A stretch of 64,000 nt of DNA from an uncultured Actinomycetota bacterium. GTDB lineage: Bacteria > Actinomycetota > Actinomycetes > DATJPE01. A model generated the notes under the pieces. It ran no database searches and had not been told where the DNA came from. It was given only the letters and a program-made list of their open reading frames with translations. The stretch lies in assembly GCA_963851405.1 (NCBI GenBank), contig CAWKPB010000007.1, forward strand, positions 351,876-415,875, read 5' to 3'. The translations under genes were made by a program, and so were the position numbers. Below, in pieces: positions 1 to 64,000 of this stretch (within the stretch, counting starts at the first letter, position 1; each line of letters opens with the position of its first letter).

Positions 1-1349
1 GCCTCGAGGCGGGGGACGAAACCGGGATCGACGTCTCCGTCACAGGGCGCGTCATGTTTGTCCGCAACTCCGGGAAGCTGTGCTTCGCCACGTTGCGCGC
101 CGGAGATGGCACCGAACTGCAGGTGATGCTGTCCCTGGATCGGGTGGGCGAGGAGTCGCTGGTCGACTGGAAGGCGGACGTCGACCTGGGTGACCACGTG
201 GGCGTGACGGGCGAGGTCATCTCGTCTCGCCGGGGGGAGTTGTCGGTGCTGGCCGCCACGTGGGCCATGACGGCGAAGGCGCTGCGTCCACTGCCCGTGG
301 CGCACAAGGCGCTGTCCGAGGAGACCCGCGTTCGCCAGCGGTACGTCGACCTGATCATGCGACCTGAGGCTCGAGACATGGCGCTGCTTCGTCCGGCCGT
401 GGTGCGCTCGTTGCGCGACAGCCTGGCCAGCCGTGGCTTCGTCGAGGTCGAGACGCCGATGCTTCAGACGCTGCAAGGCGGTGCCACCGCGAGACCGTTC
501 GTCACCCACGCCAATGCTTTTGATCTGGACGTCTATCTGCGGATCGCGCCGGAGCTCTTTCTCAAGCGCTGCGTCGTCGGGGGTATCGAAAAGGTCTTCG
601 AGATTAATCGGAACTTCCGCAACGAGGGCGCGGACTCCACGCACAGCCCGGAGTTCGCCATGCTCGAGTTCTATACCGCATATCAGGACTACGAGGACGT
701 CGCGGCCCTCACGCAGGCCTTGATCCAGGAGGCTGCCGTCGCGACCACCGGCTCGACGACGGTCACGCATGTCGATGGCTCGGTGGTCGAGCTCGGCGCC
801 GACTGGCCGCGGGTCTCGATGCTTGTGTCCCTGTCCGAGGCTCTGGGCGAGTCGGTCACGCCGGACACCCCGATCGAGCGACTACGCGAGCTCGCGGACT
901 CCGTCGAGCTCGGGTACGACCCCGCGGCCATCCACGGCAAGCTCATCGAGGAGTTGTTCGAGCACCACGTCGTGCCCACGTTCGCAGGCCCCACCTTCGT
1001 CATCGATTTCCCGGTCGATACCTCCCCGCTGGTCCGCCAGCATCGAAGCCAGGCCGGGGTTGTGGAGAAGTGGGATCTCTACGTCGCGGGTTTCGAGCTG
1101 GGAACGGGGTACTCCGAGCTGGTTGATCCGGTCGTCCAGCGCCAGCGTTTCGAAGAGCAAGCCCTGCTGGCGGCGGCGGGCGACGCCGAGGCGATGCCCG
1201 TGGACGAGGACTTCCTTCGGGCGATGGAGTACGGCATGCCGCCCATGGGTGGCGTCGGATTCGGGATCGACCGTCTGCTCAAGGCGCTCACCGGGGTCAC
1301 CAGCATCCGCGAGACGATCCTGTTTCCGCTCGTCAAGCCCGAAAGCTGA
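1..1349 (+). CDS. lysS: lysine--tRNA ligase (class II), 5'-truncated by window edge
   Basis: ORF 54..1349 stays open in frame back to base 3 ([25 protein letters not shown]...). Class II aaRS signatures are present: FRNEG and [15 protein letters not shown]. Confidence 0.9.
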
Positions 1350-1879
1350 TGACGAGGACAGCGCGGGCCGAACCGGGGCCCCAGGTGACGGTCCGCCCTG
1401 CCCGCACGCGTGACGTACGGGTGATCAGGACCCTGGTCGACCAGCACCTCGTGGACCGCAAGTTGCTGGGCAAGGCGACCGTGACTCTGTTCGAGGACGT
1501 CCAGGAGTTCGTGGTCGCCGAGTGCGCCGGCGCGGTCGTGGGCTGTGGGGCCCTGCACGTGCTGTGGGAGGACCTCGGCGAGGTCAGGACGCTCGCGGTG
1601 GACGAGGGCTTTGCGCGCCAAGGGATCGGTTCGGTGGTGTTGGGTGAGTTGCTGCGCCGGGCCAGCGATCTAGGGGTGACCCGGGTGTTCTGCCTGACCT
1701 TCGAGACCGAGTTCTTCACCCGCTTCGGTTTCAAGGAGTTACACGGGGAGCCCGTCACCCACCAGGTCTACGAAGAGCTCCTGCAGTCTTACGACGAGGG
1801 TGTGGCCGAATTCCTCGACCTGGACCGGGTCAAGCCGAATACTCTCGGTAATACCAGAATGATTCTGCATTTACGGTGA
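1349..1879 (+). CDS. GNAT-family N-acetyltransferase (amino-acid N-acetyltransferase-like)
   Basis: ATGA overlap with the lysS stop. GNAT acetyl-CoA motif RQGIGSVVLGELLRRA. 176 aa. Confidence 0.75.
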   Translation: MTRTARAEPGPQVTVRPARTRDVRVIRTLVDQHLVDRKLLGKATVTLFEDVQEFVVAECAGAVVGCGALHVLWEDLGEVRTLAVDEGFARQGIGSVVLGELLRRASDLGVTRVFCLTFETEFFTRFGFKELHGEPVTHQVYEELLQSYDEGVAEFLDLDRVKPNTLGNTRMILHLR

Positions 1880-1954
1880 GTATGTCCGAACATTTGCGCG
1901 ACTAACGTCCGAGCATTAGGCTGGATCAATTGTTGCCGACCCTGGAGGAAATTC

Positions 1955-2272
1955 ATGGCGCAGAAGGTCCAGATCATTCTCGTCGACGATGTCGACGGTG
2001 GGTCGGCGGACGAGACGGTGAGTTTTGCCCTCGACGGAACCGGGTACGAGATTGACCTCTCGCACAAGAATGCCGCGCAGCTGCGCGACGCGTTGGCGCC
2101 GTGGGTTGGCTCGGCGCGCAAGGCGAGTACGTCGCGACGTGGGCGCGGGCGCGGTCGGCAGGCAGGCGACGCGGGTGAGATCCGCGCGTGGGCCAAGAGC
2201 CAGGGCATCAAGGTCAGCGAGCGCGGGCGGGTCAGCGCAGAGGTCCGCGCTCAGTACGAGGCTGCACACTGA
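1955..2272 (+). CDS. lsr2: nucleoid-associated protein Lsr2
   Basis: 105 aa. N-terminal MAQKVQIILVDDVDG, an RGRGRG linker, and a C-terminal IRAWAKSQGIKVSERGRV DNA-binding segment. GGAGGA RBS at 1944-1949. Confidence 0.9.
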   Translation: MAQKVQIILVDDVDGGSADETVSFALDGTGYEIDLSHKNAAQLRDALAPWVGSARKASTSRRGRGRGRQAGDAGEIRAWAKSQGIKVSERGRVSAEVRAQYEAAH

Positions 2273-2304
2273 CCGTCGACCGAACCGGTCCGAAGTCGCG
2301 GGCC

Positions 2305-2682
2305 GTGGTGTCGGTCCGCTGGGCTGACATGGACGCGTACGGACACGTGAACAACGCGGTCTTTTTGAACTATCTCGAGGAAGCTCGCGACCAATTGCTC
2401 ACCGGGCTTCTCGGCGATGCCGCGGACGACATCGTCATCGCGCACGTCTCCATCGACTATCGCCGGGAGATCACCCTCGAACACCAGCAGGTCACGGTCG
2501 AGTCCACAGTGACCGGATGGGGCACGTCGAGCATCCGAACCTCCGAACTCATCACTCTCCCCGACGGATCGATCTCGGCCGAGGGCAACACGGTCATGGT
2601 GGCTCGCGACAAGGCGACCGGCCGCAGCCGTCCCCTCACGCCCGCTGAACTCGACCGCCTGTCTCCTCCCGCGCCTGGGTAA
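2305..2682 (+). CDS. acyl-CoA thioesterase, 4HBT/hotdog fold
   Basis: VRWADMDAYGHVNNAVFLNYLEEAR is a YbgC/4HBT-type signature. The ORF opens inside lsr2, so the start is uncertain (GTG 2305 or 2308). Confidence 0.65.
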   Translation: MVSVRWADMDAYGHVNNAVFLNYLEEARDQLLTGLLGDAADDIVIAHVSIDYRREITLEHQQVTVESTVTGWGTSSIRTSELITLPDGSISAEGNTVMVARDKATGRSRPLTPAELDRLSPPAPG

Positions 2683-2727
2683 CCGACCGCGTCGGCGGGT
2701 TCAGCACGAGGAATGGCAGACACGGCA

Positions 2728-3375
2728 TTACCCCGTGGCGAGGAGTTCGGGCTGCCAGTCGGCGCGGGGCTGGGCGTGCAAGGCCCAGAAGTGCTCGGCC
2801 AGCGCTTCCGGCTCGTACCCGGGGGCGGAGCCGAGGGAGCCTTGGATGGTGATCGTGGCGGCGTGGATGCCGTGGGGGCCGACCTCCTTGGCCAGCGCCA
2901 GCACGTAGTTGCGCATGGCCGCCTTCTGCATCCCCAGGCCCACGCCGGTCAGCGAGGGGTTGGTCGCGGCGACGCTGCCAGTGAACAGCAACGTGCCTCG
3001 ACCTGCGGCCCGCATGGCGGGGAGGACCGCTTGGCTGGAGGCCACTGCGCCCAACGCGCCCAGCCGAAGCCCGGCGGCCAGCGCGTTCGGCGTGACCTCG
3101 GATGGGAGCCCGTCCACCCAAGCCGAGGGGTTGAAGACCATGACGGCCGGATCGCCGACCGATTCTCGAATGTGGGCGAAGGCGGCTTTCAGCGAGGCCT
3201 CGTCTGACGCGTCCGCGCCGATGACCACGGAGTCCAGATCCGGGGTCTCGAGGGTCCCGCCCTCGCGGACGACGAACACCGGCAGGTAGCCCTCGGCGGC
3301 GAATCGCCGGCCGATCGCCAGGCCCATTCCGGGCCCAGCGCCTACCACGACCACCGCATCAACGAGCTCAGCCAT
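2728..3375 (-). CDS. SDR-family oxidoreductase
   Basis: Internal ATG at 3375 gives MAELVDAVVVVGAGPGMGLA (Rossmann GxGxxG). Overall SDR-like layout. Confidence 0.75.
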   Translation of the reverse strand: MAELVDAVVVVGAGPGMGLAIGRRFAAEGYLPVFVVREGGTLETPDLDSVVIGADASDEASLKAAFAHIRESVGDPAVMVFNPSAWVDGLPSEVTPNALAAGLRLGALGAVASSQAVLPAMRAAGRGTLLFTGSVAATNPSLTGVGLGMQKAAMRNYVLALAKEVGPHGIHAATITIQGSLGSAPGYEPEALAEHFWALHAQPRADWQPELLATG

Positions 3376-3586
3376 GGCCCAACCGTACGATGCTTCGCGA
3401 CCGCTCCGTCGGGCTCTGTTCGCCCTTGGCGTACCCAACCGGGAAGCCAACACGCCCATTTGCTGTTGCAAACAGGTGACACCCGACCGGAGGAGACGGC
3501 TTCTCGGCGGTGGTCACGGCTAGCATGAGATGGACCCGCCTCCGGTCCCCGGGGGACGGGCACCGCCCGTGCGAGGAGCGCTGAAC

Positions 3587-6088
3587 ATGTTCGAGAGATT
3601 TACCGACCGCGCGCGGCGGGTGGTCGTCCTGGCCCAAGAAGAGGCCCGGATGCTCAACCACAACTACATCGGCACCGAGCACATCCTGCTCGGGCTGATC
3701 CACGAGGGTGAAGGTGTCGCCGCCAAGGCGCTCGAGTCGCTGGGCATTTCCTTGGAAGCCGTGCGCCAGCAGGTCGAGGAAATCATTGGTCAGGGCCAGC
3801 AGGCCCCGAGTGGCCACATCCCGTTCACGCCGCGGGCCAAGAAGGTGCTCGAGCTCTCGCTTCGTGAGGCCCTTCAACTCGGTCACAACTACATCGGCAC
3901 CGAGCACATCCTGCTGGGGCTGATCCGTGAGGGTGAGGGCGTCGCTGCCCAGGTGCTGGTCAAGCTCGGCGCCGACCTCAACCGGGTCCGCCAGCAGGTC
4001 ATCCAGCTGCTCTCCGGCTACCAGGGCAAGGAGCCGGCGGCCGCCGGCGGCCCGGCCGCTGAGGCCCCCTCGACCTCGCTCGTGCTCGACCAGTTCGGCC
4101 GCAACCTCACCCAGGCGGCGAGGGAGGGCAAACTCGATCCGGTCATCGGCCGCGAGAAAGAGATCGAGCGCGTCATGCAGGTCCTGTCCCGCCGCACCAA
4201 GAACAACCCGGTGCTCATCGGAGAGCCGGGCGTGGGCAAGACGGCTGTCGTCGAGGGTCTTTCGCAGGCGATCGTCAAGGGCGAGGTGCCCGAGACCCTC
4301 AAGGACAAGCAGCTGTACACCCTCGACCTCGGCGCGCTCGTAGCCGGCAGTCGCTATCGCGGTGATTTCGAGGAGCGGCTGAAGAAGGTGCTCAAGGAGA
4401 TCCGCACCCGAGGCGACATCATCTTGTTCATCGACGAGTTGCACACGTTGGTCGGCGCCGGTGCGGCCGAGGGCGCCATCGACGCAGCCAGCATCCTCAA
4501 GCCGATGCTGGCCCGAGGTGAGCTGCAGACGATCGGCGCGACCACGCTCGACGAATACCGCAAGCACCTGGAGAAGGACGCGGCGCTGGAGCGCCGGTTC
4601 CAGCCGATTCAGGTGGCCGAGCCGACCCTCGCCCACACGATCGAGATCCTCAAGGGCCTGCGCGACCGGTACGAGGCCCACCACCGGGTGTCCATCACCG
4701 ACGCAGCCCTCGTCGCCGCGGCGACCATGGCCGACCGCTACATCAGCGATCGGTTCCTGCCTGACAAGGCGATCGACCTGATCGACGAGGCCGGATCGCG
4801 GCTGCGCATCCGTCGGATGACGGCGCCCCCCGATCTTCGTGAGTTTGACGAGCGCATCGCCTCCGTCCGCCGCGAGAAGGAATCAGCCATCGACGGCCAG
4901 GACTTCGAGAAGGCGGCCGCGCTGCGCGACAAGGAGAAGACCCTCCTCGCTGAGAAGGCCACTCGCGAGCGCGAGTGGAAGGCGGGTGACATGGACGTGG
5001 TCGCCGAGGTCGACGAGGAGTTGATCGCCGAGGTGCTGGCTGCATCCACAGGGATCCCGGTGTTCAAGCTCACCGAGGAGGAGTCGGCCCGACTGCTCCA
5101 CATGGAAGACGAGCTACACAAGCGGGTCATCGGCCAAGAGCAGGCGATCAAGGCGCTGTCCCAGGCCATCCGCCGTACTCGCGCCGGCCTGAAGGACCCC
5201 AAGCGTCCGGGTGGGTCGTTCATCTTCGCCGGCCCCTCCGGCGTCGGGAAGACGGAGCTGTCCCGGACGCTGGCCGAATTCCTGTTCGGCGACGAGGACT
5301 CGCTCATCCAGCTCGACATGAGCGAGTTCTCCGAGAAGCACACCGTGTCCCGCCTGTTCGGCTCCCCTCCCGGCTACGTCGGGTACGAAGAGGGCGGGCA
5401 GCTCACCGAGAAGGTGCGCCGCAAGCCGTTCTCGGTGGTGCTCTTCGACGAGGTCGAGAAGGCGCACCCCGACATCTTCAACAGCTTGCTGCAGATCCTC
5501 GAGGACGGTCGGCTGACGGATAGCCAAGGACGCGTGGTCGACTTCAAGAACACCGTGATCATCATGACCACCAACCTCGGCACCCGTGACATCTCCAAGG
5601 GCTTCAACCTCGGCTTTGCCGCGACCGGCGACACCGAGGGCAGCTACCAGCGGATGAAGGCCAAGGTCCAGGACGAGCTCAAGCAGCACTTCCGTCCCGA
5701 GTTCCTCAACCGGGTCGATGACGTCATCGTGTTCCCGGCGCTCAGCCAGGAAGAGATCGTGACCATCGTCGACTTGATGCTCGCCAAGCTCGACGAGCGG
5801 CTGCGCGACAAGGACATGGGTATCGAGCTGACCACCAACGCCAAACAGCTCCTCGCCGAGAAGGGGTACGACCCGGTGCTTGGGGCGCGGCCCCTTCGGC
5901 GGACCATCCAGCGCGAGATCGAGGACGTGCTCTCGGAGAAGATCTTGTTCTCCGAGTTCAACCCCGGTCACGTGATTCTGGTCGACGTCGAAGGCGAGGA
6001 CGACACCCGGACATTCACCTTCCGCCAGGAGGAGAAGTCACCGGTTCCTGACGCACCTCCGGTCGAGACCGCCGGATCGCCCGAATAG
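3587..6088 (+). CDS. clpC: ATP-dependent Clp protease ATP-binding subunit ClpC
   Basis: [21 protein letters not shown]. Duplicated Clp_N repeat ([13 protein letters not shown] twice). Two Walker A sites ([16 protein letters not shown]). Start ATG 3587. Confidence 0.95.
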
Positions 6089-6105
6089 TCCCTCAACCGC
6101 CGCTC

Positions 6106-7038
6106 TCAGGGGAGTTGTGACGCACGGCCGGGGAGTTGGTAGGCGGCCGTTCCCAGGGGTTCGACCAGTCCGTCGCTGATCAGCCCGGCCAGCGCACGTT
6201 CGCGTTGGACCGCCGTTGGCCAGGCCGCCTCGAGATCCGACGCCGGTACGGCTCCCGGCGCGTCGCGCAACACTCCCAACAGCCGCCCGCGCGCCTGTCG
6301 GTCCGTTCCCTCGTAGCTTTGGCCGCGCCGGGCTGGTCCGTCCCAGGCGGGGGAGCCCGCCGCGAGCCACGCACAGGTCGAGCGCACGGGGCACGCCGAG
6401 CAGCCGGGCGCCCGAGCCGTGCAGATCACCGCCCCGAGCTCCATCACCGCGGCGTTCCACCGGGCGGCCCGTGCGGGTTCTGCGGGGAGGACGGACTCGG
6501 CCTGTTGCCTTTCGGGCGAGGAAGGCGCACCGGGAGGCTCGTACTCGGCGCCGGCGACGAACCGAGCGAGCACCCGTCGGATGTTCGTGTCCAGGACCAC
6601 CTGCCGCTGACCGAACGCAAAGGCGGCCACCGCGGCCGCCGTGTAGTCACCGACTCCAGGTAGCGACCGCAGGGCGTCGTAGGTCTCCGGGACCGAGCCA
6701 CCGAAGCGGTCGACGCAGGCCTGAGCTGAGGCATGCAGGCGCAGCGCACGGCGCGGATATCCGAGCCGCCCCCACGCGGAGATGGCCTCACCCGGTGGTT
6801 CGGCAGCCAGGTGCGCTGGCTCGGGCCAACGTTCCAACCAGGTACGCCACACTGGCAGCACCCGAGAAACCGGGGTCTGCTGGAGCATCACCTCGGACAC
6901 CAGAATGCCCCAGGCGCTGCAGGACGGGTCACGCCAAGGCAGTGGTCGGTGACCGGCGTCGTACCAGTCGAGCAGTACCTGCTGCTCGACGGACCTCAAC
7001 TCGGCCACGGCGTCCCTCGTCCGGTCGATCCCGCTCAT
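6106..7038 (-). CDS. mutY: A/G-specific adenine DNA glycosylase
   Basis: LQQTPV motif, HhH-GPD motif LPGVGDYTAAAV, and Fe-S Cys ladder CTARAPGCSACPVRSTC. The start could instead be 7080. Confidence 0.85.
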   Translation of the reverse strand: MSGIDRTRDAVAELRSVEQQVLLDWYDAGHRPLPWRDPSCSAWGILVSEVMLQQTPVSRVLPVWRTWLERWPEPAHLAAEPPGEAISAWGRLGYPRRALRLHASAQACVDRFGGSVPETYDALRSLPGVGDYTAAAVAAFAFGQRQVVLDTNIRRVLARFVAGAEYEPPGAPSSPERQQAESVLPAEPARAARWNAAVMELGAVICTARAPGCSACPVRSTCAWLAAGSPAWDGPARRGQSYEGTDRQARGRLLGVLRDAPGAVPASDLEAAWPTAVQRERALAGLISDGLVEPLGTAAYQLPGRASQLP

Positions 7039-7078
7039 GTCAGGGCTTGAGTCTCCTAGGGTGGCTGCCGTGAGTTTC

Positions 7079-7741
7079 ATGCGACCCGTCGGTCCGCTCC
7101 CCGCGCGCGTCTATTGGGTGCGACGGGCGATCATCGCCGCGCTGGCTCTTCTCGTGCTGCTCGCCGCGTCCTGGGTCTGGGGAGCTGCCTCGGGAGACGA
7201 CCCCGAGGAGGTCGCGCTTCCGGTGACCTCCAGTCCCGCGGCCAGTCCGTCTGATTCCGCGTCACCGGCGGGTTCCTCGTCACCGTCCGCTTCCAACTCG
7301 CCTTCCCCTACGGCCTCCGCGTCACCGTCCCCGACGGCGTCCAAGAGCGAAGCGAAGGTCTGTGCGGATTCGGTCATCGCCGTGACGGCCAAGTCGGATC
7401 GGACGACGTACGCGTCCGGGCAGAACCCCAAGTTCACACTCACGATCACCAACACCTCGAAGAAGACGTGCACCAGAGACGTGGGTCAGAAGGCCAATGA
7501 GCTGTTCGTGAAGCAGGGGGACACGCTGATCTGGTCCTCCGACCACTGCGCCCCGGGAGGGTCGGCGAAGGTCGTGTCCCTGCCGGCCGGCCAGTCCTAC
7601 GTCACGGGCGTTGCGTGGTCGCGTACCGAGTCTTCGAAGGGGTGTCCCAAAAACCCCGACGATGCGCCGCCAGGCACGTACGCGCTGACCGGTCGCAACC
7701 TCACGGTCGTCAGCAAGCCCCAGGCCTTCGCGCTGGCCTAG
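7079..7741 (+). CDS. membrane-anchored Ser/Pro-rich protein with Cys-containing C-terminal domain (Rv3587c-position homologue)
   Basis: TM helix AIIAALALLVLLAASWVW, an SP-rich linker (SPAASPSDSASPAGSSSPSASNSPSPTASASPSPTAS), then about 130 aa with 4 Cys. Only 29 nt upstream of cheB. Confidence 0.55.
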   Translation: MRPVGPLPARVYWVRRAIIAALALLVLLAASWVWGAASGDDPEEVALPVTSSPAASPSDSASPAGSSSPSASNSPSPTASASPSPTASKSEAKVCADSVIAVTAKSDRTTYASGQNPKFTLTITNTSKKTCTRDVGQKANELFVKQGDTLIWSSDHCAPGGSAKVVSLPAGQSYVTGVAWSRTESSKGCPKNPDDAPPGTYALTGRNLTVVSKPQAFALA

Positions 7742-7770
7742 CGGTCTCAAGTAGTTGCCCCAGACCCCCG

Positions 7771-8910
7771 ATGGGGTACAGGGGAGGGCCGTCCGTGTCG
7801 CCCCTCGGCGGAGGTGTGGTGACGGCCATCGAAGTACCTCCACCTACCCCCGTTCGCCCAGTGAGCATCTTCATCGTGGCCGGGACCTTGGCTCGCGTCC
7901 GGCAGCTCGAACAGCGGGTGACGGGTCATGACTTCGCCCTCGTCGGATCCGCCCGTACCGCCGAGCAGGCCGAAGTGCTGGTCACCCGCGTACGCCCATC
8001 CGCCGTGCTCGTCGATTTGGAGTTGTTCGGTGGTGGGCTGGAGGCCATCGAGCGGATCATGGCCGCAGCACCCACGCCGATTATCGTGTCCGGCGCAGCA
8101 GCCGAACACCCTGAGGCGGCCATCGCTGCCGGAGCCGTCGACGTCGTGGGCGCGTTGGACGTTCCCGAGGACTCACCGCAGTACGCGGAGTTCCTTCGGC
8201 GCCACCTCCGTCTGGCCAGCCGGGTGAAGGTCATTACTCATCCGCGGGCCAAGCTTCGGGCCCGCCGAGTGGCCGAGGGTTCCAGCAGACCCGGCGGTGC
8301 CCTTCCTCCCGTCGTGGTGTTCGGCGCCTCGACCGGTGGACCACCGGCTCTCGCGACGATTCTTGGAGAGCTCCCGGCCGAGTTCGAGGCCGCGGTTCTT
8401 GTCGTCCAGCACATGGCTGAGGGATTCGTCGAGGGGCTCGCGCGCTGGCTGGACGGTGTCTGCCTCATGCGGGTTGTTGTGGCGGCGGACGGTGAGCGAC
8501 TCCTCCCCGGAACGGTGTACCTGGCGCCCGCCGGCCTCAACTTGTCGGTGCGATCCGGTCATCGGGTGGAGTTGCTGGAGCCGCCGGTCGGCCAGTACCA
8601 CGTCCCCGGCATCGACCAGACGTTCGCGAGCGTCGCGCACCAGTGCGAGGAGCGAAGCGTCGGAGTGCTCCTGACCGGAATGGGCCGCGATGGTGCACAT
8701 GGCCTGAAGTCCATGCGCGACGCAGGGGCCGTCACGATCGGGCAGGACGAGGCGAGCAGCGTGGTGTGGGGGATGCCTGCCGCAGCTCAGCTCCTCGACG
8801 CGGTCGATTTCGAATTGGGGCTGCCCGAGATCGCGAAGGCGGTGGTCGATGCCGTCCGCAGGCTCGTGCCCGCCAGCACCAGCGTCCCGGTCGAGGTGGA
8901 CGTCTCATGA
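7771..8910 (+). CDS. cheB: CheB-type protein-glutamate methylesterase/deamidase with degenerate receiver domain
   Basis: Catalytic Ser/His/Asp contexts are present: GASTGGPPAL, VVQHMAEGF, LTGMGRDGA. The N-terminal REC-like domain lacks the acidic pair and the Lys. The start could be ATG 7771 or GTG 7861. Confidence 0.8.
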   Translation: MGYRGGPSVSPLGGGVVTAIEVPPPTPVRPVSIFIVAGTLARVRQLEQRVTGHDFALVGSARTAEQAEVLVTRVRPSAVLVDLELFGGGLEAIERIMAAAPTPIIVSGAAAEHPEAAIAAGAVDVVGALDVPEDSPQYAEFLRRHLRLASRVKVITHPRAKLRARRVAEGSSRPGGALPPVVVFGASTGGPPALATILGELPAEFEAAVLVVQHMAEGFVEGLARWLDGVCLMRVVVAADGERLLPGTVYLAPAGLNLSVRSGHRVELLEPPVGQYHVPGIDQTFASVAHQCEERSVGVLLTGMGRDGAHGLKSMRDAGAVTIGQDEASSVVWGMPAAAQLLDAVDFELGLPEIAKAVVDAVRRLVPASTSVPVEVDVS

Positions 8911-10343
8911 CAGCCCTCCTGACCGATGCCGACTACGCGTTGATCCGCAACTACCTCCGCGGTACGGCTGGCCTGGAGTTCGACGTCAGTCGACGAGTTT
9001 CCCTGGCTGGCGTCATGGCAGAACGGCTGCCCAAGTCCGGGCAGGCCGACATGGCCAGCTACGTGCGCTATATCGACCGACCGGATGGCGCCGCCGAACG
9101 TCAACTGCTGCTCGACGACGTGACCATTCAGGAGACCCACTTCCATCGCGCCCGACCGCAGATCGACGCGCTGCGGGACCATCTGTTGCCGGAGCTCCTG
9201 GCCGCCGCCGCTGAGTCCGGTCGCGGCCTCACCATCTGGAGCGCGGGATGCAGCACCGGCGAAGAGGTCTACACCCTGGCCATGTTGGCCCTGGAGGCTC
9301 GTGAGCGACTGACATCCGGGGCTCTACCGCCCATTCGTGTGGTGGGTACCGACGTCTCGTCGGCGGCGTTGGAGGTCGCGCGGGCCGCAAGATATGGCGG
9401 GCGCACGATCGACCTGGCTGAGCCAGGCGCCGTGGCGCGTTGGCTCCAGCCAGAGGCCGGGGGTGGCTTCGTCGTTCGCGATGAAGTGCGCAGGTTGGTC
9501 GAATTCGCCCACCACAACCTGGTCACCGAGCTGCCGCCGTTCCCCGACGGCGCCGTAAATCTCGTGGTCTGCCGCAACGTCACCATCTACTTCTCGCGGG
9601 CGACGACCAAGGCACTGGTCCAGCGCTTCAGAGCAGTGCTTGGGGCCGCAGGATGGCTGCTGCTTGGCCCCGCCGAGACCTTATGGCAGGTCTCCGACGC
9701 GTTCTCCTTGGTCGGTGTCGGCGACGCTTTTGCCTACCGCCCCGCCGTAGTCGCACCGTCGGTCTCACCTTCGGCGACGCCGAGTTCAGCGTTGTCCCCG
9801 CGCGTATCAAGGGGGACGGCGCATCCGGCGGGGCGTCCGTCACCGCGCCCTGTGCCACCCGTGGCCATCGGACCCAAGGCCCAGAGGTCGGGGGCAGGCA
9901 CCACTGCTGTGGTGAGGCCGGGCGAGGACCTGCTGTCCTCGGCTCGTACGGCCATGGACCTGACCAAATACGCCGAAGCCGCGGCCCTAGCGACGGCTGC
10001 GGCCCAGGAGGATCCGCTCCTGACCGAGGCCTATGTGGTCGCCGGTCACGCGTACGCAACGTTGGGTCGCGACGCCGAGGCCCTCGGCCCACTGGGTCGC
10101 GCCGTGTACCTGGACTCCCGCGCTGGCCACGCCTGGTTCCTCCTCGCTGGTTCGTTGGGTCGCACGGGTGATCGGGCCGCCGCCGCTCGTGCGTATCGGG
10201 CCGCGGCAGTAGCACTGCCGTCGGCGCCCCCGCAGGCCGTGCTCGGGCTCTTGGACGGCACGCCCGTGGAGCAGTTGGTGCAGTTGTGCCATCGACTTGC
10301 CGATGACCTGGAAGAGCTGGACACGATCAGGAGGGGCGCGTGA
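8907..10343 (+). CDS. cheR: CheR-type protein-glutamate O-methyltransferase with C-terminal TPR-like region
   Basis: ATGA overlap with cheB. SAM-binding motifs IWSAGCSTGEEVYTLAM and VCRNVTIYF. Pro/Ser linker followed by about three TPR-like repeats. Confidence 0.85.
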   Translation: MTALLTDADYALIRNYLRGTAGLEFDVSRRVSLAGVMAERLPKSGQADMASYVRYIDRPDGAAERQLLLDDVTIQETHFHRARPQIDALRDHLLPELLAAAAESGRGLTIWSAGCSTGEEVYTLAMLALEARERLTSGALPPIRVVGTDVSSAALEVARAARYGGRTIDLAEPGAVARWLQPEAGGGFVVRDEVRRLVEFAHHNLVTELPPFPDGAVNLVVCRNVTIYFSRATTKALVQRFRAVLGAAGWLLLGPAETLWQVSDAFSLVGVGDAFAYRPAVVAPSVSPSATPSSALSPRVSRGTAHPAGRPSPRPVPPVAIGPKAQRSGAGTTAVVRPGEDLLSSARTAMDLTKYAEAAALATAAAQEDPLLTEAYVVAGHAYATLGRDAEALGPLGRAVYLDSRAGHAWFLLAGSLGRTGDRAAAARAYRAAAVALPSAPPQAVLGLLDGTPVEQLVQLCHRLADDLEELDTIRRGA

Positions 10344-10777
10344 GCGGGTTCATCACGTTTCGGATCGGTGCGCGCGAGTTGGCTGCGCCGCTGGATCAGG
10401 TACGCGAGGTCGTGCGTGCGGTCGGCGTGGAATCCCTGGCCGGTGTCCGAGCCCCGGTGACGGGGCTGCTCGAGCTACGTGGGGATCCGCTGCCCGTCGT
10501 CGACCTCCGGTCTCTCCCCGAGGAAGGCGACCTCGGTGACATCTTGGTATTGATCGGCGACGCGGACGGCCCGCTCGGCCTCGCGGTCGATCGGGTGGAC
10601 GAGGTTGTTCCTGCGGACGCCCTTGTGCCCGATCCTGCGCCGCGTCCGTTGGGGCTTCCCGCGTACGTCCAGGAGGTGATCCGGTCGGCCGACGATGGCC
10701 GCCCGGTCTTCTTGGTCAACCTTCGCATCCTGGCCGGTGTCTCGTCGGTCGCACCACCGGCTCCCAGCCACGCCTGA
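10340..10777 (+). CDS. cheW: CheW-like coupling protein
   Basis: GTGA overlap with cheR. ITFRIGARELAAPLDQVREV...LLELRGDPLPVVDLRSL...GLAVDRVDEV matches the CheW fold pattern. Confidence 0.75.
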   Translation: MSGFITFRIGARELAAPLDQVREVVRAVGVESLAGVRAPVTGLLELRGDPLPVVDLRSLPEEGDLGDILVLIGDADGPLGLAVDRVDEVVPADALVPDPAPRPLGLPAYVQEVIRSADDGRPVFLVNLRILAGVSSVAPPAPSHA

Positions 10778-10792
10778 GTCCTGCCCGGCGTC

Positions 10793-11890
10793 CTAGACGT
10801 AGCGCTCCAAGATGCTCGACTCGGCGACTCGGGACAGCCCTTCACGAACGGTGCGTGCGCGGCTCTCCCCGACCCCGTCGACGGTCTGTAGATCCTCGAT
10901 GCTGGCTGCCAGCAGCCGCTGCAGCCCGCCAAAGTGCTCGACCAGCCGGTCGACGACCAAGGTGGGGAGCCGGGGGACTTTCGCGAGGAGGCGGTAGCCG
11001 CGGGGGGAGACCCCTGCGTCCAGGGACTCGGTGGGCTGGCCGTGGCCGAGTGCGCGTGCGACCGCAGACAGGTCGAGAAGTTCGGTGCTGTCGAGGTCGT
11101 CGAGAGCCTCCAGGATCTGTTCGACCCGTCGCTGACGGCGGCCCACTGCGGGTGCGTAGTCACGGACCACGAGGTCCCGGTCGGTGTCGACGCCGCCGAT
11201 GAGTTCGTCGAGCTGCAAGGTGAGCAGCCGACCGTCGGTGCCGAGTTCTACGACGTAGCCGTCGATCTCGCGTGCGATGCGGCGCACCATCTCCAGGCGC
11301 TGCGCGACCGCGCACACATCGCGAACTGTGACCAGGTCCTCGATTTCGAGAGCCGACAGTGTGCCGGTCACCTCATCCAGTCGAAGCTTGTAGCGCTCGA
11401 GGGTGGCCAGGGCTTGGTTGGCCCGGGACAAGATCGCAGCCGAGTCCTCCAGGACGTAGCGTCGACCATCGACGTACAGCGCGATGATGTGCATGGACTG
11501 GCTGACCGAGATCACCGGGAAGCCGGTCTGTTTCGCGACCCGTTCCGCAGTTCGATGGCGGGTGCCCGACTCCTCCGTGGGGATGGTCGGGTCGGGGACC
11601 AGCTGCACGTTGGCGCGCAGGATCCGGGTGGCCTCGCGATCGAGAACGACGGCGCCGTCCATCTTGGACAGCTCGCGCAGGCCGGTTGCGCTGAAGGCGA
11701 CATCCAGGCCGAAGCCTCCCGTGCTCAACGACTCCACGACCTTGTCGTTGCCGAGGACCAGCAGGCCACCGGTGCGGCCACGCAGGATGCGCTCCAATCC
11801 GTCCCTCAAGGCCGTACCGGGGGCAACGGCCGTGAGAACCGAGCGCAACACGGTGTCTCGGTCGGCGGTCTTGTCGTCGCGCGCTGACAT
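10793..11890 (-). CDS. disA: DNA integrity scanning protein DisA (diadenylate cyclase)
   Basis: DAC-domain motifs: [30 protein letters not shown]-terminal HhH motif: [16 protein letters not shown]. Confidence 0.9.
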
Positions 11891-11985
11891 GCCCGTACGG
11901 CCTCCCCGGTTGGTTCGAGGGAGTCTATCGGCGCTTCGGAGCCTCCCGGGACCCGCGAATGCGGGCGACCGGAGGTGGTGGGGTA

Positions 11986-13374
11986 TCAGCGCGTCGGGGG
12001 CACCAGGGCCGCCTCGATCGCCTCCAGGACGGTCGCGACCGGTCGTGCTCGGATGCCGGCGGGAGCGGCCCCCGAGTCGGGTGGCACTACAGCGTGGGTG
12101 AACCCGAGTCGGGCGGCCTCGCTGAGTCGTCGATTGACTGATGGGACGCCGCGGACTTCTCCAGCCAGCCCGACTTCGCCGACCGCCACCAGGCCACCTC
12201 TGACCGGCCGACCCAGGGCCGCCGAAGCCAGCGCGAGGGTGGCGGCGAGGTCAGCGGCCGGCTCGGTGGTGCGGACGCCGCCGACTGTGGACACGTAGAC
12301 CTCCTGGTTGGACAGGTGGATCCCGCACCGCTGCTGAAGCACGGCGAGGAGAAGTGCGACGCGTGAGCTGTCCAGCCCGCCGGTCGTCCGTCGGGGGGAG
12401 CCGGCCTGGGACGGGACCACCAAGGCCTGGAGCTCGGCGCACAGCGGTCGGCGTCCCTCGAGGGTGACCGTCACCGAACTGCCCGGCACGGTCGAGGACA
12501 GCGCCGCGGAAAGGAACAGGCTGCTGGGGTCGGCCAGCCCGCGGATGCCCTCGTCGTCGAGCTCGAAACAGCCCACCTCATCCGCGGGGCCGTAGCGGTT
12601 CTTGGTGGCCCGGACCATCCGCAGCGAGGAGTGCCGATCTCCGTCGAAGCTCAAGACGACGTCCACGAGGTGTTCGAGTAGGCGTGGTCCGGCGATCGAA
12701 CCGTCCTTGGTCACGTGACCCACGAGCACGGTGGGGATCCCCTGGGTCTTGGCCACCCGCGTCAGGGTGGCCGCGACCTCCCGCACCTGGGTGACACCAC
12801 CGGCCGTGCCCTCGACTTCGGCTGAGGCGATGGTCTGGACCGAGTCGACGACGATCAGCGAGGGGCGGACGGCTTCGATGTGGCTCAGGACGGCCGCCAG
12901 GTCGGTCTCAGCGGCGAGGAACAGGTTGGGATCCAGGGCGCCGGTCCGGCCTGCTCGCAGGCGCACCTGGCCCACCGACTCCTCTCCGGTGACGTAGAGC
13001 GCAGGAGTCGCCGGGGAGGCGCAGCACGCGGCCACTTCGAGCAGCAGGGTCGACTTGCCGACGCCAGGCTCACCGGCGAGGAGCACGACCCCGCCGGGCA
13101 CCAGGCCGCCGCCCAGGACTCGATCCAGCTCGTCGACCCCGGTGGGTCGAGCCATCGTCTGATCGACGGCGACCTCGGGGATGCGCTGGGCCGGAGCCGA
13201 GACCGGTCCGGGCTCCAGGGTCCGCCCCCCGGGTGCGCCCACCTCTGAGACCGAGCCCCACGCCTGGCACTCGCCGCAGCGGCCGACCCACTTCGTGGTC
13301 TGCCACCCGCACTCGGTGCAACGCAGAGGAGCGACCGCTCGGGTCGAGGTGCTGCGGCTGGTGGATCGGGCCAT
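11986..13374 (-). CDS. radA: DNA repair protein RadA/Sms
   Basis: N-terminal zinc finger [21 protein letters not shown], Walker [16 protein letters not shown] motif, and a Lon-like C-terminal domain. Confidence 0.95.
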
Positions 13375-13426
13375 GTCCGGACCCTACGGGCGGACACCGA
13401 CGATCCTTGTGACCCTCGCGGTTGGG

Positions 13427-14722
13427 TCAGGCGCGCAGCAGCACGAGGACGAGCGCCCGCGCCACATCGGCCAGCTCCTCGAGGCGGACCTGCTCGAGCG
13501 GGCCGTGGGCGTAACGGACCTCACCCGGGCCAAGATGCAACGCGGGGATCCCCGCTCCGTTGTAGAGCCGAAGGTCACTGCCGTACGGCGCTCCGCGATG
13601 TCTCGGCGGCGGTCCGTCGGTCACGTCGACCCAGGCCTGCCCGACGACGTCCAGAAAGGGATCACCGGCTGGGAACTGACCGCTCGCGAACTGGCCGCCC
13701 GACCATTCGACGACCACCGGGTGGTCGCGAAGCCACGGGTCGCCCTCGCAGGCTTGCTGGATGCACGACTCGAACGCGGCTCGGGCTTCGGCCAGGTCCT
13801 CTCCCAGCGCGACGCCGTACCGGCCCTCGGCTGTGAGCCGGTCGGGGACGCTGCTGGACCAGTCACCAGCCTGGAGGCGTCCGACCATCAGCGGATAGGC
13901 GATGGGGTACTCCGCCATCACGGGGTCCACGTGTTCGTTGCGGCCGGCCTCAAGTCGTTGCAGGGCCTGGTGAATCGGGATGAATGCATCGATGGCGCTG
14001 ACGCCTTCATACCGGGTGCTCCCGTGGGTGGCCAGACCCTCGATGGTCAAGGTGAACGTGAGCGCACCACCGGTAGCCGTGATGATCGTGCCGCTGGTGG
14101 GTTCGGTGATCACGCAGGCCCGACCGGTGTGCCCGCGGCGCAGGGTTGCGAAGGCACCCAGGCCCCCGTCCTCCTCACCGATCACGCTGTGGATCGCCAC
14201 CCGACCCGGAAGGGTGACGCCAGACGTGAGTACGGCTTCGAGAGCGATCAGGTTGGCCACGGCCCCGGCCTTCATGTCACATGCCCCGCGGCCGTACATC
14301 ACGCCCTCGGCCAGGCGCGCCGTGAATGGGTCGCTCTCCCACAAGGACAGATCCCCGGGCGGTACGACGTCGAGGTGTCCCTGCAGGACCACCCGCGGAA
14401 TCTCTTCGTCCGGCCCCGGGGTGACGCCGACGAGGCCCCACGCTTCTTCTCGCGGTGCCTCGGTGCCGGGGAAGTCCGGGTCAGTGCGGAGCGCGTCGAG
14501 GTCACACGACCAGAGGTCGACGTCGAGACCCAGCCGCCGCAGATGCTCGGCGAACCATCGCTGGGCCTCGCCCTCGGCGGCCGACCCGGTGATGCTCGGG
14601 ATCGCGATGAGTTCGGCCAGGCGCGGACCCCAGGTGCGCTCACCGAGGTCCTCGAGGGCGTTCAGCGCACGTCGCTCGTCGGCGGTGAGATCGGCCACGT
14701 CGCGGGTGGTCAGGCTCGCCAA
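13427..14722 (-). CDS. M20-family ArgE/DapE-type deacylase/peptidase
   Basis: LQGHLDVVPPGD, GRGACDMKAG and IGEEDGGLG are metal-binding M20 signatures. Confidence 0.8.
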   Translation of the reverse strand: MASLTTRDVADLTADERRALNALEDLGERTWGPRLAELIAIPSITGSAAEGEAQRWFAEHLRRLGLDVDLWSCDLDALRTDPDFPGTEAPREEAWGLVGVTPGPDEEIPRVVLQGHLDVVPPGDLSLWESDPFTARLAEGVMYGRGACDMKAGAVANLIALEAVLTSGVTLPGRVAIHSVIGEEDGGLGAFATLRRGHTGRACVITEPTSGTIITATGGALTFTLTIEGLATHGSTRYEGVSAIDAFIPIHQALQRLEAGRNEHVDPVMAEYPIAYPLMVGRLQAGDWSSSVPDRLTAEGRYGVALGEDLAEARAAFESCIQQACEGDPWLRDHPVVVEWSGGQFASGQFPAGDPFLDVVGQAWVDVTDGPPPRHRGAPYGSDLRLYNGAGIPALHLGPGEVRYAHGPLEQVRLEELADVARALVLVLLRA

Positions 14723-15564
14723 AGCGGTTGGGTCAGGCAGGTCGGCCCGCCGTCACCCTTGACCGCCACCTCGCTGCCATCGAAGAGGTGGACCTTCACC
14801 CCGGCCTGGTTGAGAGCGGTTTCGACCTCCGCGTTGCCGGCCGCGAGGACCACCTCGCCCGGAGCGACGGCCAAGATGTTGGCGCCCTGCGTCAGCATCT
14901 CCGACTCGCTGACCGTGATGCGGCGGATGCCCCGTTGTTCCAGCAACTCGATGAGGGGCACCGGCGCGAGCGGCTCGTAGACCACGGCGAGGTCGTGATC
15001 GATGGGTGACAGGACGCTCATCAGGTGGAGGACGGCCTCTGGCCCTTCGTAGTGCGGCAGGTCGAAGGACAGCACCGTGACGCCGCGCGGCTGCATCAGT
15101 TCGCGGAGTTGGCTGATCGCCGCGGCGTTCGTCCGGTAGCCACGTCCGACCAGCAGGGTGCGCTCGTCGAGCCACACCTTGTCGCCGCCATCTGAGTAGG
15201 CCGGGGCGGTCAGTTCACCGAGTACGGGTACGCCGAAGCTCTCGAAGGCCGTACGCATGGCCGCCGGCTCTGGGGCCCGCACGGGCTTGCGCATGCGCAG
15301 GAGCACGGCGCCGTACGGCGTCATGATCGCCGGGTCGTGGGTGTAGACGGCGTCGACGAGGCCGTCGACCGGGTCGGCCACCAGCACGTCCGCGCCGAGC
15401 GACTCGAGCAGCCCGATGAAGCCGGCGTGCTGGGTCAGCAGGAGGTCGCGGTCCGGCTCACGCCATCCGGCGTCACCCACGAAATCACCGACGGTCGTGG
15501 GGGTTCGGACGAGGACCGTCCGGAGCGTGGACACCATGTCGGGCGTACCCCAGGTCTGCGTCAT
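14710..15564 (-). CDS. dimethylarginine dimethylaminohydrolase / amidinotransferase-family protein
   Basis: C-terminal GDGGPTCLTQPL (catalytic Cys context) and a pentein-like layout. Overlaps the downstream M20 gene by 13 nt. Confidence 0.7.
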   Translation of the reverse strand: MTQTWGTPDMVSTLRTVLVRTPTTVGDFVGDAGWREPDRDLLLTQHAGFIGLLESLGADVLVADPVDGLVDAVYTHDPAIMTPYGAVLLRMRKPVRAPEPAAMRTAFESFGVPVLGELTAPAYSDGGDKVWLDERTLLVGRGYRTNAAAISQLRELMQPRGVTVLSFDLPHYEGPEAVLHLMSVLSPIDHDLAVVYEPLAPVPLIELLEQRGIRRITVSESEMLTQGANILAVAPGEVVLAAGNAEVETALNQAGVKVHLFDGSEVAVKGDGGPTCLTQPLWRA

Positions 15565-15688
15565 ACCGCGTGACGCTAGCGCGCAGCGGGCGTGGCCAGC
15601 CAGCCGCCCACCGCCCCCGCCGCCGAATGTCGAGAACCGGCCCGTTCCGTCGCACCATTCGGGCGCTTTCCCAGCACTCGTTGGCGAA

Positions 15689-16441
15689 CTACCCCGTTGC
15701 GGGTGGGGGATCGGCGGGATGCGGCGCGACCATGGGCATCCGAGCGAGGTGGGTCTCGCAGTGGCCGACCAGTTCGCCGTACGCCCTGGGTCCCATCAGC
15801 GCCGTGAGCTCGGCGGAGTTCGAGACGTAGACCGGCTCCAGCCCGACATGTGCTTCCGTCGCACCTGAGCAATACCACTCCAGGTCGTGTCCGCCCGAGC
15901 CCCAGCCCCGCCGGTCGTACTCCGCGATCGTCACCACGAGCACCTCGGTGTCGTCGTGGCGAGTGACTCGCTCGAACGTTCGCCGGATCGGCAGCTGCCA
16001 GCACACGTCCGGCTTGGTCTCCACGAAGTGCACGCCCATGCGTTCGGCGTACCCATGCAGAGCGCAGCCGGGCCCTTTGGCGAAGTCGGCGCGATTCAAG
16101 AAGACGCAGCCGCCGTCGACGACGCGCGTCTTGCGGGCGCCCTCTTCGTCCTTCTCGGTGAGCTTCTTGGTTCCGTGGTACTGCCATTCGTCCGGGCGCA
16201 GCTTCTTCGCGTGCGCCAGCACTCGCTTCTCGTCAGCCTTGTCGGCGAAGTGGGCCCCGAGCGTGCAGCAGCCGTCGTCTGGGCGCCCGGCGATGACCCC
16301 CCGACAGCCGGACCCGAAGATGCACGTCCAGCGAGAAGTCAGCCAGGTGAGGTCGCAGCGGAAGACCTGGCCCGCTTCTGCGGGATCAGGGAACTCCACC
16401 CACGCGCGGGGGAAGTCCAAGGAGACCTCAGGCACTCGCAC
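15689..16441 (-). CDS. conserved Cys-rich hypothetical protein (possible metal/Fe-S binding)
   Basis: 250 aa. Cys clusters [42 protein letters not shown]. Coding-like codon usage. Confidence 0.55.
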
Positions 16442-16501
16442 ACCCTAGGTCCGGACCGCGCTCCGGCGGACACGCGGTCTCTGGCCAGGCTGTCGTTCGA
16501 C

Positions 16502-17521
16502 TCAGCCGAACAGCGCGCTGTAGCCGTTGAGAGCCGGCTGCCCCCCAAGGTGGGCGAACAGTACGGTCGACGTGCGGTCGATCTCCGCACTGGACACCAG
16601 GTCGATCAGGGCGGCCATGGACTTGCCCTCATAGACCGGGTCGGTGATCAGGCCCTCTTGCCTGGCCGCGAGCCGCATGGCCGACAGGGTCTGCTCGTCG
16701 GGGATCCCGTAGATGCCGGCGTGGTAGCGCTCGTCGAGCTCGATGTCTTCGACGCCGATCTCCCGTTGGACGCCCAACAGCGCCGCCGTTCCTTGGGCGA
16801 TTCGCCGCACCTGGTCGCGGGTCTCGATCGGCTTGGCCGATGCATCGATGCCAAGGACGCGCCGCGGCCGCGAACCGGACTCCTGGAGCGCTGCGAATCC
16901 GGCCACCATCCCGGCCTGGGTGCTCCCGGTGACCGAGCACACGATGATCGTGTCGAAGAAGACCCCCAGGTCACGTTCCTGGGCCTCGACCTCAGCCGCC
17001 CATCCGGCGAAGCCAAGGCCGCCCAGCCGGTGGTCTGAGGCGCCCGCGGGGATGGCGTACGGCTGTCCGCCCGCCGCCTCGATGTCAGCGAGCGCCTGCT
17101 CCCAGCTCGGTTTGAAGCCGATGCCGAACCCGTCCTGCACCAGGCGCACGTCGGCACCCATGAGCCGGGAAAGCAGGATGTTGCCGACTCGGTCATAGAC
17201 GGCGTCTGGCCAGTCCACCCAGGACTCTTGCACCAACACGCAGCCCAGCCCGAGTCGGGCAGCGACCGCCGCGACGGCTCGGGTGTGGTTGGACTGAACC
17301 CCACCGATCGAGACCAGGGTGTCGCACCCGGTGTCGATCGCCTCGGCCGCGAGGTACTCGAGCTTGCGGACCTTGTTGCCACCGAACGCCAGCCCGGAGT
17401 TGCAGTCCTCGCGTTTGGCCCAGACGGAGGCGCCGCCGAGATGAGCCGTCAGTCGTTCCAGCGGGTGCACCGGAGAAGGCCCGAACAGCAGGGGGACCCG
17501 TCGATAGTCAGCGAGAGCCAC
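16502..17521 (-). CDS. 1-aminocyclopropane-1-carboxylate deaminase / D-cysteine desulfhydrase family (PLP)
   Basis: [11 protein letters not shown] (PLP Lys), [16 protein letters not shown], and [17 protein letters not shown], which is typical of AcdS-like enzymes. Confidence 0.8.
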
Positions 17522-17539
17522 GGCTGGTCCTCAGCTGCC

Positions 17540-18013
17540 CTAACCGCGCTTGATGTAGCCGGTTTTCGGGACCAGGCCTCCTTGGGGCGTGTAATCGTCG
17601 ACGTAGGACTCGGTGACCTTCACGGCTCCGCCCAGTCCTTTGAGGCACGAGCGCGGGATCTTCGCCGTCCACAGACCCTTGGCCGTTGCGTACTTGAGGG
17701 AGAAGTCGGAGCACTTCTTGATGGTGTCGCCCTTGACCAGGCTCTTTCCCCAGACGGCCCCTGGGTAGCAGCCACCGTCGATCGCGTACCGCGTGCCGTC
17801 CCGGTCGCGGAACTTCACCGTCAGGTACTTGATGGAGCACGTGCCACCAGGGGCCTTCAACTTGAACACCAGGTTGCTGTTGCCGTTCTTGATGACCAGC
17901 TTCTTGTAGCTGCCGGTGCCCGCCACCTTCTCTGTGGCGGCTTGTGCCGGCGGTCCGAACGCGAGCAGCGGTACTGCCAGTGCCAGGGCGGCGATGGTGA
18001 GAACGCGACGCAT
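17540..18013 (-). CDS. secreted Lys-rich hypothetical protein
   Basis: Signal peptide MRRVLTIAALALAVPLLAFGPPAQA. 4 Cys. Unusually Lys-rich for this genome. Confidence 0.5.
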   Translation of the reverse strand: MRRVLTIAALALAVPLLAFGPPAQAATEKVAGTGSYKKLVIKNGNSNLVFKLKAPGGTCSIKYLTVKFRDRDGTRYAIDGGCYPGAVWGKSLVKGDTIKKCSDFSLKYATAKGLWTAKIPRSCLKGLGGAVKVTESYVDDYTPQGGLVPKTGYIKRG

Positions 18014-18145
18014 GGGTCCCCCTCGTGACAAGTCCATGTTCAGCACAGGACGGTTCGTCGCCTAGTAACTCAAGGGCCGGGACTGACGTCAACCCTTGGG
18101 CTGATCATGCGGTCCGTCGGATCCCGAGCAACCCCCGCGCCCTGA

Positions 18146-18204
18146 TCGAGTGCGGCGAAGGTGGCGCTTTGGGCCGCGAAAACGGTCCCTTTCGCGGCAC
18201 TCGA
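18146..18204. repeat. hairpin repeat, H-type copy H2
   Basis: TCGAGTGCGGCGAA-N31-TTCGCGGCACTCGA. The inner GCCGCGAAA can pair perfectly with TTTCGCGGC. Near-identical architecture to 33179-33239. Confidence 0.7.
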
Positions 18205-18263
18205 CAAGGAGCGGGGGCTTGGGGGCGGCGCCCGGCGGCTGGGGGAGGCGGTAGCGTCCGACC

Positions 18264-19199
18264 ATGCGCCTTGGTGTGTTGGACGTCGGATCCAACACCG
18301 CCCACCTCCTGGTGGTGGACGCCCACGTCGGGGCCCCACCGACGCCCGCTCACTCGATCAAACGCGAGCTGCGCCTCGCGGAACTGCTCGAAGACGACGG
18401 CAGCATCGGCCCAGCGGGAATCGACAGCCTCGCGGCCTTCGTCAGCGAAGCGCTCGCCGAGGCCGAGGACAAGGGCGTCGAGGAGGTTTTCGGCTTCGCC
18501 ACGTCAGCGATCAGGGACGCCCCGAATGGCGAGCAGGCCCTGGCCCGCGTGGCGGCGGCATCTGGTGCCACGCTGGAGATCTTGTCCGGCGAAGAAGAGG
18601 CGCGGCTGACGTTTCTGGCCGCGCGGCGATGGTACGGCTGGTCCGCGGGCCGCCTGCTCGTCCTGGATATCGGGGGCGGGTCGCTGGAGGTGGCCTCCGG
18701 TCAGGACGAGGAGCCGGACGCCGCGTTCTCGGTCCAGCTCGGCGCTGGTCGGCTGACCCGCGAGTTCCTGCCCGAGGACCCCCCCGGTGCGCGGGCGGTC
18801 AAGGAGCTGCGCAAGCACGTACGCACCTCGTTCGCCCGAGACCTCGGCAAGGTGACCCGGATGGGTCCCCCGGACCGGGTCGTCGGCACGTCGAAGACGT
18901 TCCGGTCCCTGGCGCGGATCGCGGGTGCGGCCCCGTCCACGGAGGGTCAGTACGTACGGCGGACCTTGAAGCACTCCGACGTCCAGGACTGGCTCCCTCG
19001 GCTGGCCGACATGTCCGAGAGCGACCGCGCCGAACTCCCAGGTGTCTCGGGGGGCAGAGCGCGTCAGCTGGTCGCCGGGGCAGTCGTTGCCGATGCCGTG
19101 ATGGATCTGCTCGAGATCGACAAGCTGGAGATCTGCCCCTGGGCGCTGCGTGAAGGCGTCATCCTCCGCCGGCTCGACCAGTTGCCTTCTCAGGCGTAG
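18264..19199 (+). CDS. Ppx/GppA-family phosphatase (exopolyphosphatase-like)
   Basis: [36 protein letters not shown]: ASKHA-fold Ppx/GppA motifs. Confidence 0.85.
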
Positions 19200-20473
19200 C
19201 GCAGCAGCACGTACGGCACGCAGATCAGGACCGAGAAGAACGCGACCGGGATACCGAACTTCGCGAACTCCTTGAAGGAGATCGGGTGCCCGTACTGGCG
19301 CGCCAACCCGACGACCACGATGTTGGCGCTGGCGCCCACGACGGTGGCGTTGCCGCCGAGGTCGGCCCCAAGAGCGAGGGACCACCAGACCCCGTCGTTG
19401 GCCGCGAGCGCCGGAGTCTGCGCAATCAGTTCGGCCACCAGCGGGCTCATCGCCACGACGTAGGGGATGTTGTCGACCAACGCGGAGATGATGGCGGAGG
19501 CGACCAGCACGACGACCAGCGTCGCAGCGACGTTGCCGTCTGTGGTCTCGACCACCGCGTCGGCCAGAGTGTCGATGACTCCGGTCTTCACCAAGGCTCC
19601 GATCACGATGAAGATCCCGGCGAAGAACGCGAGGGTCTCCCATTCCACGGCCTTCAAGTACGACGCCGGCCCGGCCTTCGACAGCAGCACCATCAAGGCG
19701 GCGCCGGCCATCGCGACCACCGCGGGCTCGAGGTGGAGCGCCGAGTGGAGAACGAAGCCGACCATGACCAGCCCGAGTACGACCAGGCATCGCACGAGCA
19801 ACGGCCCGTCGGTGATGGCGGCTCGCTGGTCCAGGTCATCCAACTGGTCACCCGCGCCGGTGGCATCGGCCAGGGCGGACCGGAACAGCCATCGCGTGAG
19901 GAGGACGTAGCCGATCAGGATGAGCAAGACGATCGGCCCCATATGGACCAGGAAATCGTTGAAGCTGAGGTCAGCCTTGCTGGCGATGATGATGTTGGGA
20001 GGGTCGCCGACCAGGGTGGCGGCGCCGCCGATGTTGGAAGCGAGCACTTCGGCGATGAGGACCGGCGCCGGGCGCATCCCGATCCGGTCGCAGACCAGCA
20101 ACGTGACGGGTGCGATCAACACCACCGTGGTCACGTTGTCGAGGAACGCCGAGGTCACGGCCGTCACGATCATCAGCAGGACGAGAACCGGGTACGGGCG
20201 GCCGCGGCCGCGTTTGACCGCCCAGATGGCGAGGTACTCGAAGACCCCGGTGGGCCGCAGCACACCGACGATCACCATCATCGCCAGCAGCAGGAGCAGG
20301 ACGTCCCAGGCGATGCCGGTCTCGCGGGAGAACAAAGCGTCGTCGGTCGTGACGATGCCTGCGACCAAGACGATGGCTGCCCCTCCGAGGGCAGCAGCGA
20401 CCCGGTGCACCTTCTCCGTGGCCAGCAGGATGTAGACGGCGACGAAGATCGCCGCGGCGAACCACGCGGTCAC
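19190..20473 (-). CDS. ArsB/NhaD-superfamily anion permease
   Basis: 427 aa polytopic protein. [16 protein letters not shown] and ALVDNIPYV repeat motifs. GTGA overlap with the upstream CBS gene. Confidence 0.8.
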
Positions 20474-20925
20474 GCGTCAGTCCCTCGGTCGGGGAGAAGC
20501 GCTGCCAACAGGCGCTGCACGCTGATCGCGCCGACGATCCGCCCGTCGTCCACGACAACGACGAGGGGAGCCCGGTTGTCCTGCATGGCCAGGGCGATCT
20601 CGATCACCGTGCAGTCGGGTTCGACGATCGCGGCTGGAGGTAGCTCGTCAGGCAGCGCTTCTCGCAGCGTGCGCGCTTCGGCAGCCTCGACCAACGCGTC
20701 GGCGTGCTCCTCGTCCCAGGTCCGGGCCAGCCCCGGGTTGCCCCGGAGATAGCGAGGGAGCGCCAGCCCCGCCACCTGGCTGCCGGCGACGACACCACGA
20801 AGCTGCCCGTCGTCGTCGGTGACGACGATCCCCGGCTGGCCCTGCGCGACGATGGCCATCGCCAAAGACAGGGGGTCGTCCAGGTGGACGACGGGTGTCA
20901 GTTGGGCCAAGTCCTGAGCCTTCAT
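20470..20925 (-). CDS. CBS-domain protein
   Basis: Two CBS-like segments ([13 protein letters not shown].., [18 protein letters not shown]). Start taken at ATG 20925 (MKAQDL). Confidence 0.6.
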
Positions 20926-20983
20926 GCCGATGAGGCTAGCCTCGGAGCGCTCAACCCGTCCGCCCCGGCCTACGCTGATCGTC

Positions 20984-21793
20984 ATGTCCGACGCGGTACA
21001 GGTGCCCACGGCGCGGATCGCGTTGTCCAGTGGATCGGTCTACCCCGAGTCCCCGGCGGCCGCGTTCGAACTGGCCGCACGACTGGGGTACGACGGCATC
21101 GAGCTCCTGGTGTTCTCCGACCCGGTCTCCCAAGACGTGGAAGCGGTACGGCGCCTGTCGGATCACTACGGCGTCCCCGTACTCGCCGTACACGCGCCAT
21201 GCCTGATCATCACCCGGCGCGTGTGGGGCACCGACCCGTGGTTGAAGCTCGAGAAGAGCAAGGACGCCGCGGAACGACTCGGGGCCTCGACGGTCGTCGT
21301 ACACCCGCCGTTTCGATGGCAGCGCGACTACGCCCGGCAGTTTGTCGAAGGCGTGGCGCGGATGAAGGAAGCCACCGACGTGGTCTTCGCGGTGGAGAAC
21401 ATGTTTCCGTGGCGGGCCCGCGCCCGGGAGCTGCAGGCCTATGCCCCGGCCTGGGACCCCACCGATGACGACTACGACCACCTGACCCTGGACCTGTCCC
21501 ACACCGCCGTCTCCGGCTCCGACGCCATCGCCATGGCCACCGGATTCGGCGACCGGCTGGCGCACCTGCACCTCGCTGACGGCAGCGGTTCGGCCCGAGA
21601 CGAACATCTGGTGCCCGGGCGCGGAACGCAGCCCTGCGCCCAGATGCTGGAACGGCTCGCGTCGCAAGGCTTCGCCGGCACGGTGGTGGTCGAAGTGTCG
21701 ACACGCAAGGCGATCAGCCCGGCTCAGCGCGAGGCCGATCTCGCCGAAGCCCTGGCCTTCGCCCGCCTCAACTTGGCGAGCGCCGCCCCATGA
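20984..21793 (+). CDS. sugar phosphate isomerase/epimerase (xylose-isomerase-like TIM barrel)
   Basis: [21 protein letters not shown] and HLHLADGSG are typical AP-endo2/TIM motifs. Confidence 0.75.
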
Positions 21794-22539
21794 GCGATCC
21801 CGCAACCCCGTTCGCGGGCCACGATCAAAGCCCCGCGATCCGGACGCGGGCGCTGCGCGTGGTGCGTGGCGGGCGTCCTGTTCTTGCGTCCCTCGACGTG
21901 TCCGTCCCACGCGGACAGGTCACGGGGTTGCTGGGGCCGAGCGGGTGCGGCAAGTCCACGTTCATGCGGGCCGTCGTCGGTGCGCAGATCGTGGCGAGCG
22001 GGACGATCGAGGTGCTCGGCCTACCCGCGGGCAGCCCGGCCGCCCGTCAACGGGTGGCCTACCTGACCCAAGAACGAGGCGTCTACGCCGACCTGTCGGT
22101 ACGGGAGAACCTCGCGTACTTCGCGGCGATGCTCAGCGCGCCTCGCACCGATGTGGACCGGGTGCTCGAGGAGGTCGACCTCACCGATCACGCGGACTCG
22201 CTGGTCAGTCGGCTGTCCGGGGGCCAGGCTAGCCGGGCTTCCCTGGCGACGGCGCTGCTCGGGTCGCCCGAACTGCTGGTCCTCGACGAACCCACGGTCG
22301 GCCTGGATCCGGTGCTCCGACGTGAGCTCTGGACGCTGTTCCGACGACTCAGCGACGGCGGCGCGACGTTGCTCGTGTCAAGCCACGTCATGGACGAGGC
22401 CGAGCGCTGCGACCGGCTGCTCCTCATGCGAGACGGCGTGTTCCTGGCCGACACCACGCTGCCGGAGCTGCTTGAGCAAACGGGCACTCCCGACGTCGAG
22501 TCCGCCTTCCTCAGCCTGATTGACGGGGACGCGGCATGA
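21790..22539 (+). CDS. ABC transporter ATP-binding protein
   Basis: Walker [10 protein letters not shown], signature LSGGQASR, Walker [13 protein letters not shown] overlap with the upstream gene. Confidence 0.9.
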
Positions 22540-23273
22540 GTTGGGCGCGCATGCGCGCGACCGCGGCCAGGGTCCTGCGCCAACTTCGCCACGACCCGCG
22601 CACCGTGGCTTTGATGCTGATCGTTCCCTGCGCTCTGTTGGCGCTGCTGTGGTGGGTGCTGATCGACTATCCCAACGCCTTCAGCCAAAACGCCCCGGCG
22701 CTGCTGGCGATCTTCCCGCTGATCAGCATGTTCCTCATCACCAGCATCGCAACGCTGCGCGAACGGTCCTCCGGCACGCTCGAGCGGCTGCTCACGATGC
22801 CGATGGGAAAGGCCGAGTTCCTGGGTGGCTACGGACTCGCGTTCGGGGCCGCGGCGACCCTGCAGGCGACCCTTGCGAGCGCTCTGGCGCTCGGGCCGCT
22901 GGGGATGGAGGTGCAGGGACGCCCCTGGCAGGTCGTGGGCGTGGCCATCCTGGTGGCCCTGCTGGGGACGAGCCTCGGCCTTTTCGTGAGTGCTTTCGCG
23001 CAGACGGAGTTCCAGGCGGTGCAGTTCATGCCCGCGCTGATCCTGCCGCAGCTCCTCCTGTGCGGCCTGATCATCCCGGTCGACCGCCTCCCGACCTTCC
23101 TCGAGTTCGTAGCCCGCTTGCTGCCGCTCACCTACGCCGTCGACGCCATGCAGTTGCTGGCGCAGAGCAGCGCCTTCGCGGGCGAGCTCTTGCGGGACGT
23201 CCTCGTCCTCGTGGGGTTCACCGTTGGCCTGCTGATCCTTGGGGCCGGCACGCTCCGCCGCCGTACCGCCTAG
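22536..23273 (+). CDS. ABC-2 type transporter permease
   Basis: 6-TM-like protein. ATGA overlap with the ATPase gene. Confidence 0.85.
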   Translation: MSWARMRATAARVLRQLRHDPRTVALMLIVPCALLALLWWVLIDYPNAFSQNAPALLAIFPLISMFLITSIATLRERSSGTLERLLTMPMGKAEFLGGYGLAFGAAATLQATLASALALGPLGMEVQGRPWQVVGVAILVALLGTSLGLFVSAFAQTEFQAVQFMPALILPQLLLCGLIIPVDRLPTFLEFVARLLPLTYAVDAMQLLAQSSAFAGELLRDVLVLVGFTVGLLILGAGTLRRRTA

Positions 23274-23318
23274 ACCTCACCCCGGGCTCCGCACTCGCAC
23301 CCTCAAGCCCGATGGAGG

Positions 23319-23426
23319 CCGAGGTTGGCCGGCGAAGTGGGGAGTCGGCCGTGGCTGGGGCTGACGGGAGGCCCCGCGCAGCGGGGCCGGATGGAGACCG
23401 ACGGACGATTCGCCGGCCAACCTCGG
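23319..23426. repeat. 108-bp hairpin element (G-type) with perfect 18-bp arms
   Basis: CCGAGGTTGGCCGGCGAA (23319-23336) pairs with TTCGCCGGCCAACCTCGG (23409-23426). Lies between convergent genes. Confidence 0.75.
23370..23388. terminator. GC hairpin inside the G-type element (possible bidirectional terminator)
   Basis: GGCCCCGC-GCA-GCGGGGCC, a perfect 8-bp stem. No T-tract. Confidence 0.35.
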
Positions 23427-23458
23427 ACGGGGGCCGACGGCGCCAGCGCACCCTAGGG

Positions 23459-24046
23459 CTAGAGCGAGAACCCCGGCGGTGTCACCAGCTCGGGGTTGGC
23501 GTGCTCGAACGCGCGGGCGCTGGCCAGGTCGTGGACCCAGTCGTAGTACAGCTCCTTCGCGGAGATCAGCGCGATGCCCTCCTGCGCCAACCTCTTGAGT
23601 CCATGGTCATGAGCGGCGCCCGCGGAGAACACCGCATCGCGCACCACCACAGCCGTTAGGCCGAGCGCCGCGAAGCCCAGCGCCGACTGCGCCACGCACA
23701 CATCGGTCTCCATGCCTAGGAGAACCACCGTGCGGCGGCTGGATACCCGTACGGCTTCGGCGATCGGCGAATTGTCCGCCGCGCCGAACACGGTCTTGTC
23801 GAACACCTGCGCGCCTTGGGGCAGTCGAGCCCGGATTTGCGCGGCCGTCGGGCCGTTGGTCGCAGCGTCCTCCTCGGTGACCACCACTGGCACGTCGAGC
23901 GCGTCGGCGACGCCGCACACCCAGGCGACGACGTCGAGCGCAGCCTCCTTGGCCCGCTGGTCCACGTCGGTGCGCTCGCGCGGATAGAAGTCGGTTTGGG
24001 CGTCGACGACCAGGAGCAGGCTGTCGGTGGCGTCGATGAGCGGCAT
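23459..24046 (-). CDS. isochorismatase-family cysteine hydrolase
   Basis: LLVVDAQTDF and LLGMETDVCVAQSA (catalytic Cys context). Confidence 0.8.
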   Translation of the reverse strand: MPLIDATDSLLLVVDAQTDFYPRERTDVDQRAKEAALDVVAWVCGVADALDVPVVVTEEDAATNGPTAAQIRARLPQGAQVFDKTVFGAADNSPIAEAVRVSSRRTVVLLGMETDVCVAQSALGFAALGLTAVVVRDAVFSAGAAHDHGLKRLAQEGIALISAKELYYDWVHDLASARAFEHANPELVTPPGFSL

Positions 24047-24144
24047 CGGGACTCCGGCGGTGACGTGGCCAGGCTGCGGTGGACCATCATCGCAGGGAGT
24101 GACCGGGCCTCTAGACTCGCGGCGACCGAAGAGGAGACCTCCCC

Positions 24145-25074
24145 GTGATCCGACGGACCTTGCTGAGTGCGAGCCGCAGTGAGCGGCTCAAGCACCTCGC
24201 GGCTGGCGCCCCCGTGAGCCGCAACGTGGTCCGCAGGTTTGTTGCGGGCGAGACGGCCGGGGAAGCCGTCGCCGTTGCCGGAGCGCTCATCGCGGAGGGT
24301 CGGCTAGCGTCCCTCGACCACCTCGGCGAGGACACCCTCGACGCGAGCCAGGCAGACACCACCCGAGCGGCATACATCGACGTGCTCGAGGCCCTGAGCG
24401 AAGCCGGCCTCACCGACGGGACCGAGGTTTCGGTCAAGCTCTCCGCCATGGGCCAGGCGCTGCCGGGCGATGGCGAGAAGGTGGCCCTCGACAATGTGCG
24501 TCAGATCTGCGCCACGGCCGACCGGGTCGGAACGACGGTGACCCTGGACATGGAAGACCACACGACGGTCGACTCGACGCTGGGGATCCTCGCCGAGCTG
24601 CGCCAGGACTTCCCGCAGACCGGAGCCGTCCTCCAGTCCTATCTGTTTCGTACCGAAGCCGACTGCCGAGACCTCGCCCATGAGGGATCACGGATCCGGT
24701 TGTGCAAGGGCGCCTACAAGGAGCCGGAGTCTGTGGCCTGGCAGGACAAGTCCGACGTGGACCGGTCGTACGTGCGCTGCCTCAAGATCCTGATGGGTGG
24801 CGGCGGTTACCCGATGGTGGCCACCCACGATCCGCGGCTGGTCGAGATCGCTGGCGCGTTGGCCATTCGCCACGAGCGCGAGCAAGGATCGTACGAGTAT
24901 CAAATGCTCTACGGGGTGCGCCCCTCGGAGCAGCGCCGATTGGCGGCGGAGGGGGAGAAGATGCGCGTGTACGTGCCCTACGGCGATGAGTGGTACGCCT
25001 ACCTAGTCCGACGGATGGCCGAGAAACCAGCCAACCTGGCGCTGTTCCTGCGCGCGGTCTCGAGCCGAGGATGA
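24145..25074 (+). CDS. proline dehydrogenase (monofunctional PutA-like)
   Basis: VSVKLSAMG, VTLDMEDH, RLCKGAYKEP, VATHDPRLV, YEYQMLYGVR, YVPYGDEWYAYLVRRMAE. GTG start. Confidence 0.85.
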   Translation: MIRRTLLSASRSERLKHLAAGAPVSRNVVRRFVAGETAGEAVAVAGALIAEGRLASLDHLGEDTLDASQADTTRAAYIDVLEALSEAGLTDGTEVSVKLSAMGQALPGDGEKVALDNVRQICATADRVGTTVTLDMEDHTTVDSTLGILAELRQDFPQTGAVLQSYLFRTEADCRDLAHEGSRIRLCKGAYKEPESVAWQDKSDVDRSYVRCLKILMGGGGYPMVATHDPRLVEIAGALAIRHEREQGSYEYQMLYGVRPSEQRRLAAEGEKMRVYVPYGDEWYAYLVRRMAEKPANLALFLRAVSSRG

Positions 25075-25874
25075 GCGGGCGTACGGCGGTGTTCGGCGCC
25101 GGCGTGATGGGGGAAGCGCTGCTTTCCGGACTGCTTCGCTCCGGCATTCGGCCCGAAGACCTGGTGATCACCGAGCGCCGCGACGACCGGGCCAAGGAAC
25201 TCCAGGACCGTTACGGGGTCGAGGTTCTCGACAACGTCGCAGCGGCCGAGGTCGCGGACACGCTGGTGCTCGTCGTGAAGCCGCAAGACATGGCCGCCTT
25301 GATCGCAGAGATCAAGCCCGCGATGCGCCCGGGTGCGTTGCTCGTCTCCCTGGCCGCGGGAATCACGACGGACTTCCTCGAGGAGCAGCTGCCCCAAGGG
25401 ACTCCCGTGGTCCGGGTCATGCCCAATACCCCGGCGCTGGTCGACGAGGGGATGGCGGCCATCTCCGGTGGGCGCCATTGCGATGAGGCGCATCTGGCCG
25501 AAGCCGAATCGCTGCTGCGCGCCGTAGGTCGGGTCGTACGGGTGCCCGAGAAGCACCAGGACGCGGTGACTGCGATCAGCGGGTCCGGGCCGGCGTACAT
25601 CTTCTACGTCGTTGAAGCCATGATCGAGGCGGGTGTTCTGCTCGGGCTGCCTCGTTCGACGTCCAACGAGTTGGTCGTGCAGACGCTGGTGGGTGCGGCC
25701 AAGATGTTGCAGGAGACCGGGGAGCATCCGACGGTGCTGCGCGAGAACGTCACCTCGCCCGCGGGCACCACGGTGGCTGCCCTTCGGCAGCTCGATGACC
25801 ACAAGGTTCGGGCCGCGTTCCTGTCCGCCATGGAGGCGGCGCGGGATCGGTCGCGCGAGCTGGCGGACGGCTGA
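25071..25874 (+). CDS. proC: pyrroline-5-carboxylate reductase
   Basis: ATGA overlap with the PRODH gene. VFGAGVMGEALLSGL Rossmann motif, RVMPNTPALV, TSPAGTTVAAL. Confidence 0.9.
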   Translation: MSGRTAVFGAGVMGEALLSGLLRSGIRPEDLVITERRDDRAKELQDRYGVEVLDNVAAAEVADTLVLVVKPQDMAALIAEIKPAMRPGALLVSLAAGITTDFLEEQLPQGTPVVRVMPNTPALVDEGMAAISGGRHCDEAHLAEAESLLRAVGRVVRVPEKHQDAVTAISGSGPAYIFYVVEAMIEAGVLLGLPRSTSNELVVQTLVGAAKMLQETGEHPTVLRENVTSPAGTTVAALRQLDDHKVRAAFLSAMEAARDRSRELADG

Positions 25875-25910
25875 GTCGCAGCCCGCTCCGGGCGAACCTA
25901 CGATTGGGTT

Positions 25911-27284
25911 GTGCTTCCCCGGTCTTCGACTTCCCCGACTGTCGCTGCGCGCTCCCTTCCGTGGCTGGGTCTCGCCGTGGTCGTGGCGCTGGCGGTGAGC
26001 GGTTGCTCGGGCGATGAGGCTCCGGCCGTGGAGACAGCTCCCGTGGGGCGCGGCACGGTCACGGAGTACGTCGAGGCGCCAGCGGTCATCACCGCGCGGG
26101 CGAGCTCGACGGTGACGGCCACGGCCTCCGGCCGGATTGCGTCCATCGAGGTGAGGGACGGGCAACGCGTGCGGCGGGGCAAGGTGCTCATCGTCGTGAA
26201 GTCGCCGTCGGCGCAGAAGGCCTTGCGCCAAGCCAGCGCGGCCGACGCCCAAGCCGCGTCCGCCGGAAATGTGAGCCTCCCGCGCACGAGCATCGCCGCC
26301 TCCCAGAGCCAGGCAGACGCGGCCGCCGCGTCGGCGTTCGCCACTGCGCGTGACGCGGCTCGAGCCATCCCGATCGCCGCCGCCCGCCAGCGGGCCCTCG
26401 CCCAGATCGCGCGGGCCCAGGCGGCGTATGCCGCTGCGCGTGCCCAGGGCCAGCAGGCCACGTCCAACCTCAACCAGGGCGTCGCGGCCCTCGAACGTTC
26501 GCTGTCCAACCTTGCGGGGATCCAGCGCCAGCAGACGAAGGCCGCGCTCGCAGCCGCGCAGGCCACGGTCGACGGGCTGATCATTCGCGCTCCCGTGGGC
26601 GGCCGGGTCCAGCTCGGGGGCGTCCCGGCCGCGGGGGGCTCGGACCTGTCCAGCCTCGTGGGGTCCTTGCCGGAGTCGCTGCAGGGCAGCGCCTCCTCGT
26701 TGCTGGGCGGCTCAGATGGAAACGAGTCGACCGCGGGGACGCTGACCGTAGGGGCACCCGTTTCGGCGGGCTCCACGGTGGCGACGGTCACCGACGTGTC
26801 GGTCCTGTCGGCCTCGGCCTTGGTTGATGAGACCGACATCCTGCTCGTAGAACCCGGAGTGGGTGCCGACATCGAGCTCGATGCCGTCCCCGATGCCTCC
26901 TACGCGGGCGTTGTCCGGACCATCAATCAGCAACCGACCGCGAGCAGTCGCGGCGGGGTGGCCTACACGGTGGTGCTGTCTTTCCGCGGAGGAACGATGA
27001 GCGATGGAGGTCCGGCGCCACGCCCACGCCCCGGCATGTCCGCCGTTGCGCGGCTCCAGGTCCGGGAGGCCGTAGGGGTCGTTGCCGTTCCAGCCGCTGC
27101 GGTGTTCCGAGACACCGTGGGTGACGCAGTGTGGGTGGTGGACGGGGGCGTCATCGAACGCCGCGCGGTCACGCTCGGCGCGCAAGGCGCAGACACCATC
27201 GAAGTGTCCGACGGCCTGGCCGAAGGAGAGGTTGTCGTCGTCCGCGGGGCCGATCAGGTGCGTGACGGGCAGAGCCTCCCGTGA
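25911..27284 (+). CDS. efflux transporter periplasmic adaptor (HlyD/MacA-like) lipoprotein
   Basis: Lipobox LAVSGC, biotinyl-lipoyl-like GRIASIEVRDGQRVRRGKVLIVV, Ala/Gln-rich coiled coil, and a C-terminal beta-barrel-like region. Confidence 0.7.
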   Translation: MLPRSSTSPTVAARSLPWLGLAVVVALAVSGCSGDEAPAVETAPVGRGTVTEYVEAPAVITARASSTVTATASGRIASIEVRDGQRVRRGKVLIVVKSPSAQKALRQASAADAQAASAGNVSLPRTSIAASQSQADAAAASAFATARDAARAIPIAAARQRALAQIARAQAAYAAARAQGQQATSNLNQGVAALERSLSNLAGIQRQQTKAALAAAQATVDGLIIRAPVGGRVQLGGVPAAGGSDLSSLVGSLPESLQGSASSLLGGSDGNESTAGTLTVGAPVSAGSTVATVTDVSVLSASALVDETDILLVEPGVGADIELDAVPDASYAGVVRTINQQPTASSRGGVAYTVVLSFRGGTMSDGGPAPRPRPGMSAVARLQVREAVGVVAVPAAAVFRDTVGDAVWVVDGGVIERRAVTLGAQGADTIEVSDGLAEGEVVVVRGADQVRDGQSLP

Positions 27285-28015
27285 CGTCAACGCCCGCGCT
27301 CGAAGCGGTGGGCGTCACCCGCACCTATCACCTCGATGGCGTCGTGGTCGAAGCCCTCCGGGGGGTTTCGTTGGCCGTTGAACCCGGGGAGTACGCAGCC
27401 GTCATCGGCCCCTCTGGCTCTGGCAAGTCCACGCTGATGCACCTGTTTGGCTGCCTGGACCGGCCGACGACGGGGAGTTTGCGCGTCGATGGCAGAGAGA
27501 TCGGCACCCTGAACGATGCGGAACTGGCGCAATTGCGCAACGCGGCCATCGGTTTCGTCTTCCAGTCCTTCCAGTTGCTGTCGCGGACCAGCGCGGTGGA
27601 CAACGTGGCCTTGCCTTTGGTCTATCGCGGGGTGGGGCGCCGTGAACGCAAGGAGCGGGCCATCGAGGCGCTCGAGGCCGTAGGTCTGGGCCACCGCCTC
27701 AGCCACCGTCCCGCCCAGATGTCAGGAGGGGAACAGCAGCGCGTCGCCATCGCCCGGGCGCTCGTGGGTCGACCGCGGCTGCTGCTCGCCGATGAACCGA
27801 CCGGAAACCTCGACACGGCCAACGGCGCCGAAGTCATGGCGATCCTCGAAGGCCTCAATGCCGACCAAGGCGTCGCAGTTGTGCTCGTGACCCATGACCA
27901 CGAAATCGCCGGTCGGGCTCGTCGGCAGATTCGGATGCGGGATGGACTGATCGAGTCCGACACCGGTGCTCGACCAGCGACGCCCTTCGAACCCGTCACT
28001 GGCCCCACGGCATGA
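27281..28015 (+). CDS. MacB-type ABC transporter ATP-binding protein
   Basis: GPSGSGKST, MSGGEQQRVAIARAL, LLLADEPTGNLD. Confidence 0.9.
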   Translation: MTSTPALEAVGVTRTYHLDGVVVEALRGVSLAVEPGEYAAVIGPSGSGKSTLMHLFGCLDRPTTGSLRVDGREIGTLNDAELAQLRNAAIGFVFQSFQLLSRTSAVDNVALPLVYRGVGRRERKERAIEALEAVGLGHRLSHRPAQMSGGEQQRVAIARALVGRPRLLLADEPTGNLDTANGAEVMAILEGLNADQGVAVVLVTHDHEIAGRARRQIRMRDGLIESDTGARPATPFEPVTGPTA

Positions 28016-29196
28016 AACTGGGCGAGGGCCTTCGAGTGGCCCTGGATGCCTTGCGGGCGAATCGGTTGCGCAGCCTGCTCACCATGTTGGGCGTCATCAT
28101 CGGCGTCGCGGCTGTCGTCACCTTGGTGGCCATCGGGTCCGGCGCCAAGCGTGAAGTCGAGAATCAGGTGCAGGGTTTGGGGTCCAACCTGATCCTGGTG
28201 CTCCCCGGGCAGTTCGACTTCGGCTCCGCCCCCACCCTGAGCCGGCTGCAGCTGGAGGACGTCGACTACGTCGGCCGCGTGATCGGCAATCCGCAGGCGG
28301 TCGCAACGACGGTCTCTTCGGGCGAGGAGATCAGCGTTGGCTCCACCAGCATGTTCGCCACGGTCGCGGGCACCAACGAGAACATCCCCAACGTCTTTGA
28401 TCGCCCGTTGGCCAAGGGCAGCTATCTGACCTCAGGTGACGTCGATGCTCGGCGACGCGTGGTCGTGCTCGGGTCCGGGGTTGCCGACACCCTGTTCGGA
28501 GACGTCGACCCCTTGGGCCGTCAGGTCTCGGTCGCCGGTGTGCGGTTCCGGGTGATCGGGGTGTTCGAAGAGGTCGGCTCCACCTTCGGGGTGGACCGTG
28601 ATGGTGAGGTCCATGTCCCAGTGACCGCGGCTCAGCGGCTGTTCGGCGTCGACCGGATCGACGCATTGGCGGTCAAGGCGCCCACGCTGGACTCCATCGA
28701 GCCGCTGCAGGCCCGGATCGTCGACTCGCTGGAGGAGAAGTACCCCGGCGACACGTTCTCTGCCGTGACCCAGACTCAGATCCTGGGGACCATCGGGACG
28801 ATCCTCGGTCTGCTGACTTTGGTCCTGGCCGCCATCGCTGGGATCTCGTTGCTCGTGGGCGGTGTCGGCGTCTCCAACATCATGTTGGTCTCGGTCCGTG
28901 AGCGAACTCGAGAGATCGGCCTGCGCATGGCGTTGGGCGCACGGCAGCGCGACATCACCGTTCAGTTTTTGATCGAGGCTGTGTTGCTCACAACCATCGG
29001 TGGACTGATCGGGATGGGGCTCGGCATCGGGGTCTCCTTGCTGGTCAACGCCTTGTCGCCGATCCCCGCGGTCATCGCCTGGTGGTCCGTGGTGCTCGCG
29101 TTCGTCGTCTCCGCATCCGTGGGCGTCTTCTTCGGCGTCTTTCCGGCACGGCGCGCGGGGCGTCTCGACCCGGTGGTCGCACTTCGCACCGAATGA
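28012..29196 (+). CDS. ABC transporter permease (FtsX/MacB family)
   Basis: N-terminal TM helix, large periplasmic domain, then a C-terminal FtsX-like 3-TM bundle (ERTREIGLRMALGA). Confidence 0.85.
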   Translation: MKLGEGLRVALDALRANRLRSLLTMLGVIIGVAAVVTLVAIGSGAKREVENQVQGLGSNLILVLPGQFDFGSAPTLSRLQLEDVDYVGRVIGNPQAVATTVSSGEEISVGSTSMFATVAGTNENIPNVFDRPLAKGSYLTSGDVDARRRVVVLGSGVADTLFGDVDPLGRQVSVAGVRFRVIGVFEEVGSTFGVDRDGEVHVPVTAAQRLFGVDRIDALAVKAPTLDSIEPLQARIVDSLEEKYPGDTFSAVTQTQILGTIGTILGLLTLVLAAIAGISLLVGGVGVSNIMLVSVRERTREIGLRMALGARQRDITVQFLIEAVLLTTIGGLIGMGLGIGVSLLVNALSPIPAVIAWWSVVLAFVVSASVGVFFGVFPARRAGRLDPVVALRTE

Positions 29197-29217
29197 GCGC
29201 CCGATAGCGTCGAGATC

Positions 29218-30402
29218 ATGAGTGAGCGCGTCGTCTTCGTATGGGACGAGTCGTTGGCGGCCTACGACTTCGGGCCCACGCACCCGCTCGCGCCGATCCG
29301 AGTTCAGTTGGCGGTGCAACTTGCCCGCTCACTGAACCTGCTGGACGACGTCACCGAGGTGCTCGCTCCGATGGCCGAGACCAGGGACCTCGCCCGGATC
29401 CACTCGCCGGTCTATCTGCAAGCCGTACGGCGGGCTGACGTGGCTGGCCGTGGGTATCAAGACCTGCCGTTCGGTTTGGGCACGCCCGATGTGCCGGTGT
29501 TTCGCGGCATGCACGAGGCGTCGGCGCATGTGGCCGGAGCCACGCTCGAAGCCGTACGCACGGTCGTCGAGGGGACCGCCGACCACGCGGTGAACCTGGC
29601 GGGTGGGCTGCATCATGCGATGCCTTCGGCCGCTTCGGGTTTCTGCGTCTACAACGATCCGGCCGTGGCCATCGCGTGGGCTCTCGAGCAGGGCGTCGAC
29701 CGGGTCGCATACGTCGATATCGACGTCCACCACGGAGATGGGGTCGAGCGCGCTTTTTGGGATGACCCGCGGGTGCTGACGATCTCCGTGCACGAGGGCC
29801 CAAGGACGTTGTTTCCCGGAACTGGGTGGCCGACCGATGTAGGCGGCCCCGGCGCGGAGGGTTCGGCCGTCAACGTGGCCCTCCCGCCGATGACGGGAGA
29901 CGACGCATGGTTGCGAGCCTTCAATGCCGTGGTGCCCCATGTCCTTGGCCAGTTCCGCCCCCAGCTGTTGGTCACCCAGAACGGCTGTGACTCGCACGCG
30001 TTGGACCCGTTGGCTCATTTGGCCCTGAGCGTTGATGGTCAGCGGGCGAGTTATCGAGCCCTGCACGACCTCGCCCACCGGCATGCCGACGGTCGTTGGG
30101 TTGCGGTCGGAGGCGGCGGGTACGCCATCGTGGACGTGGTGCCACGCGCCTGGGCGCATCTGGTGGGCGAAGTGGTCGGTCGCCCCGTCGACGCGCAGAC
30201 GGCGTTGCCGGAGGAGTGGCGGGAGATGGCCCACCATCGCTTGGGCCACAAGGGATTGCCCTTGATGACCGATGGGCGGGAGCCTGATCCGCGGCCGTGG
30301 GCGGACGGCTGGGATGTCGACGATCCAGTGGATCGTGCGGTGATGGCCACGCGAAGCGCGGTTTTCCCTCTCCATGGACTCGACCCCCTGCGGGATCTGT
30401 AA
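29218..30402 (+). CDS. acetoin-utilisation AcuC / histone-deacetylase-family protein
   Basis: GGLHHAM, DIDVHHGDGVE, GGGGY: class I/II HDAC zinc-site motifs. Confidence 0.85.
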   Translation: MSERVVFVWDESLAAYDFGPTHPLAPIRVQLAVQLARSLNLLDDVTEVLAPMAETRDLARIHSPVYLQAVRRADVAGRGYQDLPFGLGTPDVPVFRGMHEASAHVAGATLEAVRTVVEGTADHAVNLAGGLHHAMPSAASGFCVYNDPAVAIAWALEQGVDRVAYVDIDVHHGDGVERAFWDDPRVLTISVHEGPRTLFPGTGWPTDVGGPGAEGSAVNVALPPMTGDDAWLRAFNAVVPHVLGQFRPQLLVTQNGCDSHALDPLAHLALSVDGQRASYRALHDLAHRHADGRWVAVGGGGYAIVDVVPRAWAHLVGEVVGRPVDAQTALPEEWREMAHHRLGHKGLPLMTDGREPDPRPWADGWDVDDPVDRAVMATRSAVFPLHGLDPLRDL

Positions 30403-30493
30403 CGCGGGAGGTCGTCGCGCCGTTTCCGCGGCGTTCCACGAAGTTTGGGGGTTCAGGTGCGCCGATCGAAGGACGTCACTACGCTCTCAGACC

Positions 30494-30700
30494 ATGGCAG
30501 AAGGTTTGGAGCGACCGCTCTCTGAGGTTCGCTTCCTGACGGTGGCGGAAGTTGCCGCCGCTATGCGCGTCTCGAAGATGACTGTGTACCGGCTGGTGCA
30601 CTCCGGTGAGTTGCCCGCTGTACAGGTCGGACGCTCGTATCGCGTCCCTGAACAAGCGGTGTCCGACTACCTGCGTGACTCGTTCATCGAAGCCGGCTGA
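30494..30700 (+). CDS. excisionase-type helix-turn-helix DNA-binding protein (Rv0500A-like)
   Basis: LTVAEVAAAMRVSKMTVYRLVHSGELPAVQVGRSYRV. Conserved position upstream of the bS22 gene. Confidence 0.75.
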   Translation: MAEGLERPLSEVRFLTVAEVAAAMRVSKMTVYRLVHSGELPAVQVGRSYRVPEQAVSDYLRDSFIEAG

Positions 30701-30832
30701 GCCACCTGCCGCCCGGGCCGGGTACCCTGAGGCGTCCGATCAGCGTCGTGTCTTCCTGGGCACGATCTACTGACAGATCGCGGGCCCACCCCTCGCGTCC
30801 GTCCTGAGCAGAAGACCTCGAGGTATACATCC

Positions 30833-30931
30833 GTGGGTTCCGTCATCAAGAAGCGGCGCAAGCGCATGGCGAAGAAGAAGCACCGCAAGCTGCTGAAGAA
30901 GACTCGCGTCCAGCGCCGTAACAAGAAGTAG
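30833..30931 (+). CDS. 30S ribosomal protein bS22 (32 aa; absent from the ORF track)
   Basis: GTG-GGT-TCC... translates to MGSVIKKRRKRMAKKKHRKLLKKTRVQRRNKK*. This matches the actinobacterial bS22 / AURKAIP1-COX24-like peptide. Confidence 0.75.
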   Translation: MGSVIKKRRKRMAKKKHRKLLKKTRVQRRNKK

Positions 30932-30946
30932 TAATCGCGGCACCCC

Positions 30947-31975
30947 GTGACTCGCACTGTTCTCGTAACTGGGGTGTCCCGACACCTGGGTGGCCGGTTC
31001 GCACGGCTGCTCACTGCCGATCCCCGGGTTGACCGGGTCATCGGCGTCGACGTCGTACCCCCGGATCACGACCTCGGAGGCGCGGAGTTCGTGCGCGCCG
31101 ATATCCGCAACCCGATCATCGCCAAGGTGATCGCGGCCGCGGACGTCGACACCGTGGTGCACATGAGCGTGATCGCCACCCCCATGTCCGCAGGTGGTCG
31201 GTCGCTCATGAAAGAGGTCAACGTCATCGGCACCATGCAGCTGCTCGCTGCGTGCCAGAAGGCGAAGAGCATCAGCCGACTCGTGGTGAAGTCCTCCTCG
31301 ACGGTCTACGGCGCCTCGCCGAAGGACCCGGCGATGTTTACCGAGGACATGGAGCCCAAGCGCCTTCCGCGCTCCGGGTTCGCCAAGGACTCGGTCGAGG
31401 TCGAGGGGTACGTGCGTGGATTCTCCAGGCGTCGCCCCGACGTTGAGGTAACGATGCTGAGGTTCGCCAACTGCGTCGGTCCCGGCATTGTCACGCCCCT
31501 CACGGCCTACTTCGGCCTTCCCCTCGTCCCCACGGTCTTCGGATTCGACCCCCGCTTGCAGTTCGTTCATGAGGACGATCTGTTGCGCTCCCTGCTGCAC
31601 TCGACCCTCGGTGCCCCGTCGGGGACGTACAACATCTCCGGGGACGGCGTGATCTTGTTGTCCCAGGCGGCTCATCGCGCCGGGCGCCCGACGCTGCCGC
31701 TGTTCGGGCCGTTCGTCAGCACTGCCGGCGGGTTGGTGCGGCGCGTGCGAGCGATCGATTTCAGCCCCGAGCAGGTGCAGTTCCTGACTTATGGTCGGGG
31801 CGTGGACACCACGCGCATGCGTTCGGTCCTCGGCTTCGAGCCGGACTACACGACCGCGCAGGCCTTCGAGGACTTCGTCACCTCGCGGCGCTTGAACGGG
31901 CTCGTGCAGTCCGACCACATCGACACCGTCGAACGCCAAATCCTGAGTCTGGTCTCCGGACCGGGTACGCCATGA
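30947..31975 (+). CDS. NAD-dependent epimerase/dehydratase
   Basis: VLVTGVSRHLGGRF Rossmann-like N-terminus. Conserved position equivalent to GalE2. GTG start. Confidence 0.8.
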   Translation: MTRTVLVTGVSRHLGGRFARLLTADPRVDRVIGVDVVPPDHDLGGAEFVRADIRNPIIAKVIAAADVDTVVHMSVIATPMSAGGRSLMKEVNVIGTMQLLAACQKAKSISRLVVKSSSTVYGASPKDPAMFTEDMEPKRLPRSGFAKDSVEVEGYVRGFSRRRPDVEVTMLRFANCVGPGIVTPLTAYFGLPLVPTVFGFDPRLQFVHEDDLLRSLLHSTLGAPSGTYNISGDGVILLSQAAHRAGRPTLPLFGPFVSTAGGLVRRVRAIDFSPEQVQFLTYGRGVDTTRMRSVLGFEPDYTTAQAFEDFVTSRRLNGLVQSDHIDTVERQILSLVSGPGTP

Positions 31976-33140
31976 CCGACGCGAGGGTGATCCCCATCGA
32001 CGGGTCAGGCGAAGGCCGGCCGTTGAAGGTCGTCAAGTCGGCGGGCTCGGGTAAGAAGGCGGGCTCGGGTAAGCCAGCGGGGTCCAGCAAGTCGGCGAAA
32101 CCGGTCAAGCGCAAGCGACCCGAGCCGGTCCCTGCGGCGGAGCCGGTCACCGCGGCGGAGCCGATCAAGCGCAAGCGGCCCGCGGCTAAACGTGTCCCAC
32201 CCAAATCCAAGAAGCCGGCTCAAGCTGACCGGCCCGCTGATGACGCGGTCTCGGGAAGCGCAGCCCGGACGGCCTCGGGTAGTTCCGCTCCTGGGGCCGA
32301 CGGGTCGCTGGACGCGAAGGTCGCGTCGGTGCTGTCGTTCCTGCGGCGACGGATCACGGGCGACTTCGAGGTGGACGACTTCGGCTACGACGCGGAGCTG
32401 ACCGACAAGGTGCTGCTCGCCTGGTTGCGTCCGCTGTATCAGCATTGGTTCCGCGTCGAGATCCGCGGCATCGAGAACGTGCCCGCGGACGGCGGGGCGC
32501 TCATCGTGGCCAACCATTCGGGCACGATCGCCATCGACTCGATCATGACCCAGCTCGCGCTTCTCGACCATCACCCCCAGCACCGGGCCTTGCGGATGCT
32601 TGGCGCTGACCTGGTGTTCTCGATGCCGGTGGTGTCGGAGTTCGCTCGCAAGAGTGGAGCGACCGTGGCGTGCAACGCCGACGCCGAGCGACTGCTCGGG
32701 CGCGGTGAGGTGGTCGGCGTGTGGCCCGAAGGGTTCAAGGGAGTCGGCAAGCCGTTCTCCGAGCGGTACAAGCTGCAGCGCTTCGGGCGGGGCGGTTTCG
32801 TCGCGGCCGCGCTGCGGGCGAAGGTGCCGATCATCCCGGTGTCGATCGTGGGAGCCGAGGAGATCTACCCGATCATCGGCAACCTCAAGACCTGGCCCGG
32901 CTACTAGGGGTTCCGTACGTCCCGATCACTCCGACTTTCCCCTTGCTCGGACCGCTGGGCCTGGTGCCGCTGCCCAGCAAGTGGCTGATCGAGTTCGGCG
33001 AGCCGATCCACACCGACAGCTACGACGACGGGGCCGCCGAGGACCCGATGCTCGTCTTCAACCTCACCGACCAGGTGCGCGAGACCATCCAGCACACGTT
33101 GTACCGCCTGCTCATGCAGCGCCGTTCCGTCTTCTTCTAG
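31972..33140 (+). pseudogene. lysophospholipid (PlsC-like) acyltransferase, frame broken by an apparent 1-nt deletion near 32890
   Basis: HXXXXD motif (ANHSGTIAID). Frame 1 ends at ..IIGNLKTWPGY* and another frame continues LARLLGVPYVPITPTFPLLGPLG...LLMQRRSVFF* to 33140. Confidence 0.75.
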
Positions 33141-33159
33141 GCGTCTTCTTCTAGGCGTC
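33128..33159. repeat. 14-bp tandem duplication spanning the acyltransferase stop codon
   Basis: CGTCTTCTTCTAGG occurs twice, followed by a partial CGTC. Confidence 0.8.
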
Positions 33160-33178
33160 CCTTCCAGCGCCTCCCCCT

Positions 33179-33239
33179 GCCGAATGCGGCGAAGAGGACC
33201 TAATCGGCGGCGAAAAGGGTCGCTTTCGCGGCATTCGGC
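33179..33239. repeat. hairpin repeat, H-type copy H1
   Basis: GCCGAATGCGGCGAA-N31-TTCGCGGCATTCGGC. Same arms, and the same G-G mismatch, as copy H2. Confidence 0.7.
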
Positions 33240-33263
33240 GGGCGGGGGCGGAGTCGGGGACGG

Positions 33264-34175
33264 TTAGCGCAGGCGTGCCCATCGACGGTTGCGCCGCCGG
33301 TGGCGGTCGATGGCGATGGCGCCGCTCGCGATCCCGGCGACTACCGCGCTGCCGGCCAGGGCGGGCACTCCGATGCGCGCGGCCTTACGTCCGGTGCGGT
33401 AGTCGACGATGCGCCACCCAAGCGCCTTGGCGTGAGCGCGCAGTTTCGAGTCGGGGTTGACCGCGCAGGGGTCACCCACGAGGGAGAGCATGGGAATGTC
33501 GTTGCTGGAGTCTGAGTACGCCGCGCACCGAGACAAGTCGAGGCCCTCGCGCTGCGCCAGCGCCCGTACGGCTTCGGCCTTCGCCGGCCCGTGCAGCGGC
33601 CGGCCCACGAGTCGGCCGGTGTAGATGCCGTCGTTGATCTCCGAGACGGTGCCGAGGGCGCCGGTGAGCCCGAGGCGCTTCGCGATGATCGTGGCCAGTT
33701 CCATCGGCGCCGCGGACACCAGCCACACCCGCTGGCCAGCATCGAGGTGGCCTCGGGCCATGGCCAGGGTGCCGGGGTAGACCTTGCCGACGATCCGCTC
33801 GTCGAAGATCTCGCGGCCGAGCTGGACGACCTCGGCCACCTCGTGGCCGCGCACGAATCCCAGCGCCGTCTCCGTGACCGACGCCATGTCGCCCGCGTCC
33901 TCCCCGCTGAGCCGGAACTTGACCTGGTCCTTGACGAAGCCCAGCACATCCGCGGAGTTGAAGAACTTTCGCTGGGCCAGGCCCATACCCAGATAGAAGA
34001 TCGACGCCCCACGCACGACGGTGTTGTCGATGTCGAAGAACGCGGCGGCCGAGAGGTCCGGGGCCACCGCGAGGGCCGCTTCGACTTCGGCCCGGGCGGC
34101 CGCAGCCTCACCGGCGACGACGGCTGGTGGCACGAGAGCCGAGGCGGCCTGGGGCCGCACGTCTTCGGGGGTCAC
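33264..34175 (-). CDS. HAD-IB family hydrolase (SerB1-like phosphoserine phosphatase family) with C-terminal TM tail
   Basis: FFDIDNTVV (DxDxT), SAAPMELA, YSDSSNDIPML. GTG start at 34175; the upstream part of the ORF is Arg/Pro-rich and looks non-coding. Confidence 0.75.
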   Translation of the reverse strand: MTPEDVRPQAASALVPPAVVAGEAAAARAEVEAALAVAPDLSAAAFFDIDNTVVRGASIFYLGMGLAQRKFFNSADVLGFVKDQVKFRLSGEDAGDMASVTETALGFVRGHEVAEVVQLGREIFDERIVGKVYPGTLAMARGHLDAGQRVWLVSAAPMELATIIAKRLGLTGALGTVSEINDGIYTGRLVGRPLHGPAKAEAVRALAQREGLDLSRCAAYSDSSNDIPMLSLVGDPCAVNPDSKLRAHAKALGWRIVDYRTGRKAARIGVPALAGSAVVAGIASGAIAIDRHRRRNRRWARLR

Positions 34176-34204
34176 AAAAAGTGAGCGTATGCGAGACTCC
34201 AAGG

Positions 34205-35722
34205 GTGCGCGCAAACCTCGCTGATCTGGTCCGCGGGGCCGCCGCTCGTCGCCCGGTTCACCCGGCGCTGGTGAGCGAGGCCGCGACTTGGACCTGGGCC
34301 GACCTTGACGCCGCGGTCGACGCGGTCGCCGCGGCGCTTCGCGCGAGGGGGCTGTCGGCTGGCGACCGGGTGGCACTCGTCCTTGGCAACAGCCTGGAGT
34401 TCGCGGCCGCCTACTTCGGAGTCCTGCGCGCAGGACTGGTGGCGGTGCCGATCAATCCGACGCTGACGGAGTACGAGCTGCACGCGCTCCTCGCTGACTC
34501 CGATCCGCGGCTGGGGATCGTCGGCGACGCCGTACGGCCAGGGGTAGCCGGGGCAGCCCCGGATCTCGACCTGGTCGTGGTTGGTGGGACCGGTCCGGAG
34601 TCGTACGACGCATTCGTGGCCTCGGGATCGGGCCGGGCGGGGGCCGCAGAAGGCGCGACCGAGGTGGACACCGACGCCGACGACCTCGCCCTGCTGCTCT
34701 TCACCTCGGGCACCAGCGGGCAGGCGAAGGGCGCGATGCTGACGCACCGCGCCCTGCTCGCCAATGTCGAGAGCGTCGCCTCGACCCGGTACCCCAGTGT
34801 TCAGACCGATGATGTGGTTCTGCTGGTGCTGCCCATGTTCCACGTCTACTCACTCAACGGGACGCTCGCCGCCGTCGCACATCAGGCCGCGACCGTCGTC
34901 ATCGTCGAACGCTTCGATCCCGAGGGCTCGCTGGACCTGATTCAGCGCCATGGAGTCACCAACATCCCGGGCGCCCCGCCCATGTTCGTCGCGTGGAGCA
35001 CGCGCCCTCGCCTCGGCGAGGCGTTCGCGAATGTCCGGATCCTGTTCACCGGGGCGGCCCCGATGCCGGCTGAGGTGAGCGAACGGATTCTCGAAGCGAC
35101 GGGGCTGCCCGTCTTTGAGGGGTACGGCCTGACCGAGGCTGCCCCCGGAGTGACCTCAACCCTGGTCGGGGGCGTGGCCAAGCCCGGCTCGGTCGGCCAG
35201 CCGCTGCCCGGTGTCCAGCTGCGGCTCCTCACCGAGGAAGGCGAGGAGGTCGAGGAGGGCGACCCCGGAGAGATCTGGATTCACGGGGACAACGTCTTCT
35301 CGGGGTACTGGCCGGACGGCGAAGGCGGTCCTGACGCGGACGGCTGGTTCGCGACCGGAGACGTGGGCTACCTGGACGACGACGGCGACCTCGTGCTGGT
35401 GGATCGGCGCAAGGAGCTGGTGATCGTGAACGGCTTCAACGTCTACCCGCGCGAGGTCGAGGACGCCCTGGTCGCGCACCCCGATGTGGCGGAGGTCGCG
35501 GTCATCGGCATCCCCGACGAGCGTACGGGCGAGTCGGTCAAGGCGTACGTCGTGCCCGCCCCCGGAGCCGATCTGGACGAGGCGGCCGTGTCTGACTACG
35601 CCGCGACGCGGCTGGCCCGCTTCAAGCGGCCGACCACGTTTGTGGTTGTGGACGCGCTCCCGCACTCCGCGACCGGCAAGGTCGCCAAGGGGCGGCTGCG
35701 CGAGGACTCCGCGCTGGCGTGA
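34205..35722 (+). CDS. AMP-dependent acyl-CoA synthetase/ligase
   Basis: LLFTSGTSGQAKGAML (AMP-binding motif), GYGLTEA, TGDVGYLDDDGDLVLVDRRKE. GTG start at 34205. Confidence 0.85.
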   Translation: MRANLADLVRGAAARRPVHPALVSEAATWTWADLDAAVDAVAAALRARGLSAGDRVALVLGNSLEFAAAYFGVLRAGLVAVPINPTLTEYELHALLADSDPRLGIVGDAVRPGVAGAAPDLDLVVVGGTGPESYDAFVASGSGRAGAAEGATEVDTDADDLALLLFTSGTSGQAKGAMLTHRALLANVESVASTRYPSVQTDDVVLLVLPMFHVYSLNGTLAAVAHQAATVVIVERFDPEGSLDLIQRHGVTNIPGAPPMFVAWSTRPRLGEAFANVRILFTGAAPMPAEVSERILEATGLPVFEGYGLTEAAPGVTSTLVGGVAKPGSVGQPLPGVQLRLLTEEGEEVEEGDPGEIWIHGDNVFSGYWPDGEGGPDADGWFATGDVGYLDDDGDLVLVDRRKELVIVNGFNVYPREVEDALVAHPDVAEVAVIGIPDERTGESVKAYVVPAPGADLDEAAVSDYAATRLARFKRPTTFVVVDALPHSATGKVAKGRLREDSALA

Positions 35723-35976
35723 GCGAGCCGCCTGCTGCGCCCGTACGCGTGCTGCTGCTCGGCAAGCCTGGGTGCCACCTGTGCGACGACGCCCGGGTGG
35801 TCGTGGCGCAAGTCTGCGCCGAGGTGGGGGTCGGCTGGGAGGAGCGAGACATCCTGGGCGACCCCGAACTGGCGGACCGCTACTGGGAGGAGATCCCGGT
35901 CGTGCTGGTTGACGGTGAGCAGCACGCGTTCTGGCACGTCGACCCCGCTCGCCTGCGCGCCCGCCTCACCCCCTGA
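35719..35976 (+). CDS. glutaredoxin-like protein (Rv0508-position)
   Basis: 85 aa with a GKPGCHLCDD CxxC motif. 4-nt overlap with the ligase gene. Confidence 0.7.
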   Translation: MSEPPAAPVRVLLLGKPGCHLCDDARVVVAQVCAEVGVGWEERDILGDPELADRYWEEIPVVLVDGEQHAFWHVDPARLRARLTP

Positions 35977-35994
35977 CCCGCGCTCGCTTCCCGT

Positions 35995-36032
35995 TCGTCG
36001 CCGTCGCCGTCGCCGTCGTCGCCGTCGTCGCC
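35995..36032. repeat. GTCGCC/GTC microsatellite
   Basis: TCGTCGCCGTCGCCGTCGCCGTCGTCGCCGTCGTCGCC. Intergenic. Confidence 0.85.
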
Positions 36033-36054
36033 TCCCGCCCCGCGCTCGCCCAAA

Positions 36055-36101
36055 GCTGAGAAGAGGGCCCTTTCCTGGGCGGAATTGGTCCACTTCTCAG
36101 C
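36055..36101. repeat. hairpin element (possible divergent member of the repeat superfamily)
   Basis: GCTGAGAAG-N29-CTTCTCAGC. The inner ..GGTCCACTTC resembles the 3' arms of the other copies. Confidence 0.45.
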
Positions 36102-36161
36102 ATTCGCCGGAGTGGGCCGCGGGTGGGAGCGGCAAACGGTGGCTTGCATCCGAAGTTAGGT

Positions 36162-37022
36162 ATGCCTTACCTTCATCGCGTGCTCGGAAACTACTTGATC
36201 GGCCTGCGCGAGGGTCTCGAGGCGGCGCTCGTCGTCAGCATCTTGATCGCCTACCTCGTGCGCACCGGCCGGCAGAGCCATGTGCGCTACGTGTGGGCCG
36301 GCGTCGGCTGCGCCCTCGCGTTGAGCATCGCGGCGGGTGCCCTGCTCGAGTTCACCTCGGCCAACCTGTCGTTCACCGCGCAGGAGCGTTTCGGCGGGAT
36401 CATGTCGATCATCGCCGTCGGGTTCGTCACCTGGATGATCTTCTGGATGCGCCGCGCGGGCCGCACCATCGCCAAGGAGCTCCACGGCAAGGTCGACGCC
36501 GCAGTCGCCATCGGCGGTACGGCTGTCGTCCTCGTCGCCTTCGTCGCAGTGGCCCGCGAGGGCCTTGAGACGGCCGTCTTCTTCTGGACCGCCGCGCAGG
36601 CCACGGGGACCACCTGGGCGCCGGTCACCGGGTTCCTCCTGGGCCTGGCCACCGCCGTCGCCCTCGGGTTCGCCCTCTACACCAGTGCGGTCAAGATCAA
36701 CCTGGCCGTCTTCTTCAAGTGGACCGGGTTCCTGCTGATCTTCGTCGCCGCCGGGGTGTTGTCCTACGGCATCCATGACCTGCAGGAGGCCGGCGACCTC
36801 CCCGGCCTCAACAACTTGCTGTTCGACGTCAGCGCCCAGGTGCCGCCGAGTTCTTGGTACGGCACCGTGCTCAAGGGCGTCTTCAACTTCTCACCGGCGA
36901 CCAGCGTGCTCGAGGGGCTCGCGTGGATCGGCTACGTCTCGGTGACCCTGTTCTTCTACTTCCGGCCGGTGCGTAGCAACCCCGTATCCCAGCCCGCCGC
37001 GCCGACGTCCGTCTCCGCCTGA
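36162..37022 (+). CDS. FTR1/EfeU-family high-affinity iron permease
   Basis: Two REXXE motifs (LREGLEAAL, AREGLETAV) in a 7-TM-like protein. The start could be ATG 36162 or GTG 36180. Confidence 0.8.
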   Translation: MPYLHRVLGNYLIGLREGLEAALVVSILIAYLVRTGRQSHVRYVWAGVGCALALSIAAGALLEFTSANLSFTAQERFGGIMSIIAVGFVTWMIFWMRRAGRTIAKELHGKVDAAVAIGGTAVVLVAFVAVAREGLETAVFFWTAAQATGTTWAPVTGFLLGLATAVALGFALYTSAVKINLAVFFKWTGFLLIFVAAGVLSYGIHDLQEAGDLPGLNNLLFDVSAQVPPSSWYGTVLKGVFNFSPATSVLEGLAWIGYVSVTLFFYFRPVRSNPVSQPAAPTSVSA

Positions 37023-37075
37023 TCATCCGACAACCCATCCACCCGCTCCACCGCTCACTCAAGGAGTTCTGACTC

Positions 37076-37459
37076 GTGCGTACCCGCCTGGCTCTTCCCC
37101 TGCTCGCCGTTGCTGCCCTCGCTCTCGCCGCGTGCGGCTCCGACGCGAGCACCGGCTCCGGCGGCGGCTCCGACACAGCCGATGCGATCACGGTTACCTC
37201 AACCGCTGATGCGTGCACCCTGTCGGCGACCTCCGCGGCGGCGGGGGCGGTCACCTTCGAGATCACCAATGACGGCAGCGAAGCGACGGAGTTCTACGTG
37301 TACGGCGCGGATGGCGAGACCGTCGTTGCTGAGGTTGAGAACATCGGGCCGGGGATCACCCAGGACCTCACGGCAACCTTGGAGTCGGGCGCCTACATCA
37401 CCGCCTGCAAGCCTGGCATGGTCGGCGAGGGCATTCGCGGGCCGTTCACCGTCAGCTGA
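37076..37459 (+). CDS. cupredoxin-like lipoprotein (EfeO N-terminal-domain-like)
   Basis: Lipobox LALAACG. About 100 aa beta-sandwich-like domain with ITACKPGMVGEGIRG near the C-terminus. Confidence 0.6.
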   Translation: MRTRLALPLLAVAALALAACGSDASTGSGGGSDTADAITVTSTADACTLSATSAAAGAVTFEITNDGSEATEFYVYGADGETVVAEVENIGPGITQDLTATLESGAYITACKPGMVGEGIRGPFTVS

Positions 37460-37515
37460 CGTTTGCGGCACCACCGGTTGGCCCCCAATACGGTGATTGG
37501 CCGCTGAACGCAACT

Positions 37516-37533
37516 TTGTGCGGTCGTTCACAA
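37516..37533. promoter_or_regulatory. candidate Rex operator (ROP)
   Basis: TTGTGCGGTCGTTCACAA compared with the Streptomyces ROP core TGTGAACGCGTTCACA. Spacing is identical and the right half-site is perfect. 53 nt upstream of rex. Confidence 0.6.
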
Positions 37534-37585
37534 GCGCCTAAAGTGCGGGTCAAGCAAGCCCCCGCCTCAGGAGAACGCCGTCGTC

Positions 37586-38263
37586 GTGTCTACCGCAGCG
37601 CCAGGTCGCCGAGCCCGTAAGGGCGGCGTTCCCGAGGCCACGGTCGCCCGACTGCCGCTCTATCACCGGGCGCTCACGACGCTCGCCGAGCGCCACGTCG
37701 CGACGGTGTCCTCCGAAGAGCTGGCGACGGCCGCCGGGGTCAATTCGGCCAAGCTGCGCAAGGACCTCAGCCACCTCGGGTCGTACGGCACCCGTGGGGT
37801 CGGCTACGACGTTGACGACCTGCTGGTCCACATCGGCCGCGAACTCGGGCTCACGCAAGCCTGGTCGGTGGTCATCGTCGGCGCGGGAAACCTGGGTCAG
37901 GCGCTCGCCAACTATGGCGGCTTCGACTCGCGCGGCTTCCGCGTCGTCGGGCTGGTCGACACCGACCCCAATCGCTGCGGCGAGTCGGTGGCCGGACTGA
38001 CGATCCGCCCGCTGGCCGAGCTTGAGGGCCTCGTCGCCGAACAGGACGTCAACATCGGGGTGATCGCGACCCCGGCCGGCGCCGCGCAAGACGTGTGCAC
38101 CCGCTTGGTGGACGCCGGTGTCACGAGCATCCTCAACTTCGCCCCGACGGTCCTGACCGTGGGCGCGGATGTCGACGTACGCAAGGTTGACCTGGCCACC
38201 GAGCTGCAGATCCTGGCCTTCCACGAGCAGCGAAAGGCCGATCTCGTGGGGGCGACCCCATGA
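37586..38263 (+). CDS. rex: redox-sensing transcriptional repressor Rex
   Basis: ATVARLPLYHRAL, KLRKDLSHLGSYGTRGVGY, VVIVGAGNLGQALANY. AGGAGA RBS. GTG start. Confidence 0.9.
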   Translation: MSTAAPGRRARKGGVPEATVARLPLYHRALTTLAERHVATVSSEELATAAGVNSAKLRKDLSHLGSYGTRGVGYDVDDLLVHIGRELGLTQAWSVVIVGAGNLGQALANYGGFDSRGFRVVGLVDTDPNRCGESVAGLTIRPLAELEGLVAEQDVNIGVIATPAGAAQDVCTRLVDAGVTSILNFAPTVLTVGADVDVRKVDLATELQILAFHEQRKADLVGATP

Positions 38264-39570
38264 GCATCCTCGTAGTCGGCCTGTCCCACCGGTCAGCGGC
38301 CGTACGCCTGCTGGAAGAAGTTTCCGTCGTTGGCGACGACCTGCCGGGGCTGCTCGCTGAGGCCACCGACGCGCCACACATCGGTGAGGCCGTGATCGTC
38401 TCCACGTGCAACCGGGTCGAGGTCTACGCGGTCGTCGACAAGTTCCACGGCGGCGTCGAAGACCTCACTGCGCTGCTCGCCGACCACGCCAGCCTCGGGC
38501 TGGAAGCGCTCACCCCGCACCTGTACGTGCACTACGACGAGCGCGCCGTCCAGCACCTGTTCGGCGTGGTGTGCGGCCTCGACTCGATGGTCGTCGGCGA
38601 GGCCCAGGTCCTGGGCCAGACCCGGTCAGCGCTGCGCGTGGCTCAGGACTCCGGCGCCGCGGGCGGTCTTCTCAACGACCTGTTCCAAAACGCTCTGCGC
38701 GTCGGCAAGCGAGCCCACGCAGAAACCGGGATCGACCGTGCCGGTTCGGTGCTGGTGTCGGTCGGGCTCGATGAGGCGGTACCCGCCATCGGCGGCCTGA
38801 CCGGGGCCAAGGTCCTGGTGATCGGGGCGGGCTCGATGGGCGCGCTCGTCGGCTCGGCGCTGTCCGACGCCGGCATCGCCTCAGCCATTGTGGCCAACCG
38901 CACCGTGAGCCATGGGCTGCGGGTGGCCGAGGCTCTCGGAGGTACGGCTGTCGGGATGGACGCCGTCCCGCAGGCGTTGGGCGACGTCGACCTGGTGGTG
39001 TCATGCACCGGAGCGATCGGACACGTCATCAGCGCCGAGGACGTGCGGGAGGCGCTGCCCCGGCGCGGCGGCCGGCCCTTGGCGGTGCTCGACCTAGCGC
39101 TCCCTCGCGATGTCGCTCCCGAGGTCGCCGACCTCGAGGGGGTCACCGTCGTCTCGCTGGACGATCTGAGCGCCCTGCTCACCGGAGTCGAGCACAGCGC
39201 TGATCTCGACGAGGTCCGGCGCATCGTCGCGGACGAGACGTCCGCCTACCTTGGCGCCCAACGTGCGGCCCGGGTCGCTCCGACGGTGGTCGCGTTGCGC
39301 CAGCTGGCCTCCGACGTGGTGGCCGCCGAGCTGGGTCGCCTCGACGCCCGCATGCCCGATCTCGACCCGGCCGTACGCGACGAGGTCGCGCAGACCGTGC
39401 GCCGTACCGTCGACAAGCTCCTGCACGCACCCACGGTTCGGATGAAGGAGCTGGCCGCTGACGAGGGCGGTCACGCCTACGCCGAGGCGCTGCACCGGCT
39501 CTTCGACCTCGACCCCGACGCCGTCGACCTGGTGGCCCGCGCCGCGTTGGCCGAGGGAGTGGGGTCATGA
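38260..39570 (+). CDS. hemA: glutamyl-tRNA reductase
   Basis: MSILVVGLSHRSA, STCNRVEVY (catalytic Cys), GAGSMG Rossmann motif. Confidence 0.9.
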   Translation: MSILVVGLSHRSAAVRLLEEVSVVGDDLPGLLAEATDAPHIGEAVIVSTCNRVEVYAVVDKFHGGVEDLTALLADHASLGLEALTPHLYVHYDERAVQHLFGVVCGLDSMVVGEAQVLGQTRSALRVAQDSGAAGGLLNDLFQNALRVGKRAHAETGIDRAGSVLVSVGLDEAVPAIGGLTGAKVLVIGAGSMGALVGSALSDAGIASAIVANRTVSHGLRVAEALGGTAVGMDAVPQALGDVDLVVSCTGAIGHVISAEDVREALPRRGGRPLAVLDLALPRDVAPEVADLEGVTVVSLDDLSALLTGVEHSADLDEVRRIVADETSAYLGAQRAARVAPTVVALRQLASDVVAAELGRLDARMPDLDPAVRDEVAQTVRRTVDKLLHAPTVRMKELAADEGGHAYAEALHRLFDLDPDAVDLVARAALAEGVGS

Positions 39571-40499
39571 CCGTCGCTATCCGGCTCGGCACCCGCCGCA
39601 GTGCCCTCGCCCGCGCCCAGTCGGCTCAGGTTGGCGCCGCGCTGACCGCGGCCACCGGCCGTACCGTCGAACTCGTCGAGATCGAGACCGAAGGTGACCG
39701 CGACCCGGCACCCCTCGCGTCCTTCGGCGGCGTCGGTGTGTTCGTGAGCGCCCTGCGCGACGCGATCCTCGACGGCCGTGTCGACGCCGCCGTCCACTCC
39801 CTCAAGGACCTCCCCACGGCTCCCGACGACCGGCTCGCGCTGGCCGCCATACCCGCACGTGAGGACCCGCGCGACTGCGTCGTCGCCCGCGGCGGGCTCA
39901 CCCTCGGGGAGCTCCCGAACGGGGCCACGGTGGGTACGGGCTCCCCGCGCCGCGCCGCCCAGGTCAGGGCGCTCGGACTCGGACACGAGGTCGTCGGGGT
40001 CCGGGGCAACGTCGACACTCGGCTGCGTCTGGTCGCCGACGGTGCGGTGGACGCGGTGATCCTGGCGCGCGCCGGCCTGCTGCGGCTCGGGTGCGCCGAT
40101 GAGGTCACCGAGGTCCTCGACCCCACTCAGATGCTCCCGGCGCCCGGACAGGGCGCCCTCGTCGTCGAGTGCCGCGCGGACCGCGCGGACCTGCTCGACC
40201 TGTTTGCTCCGCTCGACCACGCGGCCACCCGCGCCTCGGTCACCGCGGAGCGCTCCGTACTTGCAGCCTTGGAAGCAGGCTGTTCCGCCCCGGTCGGTGC
40301 ACTCGCCGACCTGGCGGAGGACGGGTTCAGTGAACCCGAGCTGTATCTGCGCGCAGTCGTGGCAGCCGTTGACGGCTCCTCGTCCGTGCGCTTGTCCGCC
40401 ACCGGCTCTCCGACCGATGCCGAGGCCCTGGGGTACTCCCTGGCGCAGCGGTTGATCGAGGAGGGGGCCGCCGGCCTGATGGGGGAGCGCATCCCGTGA
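39567..40499 (+). CDS. hemC: hydroxymethylbilane synthase
   Basis: IRLGTRRSALARAQ, HSLKDLPT, GTGSPRRAAQ, LEAGCSAPVGA (cofactor Cys). Confidence 0.9.
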   Translation: MTVAIRLGTRRSALARAQSAQVGAALTAATGRTVELVEIETEGDRDPAPLASFGGVGVFVSALRDAILDGRVDAAVHSLKDLPTAPDDRLALAAIPAREDPRDCVVARGGLTLGELPNGATVGTGSPRRAAQVRALGLGHEVVGVRGNVDTRLRLVADGAVDAVILARAGLLRLGCADEVTEVLDPTQMLPAPGQGALVVECRADRADLLDLFAPLDHAATRASVTAERSVLAALEAGCSAPVGALADLAEDGFSEPELYLRAVVAAVDGSSSVRLSATGSPTDAEALGYSLAQRLIEEGAAGLMGERIP

Positions 40500-42106
40500 C
40501 CACCCGCACTCGCAAGACCTCGAAGCCGATGGGCGCCGTGACCTTTGTCGGTGCCGGACCCGGAGACCCCGGGCTCCTCACCGTGCGCGCCTTGGAGGCG
40601 CTCGCCTGCGCCGACACGGTCGTTCTCGACCGGGTGGCCCGCGAGCAACTCCTGGTCCACGCCCGGCCCGACGTCGAGGTGCTCGACGGCGCTTCCGACC
40701 CCGACGGTGAGCCGCTCGCGGCGGCCACGCGAGCGCGCCTCGCGGTGGACGCGGCGAAGGCTGGCCGCCAGGTCGTACGGCTGATGGACGGTGATCCCAC
40801 GACGTTCAACGGGTTGGTCGAGGAGGCCGCGGCCTGCGCGAAGGCGCACGTGCCCTTCGAGATCGTGCCCGGCGTCTCGTCCGTGGCCGGTGTCCCGGCC
40901 TACGCGGGCGTGCCGCTGACCGGACCCAAGACCCGCGCCGTCCACGTGCTGACCCCGGCCGATGTGGTCGTCGACTGGTCGGCGCACGCGGCGTCCACGA
41001 CGACCCTGGTTGTGCTGGGCGGCCAGGCGGCCGCGCTCGACGCCGCCGAGTCGCTGATCGCCGCCGGTCGGTCCGAGCAGACGCCGGTCGCGGTGACCTC
41101 GCAGGGCACGACCACCGCCCAGCGCACGGTCGTCGCGACGTTGGAGTCGCTCCCGCGCGCACTCAAGGGCGTCACGCTCGACGGGCCTGTCGTCGCCGTG
41201 TTCGGCGACGTGGTCAACCAGCGCGACCGGCTGTCCTGGTTTGAGTCCAAGCCGTTGTTCGGCTGGCGGGTCCTCGTCCCGCGCACCAAGGAGCAGGCAG
41301 GCACGCTCACCGCGCAGCTGCGCCACAGCGGAGCCGTACCCGAGGAGGTCCCGACCATCTCCGTCGAGCCACCCCGCACCCCGCAGCAGATGGACCGCGC
41401 GATCCAAGGGCTCGTCTCCGGGCGCTACCTGTGGGTCGCGTTCACCTCGGTCAACGCGGTGCGAGCCGTGCGCGAGAAGTTCGAGGAGTACGGGCTGGAT
41501 GCGCGCGCCTTCGCCGGCATCAAGGTGGCCGCAGTGGGCGAGCAGACCGCCGCAGCGCTCACCGCCTTCGGGGTGCGCCCCGACCTGGTGCCGTCCGGCG
41601 AGCAGTCCAGCGCCGGTCTGCTCGAGGACTTCCCGATCTACGACGAGGTCTTCGACCCGATCGATCGAGTGTTCCTGCCCCGCGCCGACATCGCGACCGA
41701 GACGCTGGCCGCTGGGCTCATCGAGCTGGGCTGGGAGATCGACGACGTCACCGCGTACCGCACGGTGCGCGCGGCGCCGCCGCCCGCGCCCATCCGCGAG
41801 GCCATCAAGGGAGGCGGCTTCGACGCGGTGGTCTTCACCTCGTCGAGCACCGTGCGCAACCTGGTCGGCATCGCCGGAAAGCCCCACGCTGCCACGGTGA
41901 TCGCCTGCATCGGGCCGGCCACCGCGAAGACGGCTGAGGAGCACGGGCTGCGCGTCGATGTGCTCGCACCGACGCCTTCGGTGGGGGTGCTGGCGACGGC
42001 GTTGGCCGAGTACGGCGCCTCGATCCGCTCGGCGGCCGTTGAAGCCGGCGAGGAGTGTTGGCGTCCGTCGCAGCGCCGGGGCACCGCACGACGCAAGGCG
42101 AAGTAG
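40496..42106 (+). CDS. bifunctional uroporphyrinogen-III C-methyltransferase / uroporphyrinogen-III synthase
   Basis: N-terminal VGAGPGDPGLLTVRA (TP methylase), followed by two HemD-like lobes. Confidence 0.85.
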   Translation: MTTRTRKTSKPMGAVTFVGAGPGDPGLLTVRALEALACADTVVLDRVAREQLLVHARPDVEVLDGASDPDGEPLAAATRARLAVDAAKAGRQVVRLMDGDPTTFNGLVEEAAACAKAHVPFEIVPGVSSVAGVPAYAGVPLTGPKTRAVHVLTPADVVVDWSAHAASTTTLVVLGGQAAALDAAESLIAAGRSEQTPVAVTSQGTTTAQRTVVATLESLPRALKGVTLDGPVVAVFGDVVNQRDRLSWFESKPLFGWRVLVPRTKEQAGTLTAQLRHSGAVPEEVPTISVEPPRTPQQMDRAIQGLVSGRYLWVAFTSVNAVRAVREKFEEYGLDARAFAGIKVAAVGEQTAAALTAFGVRPDLVPSGEQSSAGLLEDFPIYDEVFDPIDRVFLPRADIATETLAAGLIELGWEIDDVTAYRTVRAAPPPAPIREAIKGGGFDAVVFTSSSTVRNLVGIAGKPHAATVIACIGPATAKTAEEHGLRVDVLAPTPSVGVLATALAEYGASIRSAAVEAGEECWRPSQRRGTARRKAK

Positions 42107-42112
42107 GTCGGC

Positions 42113-43121
<1,009 letters not shown>

Positions 43122-43158
43122 CCCTGCCCTCAGCGCCGTACCCCCTCCCCGAAGGTCA

Positions 43159-43215
43159 GAAGTGCCCGAAAGGGCTACGCGCTGAGCGTCAGGACGCCTC
43201 CGATTCGGGCACTTC
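43159..43215. repeat. hairpin repeat, E-type copy E1
   Basis: GAAGTGCCCGAAA-N32-(A)TTCGGGCACTTC. Lies between convergent hemB and the PD40 gene. Confidence 0.8.
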
Positions 43216-43250
43216 CGCCGAGCCGTCGATCTCAGTGCTGGCTCGGGCGC

Positions 43251-44312
43251 CTAGGGCACCGGGCGCCACGCGGGGTGTCCTACAGCTAGGCCCCCGATGC
43301 GCTGCGGACGCGCGCCCGGCCGCGCGTCGACGACGAATAAGCCTCGGCCGGAAGCGATGGCTAGCTGAGAGCCATCGGGGGACCACGTCAGGCCACGGGC
43401 GATTCGGCAGGGGCATTTCTCGATCGCTAGTAGTTCTTCCAGAGGGCCGCCGGATGAGGGACCGGTCAGCACCCGCACGTCTCCGGCTCTTCCGATGCGC
43501 GGGACCTGAAGTACGGCGATCGTTGCGTCGTCACCCGACCAGGCGAGGTCCCAGTAGCTCGTTCGCGTCTCGCCGTTGGTGAACACGCTGGTGCGTTCAG
43601 AACCGTCCGGCGCCACGGTCTCTACAGTTGTGCGGAAGTTTGGACCAAGGTTGGACCCGCGGACGTACGCGATCCGATCGCCGGAGCGCGACCAACTGGG
43701 GACAAAGATCGACCCGTCAGGCTCGCGGACGATCGTTCGTTGACCGCCCGCCAGGTTGAGGATCCGCAATTCGTCGCGTTCAGCCACGGCAAGGCTCAGC
43801 CCGTCGGGCGAGGCCGAGAAAGAACACTGGGTGCACGGGCCGATCGCGACGTCCCCTCCGCTGGCGACGTCGAAGGCCCGGATGGCTGTGTCGCTGGCGT
43901 AGTAGAGCGTCTGGCCGTCGGGCGACCACTGCGGGCCTCCCTCGGTCTCCGGACCCGGTGGATCGGCAGGTGTGTGAGTAAAGACTCCGAAGGCATCCGG
44001 ACCGGTCACCGGATGGATCGATTGCAGCCCGAAGCTGCCTCGCACAACGATCGGGCCGTTTCCGGTGAGTGGAGTGGTGGGGGATGGGCCGGCGGGGATC
44101 ACCGGGGCCGCCCCGTCCTGGCTCGCGTCGAAGGCAGCCCAGCCGCCGAGGACCACGGCGATGGCGGCCAGGCCGGCGACGGCGGCGCGGGTGTGTGAGC
44201 GGCGCCGTCGGGTGTGTTGGAGGTTGGCGAACATGGCGGCGCCGTCGAGGCCGGTGGTCGTGGTCGTGATGAGGTCGTCGGCGGCGGCGCGCCCGAGCTG
44301 GTCCAGGCTCAT
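43251..44312 (-). CDS. membrane-anchored PD40/TolB-like beta-propeller protein (possible anti-sigma/sensor partner)
   Basis: ATGA overlap with the sigma gene. Single TM helix (AAVAGLAAIAVVLGGWAAF). Repeated WSPDG/SPDG/WSRSGD propeller motifs. Confidence 0.65.
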   Translation of the reverse strand: MSLDQLGRAAADDLITTTTTGLDGAAMFANLQHTRRRRSHTRAAVAGLAAIAVVLGGWAAFDASQDGAAPVIPAGPSPTTPLTGNGPIVVRGSFGLQSIHPVTGPDAFGVFTHTPADPPGPETEGGPQWSPDGQTLYYASDTAIRAFDVASGGDVAIGPCTQCSFSASPDGLSLAVAERDELRILNLAGGQRTIVREPDGSIFVPSWSRSGDRIAYVRGSNLGPNFRTTVETVAPDGSERTSVFTNGETRTSYWDLAWSGDDATIAVLQVPRIGRAGDVRVLTGPSSGGPLEELLAIEKCPCRIARGLTWSPDGSQLAIASGRGLFVVDARPGARPQRIGGLAVGHPAWRPVP

Positions 44313-44929
44313 GACTCCTCCTCGATCGTGGTGGCGAATTGTCGGGCGAGTGCCTGACGACCGCGGCCGAGGTGGACCTTGGCCGAGCCCTCGGTGATGC
44401 CGAGGGTGGCGGCGATGTCGGCGACCGACAGGTCGTACACGTAGCGAAGCGCCGCGGCCTGGGCTTGGCGCCGGGGCAGGCGGCGAACCTCGGTCCAGAA
44501 GACCTCGTTGTCGACGTGCAGGGCGGGGAGTTCCCGGCGGTTGGACAAACGGACCATCGCCCTCGCTTCGACCGCGCGCCGGCGAAGGTGCGAGGTCGCG
44601 AGATTCACGCAGACCCGGCGCACCCAAGCTTCAGGCTTGTCGTAGCCGGCGATCGCGTCCCACTTCCGGTACGCGGCCAGCATCGCCTCTTGGGCGACGT
44701 CATCCGCGATCGCGCTGCCGCACAGGGCTCGGGCTAGCGCGACCAAGCGTGGCAGTTCGCGGCGGTAGAAGGTCTCAAACGGCTCCGGTCGGTCGACCCG
44801 CACCATGCCAGGCAGCGTGACGGCGACCGCCGAATCAAGGACTTCGGCGTCCCGGACGGTTGCGTCCAGGGCCGAGCCGGTCCGAGTAGCCCGCCTCGCA
44901 GCTTGTTCCATGCCCACTACTCGCTCCAC
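44309..44929 (-). CDS. ECF-type RNA polymerase sigma-70 family factor
   Basis: Region 2 (FETFYRRELPRLVALARAL.. DDVAQEAMLAAY) and region 4 (LPRRQAQAAALRYVYDLSVADIAATLGITEGSAKVHLGRGRQAL). Confidence 0.85.
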   Translation of the reverse strand: MERVVGMEQAARRATRTGSALDATVRDAEVLDSAVAVTLPGMVRVDRPEPFETFYRRELPRLVALARALCGSAIADDVAQEAMLAAYRKWDAIAGYDKPEAWVRRVCVNLATSHLRRRAVEARAMVRLSNRRELPALHVDNEVFWTEVRRLPRRQAQAAALRYVYDLSVADIAATLGITEGSAKVHLGRGRQALARQFATTIEEES

Positions 44930-45024
44930 GGGTGCCCCCGCGATGACAAGCGCCGCACCTCTCGCACCGAACGCTCAGTCTCGCACCGACCGGGCTCACT
45001 CCGCCGGTCAACGATGGGCCAGCC

Positions 45025-45083
45025 GGAAGTGTCCGAAACGGAAGCGCTCCGACTTGATGTACGCCTCCGATTCGGGCACTTCC
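45025..45083. repeat. hairpin repeat, E-type copy E2
   Basis: GGAAGTGTCCGAAA-N32-TTCGGGCACTTCC. The 3' 25 nt are identical to E1 (ACGCCTCCGATTCGGGCACTTCCGC). Confidence 0.8.
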
Positions 45084-45108
45084 GCGCAGCCAAGCGCACG
45101 GGCGCGGG

Positions 45109-45582
45109 TCAAACGGATGCAGGGGTGAGGCATAGCACCGGGAGGAGCTCCCCAGCGTGGGCGTACCCGCTGGCCTTCTCCTCGTCCGCGTCGAGCCCGA
45201 GGTAGCCCATCAGCTTGCGCGCCGCCTTCGGATGCAGGCGGTCGTAGGCGCGGAGCTCGGCTGCAGCCGCCTCGGGTGCCAGTCGTTCGGCGTGGACGGC
45301 GAGGTTGCGGCGGCGGGAGGTGATGGTCAGGTCGGGAGTCGCCAGGACGTTCTGAAACCACTGGGACTGCTCGCCGAAGCCGGAGCAGATGACAAAGGAG
45401 TCGGTGACGTCGTCGTGCCGGAGGACCTCGACGACGGCCTCGCGCGGTTGGCCGCTGAGGCGCCCCACGTGGTGGAGCAGGATGAAGCGGCCGCCGAGCA
45501 ACCCGCCCAGGCCGACGCGGTACAGCGTGATGGGAGCGCGGAAGAACGCCCGGCTGAGCCCCTTGGGCGGAGTGCGGGTCAC
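45109..45582 (-). CDS. deazaflavin(F420)-dependent nitroreductase-family protein (DUF385-like)
   Basis: FFRAPITLYRVGLGGLLGGRFILLHHVGRLSGQPRE is typical of the DUF385/PNPOx-like family. Confidence 0.7.
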   Translation of the reverse strand: MTRTPPKGLSRAFFRAPITLYRVGLGGLLGGRFILLHHVGRLSGQPREAVVEVLRHDDVTDSFVICSGFGEQSQWFQNVLATPDLTITSRRRNLAVHAERLAPEAAAAELRAYDRLHPKAARKLMGYLGLDADEEKASGYAHAGELLPVLCLTPASV

Positions 45583-45701
45583 GGGCTCACCTCACCGCGC
45601 TGGTCGACGTCCGTCCAGGGTCGTTGGACCTGCCGAAGCCGCGGCTTGCTCAAGCCTCTGGCCGCGCAGGGGCCGCGATGCGCCCCCGGCGACAGGTCGG
45701 G

Positions 45702-46058
45702 TCAGTCCGAAGTGGCGAGCCAGGCCCACGCAGCGTCCGCCTCGTCGAAGCGCTTGGTCTCGTGCGCGTAGAACGGCGCAGCCGCGGCAGCGACGAACTT
45801 CTCCAGCACGCCGTCGCCGACGATGGCCATCTTGGCGATGTCGTCGCGGAACTCGCGGCCGAACGCCAGGTCGGCTCCCCAGGCGGAGGCCTTCTCCTTG
45901 TCAAAGTCGGAGAGGTCCAGCAACAACCGGACGTTCCCGTGTTGTGCGACGGCGGCTTCGACGGCGGGGACCAGCACCCCGTAGTCGGCCTTGTCGACCA
46001 CCCCGGAGACCTTGAACCCGAGGGTGGATCCGGCACTTCGCGGCAGGGTCTCAATCAT
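45702..46058 (-). CDS. STAS/SpoIIAA-like domain protein
   Basis: 118 aa. GFKVSGVVDKADY...VRLLLDLSDFD...KMAIVGD pattern. Confidence 0.6.
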   Translation of the reverse strand: MIETLPRSAGSTLGFKVSGVVDKADYGVLVPAVEAAVAQHGNVRLLLDLSDFDKEKASAWGADLAFGREFRDDIAKMAIVGDGVLEKFVAAAAAPFYAHETKRFDEADAAWAWLATSD

Positions 46059-46086
46059 GGTCGCAAGTTAACCAGCGGCCGCTGGG

Positions 46087-46488
46087 TCAGCCGACCGGGG
46101 CTGTACGACGCTCAAGCAGGTCCCAACGGTTGCCGTATCTGTCTTCGAAAACGACGACCGATCCGTACGGCTCCCGCCGCGGCTCCTCGACGAAGGTCAC
46201 CCCTGCGTCGCGCAGTCGCGCGTAGTCGGCGTCGAAGTCGTCCGAGTACAGGAAGAACGCCACCCGCCCGCCGGTCTGGTCCCCGACACGGGCCTGCTGG
46301 TCAGCTCCGTCGGCCTTAGCGAGCAGTAGCGCGGTTGCGTCGTCAGCGCCGGGTGAAACGGTCAGCCATCGGACTCCGGGCGCAAGCTCGATGTCGGTAC
46401 GCAGCGCGAAACCGAGGACACCGACGAAGTAGTTGATCGCCTCGTCGTAGTCGGGGACGACGAGTGTGACCAATCCAAGGTGCGGCAC
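46087..46488 (-). CDS. VOC-family (glyoxalase/bleomycin-resistance fold) protein
   Basis: HLGLVTLVVPDYDEAINYFVGVLGF...FEDRYGNRWDLLE. Confidence 0.75.
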   Translation of the reverse strand: MPHLGLVTLVVPDYDEAINYFVGVLGFALRTDIELAPGVRWLTVSPGADDATALLLAKADGADQQARVGDQTGGRVAFFLYSDDFDADYARLRDAGVTFVEEPRREPYGSVVVFEDRYGNRWDLLERRTAPVG

Positions 46489-46494
46489 GGAGAG

Positions 46495-47511
46495 TCAGGT
46501 CTTGGCGGTGACGTGGTCGGCGACCGCGGGGATCACCGTTTCGCCGTACGCCTCAAGGGTTTGGGCCTTGCCGTCGTGCTGGAGGTAGATCGCGAACTGA
46601 TCGACGCCGAGCGCCTTCAGCTCCTCAAGCCGCTCGACATGCGCCTCCGGCGGCCCAAGGATGCAGAAGCGATCGACGATCTCGTCGGGCACGAAGTCGG
46701 CGTGGGTGTTGCCCACGCGGCCGTGCTCGTTGTAGTCGTATCCCTGCCGTCCGGCGATGTAGTCGGTGAGCGCCGCGGGTACGCCGCCGTCGGCGCCGTA
46801 CCGCGTGACGATGTCCGCGACGTGGTTGCCCACCATCCCGCCGAACCACCGCACCTGGTCGCGCATGTGCGCGATGTCGTCACCGACATACGCCGGCGCC
46901 GCCACACAGATGGTCAGCGAATCGGGGTCGCGCCCGGCCTTTTCGGCGGCCTCGCGCACCGACCGGATCGTCCACTCGGCGATCGACGGGTCGGCGAGCT
47001 GCAGGATGAAGCCGTCGCCGACTTCCCCAGTGAGGGCCAGGGCTTTCGGGCCGTACGCAGCGACCCACACCTCGAGTTCGCTGTCGGTGCCCCAAGGGAA
47101 ACGCAGGTGCGAGCCTTGGTGTTCGACCTCGCGCCCGTTGGCCAGCTCGCGGATGACGTGGATCGCCTCGCGCAAGGTGGCCAGCGTCGTTGGCTTGCCG
47201 TTGAGGACACGTACCGCGCTGTCGCCGCGGCCGATGCCGCAGACCGTGCGGTTGCCGTACATCTCGTTCAACGTGGCGAACAGCGACGCCGTCACCGTCC
47301 AGTCACGCGTCGCCGGGTTGGTGACCATCGGGCCGACCGTGACCTTGCGGGTCTGCGCCAGGATCTGGCTGTAGATGACGAACGGCTCCTCCCACAGCAG
47401 GTGGGAGTCGAAGGTCCACACGTGGCTGAAGCCGAGGTTCTCCGCCTGCCGGGCGAGGTCGACGACTCGCGAAGCCGGGGGGTTGGTCTGCAAGACGATG
47501 CCGAGGTCCAT
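46495..47511 (-). CDS. LLM-class (luciferase-like) F420-dependent oxidoreductase
   Basis: MDLGIVLQTNPP.., FSHVWTFDSHLLW, GIGRGDSAVR, VWVAAYGPKAL. Start ATG 47511. Confidence 0.75.
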   Translation of the reverse strand: MDLGIVLQTNPPASRVVDLARQAENLGFSHVWTFDSHLLWEEPFVIYSQILAQTRKVTVGPMVTNPATRDWTVTASLFATLNEMYGNRTVCGIGRGDSAVRVLNGKPTTLATLREAIHVIRELANGREVEHQGSHLRFPWGTDSELEVWVAAYGPKALALTGEVGDGFILQLADPSIAEWTIRSVREAAEKAGRDPDSLTICVAAPAYVGDDIAHMRDQVRWFGGMVGNHVADIVTRYGADGGVPAALTDYIAGRQGYDYNEHGRVGNTHADFVPDEIVDRFCILGPPEAHVERLEELKALGVDQFAIYLQHDGKAQTLEAYGETVIPAVADHVTAKT

Positions 47512-47629
47512 GCCGCTCCTCCGTCTGAGCCGGAAACCCCCAGCGTATGCCGCGGGAGCACCGCCGCGTCCGTTCGTCGACCACGAAATGTGGTGGGTGC
47601 CACGGGAGGTGCGGGGCCACACTGGGCCG

Positions 47630-48706
47630 ATGGACGCCGAGACCCTGGCCCGGAGGGCTGCCTGCACGCGATTCCTCTCCGGGGATGGCCTGGTCACACC
47701 CAGCGAGATGCTCGCGGTCATTCCCGACGAGGTCGCCCCCGATGTGTACGGCGAGGGCGGCGTCGTCGAGGAGCTCGAGGCGTACGTCGCTGAGCTGCTC
47801 GGCAAGCCGGCGGCGGTCTACCTGCCGAGCGGCACGATGGCCCAGGGTGCGGTCCTGCGGGTGCACGCCGACCGCCGCACGACCCGCACCGTGCTGTGGC
47901 ACCCCTGGTGCCATCTGGAGAATCACGAGAACGGTGCCCACGTCAGGTTGCACGACCTCGTGGGCCGCACCGTCGGTGACCGCAACCGACTCCTTCGGCT
48001 GGACGACCTCGAGGAGGTCCCCGAACCCGCTGCAGCGCTGCTCCTGGAGCTGCCGCAGCGCGACCTTGGCGGTCAGCTGCCCGACTGGGACGACTTGGTC
48101 GCCCAGGTGCAGTGGGCCCGCGACCATGACGCCGCGGCCCACCTCGACGGAGCCCGGTTGTGGGAGGCCGCCGTCGGCTACGGCCGTACGGCTGCCGAGG
48201 TCGCCGCCCTGTTCGACACCGTCTACGTCTCGTTCTACAAGGGCATCGGCGCCCTTCCGGGATGCGGCGTGGCCGGCTCGGCCGACGACATCGAGCAGGT
48301 GCGTGAGTGGCGACAGCGCCTTGGCGGAACGCTGTACGCGTTGTGGCCGGGGGCGGCATCGGCGTTGGCCCTGCTGCCGGAGCGGCTGGCGGAGATGACC
48401 GCCAGGATGGAGCACGCCCGAGCCATCGCTGAGGCGCTGCGCGATGTTGCGGGGGTGAGGGTGGTGCCGGAGGTGCCGCAGACACCGATGATGCACCTGC
48501 TGTTTGAGGTGAGCGCGGAGCAGTTCGAGATCAATGCGCGCCGACTCGCCGACGAGGAGCTGTTCTGGACCTTCGGCGCGGCCAACAGCACCGAAGACCC
48601 CACCCGGATCAGGCAGGAGATCAGCGTGGGGCGCGCGACCTGTGCGCTGACACCGGCCGAGGTCGTCGAGGCGGTCATGGCGCTCGTCGACGCAGGGGGT
48701 GCCTGA
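47630..48706 (+). CDS. threonine-aldolase / beta-eliminating-lyase family PLP enzyme
   Basis: VYLPSGTMAQGAVL and the VSFYKGIGA PLP-Lys context. Start uncertain (47588 or 47630). Confidence 0.6.
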   Translation: MDAETLARRAACTRFLSGDGLVTPSEMLAVIPDEVAPDVYGEGGVVEELEAYVAELLGKPAAVYLPSGTMAQGAVLRVHADRRTTRTVLWHPWCHLENHENGAHVRLHDLVGRTVGDRNRLLRLDDLEEVPEPAAALLLELPQRDLGGQLPDWDDLVAQVQWARDHDAAAHLDGARLWEAAVGYGRTAAEVAALFDTVYVSFYKGIGALPGCGVAGSADDIEQVREWRQRLGGTLYALWPGAASALALLPERLAEMTARMEHARAIAEALRDVAGVRVVPEVPQTPMMHLLFEVSAEQFEINARRLADEELFWTFGAANSTEDPTRIRQEISVGRATCALTPAEVVEAVMALVDAGGA

Positions 48707-48783
48707 CCGGGTCTGCAGGATGCGGGTGAGTCGGGGCGGCGTCATCGGATACCGGGTCGACCGGTGCTAGCGTCCCTGTTTCG

Positions 48784-49602
48784 TTGACCCTGGCCGACCA
48801 TGCACGGAGGACCCCGGTGTTCAGAACCCGCCGTTGGGCGCTCGCGGTTTTGGTGGCGATGGCCGGACTCGTCGCAGCAGCGACGGTTGCTCCGGGGGCA
48901 GCGGTGGCATCAACGCGGGGTCAGGGAACCATGTTGGTCCGGCAGTCCACCGATTGCTCGGGAAACGGCAACTCTTCATCGGTGACGGTCCCGTTCAGCA
49001 TCTACTTCACGGGTTTTGAGCCCTTCGCGACCGGCACCGTGACCGCCTACACCCAGCCAGGCGGGGAAGAAGTCGGCAGCCGGTCGATCACCCTCGGCCC
49101 CGACGGCTCGCGCTGCTACCGGGTCACCGGTGATGTCCCGCCCGGTCAGTACAAGATTGTGTACGACTTCGGTTCAGGCACCGGCAAGCAGAAGGTCATC
49201 CGGATCGAGGGCGCCGCACCGACTCCCAGCCCCACCCCGACCAAGACCCCCACGAAATCACCGACCAGCTCGCCTTCGGTGACACCGACGGTGTCTCCGA
49301 CCGTGACGTCTTCGGTCTCACCGAGTGTGTCTCCGACCGTGACGTCCTCGGTGTCCCCGAGCGGCTCCGCGACCGGTTCCCCGAGTGCGTCGCCGTCGGA
49401 GTCCGAGTCAGTGCTCCCGACCTCGACGGCCGCACCGAGTGAATCCGAGGATGTGGAGGGGTTGACGTTTACGCCCGTAGACACCCTGCCGGACACCGGC
49501 TCGTCGCATGTCTCGCGCAACCTGAGCATCGGGGCGGGGCTAGTGGTGCTGGGTTCGCTCCTCGTTGCCGTCAGCCTGCGGCGGCGCCCACGCGCGCACT
49601 AG
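48784..49602 (+). CDS. LPxTG cell-wall-anchored surface protein
   Basis: Signal peptide, Thr/Ser/Pro repeat linker, LPDTG followed by a hydrophobic helix and an RRRPRAH tail. Start TTG 48784 or GTG 48817. Confidence 0.75.
   Translation: MTLADHARRTPVFRTRRWALAVLVAMAGLVAAATVAPGAAVASTRGQGTMLVRQSTDCSGNGNSSSVTVPFSIYFTGFEPFATGTVTAYTQPGGEEVGSRSITLGPDGSRCYRVTGDVPPGQYKIVYDFGSGTGKQKVIRIEGAAPTPSPTPTKTPTKSPTSSPSVTPTVSPTVTSSVSPSVSPTVTSSVSPSGSATGSPSASPSESESVLPTSTAAPSESEDVEGLTFTPVDTLPDTGSSHVSRNLSIGAGLVVLGSLLVAVSLRRRPRAH
49291..49362. repeat. 36-bp tandem repeat x2 inside the LPxTG gene
   Basis: GTGTCTCCGACCGTGACGTCTTCGGTCTCACCGAGT / GTGTCTCCGACCGTGACGTCCTCGGTGTCCCCGAGC. Each unit encodes VSPTVTSSVSPS. Confidence 0.85.
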
Positions 49603-49641
49603 GCGCAGCCGGCCGCGACACCTCCCCGTTGGCCCGGGTCG

Positions 49642-51058
49642 TCAGCGCAGGTATTGGGACAGGCCGCGCTTGAGGAACTGGCCGTGGCCCTTGCGGCCGA
49701 GGTAGGCGCCGTCATCGATGACCACGCTGCCGCGCGAGATCACGGTGTCGACGTGGCCGTCGATTTCGTAGCCCTCCCACGCCGAGTGGTCCATCGCCAT
49801 GTGGTGGGTCTCGACCGAGATGTGAGTACGGCCATTCGGGTCGTACACCACGATGTCAGCGTCGGCGCCTGGTGCGATGACGCCCTTCTGGCCGTACAGC
49901 CCGAACATGCGCGCGGGCGTCGTACAGCAGAGCTCGACCCAGCGCTCCAAGGTGATCCGGCCGTCGACGACCCCTTGGTAGAGCAGGTCCATCCGGTGCT
50001 CGACCGAGCCGATTCCGTTGGGGATCTTGGAGAAATCGCCCAGGCCGAGTTCCTTCTGCTCCTTGAAGCAGAACGGGCAGTGGTCGGTGCTCACCACGGA
50101 CAGCGCCTCGGTGCGCAGGTACTTCCACAGCTCGTCCTGGTGCTCCTCGGCCCGTGACCGAAGCGGTGTCGAGCAGACCCACTTGGCACCCTCGAAGCCG
50201 GGCGCGGCGAGTTGCTCTTCGAGGGAGAGGTAGAGGTACTGCGGGCAGGTCTCACCAAACACGTTGAGCCCGTCGGCGCGCGCAGCGGCCAGGGTCGCGA
50301 CCGCCTGCTTGGCGGACATGTGCACGACGTACAGCGGGGCCCCGGTGATCCGCGCCAGCATGATGGCCCGGTTGGTCGCCTCGGCCTCGGTCTCCCACGG
50401 CCGGGTCAGCCCATGGTTGACCGGGTCGGTCTCGCCACGTGCCAGGGCTTGTTGCACCAGCACGTCGATCGCGATGCCGTTCTCCGCGTGCATCATGATC
50501 ATCGCGCCGTTGTGGCCGCGTCTGCATCGCGCGCAGGACCTGGCCGTCGTCGCTGTAGAAGACGCCGGGGTAGGCCATGAACAGCTTGAAGCTGGTGACC
50601 CCCTCGGCGACCAGCTCGTCCATCGCCTTGAGCGAGTCATCATCGACGCCGCCCACGATCTGATGGAAGCCGTAGTCGATCGCGCACTCGCCGGCGGCCT
50701 TCTCGTGCCACGCAGCGAGGCCGTCCTGCACCCGCTCGCCGGTGCGCTGTACGGCGAAGTCGATGATCGAGGTCGTCCCGCCCCACGCGGCCGCGCGGGT
50801 GCCGGTCTCGAAGGTGTCGGAGGCGAACGTGCCGCCGAACGGGCAGCTCCATGTGGGTATGGCAGTCGATGCCGCCCGGGCACGACGTACTTCCCGGTCG
50901 GCGTCGATCACCGTGTCCACGCTTGCCGCGACGTCGACTCCCAGCGCCTGCTCGCCCGGCGCGAGCAACGCCACGATCCGCTCGCCGTCGATGAGCACGT
51001 CCATCTCCGTGCGCCCGGTGGCGGAAACGACTGTGCCGCCGCGCACCAGGACGGTCAT
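49642..51058 (-). pseudogene. dihydropyrimidinase / D-hydantoinase, interrupted by four apparent 1-nt indels
   Basis: [15 protein letters not shown].. at the N-terminus and ..MMHAENG.., VVHMSAK, STDHCPF at the C-terminus. Frame change near 50518-50521. A 57-nt out-of-frame patch (50841-50897) masks [18 protein letters not shown]. Confidence 0.8.
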
Positions 51059-51891
51059 GGCGCGACCAGGTCGCCGTACGCGTCCGGCCGGCGGTCGCGA
51101 TAGAACGCCCACTTGTTGCGGACCTCGGTGACCATCTCGAGGTCGAGGTCGCGGACGATCAGCTCGGCCGAATGCGCGTCGCCGACCTCGCCGACGAATT
51201 GCCCTTGCGGGTCAACGAAGTACGACGTGCCGTAGAAGTCGTCGTCGCCCAGGTCTTCGATGCCGACCCGGTTGATGGCGCCGACGAAGTACTCGTTGGC
51301 GACGGCGGCAGCGGGCTGCTCGAGCTTCCACAGGTAGCCGGACAGGCCGCGGCTGGTCGCGCTGGGGTTGAAGACGATCTGCGCGCCGTTGAGGCCGAGC
51401 GCGCGCCAGCCCTCGGGGAAGTGCCGGTCGTAACAGATGTAGACGCCGACCTTGCCGACCGCGGTGTCGAAGACGGGGAAGCCCAGGTTGCCGGGGCGGA
51501 AGTAGAACTTCTCCCAGAAGCCCTTCACGTGCGGCAGGTGGTGCTTGCGGTACTTGCCGAGGTAGCTGCCGTCGGCGTCGATGACGGCCGCGGTGTTGTA
51601 GAGGAAGCCCGGCTGCTCCTGCTCGTACATCGGGAGCACCAGCACCATGCCGAGCTCGGCGGCCAACGCCTGGAAGCGCTCCGTAGTCGGCCCGGGGATC
51701 GACTCGGCGTAGTCGTAGAAGGCGGCGTCCTGCACCTGGCAGAAGTACGGCCCGTAGAACAGCTCCTGGAAGCACATCACCTTCGCGCCGAGCCCTGCCG
51801 CCTCGCGGGCGTAGTCCTCGTGCACCTTGATCATGGACTCCTTGTCACCGGTCCACTCCGTCTGCACCATTGCCGCTCGTACCGTCGTCAT
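51055..51891 (-). CDS. carbon-nitrogen hydrolase (beta-ureidopropionase / N-carbamoyl-amino-acid amidohydrolase-like)
   Basis: CFQELF (Glu), YRKHHLP (Lys), [11 protein letters not shown] (Cys): the nitrilase-superfamily triad. 4-nt overlap with the hydantoinase gene. Confidence 0.8.
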
Positions 51892-52002
51892 CGTCGCGAC
51901 CTCCTCGCCTCGGGGTTCCCTCCATCCTGTCCCACCCCCGGATCCGGCGCACGCAGTTGCCGATGGGGACCTCTGGCCGGGCTCCGGCCCCGGTCGTGAC
52001 CG

Positions 52003-52059
52003 GAAGTGCCCGAAAGGGAGGCATCCTGGGGCGCGAGGCGCTCCCGTTTCGGGCACTTC
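52003..52059. repeat. hairpin repeat, E-type copy E3
   Basis: GAAGTGCCCGAAAGGGAG-N..-CTCCCGTTTCGGGCACTTC. Shares its inner TGGGGCGCGAGG(G)CGCTCC with E4. Confidence 0.8.
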
Positions 52060-52147
52060 TGGCCCCGTGGGACCGGCCGCAGCCCCCTGCGGCGCGGCTG
52101 TGGACGACGCCGGCGACGGTACGGCTGTCGCTGCCAGCCTGGTCGGT

Positions 52148-53090
52148 ATGACCGTGGCGCCTACCCGCGAAGGGCCGACCAGGGGCCGTCGCCCCGGCCG
52201 ACGCTGGGCCAGGGTCGGCCACGGGCTCTACCTTCCGAGCCCCACCGACGGCTTGACCGCGACCCTCACGGCCTGGCAGCAGGTGCTGCCATCGTCGGCT
52301 GGCTTCACTGGACTGACGGCGGCGGAGGCGTATGGCTGGTGGCTGCCAACAGACCCCGACGATGCGCCGATCTTCGCGGCCATGCCCAAGGGCGAGACGA
52401 CTCCCAAGCGGCGAGGCCTCGCCGTCGCACGCCTGGCGCGTACTCCGCGGCTGGTCACCTGGGCCGGGCTGCGGCTGACCACTCCCGGCGAGACCCTTCT
52501 GGCCTGCGCTCGGGACCTGGGGCTGCTCGACCTGGTGCTGCTGTGCGACGGAGCGCTGCACCTCGAAAGCTGCACGCGTCTGGACATCGAAGCCGCCGCC
52601 ATGCCGGGCCGTCGGGGATCGCCGCGGCTTCGCCAGGCGCTCGCGTTGGCCGACGGGCGTTCGGAATCAGCGTGGGAGACAGTGCTGCGGCTGTTCCACA
52701 TCTCCTGCGGGGTAGAGGTCGAGACTCAATACGTCCTCCGCAACGATGACGGCGGGTTCGTGGCCCGCGGCGACCTCTGGCTGGTCGGGACGCGGAGCCT
52801 GCATGAGTACGACGGGGGCGTCCACCGCACCCCGCGCCCAGCATCGGGAAGATCTCGCTCGGGACCGGCGCATCCTCGATCGCGGCTGGACCCGCCGGGG
52901 CTACACCAGCGTCGACCTCCTCCACCGGCCGGTCGCCATCCTGCGCGAGGCCGATGCGGCGCTTGGGAGGCCGCATCGTCCGCAACGCGTCCGGTCCTGG
53001 CACCGCTTGCTCGCCGCGTCGATGCTGACCGCGGCCGGGGCGGAGCACGTACGCGGCCGGTGGGCGAGGGCGCTGCGCCGAGTCGGCTGA
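52148..53090 (+). pseudogene. AbiEi-like N-terminal / DUF559-like (Vsr-fold endonuclease-like) protein, copy A, frameshift near 52829-52833
   Basis: ..[10 protein letters not shown].., ..[49 protein letters not shown]| then another frame reads [26 protein letters not shown]. About 45 % identical by eye to copy B. Confidence 0.65.
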
Positions 53091-53145
53091 AGTGCCCGAA
53101 ACAGCGGCGCTTTGGGGCGCGAGGGCGCTCCGATTCGGACACTTC
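53089..53145. repeat. hairpin repeat, E-type copy E4
   Basis: GAAGTGCCCGAAA-N32-TTCGGACACTTC. Overlaps the stop codon of copy A. 17 nt upstream of hemL. Confidence 0.8.
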
Positions 53146-53161
53146 CGGGTGGGCTGAGAGG

Positions 53162-54490
53162 ATGAGCGGTGTGACGTCCGCCGATTCCCGCGCGCTGTTC
53201 GACCGCGCGCTCGCGGTGACCCCGGGCGGGGTCAACTCGCCGGTGCGCGCCTTCCGCGCCGTGGGCGGCACGCCGAGGTTCATGACCTCGGGCGTCGGGC
53301 CGTACGTCGTGGACGCCGACGGCAACGACTACGTGGACCTGGTCTGCTCGTGGGGGCCGATGATCCTTGGCCACGCCCACCCGGCCGTGGTCGATGCGCT
53401 GACCGAGCAGGTCGCGCTGGGTACGTCCTTCGGGGCGCCCGGTCGCTATGAGGTCGAGCTCGCCGAGGAGATCGTCGCGCGGGTCGAGCCGGTCGAGCAG
53501 GTGAGGCTCGTGAGCAGCGGCACCGAGGCGACGATGTCGGCGATCCGGCTGGCCCGCGGTTTCACCGGCCGCAGCAAGGTGGTGAAGTTCGCGGGCTGCT
53601 ACCACGGCCATGTGGACGCGTTGCTGGCGTCGGCCGGGTCGGGTGTGGCCACGCTGGGCCTGCCGGACACCCCGGGCGTGACCGGCGCGAGCGCGGCGGA
53701 CACCCTCGTGCTGCCGTACAACGATCTGGCCGCCGTCGAGGCGGCGTTCGCGACCCACGGCGACACCATCGCGTGCGTCATCACCGAGGCGGCCGCCGCC
53801 AACATGGGGGTCGTCCCCCCACTGCCGGGCTTCAACGCCGGCCTCGCCGAGCTCTGCCGGCGCCACGGGGCGCTGTACATCAGCGATGAAGTGATGACCG
53901 GGTTCCGGGTGAGCCGCAGCGGGTGGTTCGGCCTAGATGGCGTCCGCCCCGACCTGATGACGTTCGGCAAGGTGATGGGCGGAGGGCTTCCCGCCGCCGC
54001 GTTCGGCGGTCGGCGCGAGGTCATGGAGCACCTCGCGCCCCTCGGACCGGTCTACCAAGCGGGCACCCTGTCCGGGAACCCGCTCGCCACGCTCGCCGGC
54101 GTCACGACGCTGCGGCATTGCACCGACGAGGTCTACGCGGTCGTCGACCACGTGGCCGCCGAGGTCGGACGGCTGGCGTCGGAGGCGCTGAGCAAGGAAG
54201 GCGTCCCGCACGTGCTGCAGCAGGCCGGCAACCTGTTCAGCCTCTTCTTCGTCGACCCCTCCGAGACGCCCGCCGTCACGGACTATGCGACGGCAAGAAC
54301 TCAGGCGGCGTACCGCTTTGCACCGTTCTTCCACTCCATGCTCGACCAGGGTGTGTCCTTGCCACCGAGCGCCTTCGAGGCGTGGTTCGTCTCGGCGGCC
54401 CACGACGACATCGCCCTCGAACGCGTCGCCGACGCCCTGCCCGCCGCAGCCCGCGCGGCCGCCGAAGCCCAACCCGAAGGAGCCGCGTGA
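53162..54490 (+). CDS. hemL: glutamate-1-semialdehyde 2,1-aminomutase
   Basis: [12 protein letters not shown], and [16 protein letters not shown] (PLP Lys context). Confidence 0.9.
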
Positions 54491-55152
54491 GCGACCAGCC
54501 CTCGTCCGACGACGCGATCACCGTCGTCCACCTCGTCCGGCACGGCGAGGTCCACAACCCGGAGAAGATCCTGTACGGGCGGCTGCCCGGCTACCACCTG
54601 TCCGAGCTCGGCCGCGAGATGGCCGAGGTTGTGGCAGCGTCGTTCGCCGGACGCGACATCACCCACGTCGGGTCGTCGCCGCTGGAACGCGCTCAAGAGA
54701 CGGCCAACCCGATCGCCGGGGTGCACGAGCTGCCCATCGTCACTGACGATCGGCTGATCGAGGCGGAGAACTACTTCCAGGGCATGCAGTTCGGCGTGGG
54801 CGACGGGTCGCTCAAGCACCCCAAGCATTGGCCGCACCTGATCAACCCGCTCACTCCTTCCTGGGGGGAGCCGTACATCCAGCAGGCCGAGCGGGTGCTC
54901 GCGGCGATGGGCGCCGCCCGCGACGCGGCCAGCGGTCACGAAGCCGTGCTGGTCAGCCATCAGCTGCCGGTGTGGACGACCCGCTGCAAGGTCGAAGGTC
55001 GGCGGCTGTGGCACGACCCCCGCAAGCGCGAATGCACCCTGGCGTCGGTCACGTCGTTCACCTATGAGGGCAACGAGATCGTCGCGGTCGCCTATACCGA
55101 GCCCGCGAAGGCTTTGCTGCCCAGCGGCAAGACGTACACCGCCGGCGCCTGA
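54487..55152 (+). CDS. histidine phosphatase (phosphoglycerate-mutase-like) family protein
   Basis: [11 protein letters not shown] (RHG motif) and [15 protein letters not shown] overlap with hemL. Confidence 0.8.
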
Positions 55153-55157
55153 TCATC

Positions 55158-55769
55158 ATGGGGAAGGTTGTGGTTGCTGGAGCAACAGCAAAGTTCCCCA
55201 TGGTGGCCGCCGTGGCCGTGACCGCCGCACTGCTGCTCGCCGGCTGTACGACGGCCGCCGGCGCGGGCACGCCGGTCGACCAGCCGGAGCAGAACTATGT
55301 GTCCGGCTCGGGCACCATCACCGAGGTCCCGGCGGCCGACCGGGGAGACCCGATCGAGTTGGCCGGCGAGACCCTCGACGGGGACACTCTCGATCTCGCC
55401 GACCTTCGCGGGCAGGTCGTCGTCGTCAACGTGTGGGGCTCGTGGTGCCCGCCCTGTCGCGCGGAGGCACCCGTCCTCAAGGCGGTCAGCGACGACCTGG
55501 TGGGCGACGACGTGGCGTTCGTCGGCATCGACACCCGCGATAGTGACGCAGCAGCAAGGGCTTTCGTCGAGAACGTCGGCCTCGATTACCCCAACATCAT
55601 TGACCGGGACGGGGTGAAGTTGCTGGCCTTCCATGGCGACATCAACCCGCAGGCCATCCCGTCCACTCTCGTCCTCGACCGGCAAGGCCGGGTGGCGGCT
55701 CGCGTCGTGGGCGAGGTCACCGAGGGGACGTTGCGCGCGCTGATCGAGCCGCTCGTCGCCGAGCAGTGA
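55158..55769 (+). CDS. TlpA/ResA-like thiol-disulfide oxidoreductase lipoprotein
   Basis: Lipobox [21 protein letters not shown] CxxC motif. Confidence 0.85.
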
Positions 55770-56512
55770 TCACCGCCGCGGCTGACACCGTCGTCAACGG
55801 TTCCTTCGTGCTGGCCGCGATCATCGCGGTTGCCGCCGGGCTGGTGTCGTTCCTCAGTCCGTGCGTGCTTCCCCTGGTGCCCGGCTATGTCTCGTACGCG
55901 ACCGGGCTGGTCGGCGCCGACATGGCGGAGGCCAGGCGCGGTCGGTTGCTTGCGGGCTCGGTGCTGTTCATCGCGGGCTTCACCGTCGTCTTCGTGAGCC
56001 TTGGGGCCTTGGCGGGGTCGCTGGGGGCGCTGCTCATCGAATACCAGTTGGTGATCACCAAAGTGTTGGGGGTGCTCACGATTCTGCTCGGGCTGGCCTT
56101 CCTCGGCTGGCTTCCGTGGGCGAGTCGCGAGTGGCGTTTCCACCGGATGCCGACCCTCGGACTCGCCGGGGCCCCGCTGCTGGGTGTGCTGTTCGGCCTG
56201 GGCTGGACACCGTGCATCGGGCCGACGCTGGCTGCGGTCCAGGCGCTGGCGCTGAACGAGGCGTCCGCGCTGCGCGGGGCGCTGCTCATGGTGTTCTACT
56301 GCATCGGCCTCGGGCTGCCTTTCGTCATCTTCGCTTTGGCGATCCGGCGGGCAGCCGGGGGGCTGGCGTGGTTCAAGCAGCACTACGCGTTCATCATGGG
56401 CTTCGGCGGCGCGATGCTCGTCATCCTCGGGATCCTTCTGGTGACCGGGATCTGGGCGGATCTCGCCGTGCAGATGCGCGTCTGGGCGGTCAACTTCGAG
56501 GTGGCGATCTAG
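55766..56512 (+). CDS. ccdA: cytochrome c biogenesis thiol-disulfide transporter CcdA
   Basis: [13 protein letters not shown] and GWTPCIGP: the paired Cys motifs of the DsbD/CcdA core. Confidence 0.9.
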
Positions 56513-58106
56513 GTGGCCGACACCCTCGAGTCGACCACGCTCGAACCCGACCGCAAGCCAGAGCCGATCAAGGTGCCGACGCTTGGCCCGGGTGGGCTCG
56601 CGCGGTGGGCCTGGCGCCAGCTGACCAGCATGCGTACGGCCCTGATCCTGCTGTTTCTCCTTGCCCTGGGCGCGATTCCGGGGTCGCTGTTCCCGCAGCG
56701 CGGGGTCAATCCGATCCAGGTCTCGAACTACCGGGCCGACAATCCGACGATCGCCCCATGGCTGGACCGGTTCGGGTTCTTTGACGTCTATGCGTCGTCG
56801 TGGTTCGCAGCCATCTACTTGTTGCTGTTCATCTCCCTGATCGGTTGCGTGCTGCCCCGGTGTGCGCAGCACTGGCGGGCGATCCGGGCGGCCCCACCTC
56901 CGGCCCCGCGCAACCTGTCGCGCCTCCCGGTGTCGATGTACTACGAGGGAACCGACGACCCGGCGGCCGTACTCACGCGGGCCGAGGAATCGTTGCGGGG
57001 CCAGCGGTTTCGGGTGGTCACAGGCGACGGCTGGGTGGCCGCCGAGAAGGGCTACCTGCGGGAGACGGGCAACCTGGTCTTCCACCTGTCGCTGATCGTG
57101 CTGCTCATCGGGGTGGCCATCGGGGCGCTGTTCGGGGTGAAGGGCGTGGCGCTGGTCGTCGAGGGTGAGGGCTTTGCCAACACAGTCACGCAGTACGACC
57201 AGATCTCGCCCGGACGGGCGTACGACATCGACTCGCTCGCGCCGTTCTCATTCACCCTCGACGACTTCCGGGCGACCTACGAGGCCGGACCGGTGCAGAC
57301 GGGCGCAGCTCGTACTTTCGAGGCTGACGTGACGGTGACAGACGCTCCTCGTGCCGAGCCGCGCACGCAGACGGTGCAAGTGAACGACCCGCTGCGTTCT
57401 GGCGGGTTCAAGGCGTTCTTGGTGGGACACGGATATGCGCCGGTGTTCACGGTGACCGACGGCGACGGCCGCGTGGTGCAACAGGGCCCGGTGCCGTGCA
57501 TCCCGCAGGACGGCAACTTCACCTCCGAGTGCGTGGTGAAGGTGCCGGACGCGAGACCCGGATCAGCTGGCGCTGGTGGGGTTCTTCTTCCCGACGGTGG
57601 TCGATGGTGGCGGCCCGGTGTCGTACTTCCCGGGCGCGGAGAACCCCGAGGTCTACCTCAACGTGTTCACCGGTGACCTGGGTCTGGACGACGGCATCGC
57701 GACGTCGGTCTACTCACTCGACACCACGAACCTCACGCCGGTAAAGGCGGAGCCGACCGACGGGGCTCCGCTGGTGGTCGTGCTCAAGCCGGGGGAGTCG
57801 GAGACGTTGCCGGACGGGCTCGGGACGGTGAGCTTCGACGGGATCCAGGAGTGGGCGACCTTCGAGATCGCGCGCGACCCCGGCAAGGAGTTGGCGCTGG
57901 TCGGCGCGGTGGCGGCGATCGCTGGATTGCTGCTCTCGTTGTTCGTGCGGCGACGGCGGATCTGGGTACGAGCGGTCGCAGGGCCGGACGGCGTCGGCGG
58001 CACTACGGTGGTCGAGGTGGCCGGGCTCGCCAAGAACGAGGCGGGCGGGGTCGACGATGAAGTGGAGGCGCTGGTGCGCGTCCTGCGCGGCGAGGAGCAA
58101 CCGTGA
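56513..58106 (+). pseudogene. resB: cytochrome c biogenesis protein ResB/Ccs1, frame broken near 57554-57560
   Basis: SMRTALILLFLLALGAIPGSLFPQR is ResB-like. ..CVVKVPDA| shifts frame to PDQLALVGFFFPTVVDGGGP... and ends at 58106. Confidence 0.8.
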
Positions 58107-59138
58107 TCGACCAGGGCATGGCCCAGCTCAGCCTCGAGCTCGCCTATGCGGCGATCGCGATCTATGCGGCCGCTTTTGTCGCGTACGCGGTGGCTGCGGC
58201 CGCTGTTGTGGGGGCGAAGGACGACGCGAAGGTGAAGGAGCCAGCGCTGGTCGGCGCCGAGCCGGTGCCCGGGGTCGTCGCGGAGTCGGTCGATGGGCTT
58301 GAGGGACTAGACGGACCTGACGGCTCGGGTGGCCCGTCGGCTGACGGGGCGGCAGGCCTACCCCCGATGCCTGGGCGGAAAGCGGCGGGGATCGGTACGT
58401 CGCTGACCGTGCTGGCGTTCGCGTTGGAGCTGGCCGCGGTGATCGCGCGCGCGGTGTCGGTGCAGCGGGTGCCGTGGGGCAACATGCACGAGTTCACGCT
58501 GACGACGTCGACGGTGCTGGCGGGGGCGTTCCTCTTCTTCGCGCTGCGTGACCGCAGCAAGCAGGTGCTGGGCGTCTTCGTGGTGCCGGCGGTACTGCTG
58601 GCGCTCGGGCTGTCGGTGACGGTGTTGTATGCGGACGCGGCCGAGCTGGTGCCGGCGCTGCAGTCCGGCTGGCTCGTCGTGCACGTGATGGCCGCGATGA
58701 TCGCGACGGGCGCCTTTGCGTTGGGGGCGCTGTTTTCCGGCGCTCTACTTGGTGAAGGAGCGCTCCGACCGGCGGCTGGCTGCGGGAGACATCTCGCGGC
58801 CGGGGTGGGTGGCGCGGCTGCTGCCGGAGGCCCGTTCCATGGACCGGCTGGCCTACCGGATCAACGCGTTCACCTTCCCGCTGTGGACCTTCGCGGTGAT
58901 CGCCGGCGCGATCTGGGCGGAGAACGCGTGGGGGCGGTACTGGGGGTGGGACCCCAAGGAGGTGTGGGCGTTCATCACCTGGGTCGTCTACGCGGCCTAC
59001 CTGCACGCGCGCTCGACGGCCGGGTGGAAGGCGCGCGGGTCGTCGTGGATTGCGCTCGCCGGCTTCGGCTGCCTGATGTTCAACTACTTCGGGATCAACC
59101 TGCTCGTCAGCGGCCTGCACTCCTACTCCGGCGTCTAG
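58103..59138 (+). pseudogene. ccsB: cytochrome c biogenesis protein CcsB/ResC, frame broken near 58737-58741
   Basis: ..ATGAFALGALFS| shifts frame to ALYLVKE.. The WGRYWGWDPKEVW tryptophan-rich haem-handling motif lies in the second frame. Confidence 0.8.
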
Positions 59139-59183
59139 CCCGGCGGCCGTACGGGCCGGGGCGGGAGCAGCACGCTCGCCCAT

Positions 59184-59207
59184 CCGGCCGCATGGCCATG
59201 CGGCCGG
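59184..59207. terminator. perfect 24-bp GC palindrome downstream of ccsB
   Basis: CCGGCCGCATGG|CCATGCGGCCGG. No T-tract, so a terminator role is tentative. Confidence 0.35.
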
Positions 59208-59271
59208 CCTCCCGCCAGGCCCAACCACGCTCGCTTACCCGCTCACGCCCCGGCCCCGCCGTACCCGTTCC

Positions 59272-59326
59272 AAGTGGTGCCTTGGGGGCTGCTGGGTGCC
59301 CGAGATGTCGGGCTAAGGCACCACTT
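59272..59326. repeat. hairpin repeat, F-type copy F1
   Basis: AAGTGGTGCCTT-N31-AAGGCACCACTT (perfect 12-bp arms). Inner hairpin GCCCGA-GATG-TCGGGC. 5' flank GCCGTACCCGTTC. Confidence 0.8.
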
Positions 59327-59334
59327 CTGCGGGG

Positions 59335-60317
59335 TCAGGTCACCAACTCGGTACGGCTGGGCCGGCCGGACGCGCGCTGGTCCCATCGAGCGGTGATCCG
59401 GGCGCGGCCCGCGGGGCTGAACAGCGACTTCGCCACGAGGGCGTGCCAGCGCCGTCCGTGCTCCGCGCGATGAGGTCGGCCAAGGGCCAGGTCGATGTCG
59501 CGGATGACTCCCGCTGCGCCCTCGATGACGTCGCGGCTCGTGTAGCCGCGCCGGGTCCAGGCGGCGGCGACCAGCCGGCGGTCGCGGAGCAGGTCGGCCC
59601 GGTGCTGGGCGCGATCGCGGTGGACCGCGCCGTCGTACTCGTGCAGCGTGCGCGTCCCCGCCAGCCAGAGATCGCCGCGCGCGACGAAACTGCCGTCGTC
59701 GGCGACCACGATGTGCTGGGGTACGACGTGGCGCGGGCGGTGTGTGAAGCGAGCCGCAGCACCGACTCCCAGGGTGACTCCGACCGCTCGTCGGCGTGCT
59801 CGAGCGCCGCGGCCAAGGCGGGTGCGCCGCGACGCTTGACCCGGCAGGCGGCGACGAGTTCGTCGCGGGTGCACAGGCCGGTGGCGAGCGCCGAGTCGCA
59901 CAACACGACCAGGTCGATCAGCCCGACGTCCCGGGCGCACGCGCGCAGCGCCTCGGCCGGTGGCGCCAGCCGTACGCCGTCCAGCATCCGACTCCGTGGT
60001 GGCTCCGGATGGCGGCTCACGACCAGACCCGGCCGGCGCGAACGTGGGTCGCTCACGTGCTGGGCCACGAAGAGCGGCGGCCGTACGGGCAGCGGCGGCG
60101 TCCAGAGGCCGTACGCGCGGGTGGCCGTCAGGTGGGTGAACACCGAGGTCGGTGGAAGCACCAGCTGCCAGGCGCCCAGCTCCTGGAAGAAGCTGTCGAG
60201 CGATTCCTTCGGCGTGCCCAGCCCGCCGGGCTCGGTCCCGGAGGCGGCCGAGAGGTAGAGCCCGCGCGACAGGCGGCGCGACCGAGGCGCCGGCCGCCGC
60301 CCGATGCTTGGCTGCAT
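59335..60317 (-). pseudogene. AbiEi-like N-terminal / DUF559-like protein, copy B, frameshift near 59748-59753
   Basis: MQPSIGRRPAPRSRRLSRGLYLSAAS.., ..SESPWESVLRL| then another frame reads [65 protein letters not shown]. Confidence 0.65.
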
Positions 60318-60392
60318 CCGTCGAGCCTGGCCGGGTCGGGCGCAGCCGCGGGCGGCTCGTCCACAGGCCTCGCCCAGCCGCCGTACCCCCTC

Positions 60393-60447
60393 AAGTGGTG
60401 CCTTGGGGACGAGTCGGGGGGCGGAATGTCGGGCTATGGCACCAGTT
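60393..60447. repeat. hairpin repeat, F-type copy F2
   Basis: AAGTGGTGCCTT-N31-ATGGCACCAGTT. 5' flank GCCGTACCCCCTC, which also precedes E1. Inner CGGAATGTCGGGC. Confidence 0.75.
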
Positions 60448-60462
60448 GGCGTACGAGCGGGG

Positions 60463-60729
60463 CTACTTGAGGCCGCGGAGGAAGTCCTCGTCGTCGTCGG
60501 GCGCGATCGGTCCGCGGCCACCGCCGCGTCCGCCCCCAGCGCCGCCGCTGCCCGACGAGCCCCACACCCGGCCGACGGTCAGCCACAGCAGCCCGCCGAG
60601 CGCGGGGATCAGGGTGATGAGCACCCACAGCGCCTTCGGCATGACCTTCACGCGGCGCGCCTGCAGCGCATCGATGAAGCAGAAGATGGTGAACCCCAGC
60701 ACGGCGACCAGGGGAAGGATGCGGCTCAC
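60463..60729 (-). CDS. small membrane protein with PLD-nuclease-N-terminal-like (PLDc_N) domain
   Basis: 88 aa with two TM helices. LWVLITLIPALGGLLWL, a Gly-rich tail, and DDDEDFLRGL. Confidence 0.6.
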   Translation of the reverse strand: MSRILPLVAVLGFTIFCFIDALQARRVKVMPKALWVLITLIPALGGLLWLTVGRVWGSSGSGGAGGGRGGGRGPIAPDDDEDFLRGLK

Positions 60730-60776
60730 CCTCCGAGGGTAGATCGGATTCGCGGGCGCCGTACTCTGGGGCCGTC

Positions 60777-61178
60777 ATGCGCACCTTCTGGCTCTACACC
60801 GCAGCCCGCCTGGGGATCCTCGCCGTCACGTTCGGGGTGCTGTACGTCGTGGGCGCCCGCGGCGTGCTGCTGCTCGTCCTCGCCTTCCTCATCAGCTTCC
60901 TCATCTCCTACTGGGCGCTCGCCGGCATGCGCGACCAGCTCGCCGGCGGGGTGCAGAGCCGGGCCGAGCGGATCAACGCCCGGATGGACGCCGCTGCGGC
61001 TGCCGAGGACGCGGACGACGAAGACGAGGGGGCGTACGGCGATCCCGACGCCACCGACGCCCGTTCGACCGAGGCGCCCTCGGTCGATGCGCCAGCCGGT
61101 GGTGCAGACGGCGCAGCCGAAGCGCCCGCCGCCAGCGCCGCTGAGGCCGAGCCGTCGCGTAACACGGTCGACGACTGA
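60777..61178 (+). CDS. DUF4229-like small membrane protein with acidic tail
   Basis: FWLYTAARLGILAVTFGVLYV..LLLVLAFLISFLISY, then an Ala/Asp/Glu-rich C-terminus. Confidence 0.55.
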   Translation: MRTFWLYTAARLGILAVTFGVLYVVGARGVLLLVLAFLISFLISYWALAGMRDQLAGGVQSRAERINARMDAAAAAEDADDEDEGAYGDPDATDARSTEAPSVDAPAGGADGAAEAPAASAAEAEPSRNTVDD

Positions 61179-61238
61179 GCCGTACGCTCCGAGCGCGTGC
61201 CTGCGCGAGTACCAATCCAGCCGCCGGCGACCGTCGTC

Positions 61239-61294
61239 CAGTGGTCGTATACCGAGGCCGGGGCGCCCGGAATGTCGGAATATTCGGCCACTTG
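61239..61294. repeat. hairpin repeat, F-type copy F3 (degenerate)
   Basis: CAGTGGTCG...CGGAATGTCGGAATATTCGGCCACTTG. Flank GGGGCCGTACGGG. Confidence 0.55.
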
Positions 61295-61311
61295 GGGCCG
61301 TACGGGCGCTG

Positions 61312-61342
61312 CAGCGCCACGTCGGCTGTCGGAGTGGCGCTG
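61312..61342. other. perfect 9-bp stem hairpin next to F3
   Basis: CAGCGCCAC-N13-GTGGCGCTG. Confidence 0.5.
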
Positions 61343-61417
61343 ATACCGTCCCACCCCGACCCCGGAACGTCGTTCCAGCTACGAACCAGTCCGAGAAGCC
61401 CAGCCAGGAGCCCAGCC

Positions 61418-62107
61418 GTGACCCTGCTCGACGGTCTGATCCTGCTGCACCTGGTGCTGATGGCGTACTGGCTCGGCGCCGACCTCGGGGTCTTCTACTC
61501 CAGCCGCTACGTGCTCAAGCCGGAGCTGGGCGTCGAGGCCCGGGTGACCGCGCTGAAGATCATGGCGTGGGTCGACATGGTGCCGCGGATCTGCCTGGTG
61601 CTGTTCCTTCCCAGCGGCGTGAGCCTGATGGCGGCGAGTGAGTACGGCGACCAGTTCGTCGGGCTGCCGATCATCGCGGTGTGGGCGTTCGCGCTGTTCT
61701 GGCTGGGGCTGGTGCTCGCCGACCACCACTACACCGGCACCCCCACCGGCGCGCGGATCAAGAACCTCGACCTGCTGATCCGCTTCGGCCTCATCGTCAC
61801 GCTGCTCGTCGTCGGCCTCTACACGATCTTCGCCACCGACCCGTTCGGCGTGACCACCAACCCGAAGTGGCTCGGCGCCAAGGTCGCGCTCTATGCGGTG
61901 GCGATCCTGTGCGGGGTGCTGATCCGGTTCCGGCTGCGGCCCTTCGGCCCGGCGTTCGGGGCGCTGGTCACCACCGGTCCCACCGACGACGTGAACGGCA
62001 TCCTCAAGCGCTCGATCGGCAGCGCGGTACCGTTCGTCATCACCATCTGGGTGCTGATCATCGTGATCGCGGCGCTCGGGGTGGCCAAGCCCGGCGCGAT
62101 CACCTAG
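61418..62107 (+). CDS. polytopic membrane protein of unknown function
   Basis: About 230 aa with about 6 hydrophobic helices. GTG start at 61418; the 5' part of the ORF overlaps repeat F3. Confidence 0.5.
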   Translation: MTLLDGLILLHLVLMAYWLGADLGVFYSSRYVLKPELGVEARVTALKIMAWVDMVPRICLVLFLPSGVSLMAASEYGDQFVGLPIIAVWAFALFWLGLVLADHHYTGTPTGARIKNLDLLIRFGLIVTLLVVGLYTIFATDPFGVTTNPKWLGAKVALYAVAILCGVLIRFRLRPFGPAFGALVTTGPTDDVNGILKRSIGSAVPFVITIWVLIIVIAALGVAKPGAIT

Positions 62108-62158
62108 CTCGACCGGAAAGGCCCGGGACCACCGCGGCCCCCGGCCGGAGAGCCAGGC

Positions 62159-62638
62159 TCAGAGCCAGCGCCGTACCCGGCGGCGGTAGTCCTCGTATCC
62201 CGCGCCGAACAGCCGGCCGAGGTAGGCCTCCTCCGGCACGATCACCAGCCGCTGGGTGAGCACGACACACACCGGCAGCGCGAGCAGCGGCCACCACGAG
62301 CCGACCCACAGCGCGACCCCCGCATAGGCCACGGTCATGCCGGCGTACATCGGGTTACGGCTGAGCCGGTACGGACCGGAGGTGACCATCGCCGACACCG
62401 GATGGCCGGGCGCGAGGGTGGTGTCGTGGCGGACCATCGTCGCCACGCCGGCGAACGCGAACGCCAGCCCGACCACGACCAGGAGTACGCCCAGCGCGGT
62501 CAACACGGTGCTGCTCGGCAGATCCAGCGCTACGACCCAGGTGTTGAGGGCGAGGGTCACCAGCAGGGCACCGATGTAGAGCGCGGGCGGAAAGGGGATC
62601 CGTACCGCGGCTCCGGTCGACGTGGCCTCGGCGCTCAT
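62159..62638 (-). CDS. isoprenylcysteine carboxyl methyltransferase (ICMT)/phospholipid methyltransferase-family membrane protein
   Basis: GPYRLSRNPMYAGM and EEAYLGRLFGAGYEDYRRRVRRWL are the family signature. Confidence 0.75.
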   Translation of the reverse strand: MSAEATSTGAAVRIPFPPALYIGALLVTLALNTWVVALDLPSSTVLTALGVLLVVVGLAFAFAGVATMVRHDTTLAPGHPVSAMVTSGPYRLSRNPMYAGMTVAYAGVALWVGSWWPLLALPVCVVLTQRLVIVPEEAYLGRLFGAGYEDYRRRVRRWL

Positions 62639-63126
62639 CGCGAGCCACCGTCCGAGGGGACGAGCCGGTCGAGCACCCCGGTCTGGGCGAGCATCGCGAA
62701 CCGGTCGGGCACGCCCCAGTGCTCCACGATCAGCCCGTCGACGACGCGCGCGATGTCGATGACGGAGATCTCGACGGGGCGCCCGCTCGGCGGGCCGAAG
62801 AACGGGCCGGAGGCCGTACCCCACGCCCGCATCCGCATCCAGACCCGGTCACCGCTCTCGGCCACATCCTCGATGGCGAACTGGATGTCGGGGACCATCG
62901 CGTGCACATCAACGATGGCCGCCTTGAGGTTCCGGATGGCGTCGGCCCCGACGCCCGCCAACCCGAACTGATGCTCGACCAGGTCGTGGGAACAGACCTC
63001 GTCGACCACCGAGGTGTCGCCGGTCGCGAAGCCCTCCTCGATGATCCGGCGCAGGGCGTTCGTGGGGGGCCGCGAGGTCGGCGCGGGCGGGCCGCTGAGA
63101 TCGGTCGGTGTCACGGTGCCGGTCAT
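62635..63126 (-). CDS. SnoaL-like ester cyclase family protein
   Basis: RRIIEEGFATGDTSVVDEV..., IARVVDGLIVEHWGVPD. 4-nt overlap with the ICMT gene. Confidence 0.65.
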   Translation of the reverse strand: MTGTVTPTDLSGPPAPTSRPPTNALRRIIEEGFATGDTSVVDEVCSHDLVEHQFGLAGVGADAIRNLKAAIVDVHAMVPDIQFAIEDVAESGDRVWMRMRAWGTASGPFFGPPSGRPVEISVIDIARVVDGLIVEHWGVPDRFAMLAQTGVLDRLVPSDGGSR

Positions 63127-63150
63127 GAGCCGCGCTCCTGGCGCTTGAGG

Positions 63151-63205
63151 TGCAGTGATCCTGTAGTGGATACAGTGATACTGCACTAGATGCACTGATA
63201 CTGTC
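63151..63205. promoter_or_regulatory. three direct repeats at exact 20-bp spacing in a divergent promoter (candidate TetR operator)
   Basis: GCAGTGATCCTG (63151), ACAGTGATACTG (63171), GCACTGATACTG (63191). Confidence 0.5.
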
Positions 63206-63211
63206 CTCAGC

Positions 63212-63836
63212 ATGGCCAAGGCTGTCAAGACCCGTCCCACCTACCGGCAGGTGCAGGCAGCTGCGACCCGCGACCGGATCGCCGAAGCGGCGCGGATCTT
63301 GTTTGCCACCAACGGGTACGGCGCGACGAGCATGGACGAGATCGCGAGCGAGGCCGGAGTCGCCGTACGCACCGTCTATTCGGCCTTCGGGGCCAAGCGG
63401 GAGATCGTGTCCCACATCTGCGAGCAGTGGCTGGAGCGTGCCGACGCCCGAGGGCGAGCCCGGGCGATCCTGGCCGAGCCCGACCCGTTGGCCCGCCTGC
63501 GTGGCGCCGCCGGCTGGTTGCGCCAGTTGTACGCCGCGGGGTTCGACGTCGTGACGATCCTGGAGACCGCGACCGACGAGGACGCCGAGACCCGGGCGCT
63601 GCTTGCGCGCCAAGCTGGACGGGCGCAATCAGGTCATGGACCGGCTGATCGCGTCGGTGGAGGGTGAGCTCGCGATCCCCCTTGCGGATGCGCAGTCGAT
63701 CTATCGGGCGTGCGCGGCGGCCGGCGTCTACCGCGAGTTGGTGGAGGAGTCGGGCTGGCCGCCGGACCGATTCGAGCGCTGGACCGCCGATCTCCTGGAG
63801 CGCGAGCTGCTGGGCGGCGGGTCTGAAGGGCCCTGA
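63212..63836 (+). pseudogene. TetR-family transcriptional regulator, frame broken near 63605
   Basis: HTH motif ILFATNGYGATSMDEIASEAGVAVRTVYSAFG. ..ETRALL| continues in another frame as RAKLDGRNQVMDRLIASVEG...*. Confidence 0.75.
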
Positions 63837-63886
63837 CCCCCGCTTGCCGCACGCTGTACCCACGCTGCAACCGCCGCTCACGCGAG

Positions 63887-63946
63887 GTGACCGGCCGACG
63901 CCCGAAAGCCACTGGTGTCGTCCGAGTGGCTCACACGGTCGGTCAC
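63887..63946. repeat. nested hairpin carrying the CCCGAAAG motif (possible further repeat-family member)
   Basis: GTGACCGGCCGAC...CCCGAAAGCCACTGG..CGAGTGGC...GTCGGTCAC. Confidence 0.35.
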
Positions 63947-64000
63947 AATTACTCTCGAGTCCTTGACCGGGGCCTTGCCTCGGGGTTCAATGCAGACAGC

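Follow-up and report, generated by a model that had tools for sequence, protein, structure and literature searches.

Palindrome-framed genes for predicted AbiEi-Vsr nucleases form a REP/RAYT-like family in Actinomycetota

Introduction

In the REP/RAYT systems of Proteobacteria, a gene on the chromosome has its cognate extragenic palindromes on both sides, and many more copies of them are dispersed between genes, close to gene 3′ ends. The genes are inherited for the most part vertically and in synteny, and one genome may contain several paralogues that differ from each other as much as random members do and that have separate repeat types (PMC3337134). The family of genes that we describe here resembles these systems on those points, and differs from them in its enzyme, since RAYT is an IS200-like HUH/Y1 transposase whereas the family joins an AbiEi-type wHTH module to a predicted Vsr/DUF559 PD-(D/E)xK nuclease. 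Where Proteobacteria have REP doublets, these Actinomycetota have single 55-bp palindromes in direct orientation; unlike REP/RAYT, the family also has DnaA boxes between palindrome and gene, and a repeat copy number that appears lower.

The AbiEi antitoxins offer another comparison. AbiEi and Rv2827c bind 23-bp inverted repeats that come in pairs ahead of the gene encoding them, no more than 131 bp from its start codon, and the Rv2827c operator is built as 23 + 13 + 23 bp, about 59 bp in total (PMC7319586). The family palindrome has the same geometry, two inverted arms with a gap of about 13 bp, and the N-terminal 168 amino acids of the family protein are predicted to adopt the two-domain AbiEi fold (1zel, 6y8q). 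Unlike AbiEi antitoxins, the family falls below the Pfam AbiEi models, has a fused nuclease domain instead of an adjacent AbiEii/DUF1814 nucleotidyltransferase toxin, and possesses a second palindrome at its 3′ end along with dispersed copies. The DUF559/Vsr-like nucleases, including the EDxHD homing endonuclease I-Bth0305I, share the predicted fold and the D...E-x-D-G-x-x-H motif of the family, which stays below the Pfam DUF559 threshold and differs by its fusion to an AbiEi-type module. Unlike homing endonucleases of the I-Bth0305I type, the family gene lies outside introns and phages, and neither a T:G mismatch-repair context nor a partner methyltransferase was seen near it. Finally, IS200/IS605-type elements, with their subterminal hairpins, are likewise bounded by hairpin-forming ends and also have gene-less hairpin copies; in contrast to them, the family has no HUH transposase or TnpB and no multiple near-identical copies per genome, and at its two ends a single palindrome is repeated in full and in direct orientation. 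We found no description of a palindrome-framed AbiEi-Vsr module in the literature.

Results

The window, a stretch of 64,000 nucleotides from an uncultured Actinomycetota bacterium, had been predicted to hold two diverged nuclease-like genes, and both were found where that original prediction put them. Copy A runs along the + strand at 52148–53090 (ATG at 52148, TGA at 53088–53090) and encodes an AbiEi-like N-terminal module (about residues 1–168), a Vsr/DUF559-like nuclease (about residues 170–260) and then a helical tail, while its paralogue, copy B, occupies 59335–60317 on the − strand. Each reading frame is broken once, copy A by a 1-nt insertion (one C too many in the run around 52822–52826) and copy B by a 1-nt deletion (a base absent at about 59748–59751). 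Because resB, ccsB and the dihydropyrimidinase gene of the same window are likewise frameshifted, and because the nearest relatives are long-read ‘MFD’ MAGs, assembly error is likelier than pseudogenisation. After frame repair the proteins measure 313 and 327 amino acids and are 48% identical over 310 aa (E = 5e-92), close to the roughly 45% estimated earlier by eye.

A profile search of both window proteins against Pfam and NCBIfam gave zero matches, sub-threshold DUF559 matches alone were obtained for 12 of 26 family members, and the PADLOC defence library returned only a weak AbiEi match. Structure prediction was more informative, with an AlphaFold model at pLDDT 94 for the full protein and 93.5 for the N-terminal half alone. 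The best Foldseek match of the C domain is the Vsr-like homing endonuclease I-Bth0305I (3r3p; prob 1.0, TM-target 0.63), and many phage DUF559, Vsr and homing endonuclease proteins match as well; the best match of the N domain is the AbiEi antitoxin Rv2827c (1zel; prob 1.0, E 7e-4, TM-query 0.60), and the AbiEi of S. agalactiae also matches (6y8q, prob 1.0). Residues E173, E177, D209, E220, D222 and H226 are invariant in 26 family sequences, and the D..E.DG..H motif can be aligned with the DUF559 structure 3hrl. On these models the C-terminal module is a predicted Vsr/DUF559-type PD-(D/E)xK nuclease with its active-site motif intact, the fold that had been proposed from sequence patterns and that the structural matches back although Pfam thresholds are unreached, and the N-terminal module is predicted to be AbiEi-type, a winged helix plus the AbiEi C-domain. 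Copies A and B are members of a large, unnamed actinobacterial family of predicted DNA-binding nucleases.

Each gene in the window is framed by palindromes. Copy A is preceded by E3, a 57-bp palindrome at 52003–52059 (arms GAAGTGCCCGAAAGGGAGGC / GCTCCCGTTTCGGGCACTTC) that lies 89 nt from the start, and followed by a degenerate copy, E4 (53089–53145), that overlaps the stop by 2 nt. Copy B has the degenerate F2 (60393–60447) 76 nt ahead of its start, and F1, a 55-bp palindrome at 59272–59326 (AAGTGGTGCCTTGG...CTAAGGCACCACTT), lying 8 nt past its stop, so that the layout first noticed, one hairpin 75–90 nt upstream and another at the stop, holds for both genes. E3 and E4 are 82% identical, as are F1 and F2, and E and F copies share 51–61%. 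DNA folding z-scores mark E3 (−5.8) and F1 (−5.2) as strong hairpins, and E4 (−1.8) and F2 (−1.5) as degenerate ones. The covariance model scores E3 at 44.8 bits and F1 at 31.1 bits, statistics that are, like those on covariation, partly circular, since the hairpins were chosen as palindromic and flanking copies were used to build the model. Between palindrome and gene sits a DnaA-box-like motif, TCGTCCACAG, 50 nt ahead of the copy A start (52098–52107, − strand) and 49 nt ahead of the copy B start (60357–60366, + strand); the actinobacterial high-affinity DnaA box is TTGTCCACA (PMC4285127). Palindromes of the copy A subtype also stand alone, E1 after hemB (43159–43215; nearest match among 65 loci, the copy A flanks) and E2 past an ECF sigma gene (45026–45082), the two flanking an unrelated ECF sigma/anti-sigma pair. 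Each gene has same-subtype flanks, as first noticed, and subtype E is not exclusive to copy A. A degenerate solo palindrome follows the DUF4229 gene at 61241–61295 (site 3), where the relative L002/L004 carries a family gene. About nine hairpins of this type occur in the 64-kb window, and their arm words are far commoner there than in shuffled sequence.

The same anatomy recurs at 80 other loci, drawn from Nocardioidaceae, Propionibacteriaceae, Cellulomonas and relatives, as a fixed module of about 1.2 kb in which a 55-bp palindrome is followed by one or two DnaA boxes, the ORF, and a second, direct palindrome at or over the stop codon, within which the ORF often ends. Paralogues beyond the window are hairpin-flanked too: among 81 loci, 44 hairpins lie 50–200 nt upstream and 43 at the stop, each against 2.5 expected (p ~1e-38 and ~2e-37), an enrichment about 17-fold above background at both positions and concentrated in single 50-nt bins. 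The upstream palindrome is equally frequent at loci with a divergent upstream neighbour (16/25) and at those with a tandem one (24/42). Palindrome size is constant, with inverted arms of about 21 bp some 13 bp apart and an invariant G9:C55 pair. The flanking copies are direct repeats of 55–90 nt, at best 64/66 identical (L003), whose similarity reaches 25–35 nt past the palindrome and exceeds the 95th percentile of the null in 77.5% of 80 loci. The family-wide DnaA-box motif is yTGTCCACAG, of which 83 loci have 73 occurrences at −100 to 0; the background rate is 0.06 per kb. The hairpins have no U-tracts, and their mismatches (46 GT/TG versus 40 AC/CA) give no indication of single-strand folding, as RNA or ssDNA.

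The correspondence of palindrome subtype and protein that had been suspected is seen at two levels. The two flanking copies evolve in concert: within a locus, the upstream and downstream copies resemble each other more than orthologous upstream or orthologous downstream copies do. Between non-syntenic pairs, arm identity follows N-domain identity (rho 0.265, 0/500 permutations), a moderate correlation for which faster evolution of the N domain could partly account, and is uncorrelated with identity of the nuclease domain (rho −0.045). The best match of solo copies is to the flanks of the gene at their own locus; in some genomes solo copies are of the consensus type and the sampled gene copies of other subtypes.

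In the taxa that contain the family, 107 GTDB stretches have exact consensus arms, with about 8 exact-consensus copies per genome at most, a copy number that looks modest. None of the 64 consensus palindromes with at least 1.4 kb on either side adjoins a family gene, and solo copies lie 16–76 nt past stop codons. The covariance model marks about 16 non-flanking sites in 1.46 Mb around family genes, and its 11 hits in 1.47 Mb of control actinobacterial loci fall on only about 8 sites. The palindrome is a dispersed, mostly solo, REP-like intergenic repeat: it does occur beside unrelated genes, mostly solo, yet is strongly enriched at the flanks of family genes.

In genomes whose CN-hydrolase is 92–96% identical, occupancy varies at three sites that lie within 9 kb. 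L001 carries the hemL-side gene only; L036 the ccsB-side gene only, an orthologue of copy B at the same site (70% identical); and L002 neither, with one family gene beyond DUF4229. The hemL and ccsB junctions, proposed as places to seek empty sites, supplied them. L036 site 1, L140 site 2 and window site 3 have a solo palindrome in place of the gene, L002 site 1 has 1.5 palindromes, and other empty sites have nothing. The copy A lineage occupies site 1 in the window and L001 and site 3 in L002, at equal divergence (67–69%), and 80 more distant ccdA neighbourhoods contain no family gene. The inward-pointing bracket around the hemL–ccsB block is present in the window as described and is without significance, relatives carrying a single one of these genes or a gene at a third site; we regard it as coincidental. 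Orthologues at least 70% identical are almost all syntenic, paralogues within one genome are 49–66% identical (family median 49%), and 72,556 plasmids and 50,697 phages lack the family, bar one distant hit each. Because neighbourhoods differ among non-syntenic loci, no conserved partner gene emerges.

Discussion

These results support the original interpretation overall, and several explanations compete for them. Were the palindromes generic intergenic repeats, any gene among them would often be flanked by chance, and most consensus palindromes are indeed solo after unrelated genes, E1 and E2 flank an ECF sigma unit, and the window alone holds some nine hairpins. Such adjacency is nevertheless very improbable, and effectively refuted by the positional enrichment, in single 50-nt bins at two fixed positions, by the similarity within loci, and by the scarcity of sites in control loci; that subtypes match within a locus and the N domain co-varies with the arms speaks against it too. 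The convergent genes might likewise suggest a composite unit that mobilises or insulates the hemL–ccsB block, but this has almost no probability left, being refuted by the synteny comparison (one gene in L001, the other in L036, neither in L002, none in the distant ccdA neighbourhoods), and the two genes have different palindrome subtypes.

A selfish homing-type gene would cut solo palindromes and be copied to new sites as its palindrome-gene-palindrome donor repairs the break, the repeat doubling as target and homology arm and the flanking direct repeats being the signature of insertion. Of the solved structures, a homing endonuclease is the nearest, and the structural matches also include phage homing endonucleases and DUF559 proteins; the three neighbouring sites are variably occupied, empty ones having a solo palindrome, 1.5 palindromes or nothing, certain flanking pairs are near-identical (L003), the copy A lineage appears at different sites with equal divergence, and the ORF extends to the repeat edge. 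We still consider this unlikely: no recent mobility was seen, near-identical copies at different sites are absent and paralogues within genomes well diverged, close pairs are nearly all syntenic, ORFs and catalytic residues are intact over deep divergence, contrary to the usual invasion-decay cycle, an insertion would recreate two cleavable targets instead of destroying the site, and deletion between direct repeats explains presence and absence equally well. Also doubtful is a conventional chromosomal nuclease that regulates itself (with a role in repair or defence, or a toxin-like one), with an AbiEi-type operator upstream, a terminator or second operator downstream, and dispersed palindromes that make up a regulon or belong to the host as a separate repeat, for instance terminators. 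AbiEi and Rv2827c do autoregulate through pairs of 23-bp inverted repeats (PMC7319586), whose geometry and position the palindrome shares; solo copies occupy terminator-like positions, inheritance is vertical with plasmids and phages essentially free of the family, and the DnaA boxes suggest host-integrated regulation. It leaves unexplained, however, the flank similarity beyond the palindrome, the fusion of a nuclease to a repressor-like module, and the toggling of sites between a gene with two palindromes and a solo palindrome, and it sits poorly with hairpins that lack U-tracts, a PADLOC match that is weak and the want of a conserved partner.

The best reading, to which we give about an even chance of being right, is that of a nuclease locus specific for its palindrome, which operates in the manner of REP/RAYT with an unrelated enzyme. 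To our knowledge, PD-(D/E)xK nucleases by themselves are not known to disperse repeats, and binding, cleavage, dispersal and any role of DnaA are steps that we infer. In this palindrome-specific locus, the N-terminal AbiEi-type module would bind the two ~21-bp inverted arms of the 55-bp palindrome, so that the protein would recognise its cognate palindromes, with autoregulation as the outcome at its own locus and nicking or cutting at dispersed copies. Sister copies would then serve as templates for repair, which would make the copies uniform, spread or renew the palindromes and, now and then, insert or remove the gene at sites that bear a palindrome.

Results

Two paralogous nuclease genes and their palindromes in the window

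The window, actinobacterial DNA of ~69% GC, carries two paralogous genes, copy A (52148-53090, + strand) and copy B (59335-60317, - strand), each of which is interrupted by one 1-nt frameshift. After repair they encode proteins of 313 aa and 327 aa, respectively, that share 48% identity over 310 residues (E=5e-92), and both lie where the original prediction had placed them. The four hairpins claimed to frame these genes are also real. For copy A, E3 (52003-52059) lies 89 nt 5' of the gene, and E4 (53089-53145) overlaps its stop codon; for copy B, F2 (60393-60447) lies 76 nt 5' of the gene and F1 (59272-59326) 8 nt past the stop codon. Identity is 82% between E3 and E4 and likewise between F1 and F2, as against 51-61% between E and F, and each flanking pair consists of one strong hairpin (z about -5 to -6) and one degenerate hairpin.

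The frameshifts in both copies are probably assembly errors, since resB (56513-58106), ccsB (58103-59138) and a dihydropyrimidinase gene (50252-51112) also carry single frameshifts, and the nearest relatives are long-read 'MFD' metagenome-assembled genomes. A further single frameshift lies in the hemB read-through (42113-43582). That conserved, normally essential genes of the window are split in this way suggests long-read assembly indels, not gene decay.

Two further E-type palindromes, E1 (43159-43215) and E2 (45026-45082), stand on either side of an unrelated pair of genes on the - strand, an ECF sigma factor (44309-44929) and its putative anti-sigma/TolB-like partner (43251-44627), and look like solo repeats of successive intergenic regions rather than a cassette. 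Other palindromes of the same general build start at 18146, 33180, 36049 and 61241. Those at 18146-18204 and 33180-33238 have a further arm subtype in common (GAGTGCGGCGAAGG / GAATGCGGCGAAGAGG ... CTTTCGCGGCAyTC), for which the window holds no matching family nuclease gene, and that at 36049-36107 is weaker. Separately, the start of the tlpA-like thioredoxin gene lies within a near-perfect palindrome of 52 nt (CATCATGGGGAAGGTTGTGGTTGCT / AGCAACAGCAAAGTTCCCCATGGTG) at 55154-55205.

An AbiEi-like module joined to a Vsr-type nuclease domain

Searches of Pfam, NCBIfam and PADLOC with the two proteins gave nothing usable, and neither Pfam (at E<=1) nor NCBIfam returned a match for copy A or copy B. 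A homologue search placed them in a large Actinomycetes family of ~300 aa proteins that lack a precomputed Pfam domain, some of which carry the JGI label 'very-short-patch-repair endonuclease'; searched with a family profile, the set comes to 326 clusters (50% identity) at E<=1e-30 and 11,658 at E<=1e-3. In a 26-member alignment, E173, S174, W176, E177, D209, E220, D222, G223, H226, D235 and R238 are invariant, and the active-site motif D...(E)x(D)G..H of the DUF559/Vsr-like PD-(D/E)xK nucleases is present. Alignment of the D..E.DG..H segment with 3hrl, a DUF559 crystal structure, is weak (E 0.12), Pfam DUF559 (PF04480) is found below threshold in 12/26 members (best E 0.0013, gathering score not reached), and MTES_1575 is matched by 5/26.

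The AlphaFold full-length model is confident and reached a pLDDT of 94 and a pTM of 0.90. The best Foldseek match of the C-terminal domain was 3r3p_B, the catalytic domain of the Vsr-like homing endonuclease I-Bth0305I (prob 1.0, TM-target 0.63, 96/98 columns), followed by RAP-domain and R2 endonuclease domains, and among viral models the domain matched many DUF559, Vsr and homing-endonuclease proteins, with multiple phage DUF559 and Vsr proteins at prob 1.0. Modelled alone (pLDDT 93.5), the N-terminal 168 residues matched the AbiEi antitoxin Rv2827c (1zel_A; E 7e-4, prob 1.0, TM-query 0.60) and the AbiEi of S. agalactiae (6y8q_D, prob 1.0). The models therefore predict a two-domain AbiEi fold (wHTH + C-domain) for the N module and a Vsr-type restriction-endonuclease-like fold for the C-terminal domain. 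AbiEi profiles were hardly reached, with Pfam AbiEi_1 in 2/26 members only (best E 0.0027), none in NCBIfam, and the PADLOC AbiEi model at E 0.01 for copy B only. The original label 'AbiEi-like/DUF559' thus stands at the level of the fold but not at that of curated sequence models. Copies A and B, whose neighbours are CN-hydrolase/hemL and ccsB/PLDc_N, have no AbiEii (DUF1814 nucleotidyltransferase) toxin gene next to them, and the non-syntenic loci of the family have no neighbour gene in common.

A palindrome, gene, palindrome module across the family

We collected 80 relative loci from GTDB species genomes, cultured isolates among them, in Nocardioidaceae, Propionibacteriaceae, Cellulomonas, Microlunatus and Geodermatophaceae, and scanned them with a sequence-agnostic hairpin finder, for which the background was 0.21 hairpins per kb. 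Hairpin centres numbered 44 at -200 to -50 from the start codon (2.5 expected, p about 1e-38) and 43 at -20 to +130 from the stop codon (2.5 expected, p about 2e-37). Chance adjacency of palindromes and genes is excluded. In 77.5% of loci, the upstream and downstream flanks of the same locus were more similar than the 95th percentile of mismatched pairings; this similarity is in direct orientation, extends over 55-90 nt, and reaches a maximum of 64/66 identical positions in the locus L003. Once centred, the hairpins align without gaps to a 55-nt palindrome with the consensus AAGTGGTCACnnACGACA...TGTCGTnnGTGACCACTT, in which, among hairpins that were pre-selected as palindromic, the G9:C55 pair is invariant and the variable inner arms compensate one another. 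Flank similarity, the positional hairpin counts, the position of the palindrome, and the 0/64 count for solo copies reported below are the unbiased figures.

Mismatches within the palindromes have no strand bias (GT/TG 46 vs AC/CA 40), and so give no sign of folding by one strand only or by RNA. An Rfam scan over the region found no RNA family, scans for sigma-70 promoters and for terminators returned nothing, and the hairpins have no U-tract. At the downstream palindrome the reading frame enters and ends inside it in about half of the loci, the stop codon being the TGA of GTGACC in 11. The upstream palindrome is about as frequent beside a divergent neighbour (16/25) as beside a tandem one (24/42), and therefore belongs to the nuclease unit rather than to the neighbour's 3' end; on the same ground, we rejected the upstream hairpin as the neighbour's terminator.

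Palindrome and protein vary together

In pairs of syntenic orthologues, each flank of a locus is often closer to the other flank of that locus than to its counterpart in the orthologue, which is concerted evolution. Solo palindromes, those without a family gene, are nearest to the gene flanks of their own locus, ranking first of 64 (L049, with two copies, L028, L076, and E1/E2 of the window). Across non-syntenic pairs, the identity of the arms is correlated with that of the N domain (rho 0.265, reached by 0/500 permutations) but not with that of the nuclease domain (rho -0.045). According to PMC7319586, AbiEi binds a pair of inverted repeats of 23 bp, and Rv2827c binds pairs of 23-bp repeats that are separated by 13 bp, all of them no more than 131 bp from the start codon. 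A palindrome of 55-59 bp at 60-140 nt upstream has the geometry of these Rv2827c repeat pairs, and the covariation of arms and N-domain is suggestive of binding of the upstream palindrome by the N module.

Solo palindromes are dispersed in the same taxa

The covariance model R1 matched about 150 sites in 1.46 Mb around family genes, mostly gene-flanking, a fraction inflated by the model having been built from flanking copies. Applied to 1.47 Mb of control sequence, namely ccdA neighbourhoods of distant actinobacteria (<=63% identity) without a family gene, it found 11 matches only, the strongest being a solo palindrome directly 3' of ccsB in the control locus L140, which is the site of copy B. 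An exact search for the consensus arms in 185,579 species genomes returned 107 stretches, all but one in the family's taxa, and where at least 1.4 kb was present on both sides a family gene was nearby in 0/64. The exact E-subtype pattern matched in one GTDB genome only, and the E subtype is therefore lineage-specific. Solo copies are intergenic, mostly 16-76 nt past the stop codon of ordinary genes, in 17 convergent, 30 tandem and 9 divergent contexts. Each family gene thus has two palindromes, and these genomes probably carry many more gene-less copies. Other apparent cargo between hairpin pairs (pirin, MazF, rplL, NlpC/P60, GNAT) was rejected, since the repeats on either side of these genes are ordinary solo ones of successive intergenic regions and the genes are not cassettes. 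Tandem repeats were also seen near or overlapping hairpin matches, of ~62-79 nt at L065 17030-17404, where they are unrelated to the L065 gene flanks, and of ~31 nt at L005 3633-3919.

A DnaA-box motif precedes the gene

The background frequency of the motif yTGTCCACAG is 0.06 per kb, yet it occurs 73 times in forward orientation at -100 to 0 from the start in 83 loci; it is present once or more between the upstream palindrome and the start in 61 of them, and twice, with a spacing of about 30 nt, in 19. The family motif matches TTGTCCACA, the DnaA box bound with high affinity in M. tuberculosis and S. coelicolor (PMC4285127, Table 1); candidate boxes have the sequence TGTCCACAG. Copies A and B carry the motif as TCGTCCACAG at 52098-52107 and 60357-60366, in opposite orientation and about 50 nt upstream, and a single motif in opposite orientation was likewise seen in L001, L003 and L036. 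Paired motifs (e.g. L040, L042, L032, L043, L069, L063) are in direct orientation with a spacing of about 30-32 nt, or some three helical turns, and in many cases the first of the pair adjoins the upstream palindrome. Beside solo palindromes the motif shows no enrichment, and we rejected it as part of the repeat.

Sites are occupied independently

Family proteins with >=70% identity nearly always occupy syntenic sites, paralogues of one genome share 49-66% identity (family median 49%), and plasmid and phage collections are essentially devoid of the family, all of which looks like long-term vertical residence. Two family genes within 20 kb occur in the window only. Occupancy nevertheless differs among close relatives (CN-hydrolase 92-96% identical) at three sites, namely between CN-hydrolase and hemL (site 1), after ccsB (site 2), and after DUF4229 (site 3). 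The window has site 1 filled by copy A, site 2 by copy B, and a degenerate solo palindrome (61241) at site 3. L036 has an E-like palindrome with a second nested in its centre at site 1, and site 2 filled; L001 has site 1 filled, an unrelated palindrome and no gene at site 2, and site 3 empty; L002/L004 have 1.5 palindromes at site 1, an empty site 2 and a filled site 3; and L140 has a solo palindrome at site 2. Pairwise identity is 67-69% among the genes at site 1 of the window, site 1 of L001 and site 3 of L002, all of which have the '..CCGAAAG' arm subtype. Because occupancy varies independently among relatives, the inward-facing bracket around hemL-ccsB is a coincidence of two independently occupied sites, and the same synteny comparison led us to reject a composite transposon or unit around the block.

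Some gene-less sites have structures of their own. At site 1 of L036 (17040-17160), an entire palindrome of a different subtype (CGAGTGGCGGCGAACGGGGCGAT...ATCGCCCCGTTTCCTGCCACTCGA) is apparently nested centrally in an E-like one, which hints that palindromes insert into one another. At site 1 of L002 (2905-2995), one palindrome is accompanied by a duplicated right arm (TTTCGGCCACTTCTG twice), which could be the footprint of a deletion between two flanking copies. Between ccsB and PLDc_N in L001 (17055-17165), the site that copy B takes up in the window, there is an unrelated large palindrome (CACGTGATCATGCACATGTGGTGTG ... CCACACCATTTCTGCATGATCACGTG) between G- and C-rich runs.

Discussion

The best-supported reading of the family of copies A and B is a palindrome-specific nuclease locus, an analogue of the REP/RAYT system (PMC3337134) with an unrelated enzyme. 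As in REP/RAYT, the gene is flanked by its cognate palindromes, here as direct copies and not inverted doublets, inheritance is vertical, and paralogues within a genome are highly divergent. The dispersed copies typical of RAYTs may have a counterpart here: solo copies predominate for the consensus subtype and, in the fetched stretches, nearby solo copies match the subtype of the local gene. Unlike RAYT, which is an IS200-like HUH/Y1 transposase, the protein here is AbiEi-like with a PD-(D/E)xK domain and has no Pfam Y1_Tnp match.

Two other readings are live. A homing-type selfish gene would sit well with the homing endonuclease match of the C-terminal domain and, if genes were gained there, with the filled, solo-palindrome or empty states of sites 1-3 across the window, L001, L002, L036 and L140; unlike homing endonuclease genes, however, the family is chromosomal and intergenic with whole palindromes on both flanks, rather than housed in an intron or intein, or free-standing next to a target in a mobile genome, with the target disrupted by insertion. 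A purely autoregulated host nuclease would sit well with an upstream palindrome placed like the repeats of Rv2827c. Unlike AbiEi of type IV toxin-antitoxin systems, the genes have no adjacent AbiEii toxin gene. Insertion sequences and transposons differ in that they occur as several near-identical copies per genome with short target-site duplications, compared with paralogues 49-66% identical and flanking repeats of 55-90 nt here.

If the locus is a palindrome-specific nuclease, the arms would be read by the AbiEi-type module and cut by the Vsr-type domain, with a copy of the cognate site on each side of the gene and additional copies dispersed. Nicking or cutting, then templated repair, would account for concerted evolution, for the subtype populations, and for the toggling of sites between palindrome-gene-palindrome and solo states. 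We infer these steps, which go past the anatomy and the statistics. More tentatively still, and with considerable doubt, the family may be an independently evolved REPIN/RAYT-type intragenomic replicator in Actinomycetota, whose 55-bp palindromes are propagated and homogenised by a dedicated AbiEi-Vsr fusion nuclease with DnaA-coupled activity or expression.

REP/RAYT systems are a kind already known; what is new here is a REP-associated locus type built on an AbiEi-Vsr nuclease, and a full-text literature search found no published description of an association between AbiEi/DUF559 nucleases and palindromes. Fusions of an AbiEi module to a DUF559/Vsr-like nuclease are common in Actinomycetota (326 / 11,658 clusters), and to our knowledge none has a known function. 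With the 55-bp flanking palindrome as candidate substrate, the N module as candidate specificity determinant, and DnaA boxes as a possible host input, that function becomes directly testable. Were the replicator reading true, it would provide the first defined cellular substrate for DUF559-like nucleases and would account for how REP-like repeats came to be in these high-GC genomes. Should the nuclease maintain or spread the palindromes, enzymes unrelated to each other would have entered partnerships like REP/RAYT on at least two occasions, which would bear on how bacterial genomes keep long-lived populations of repeats.
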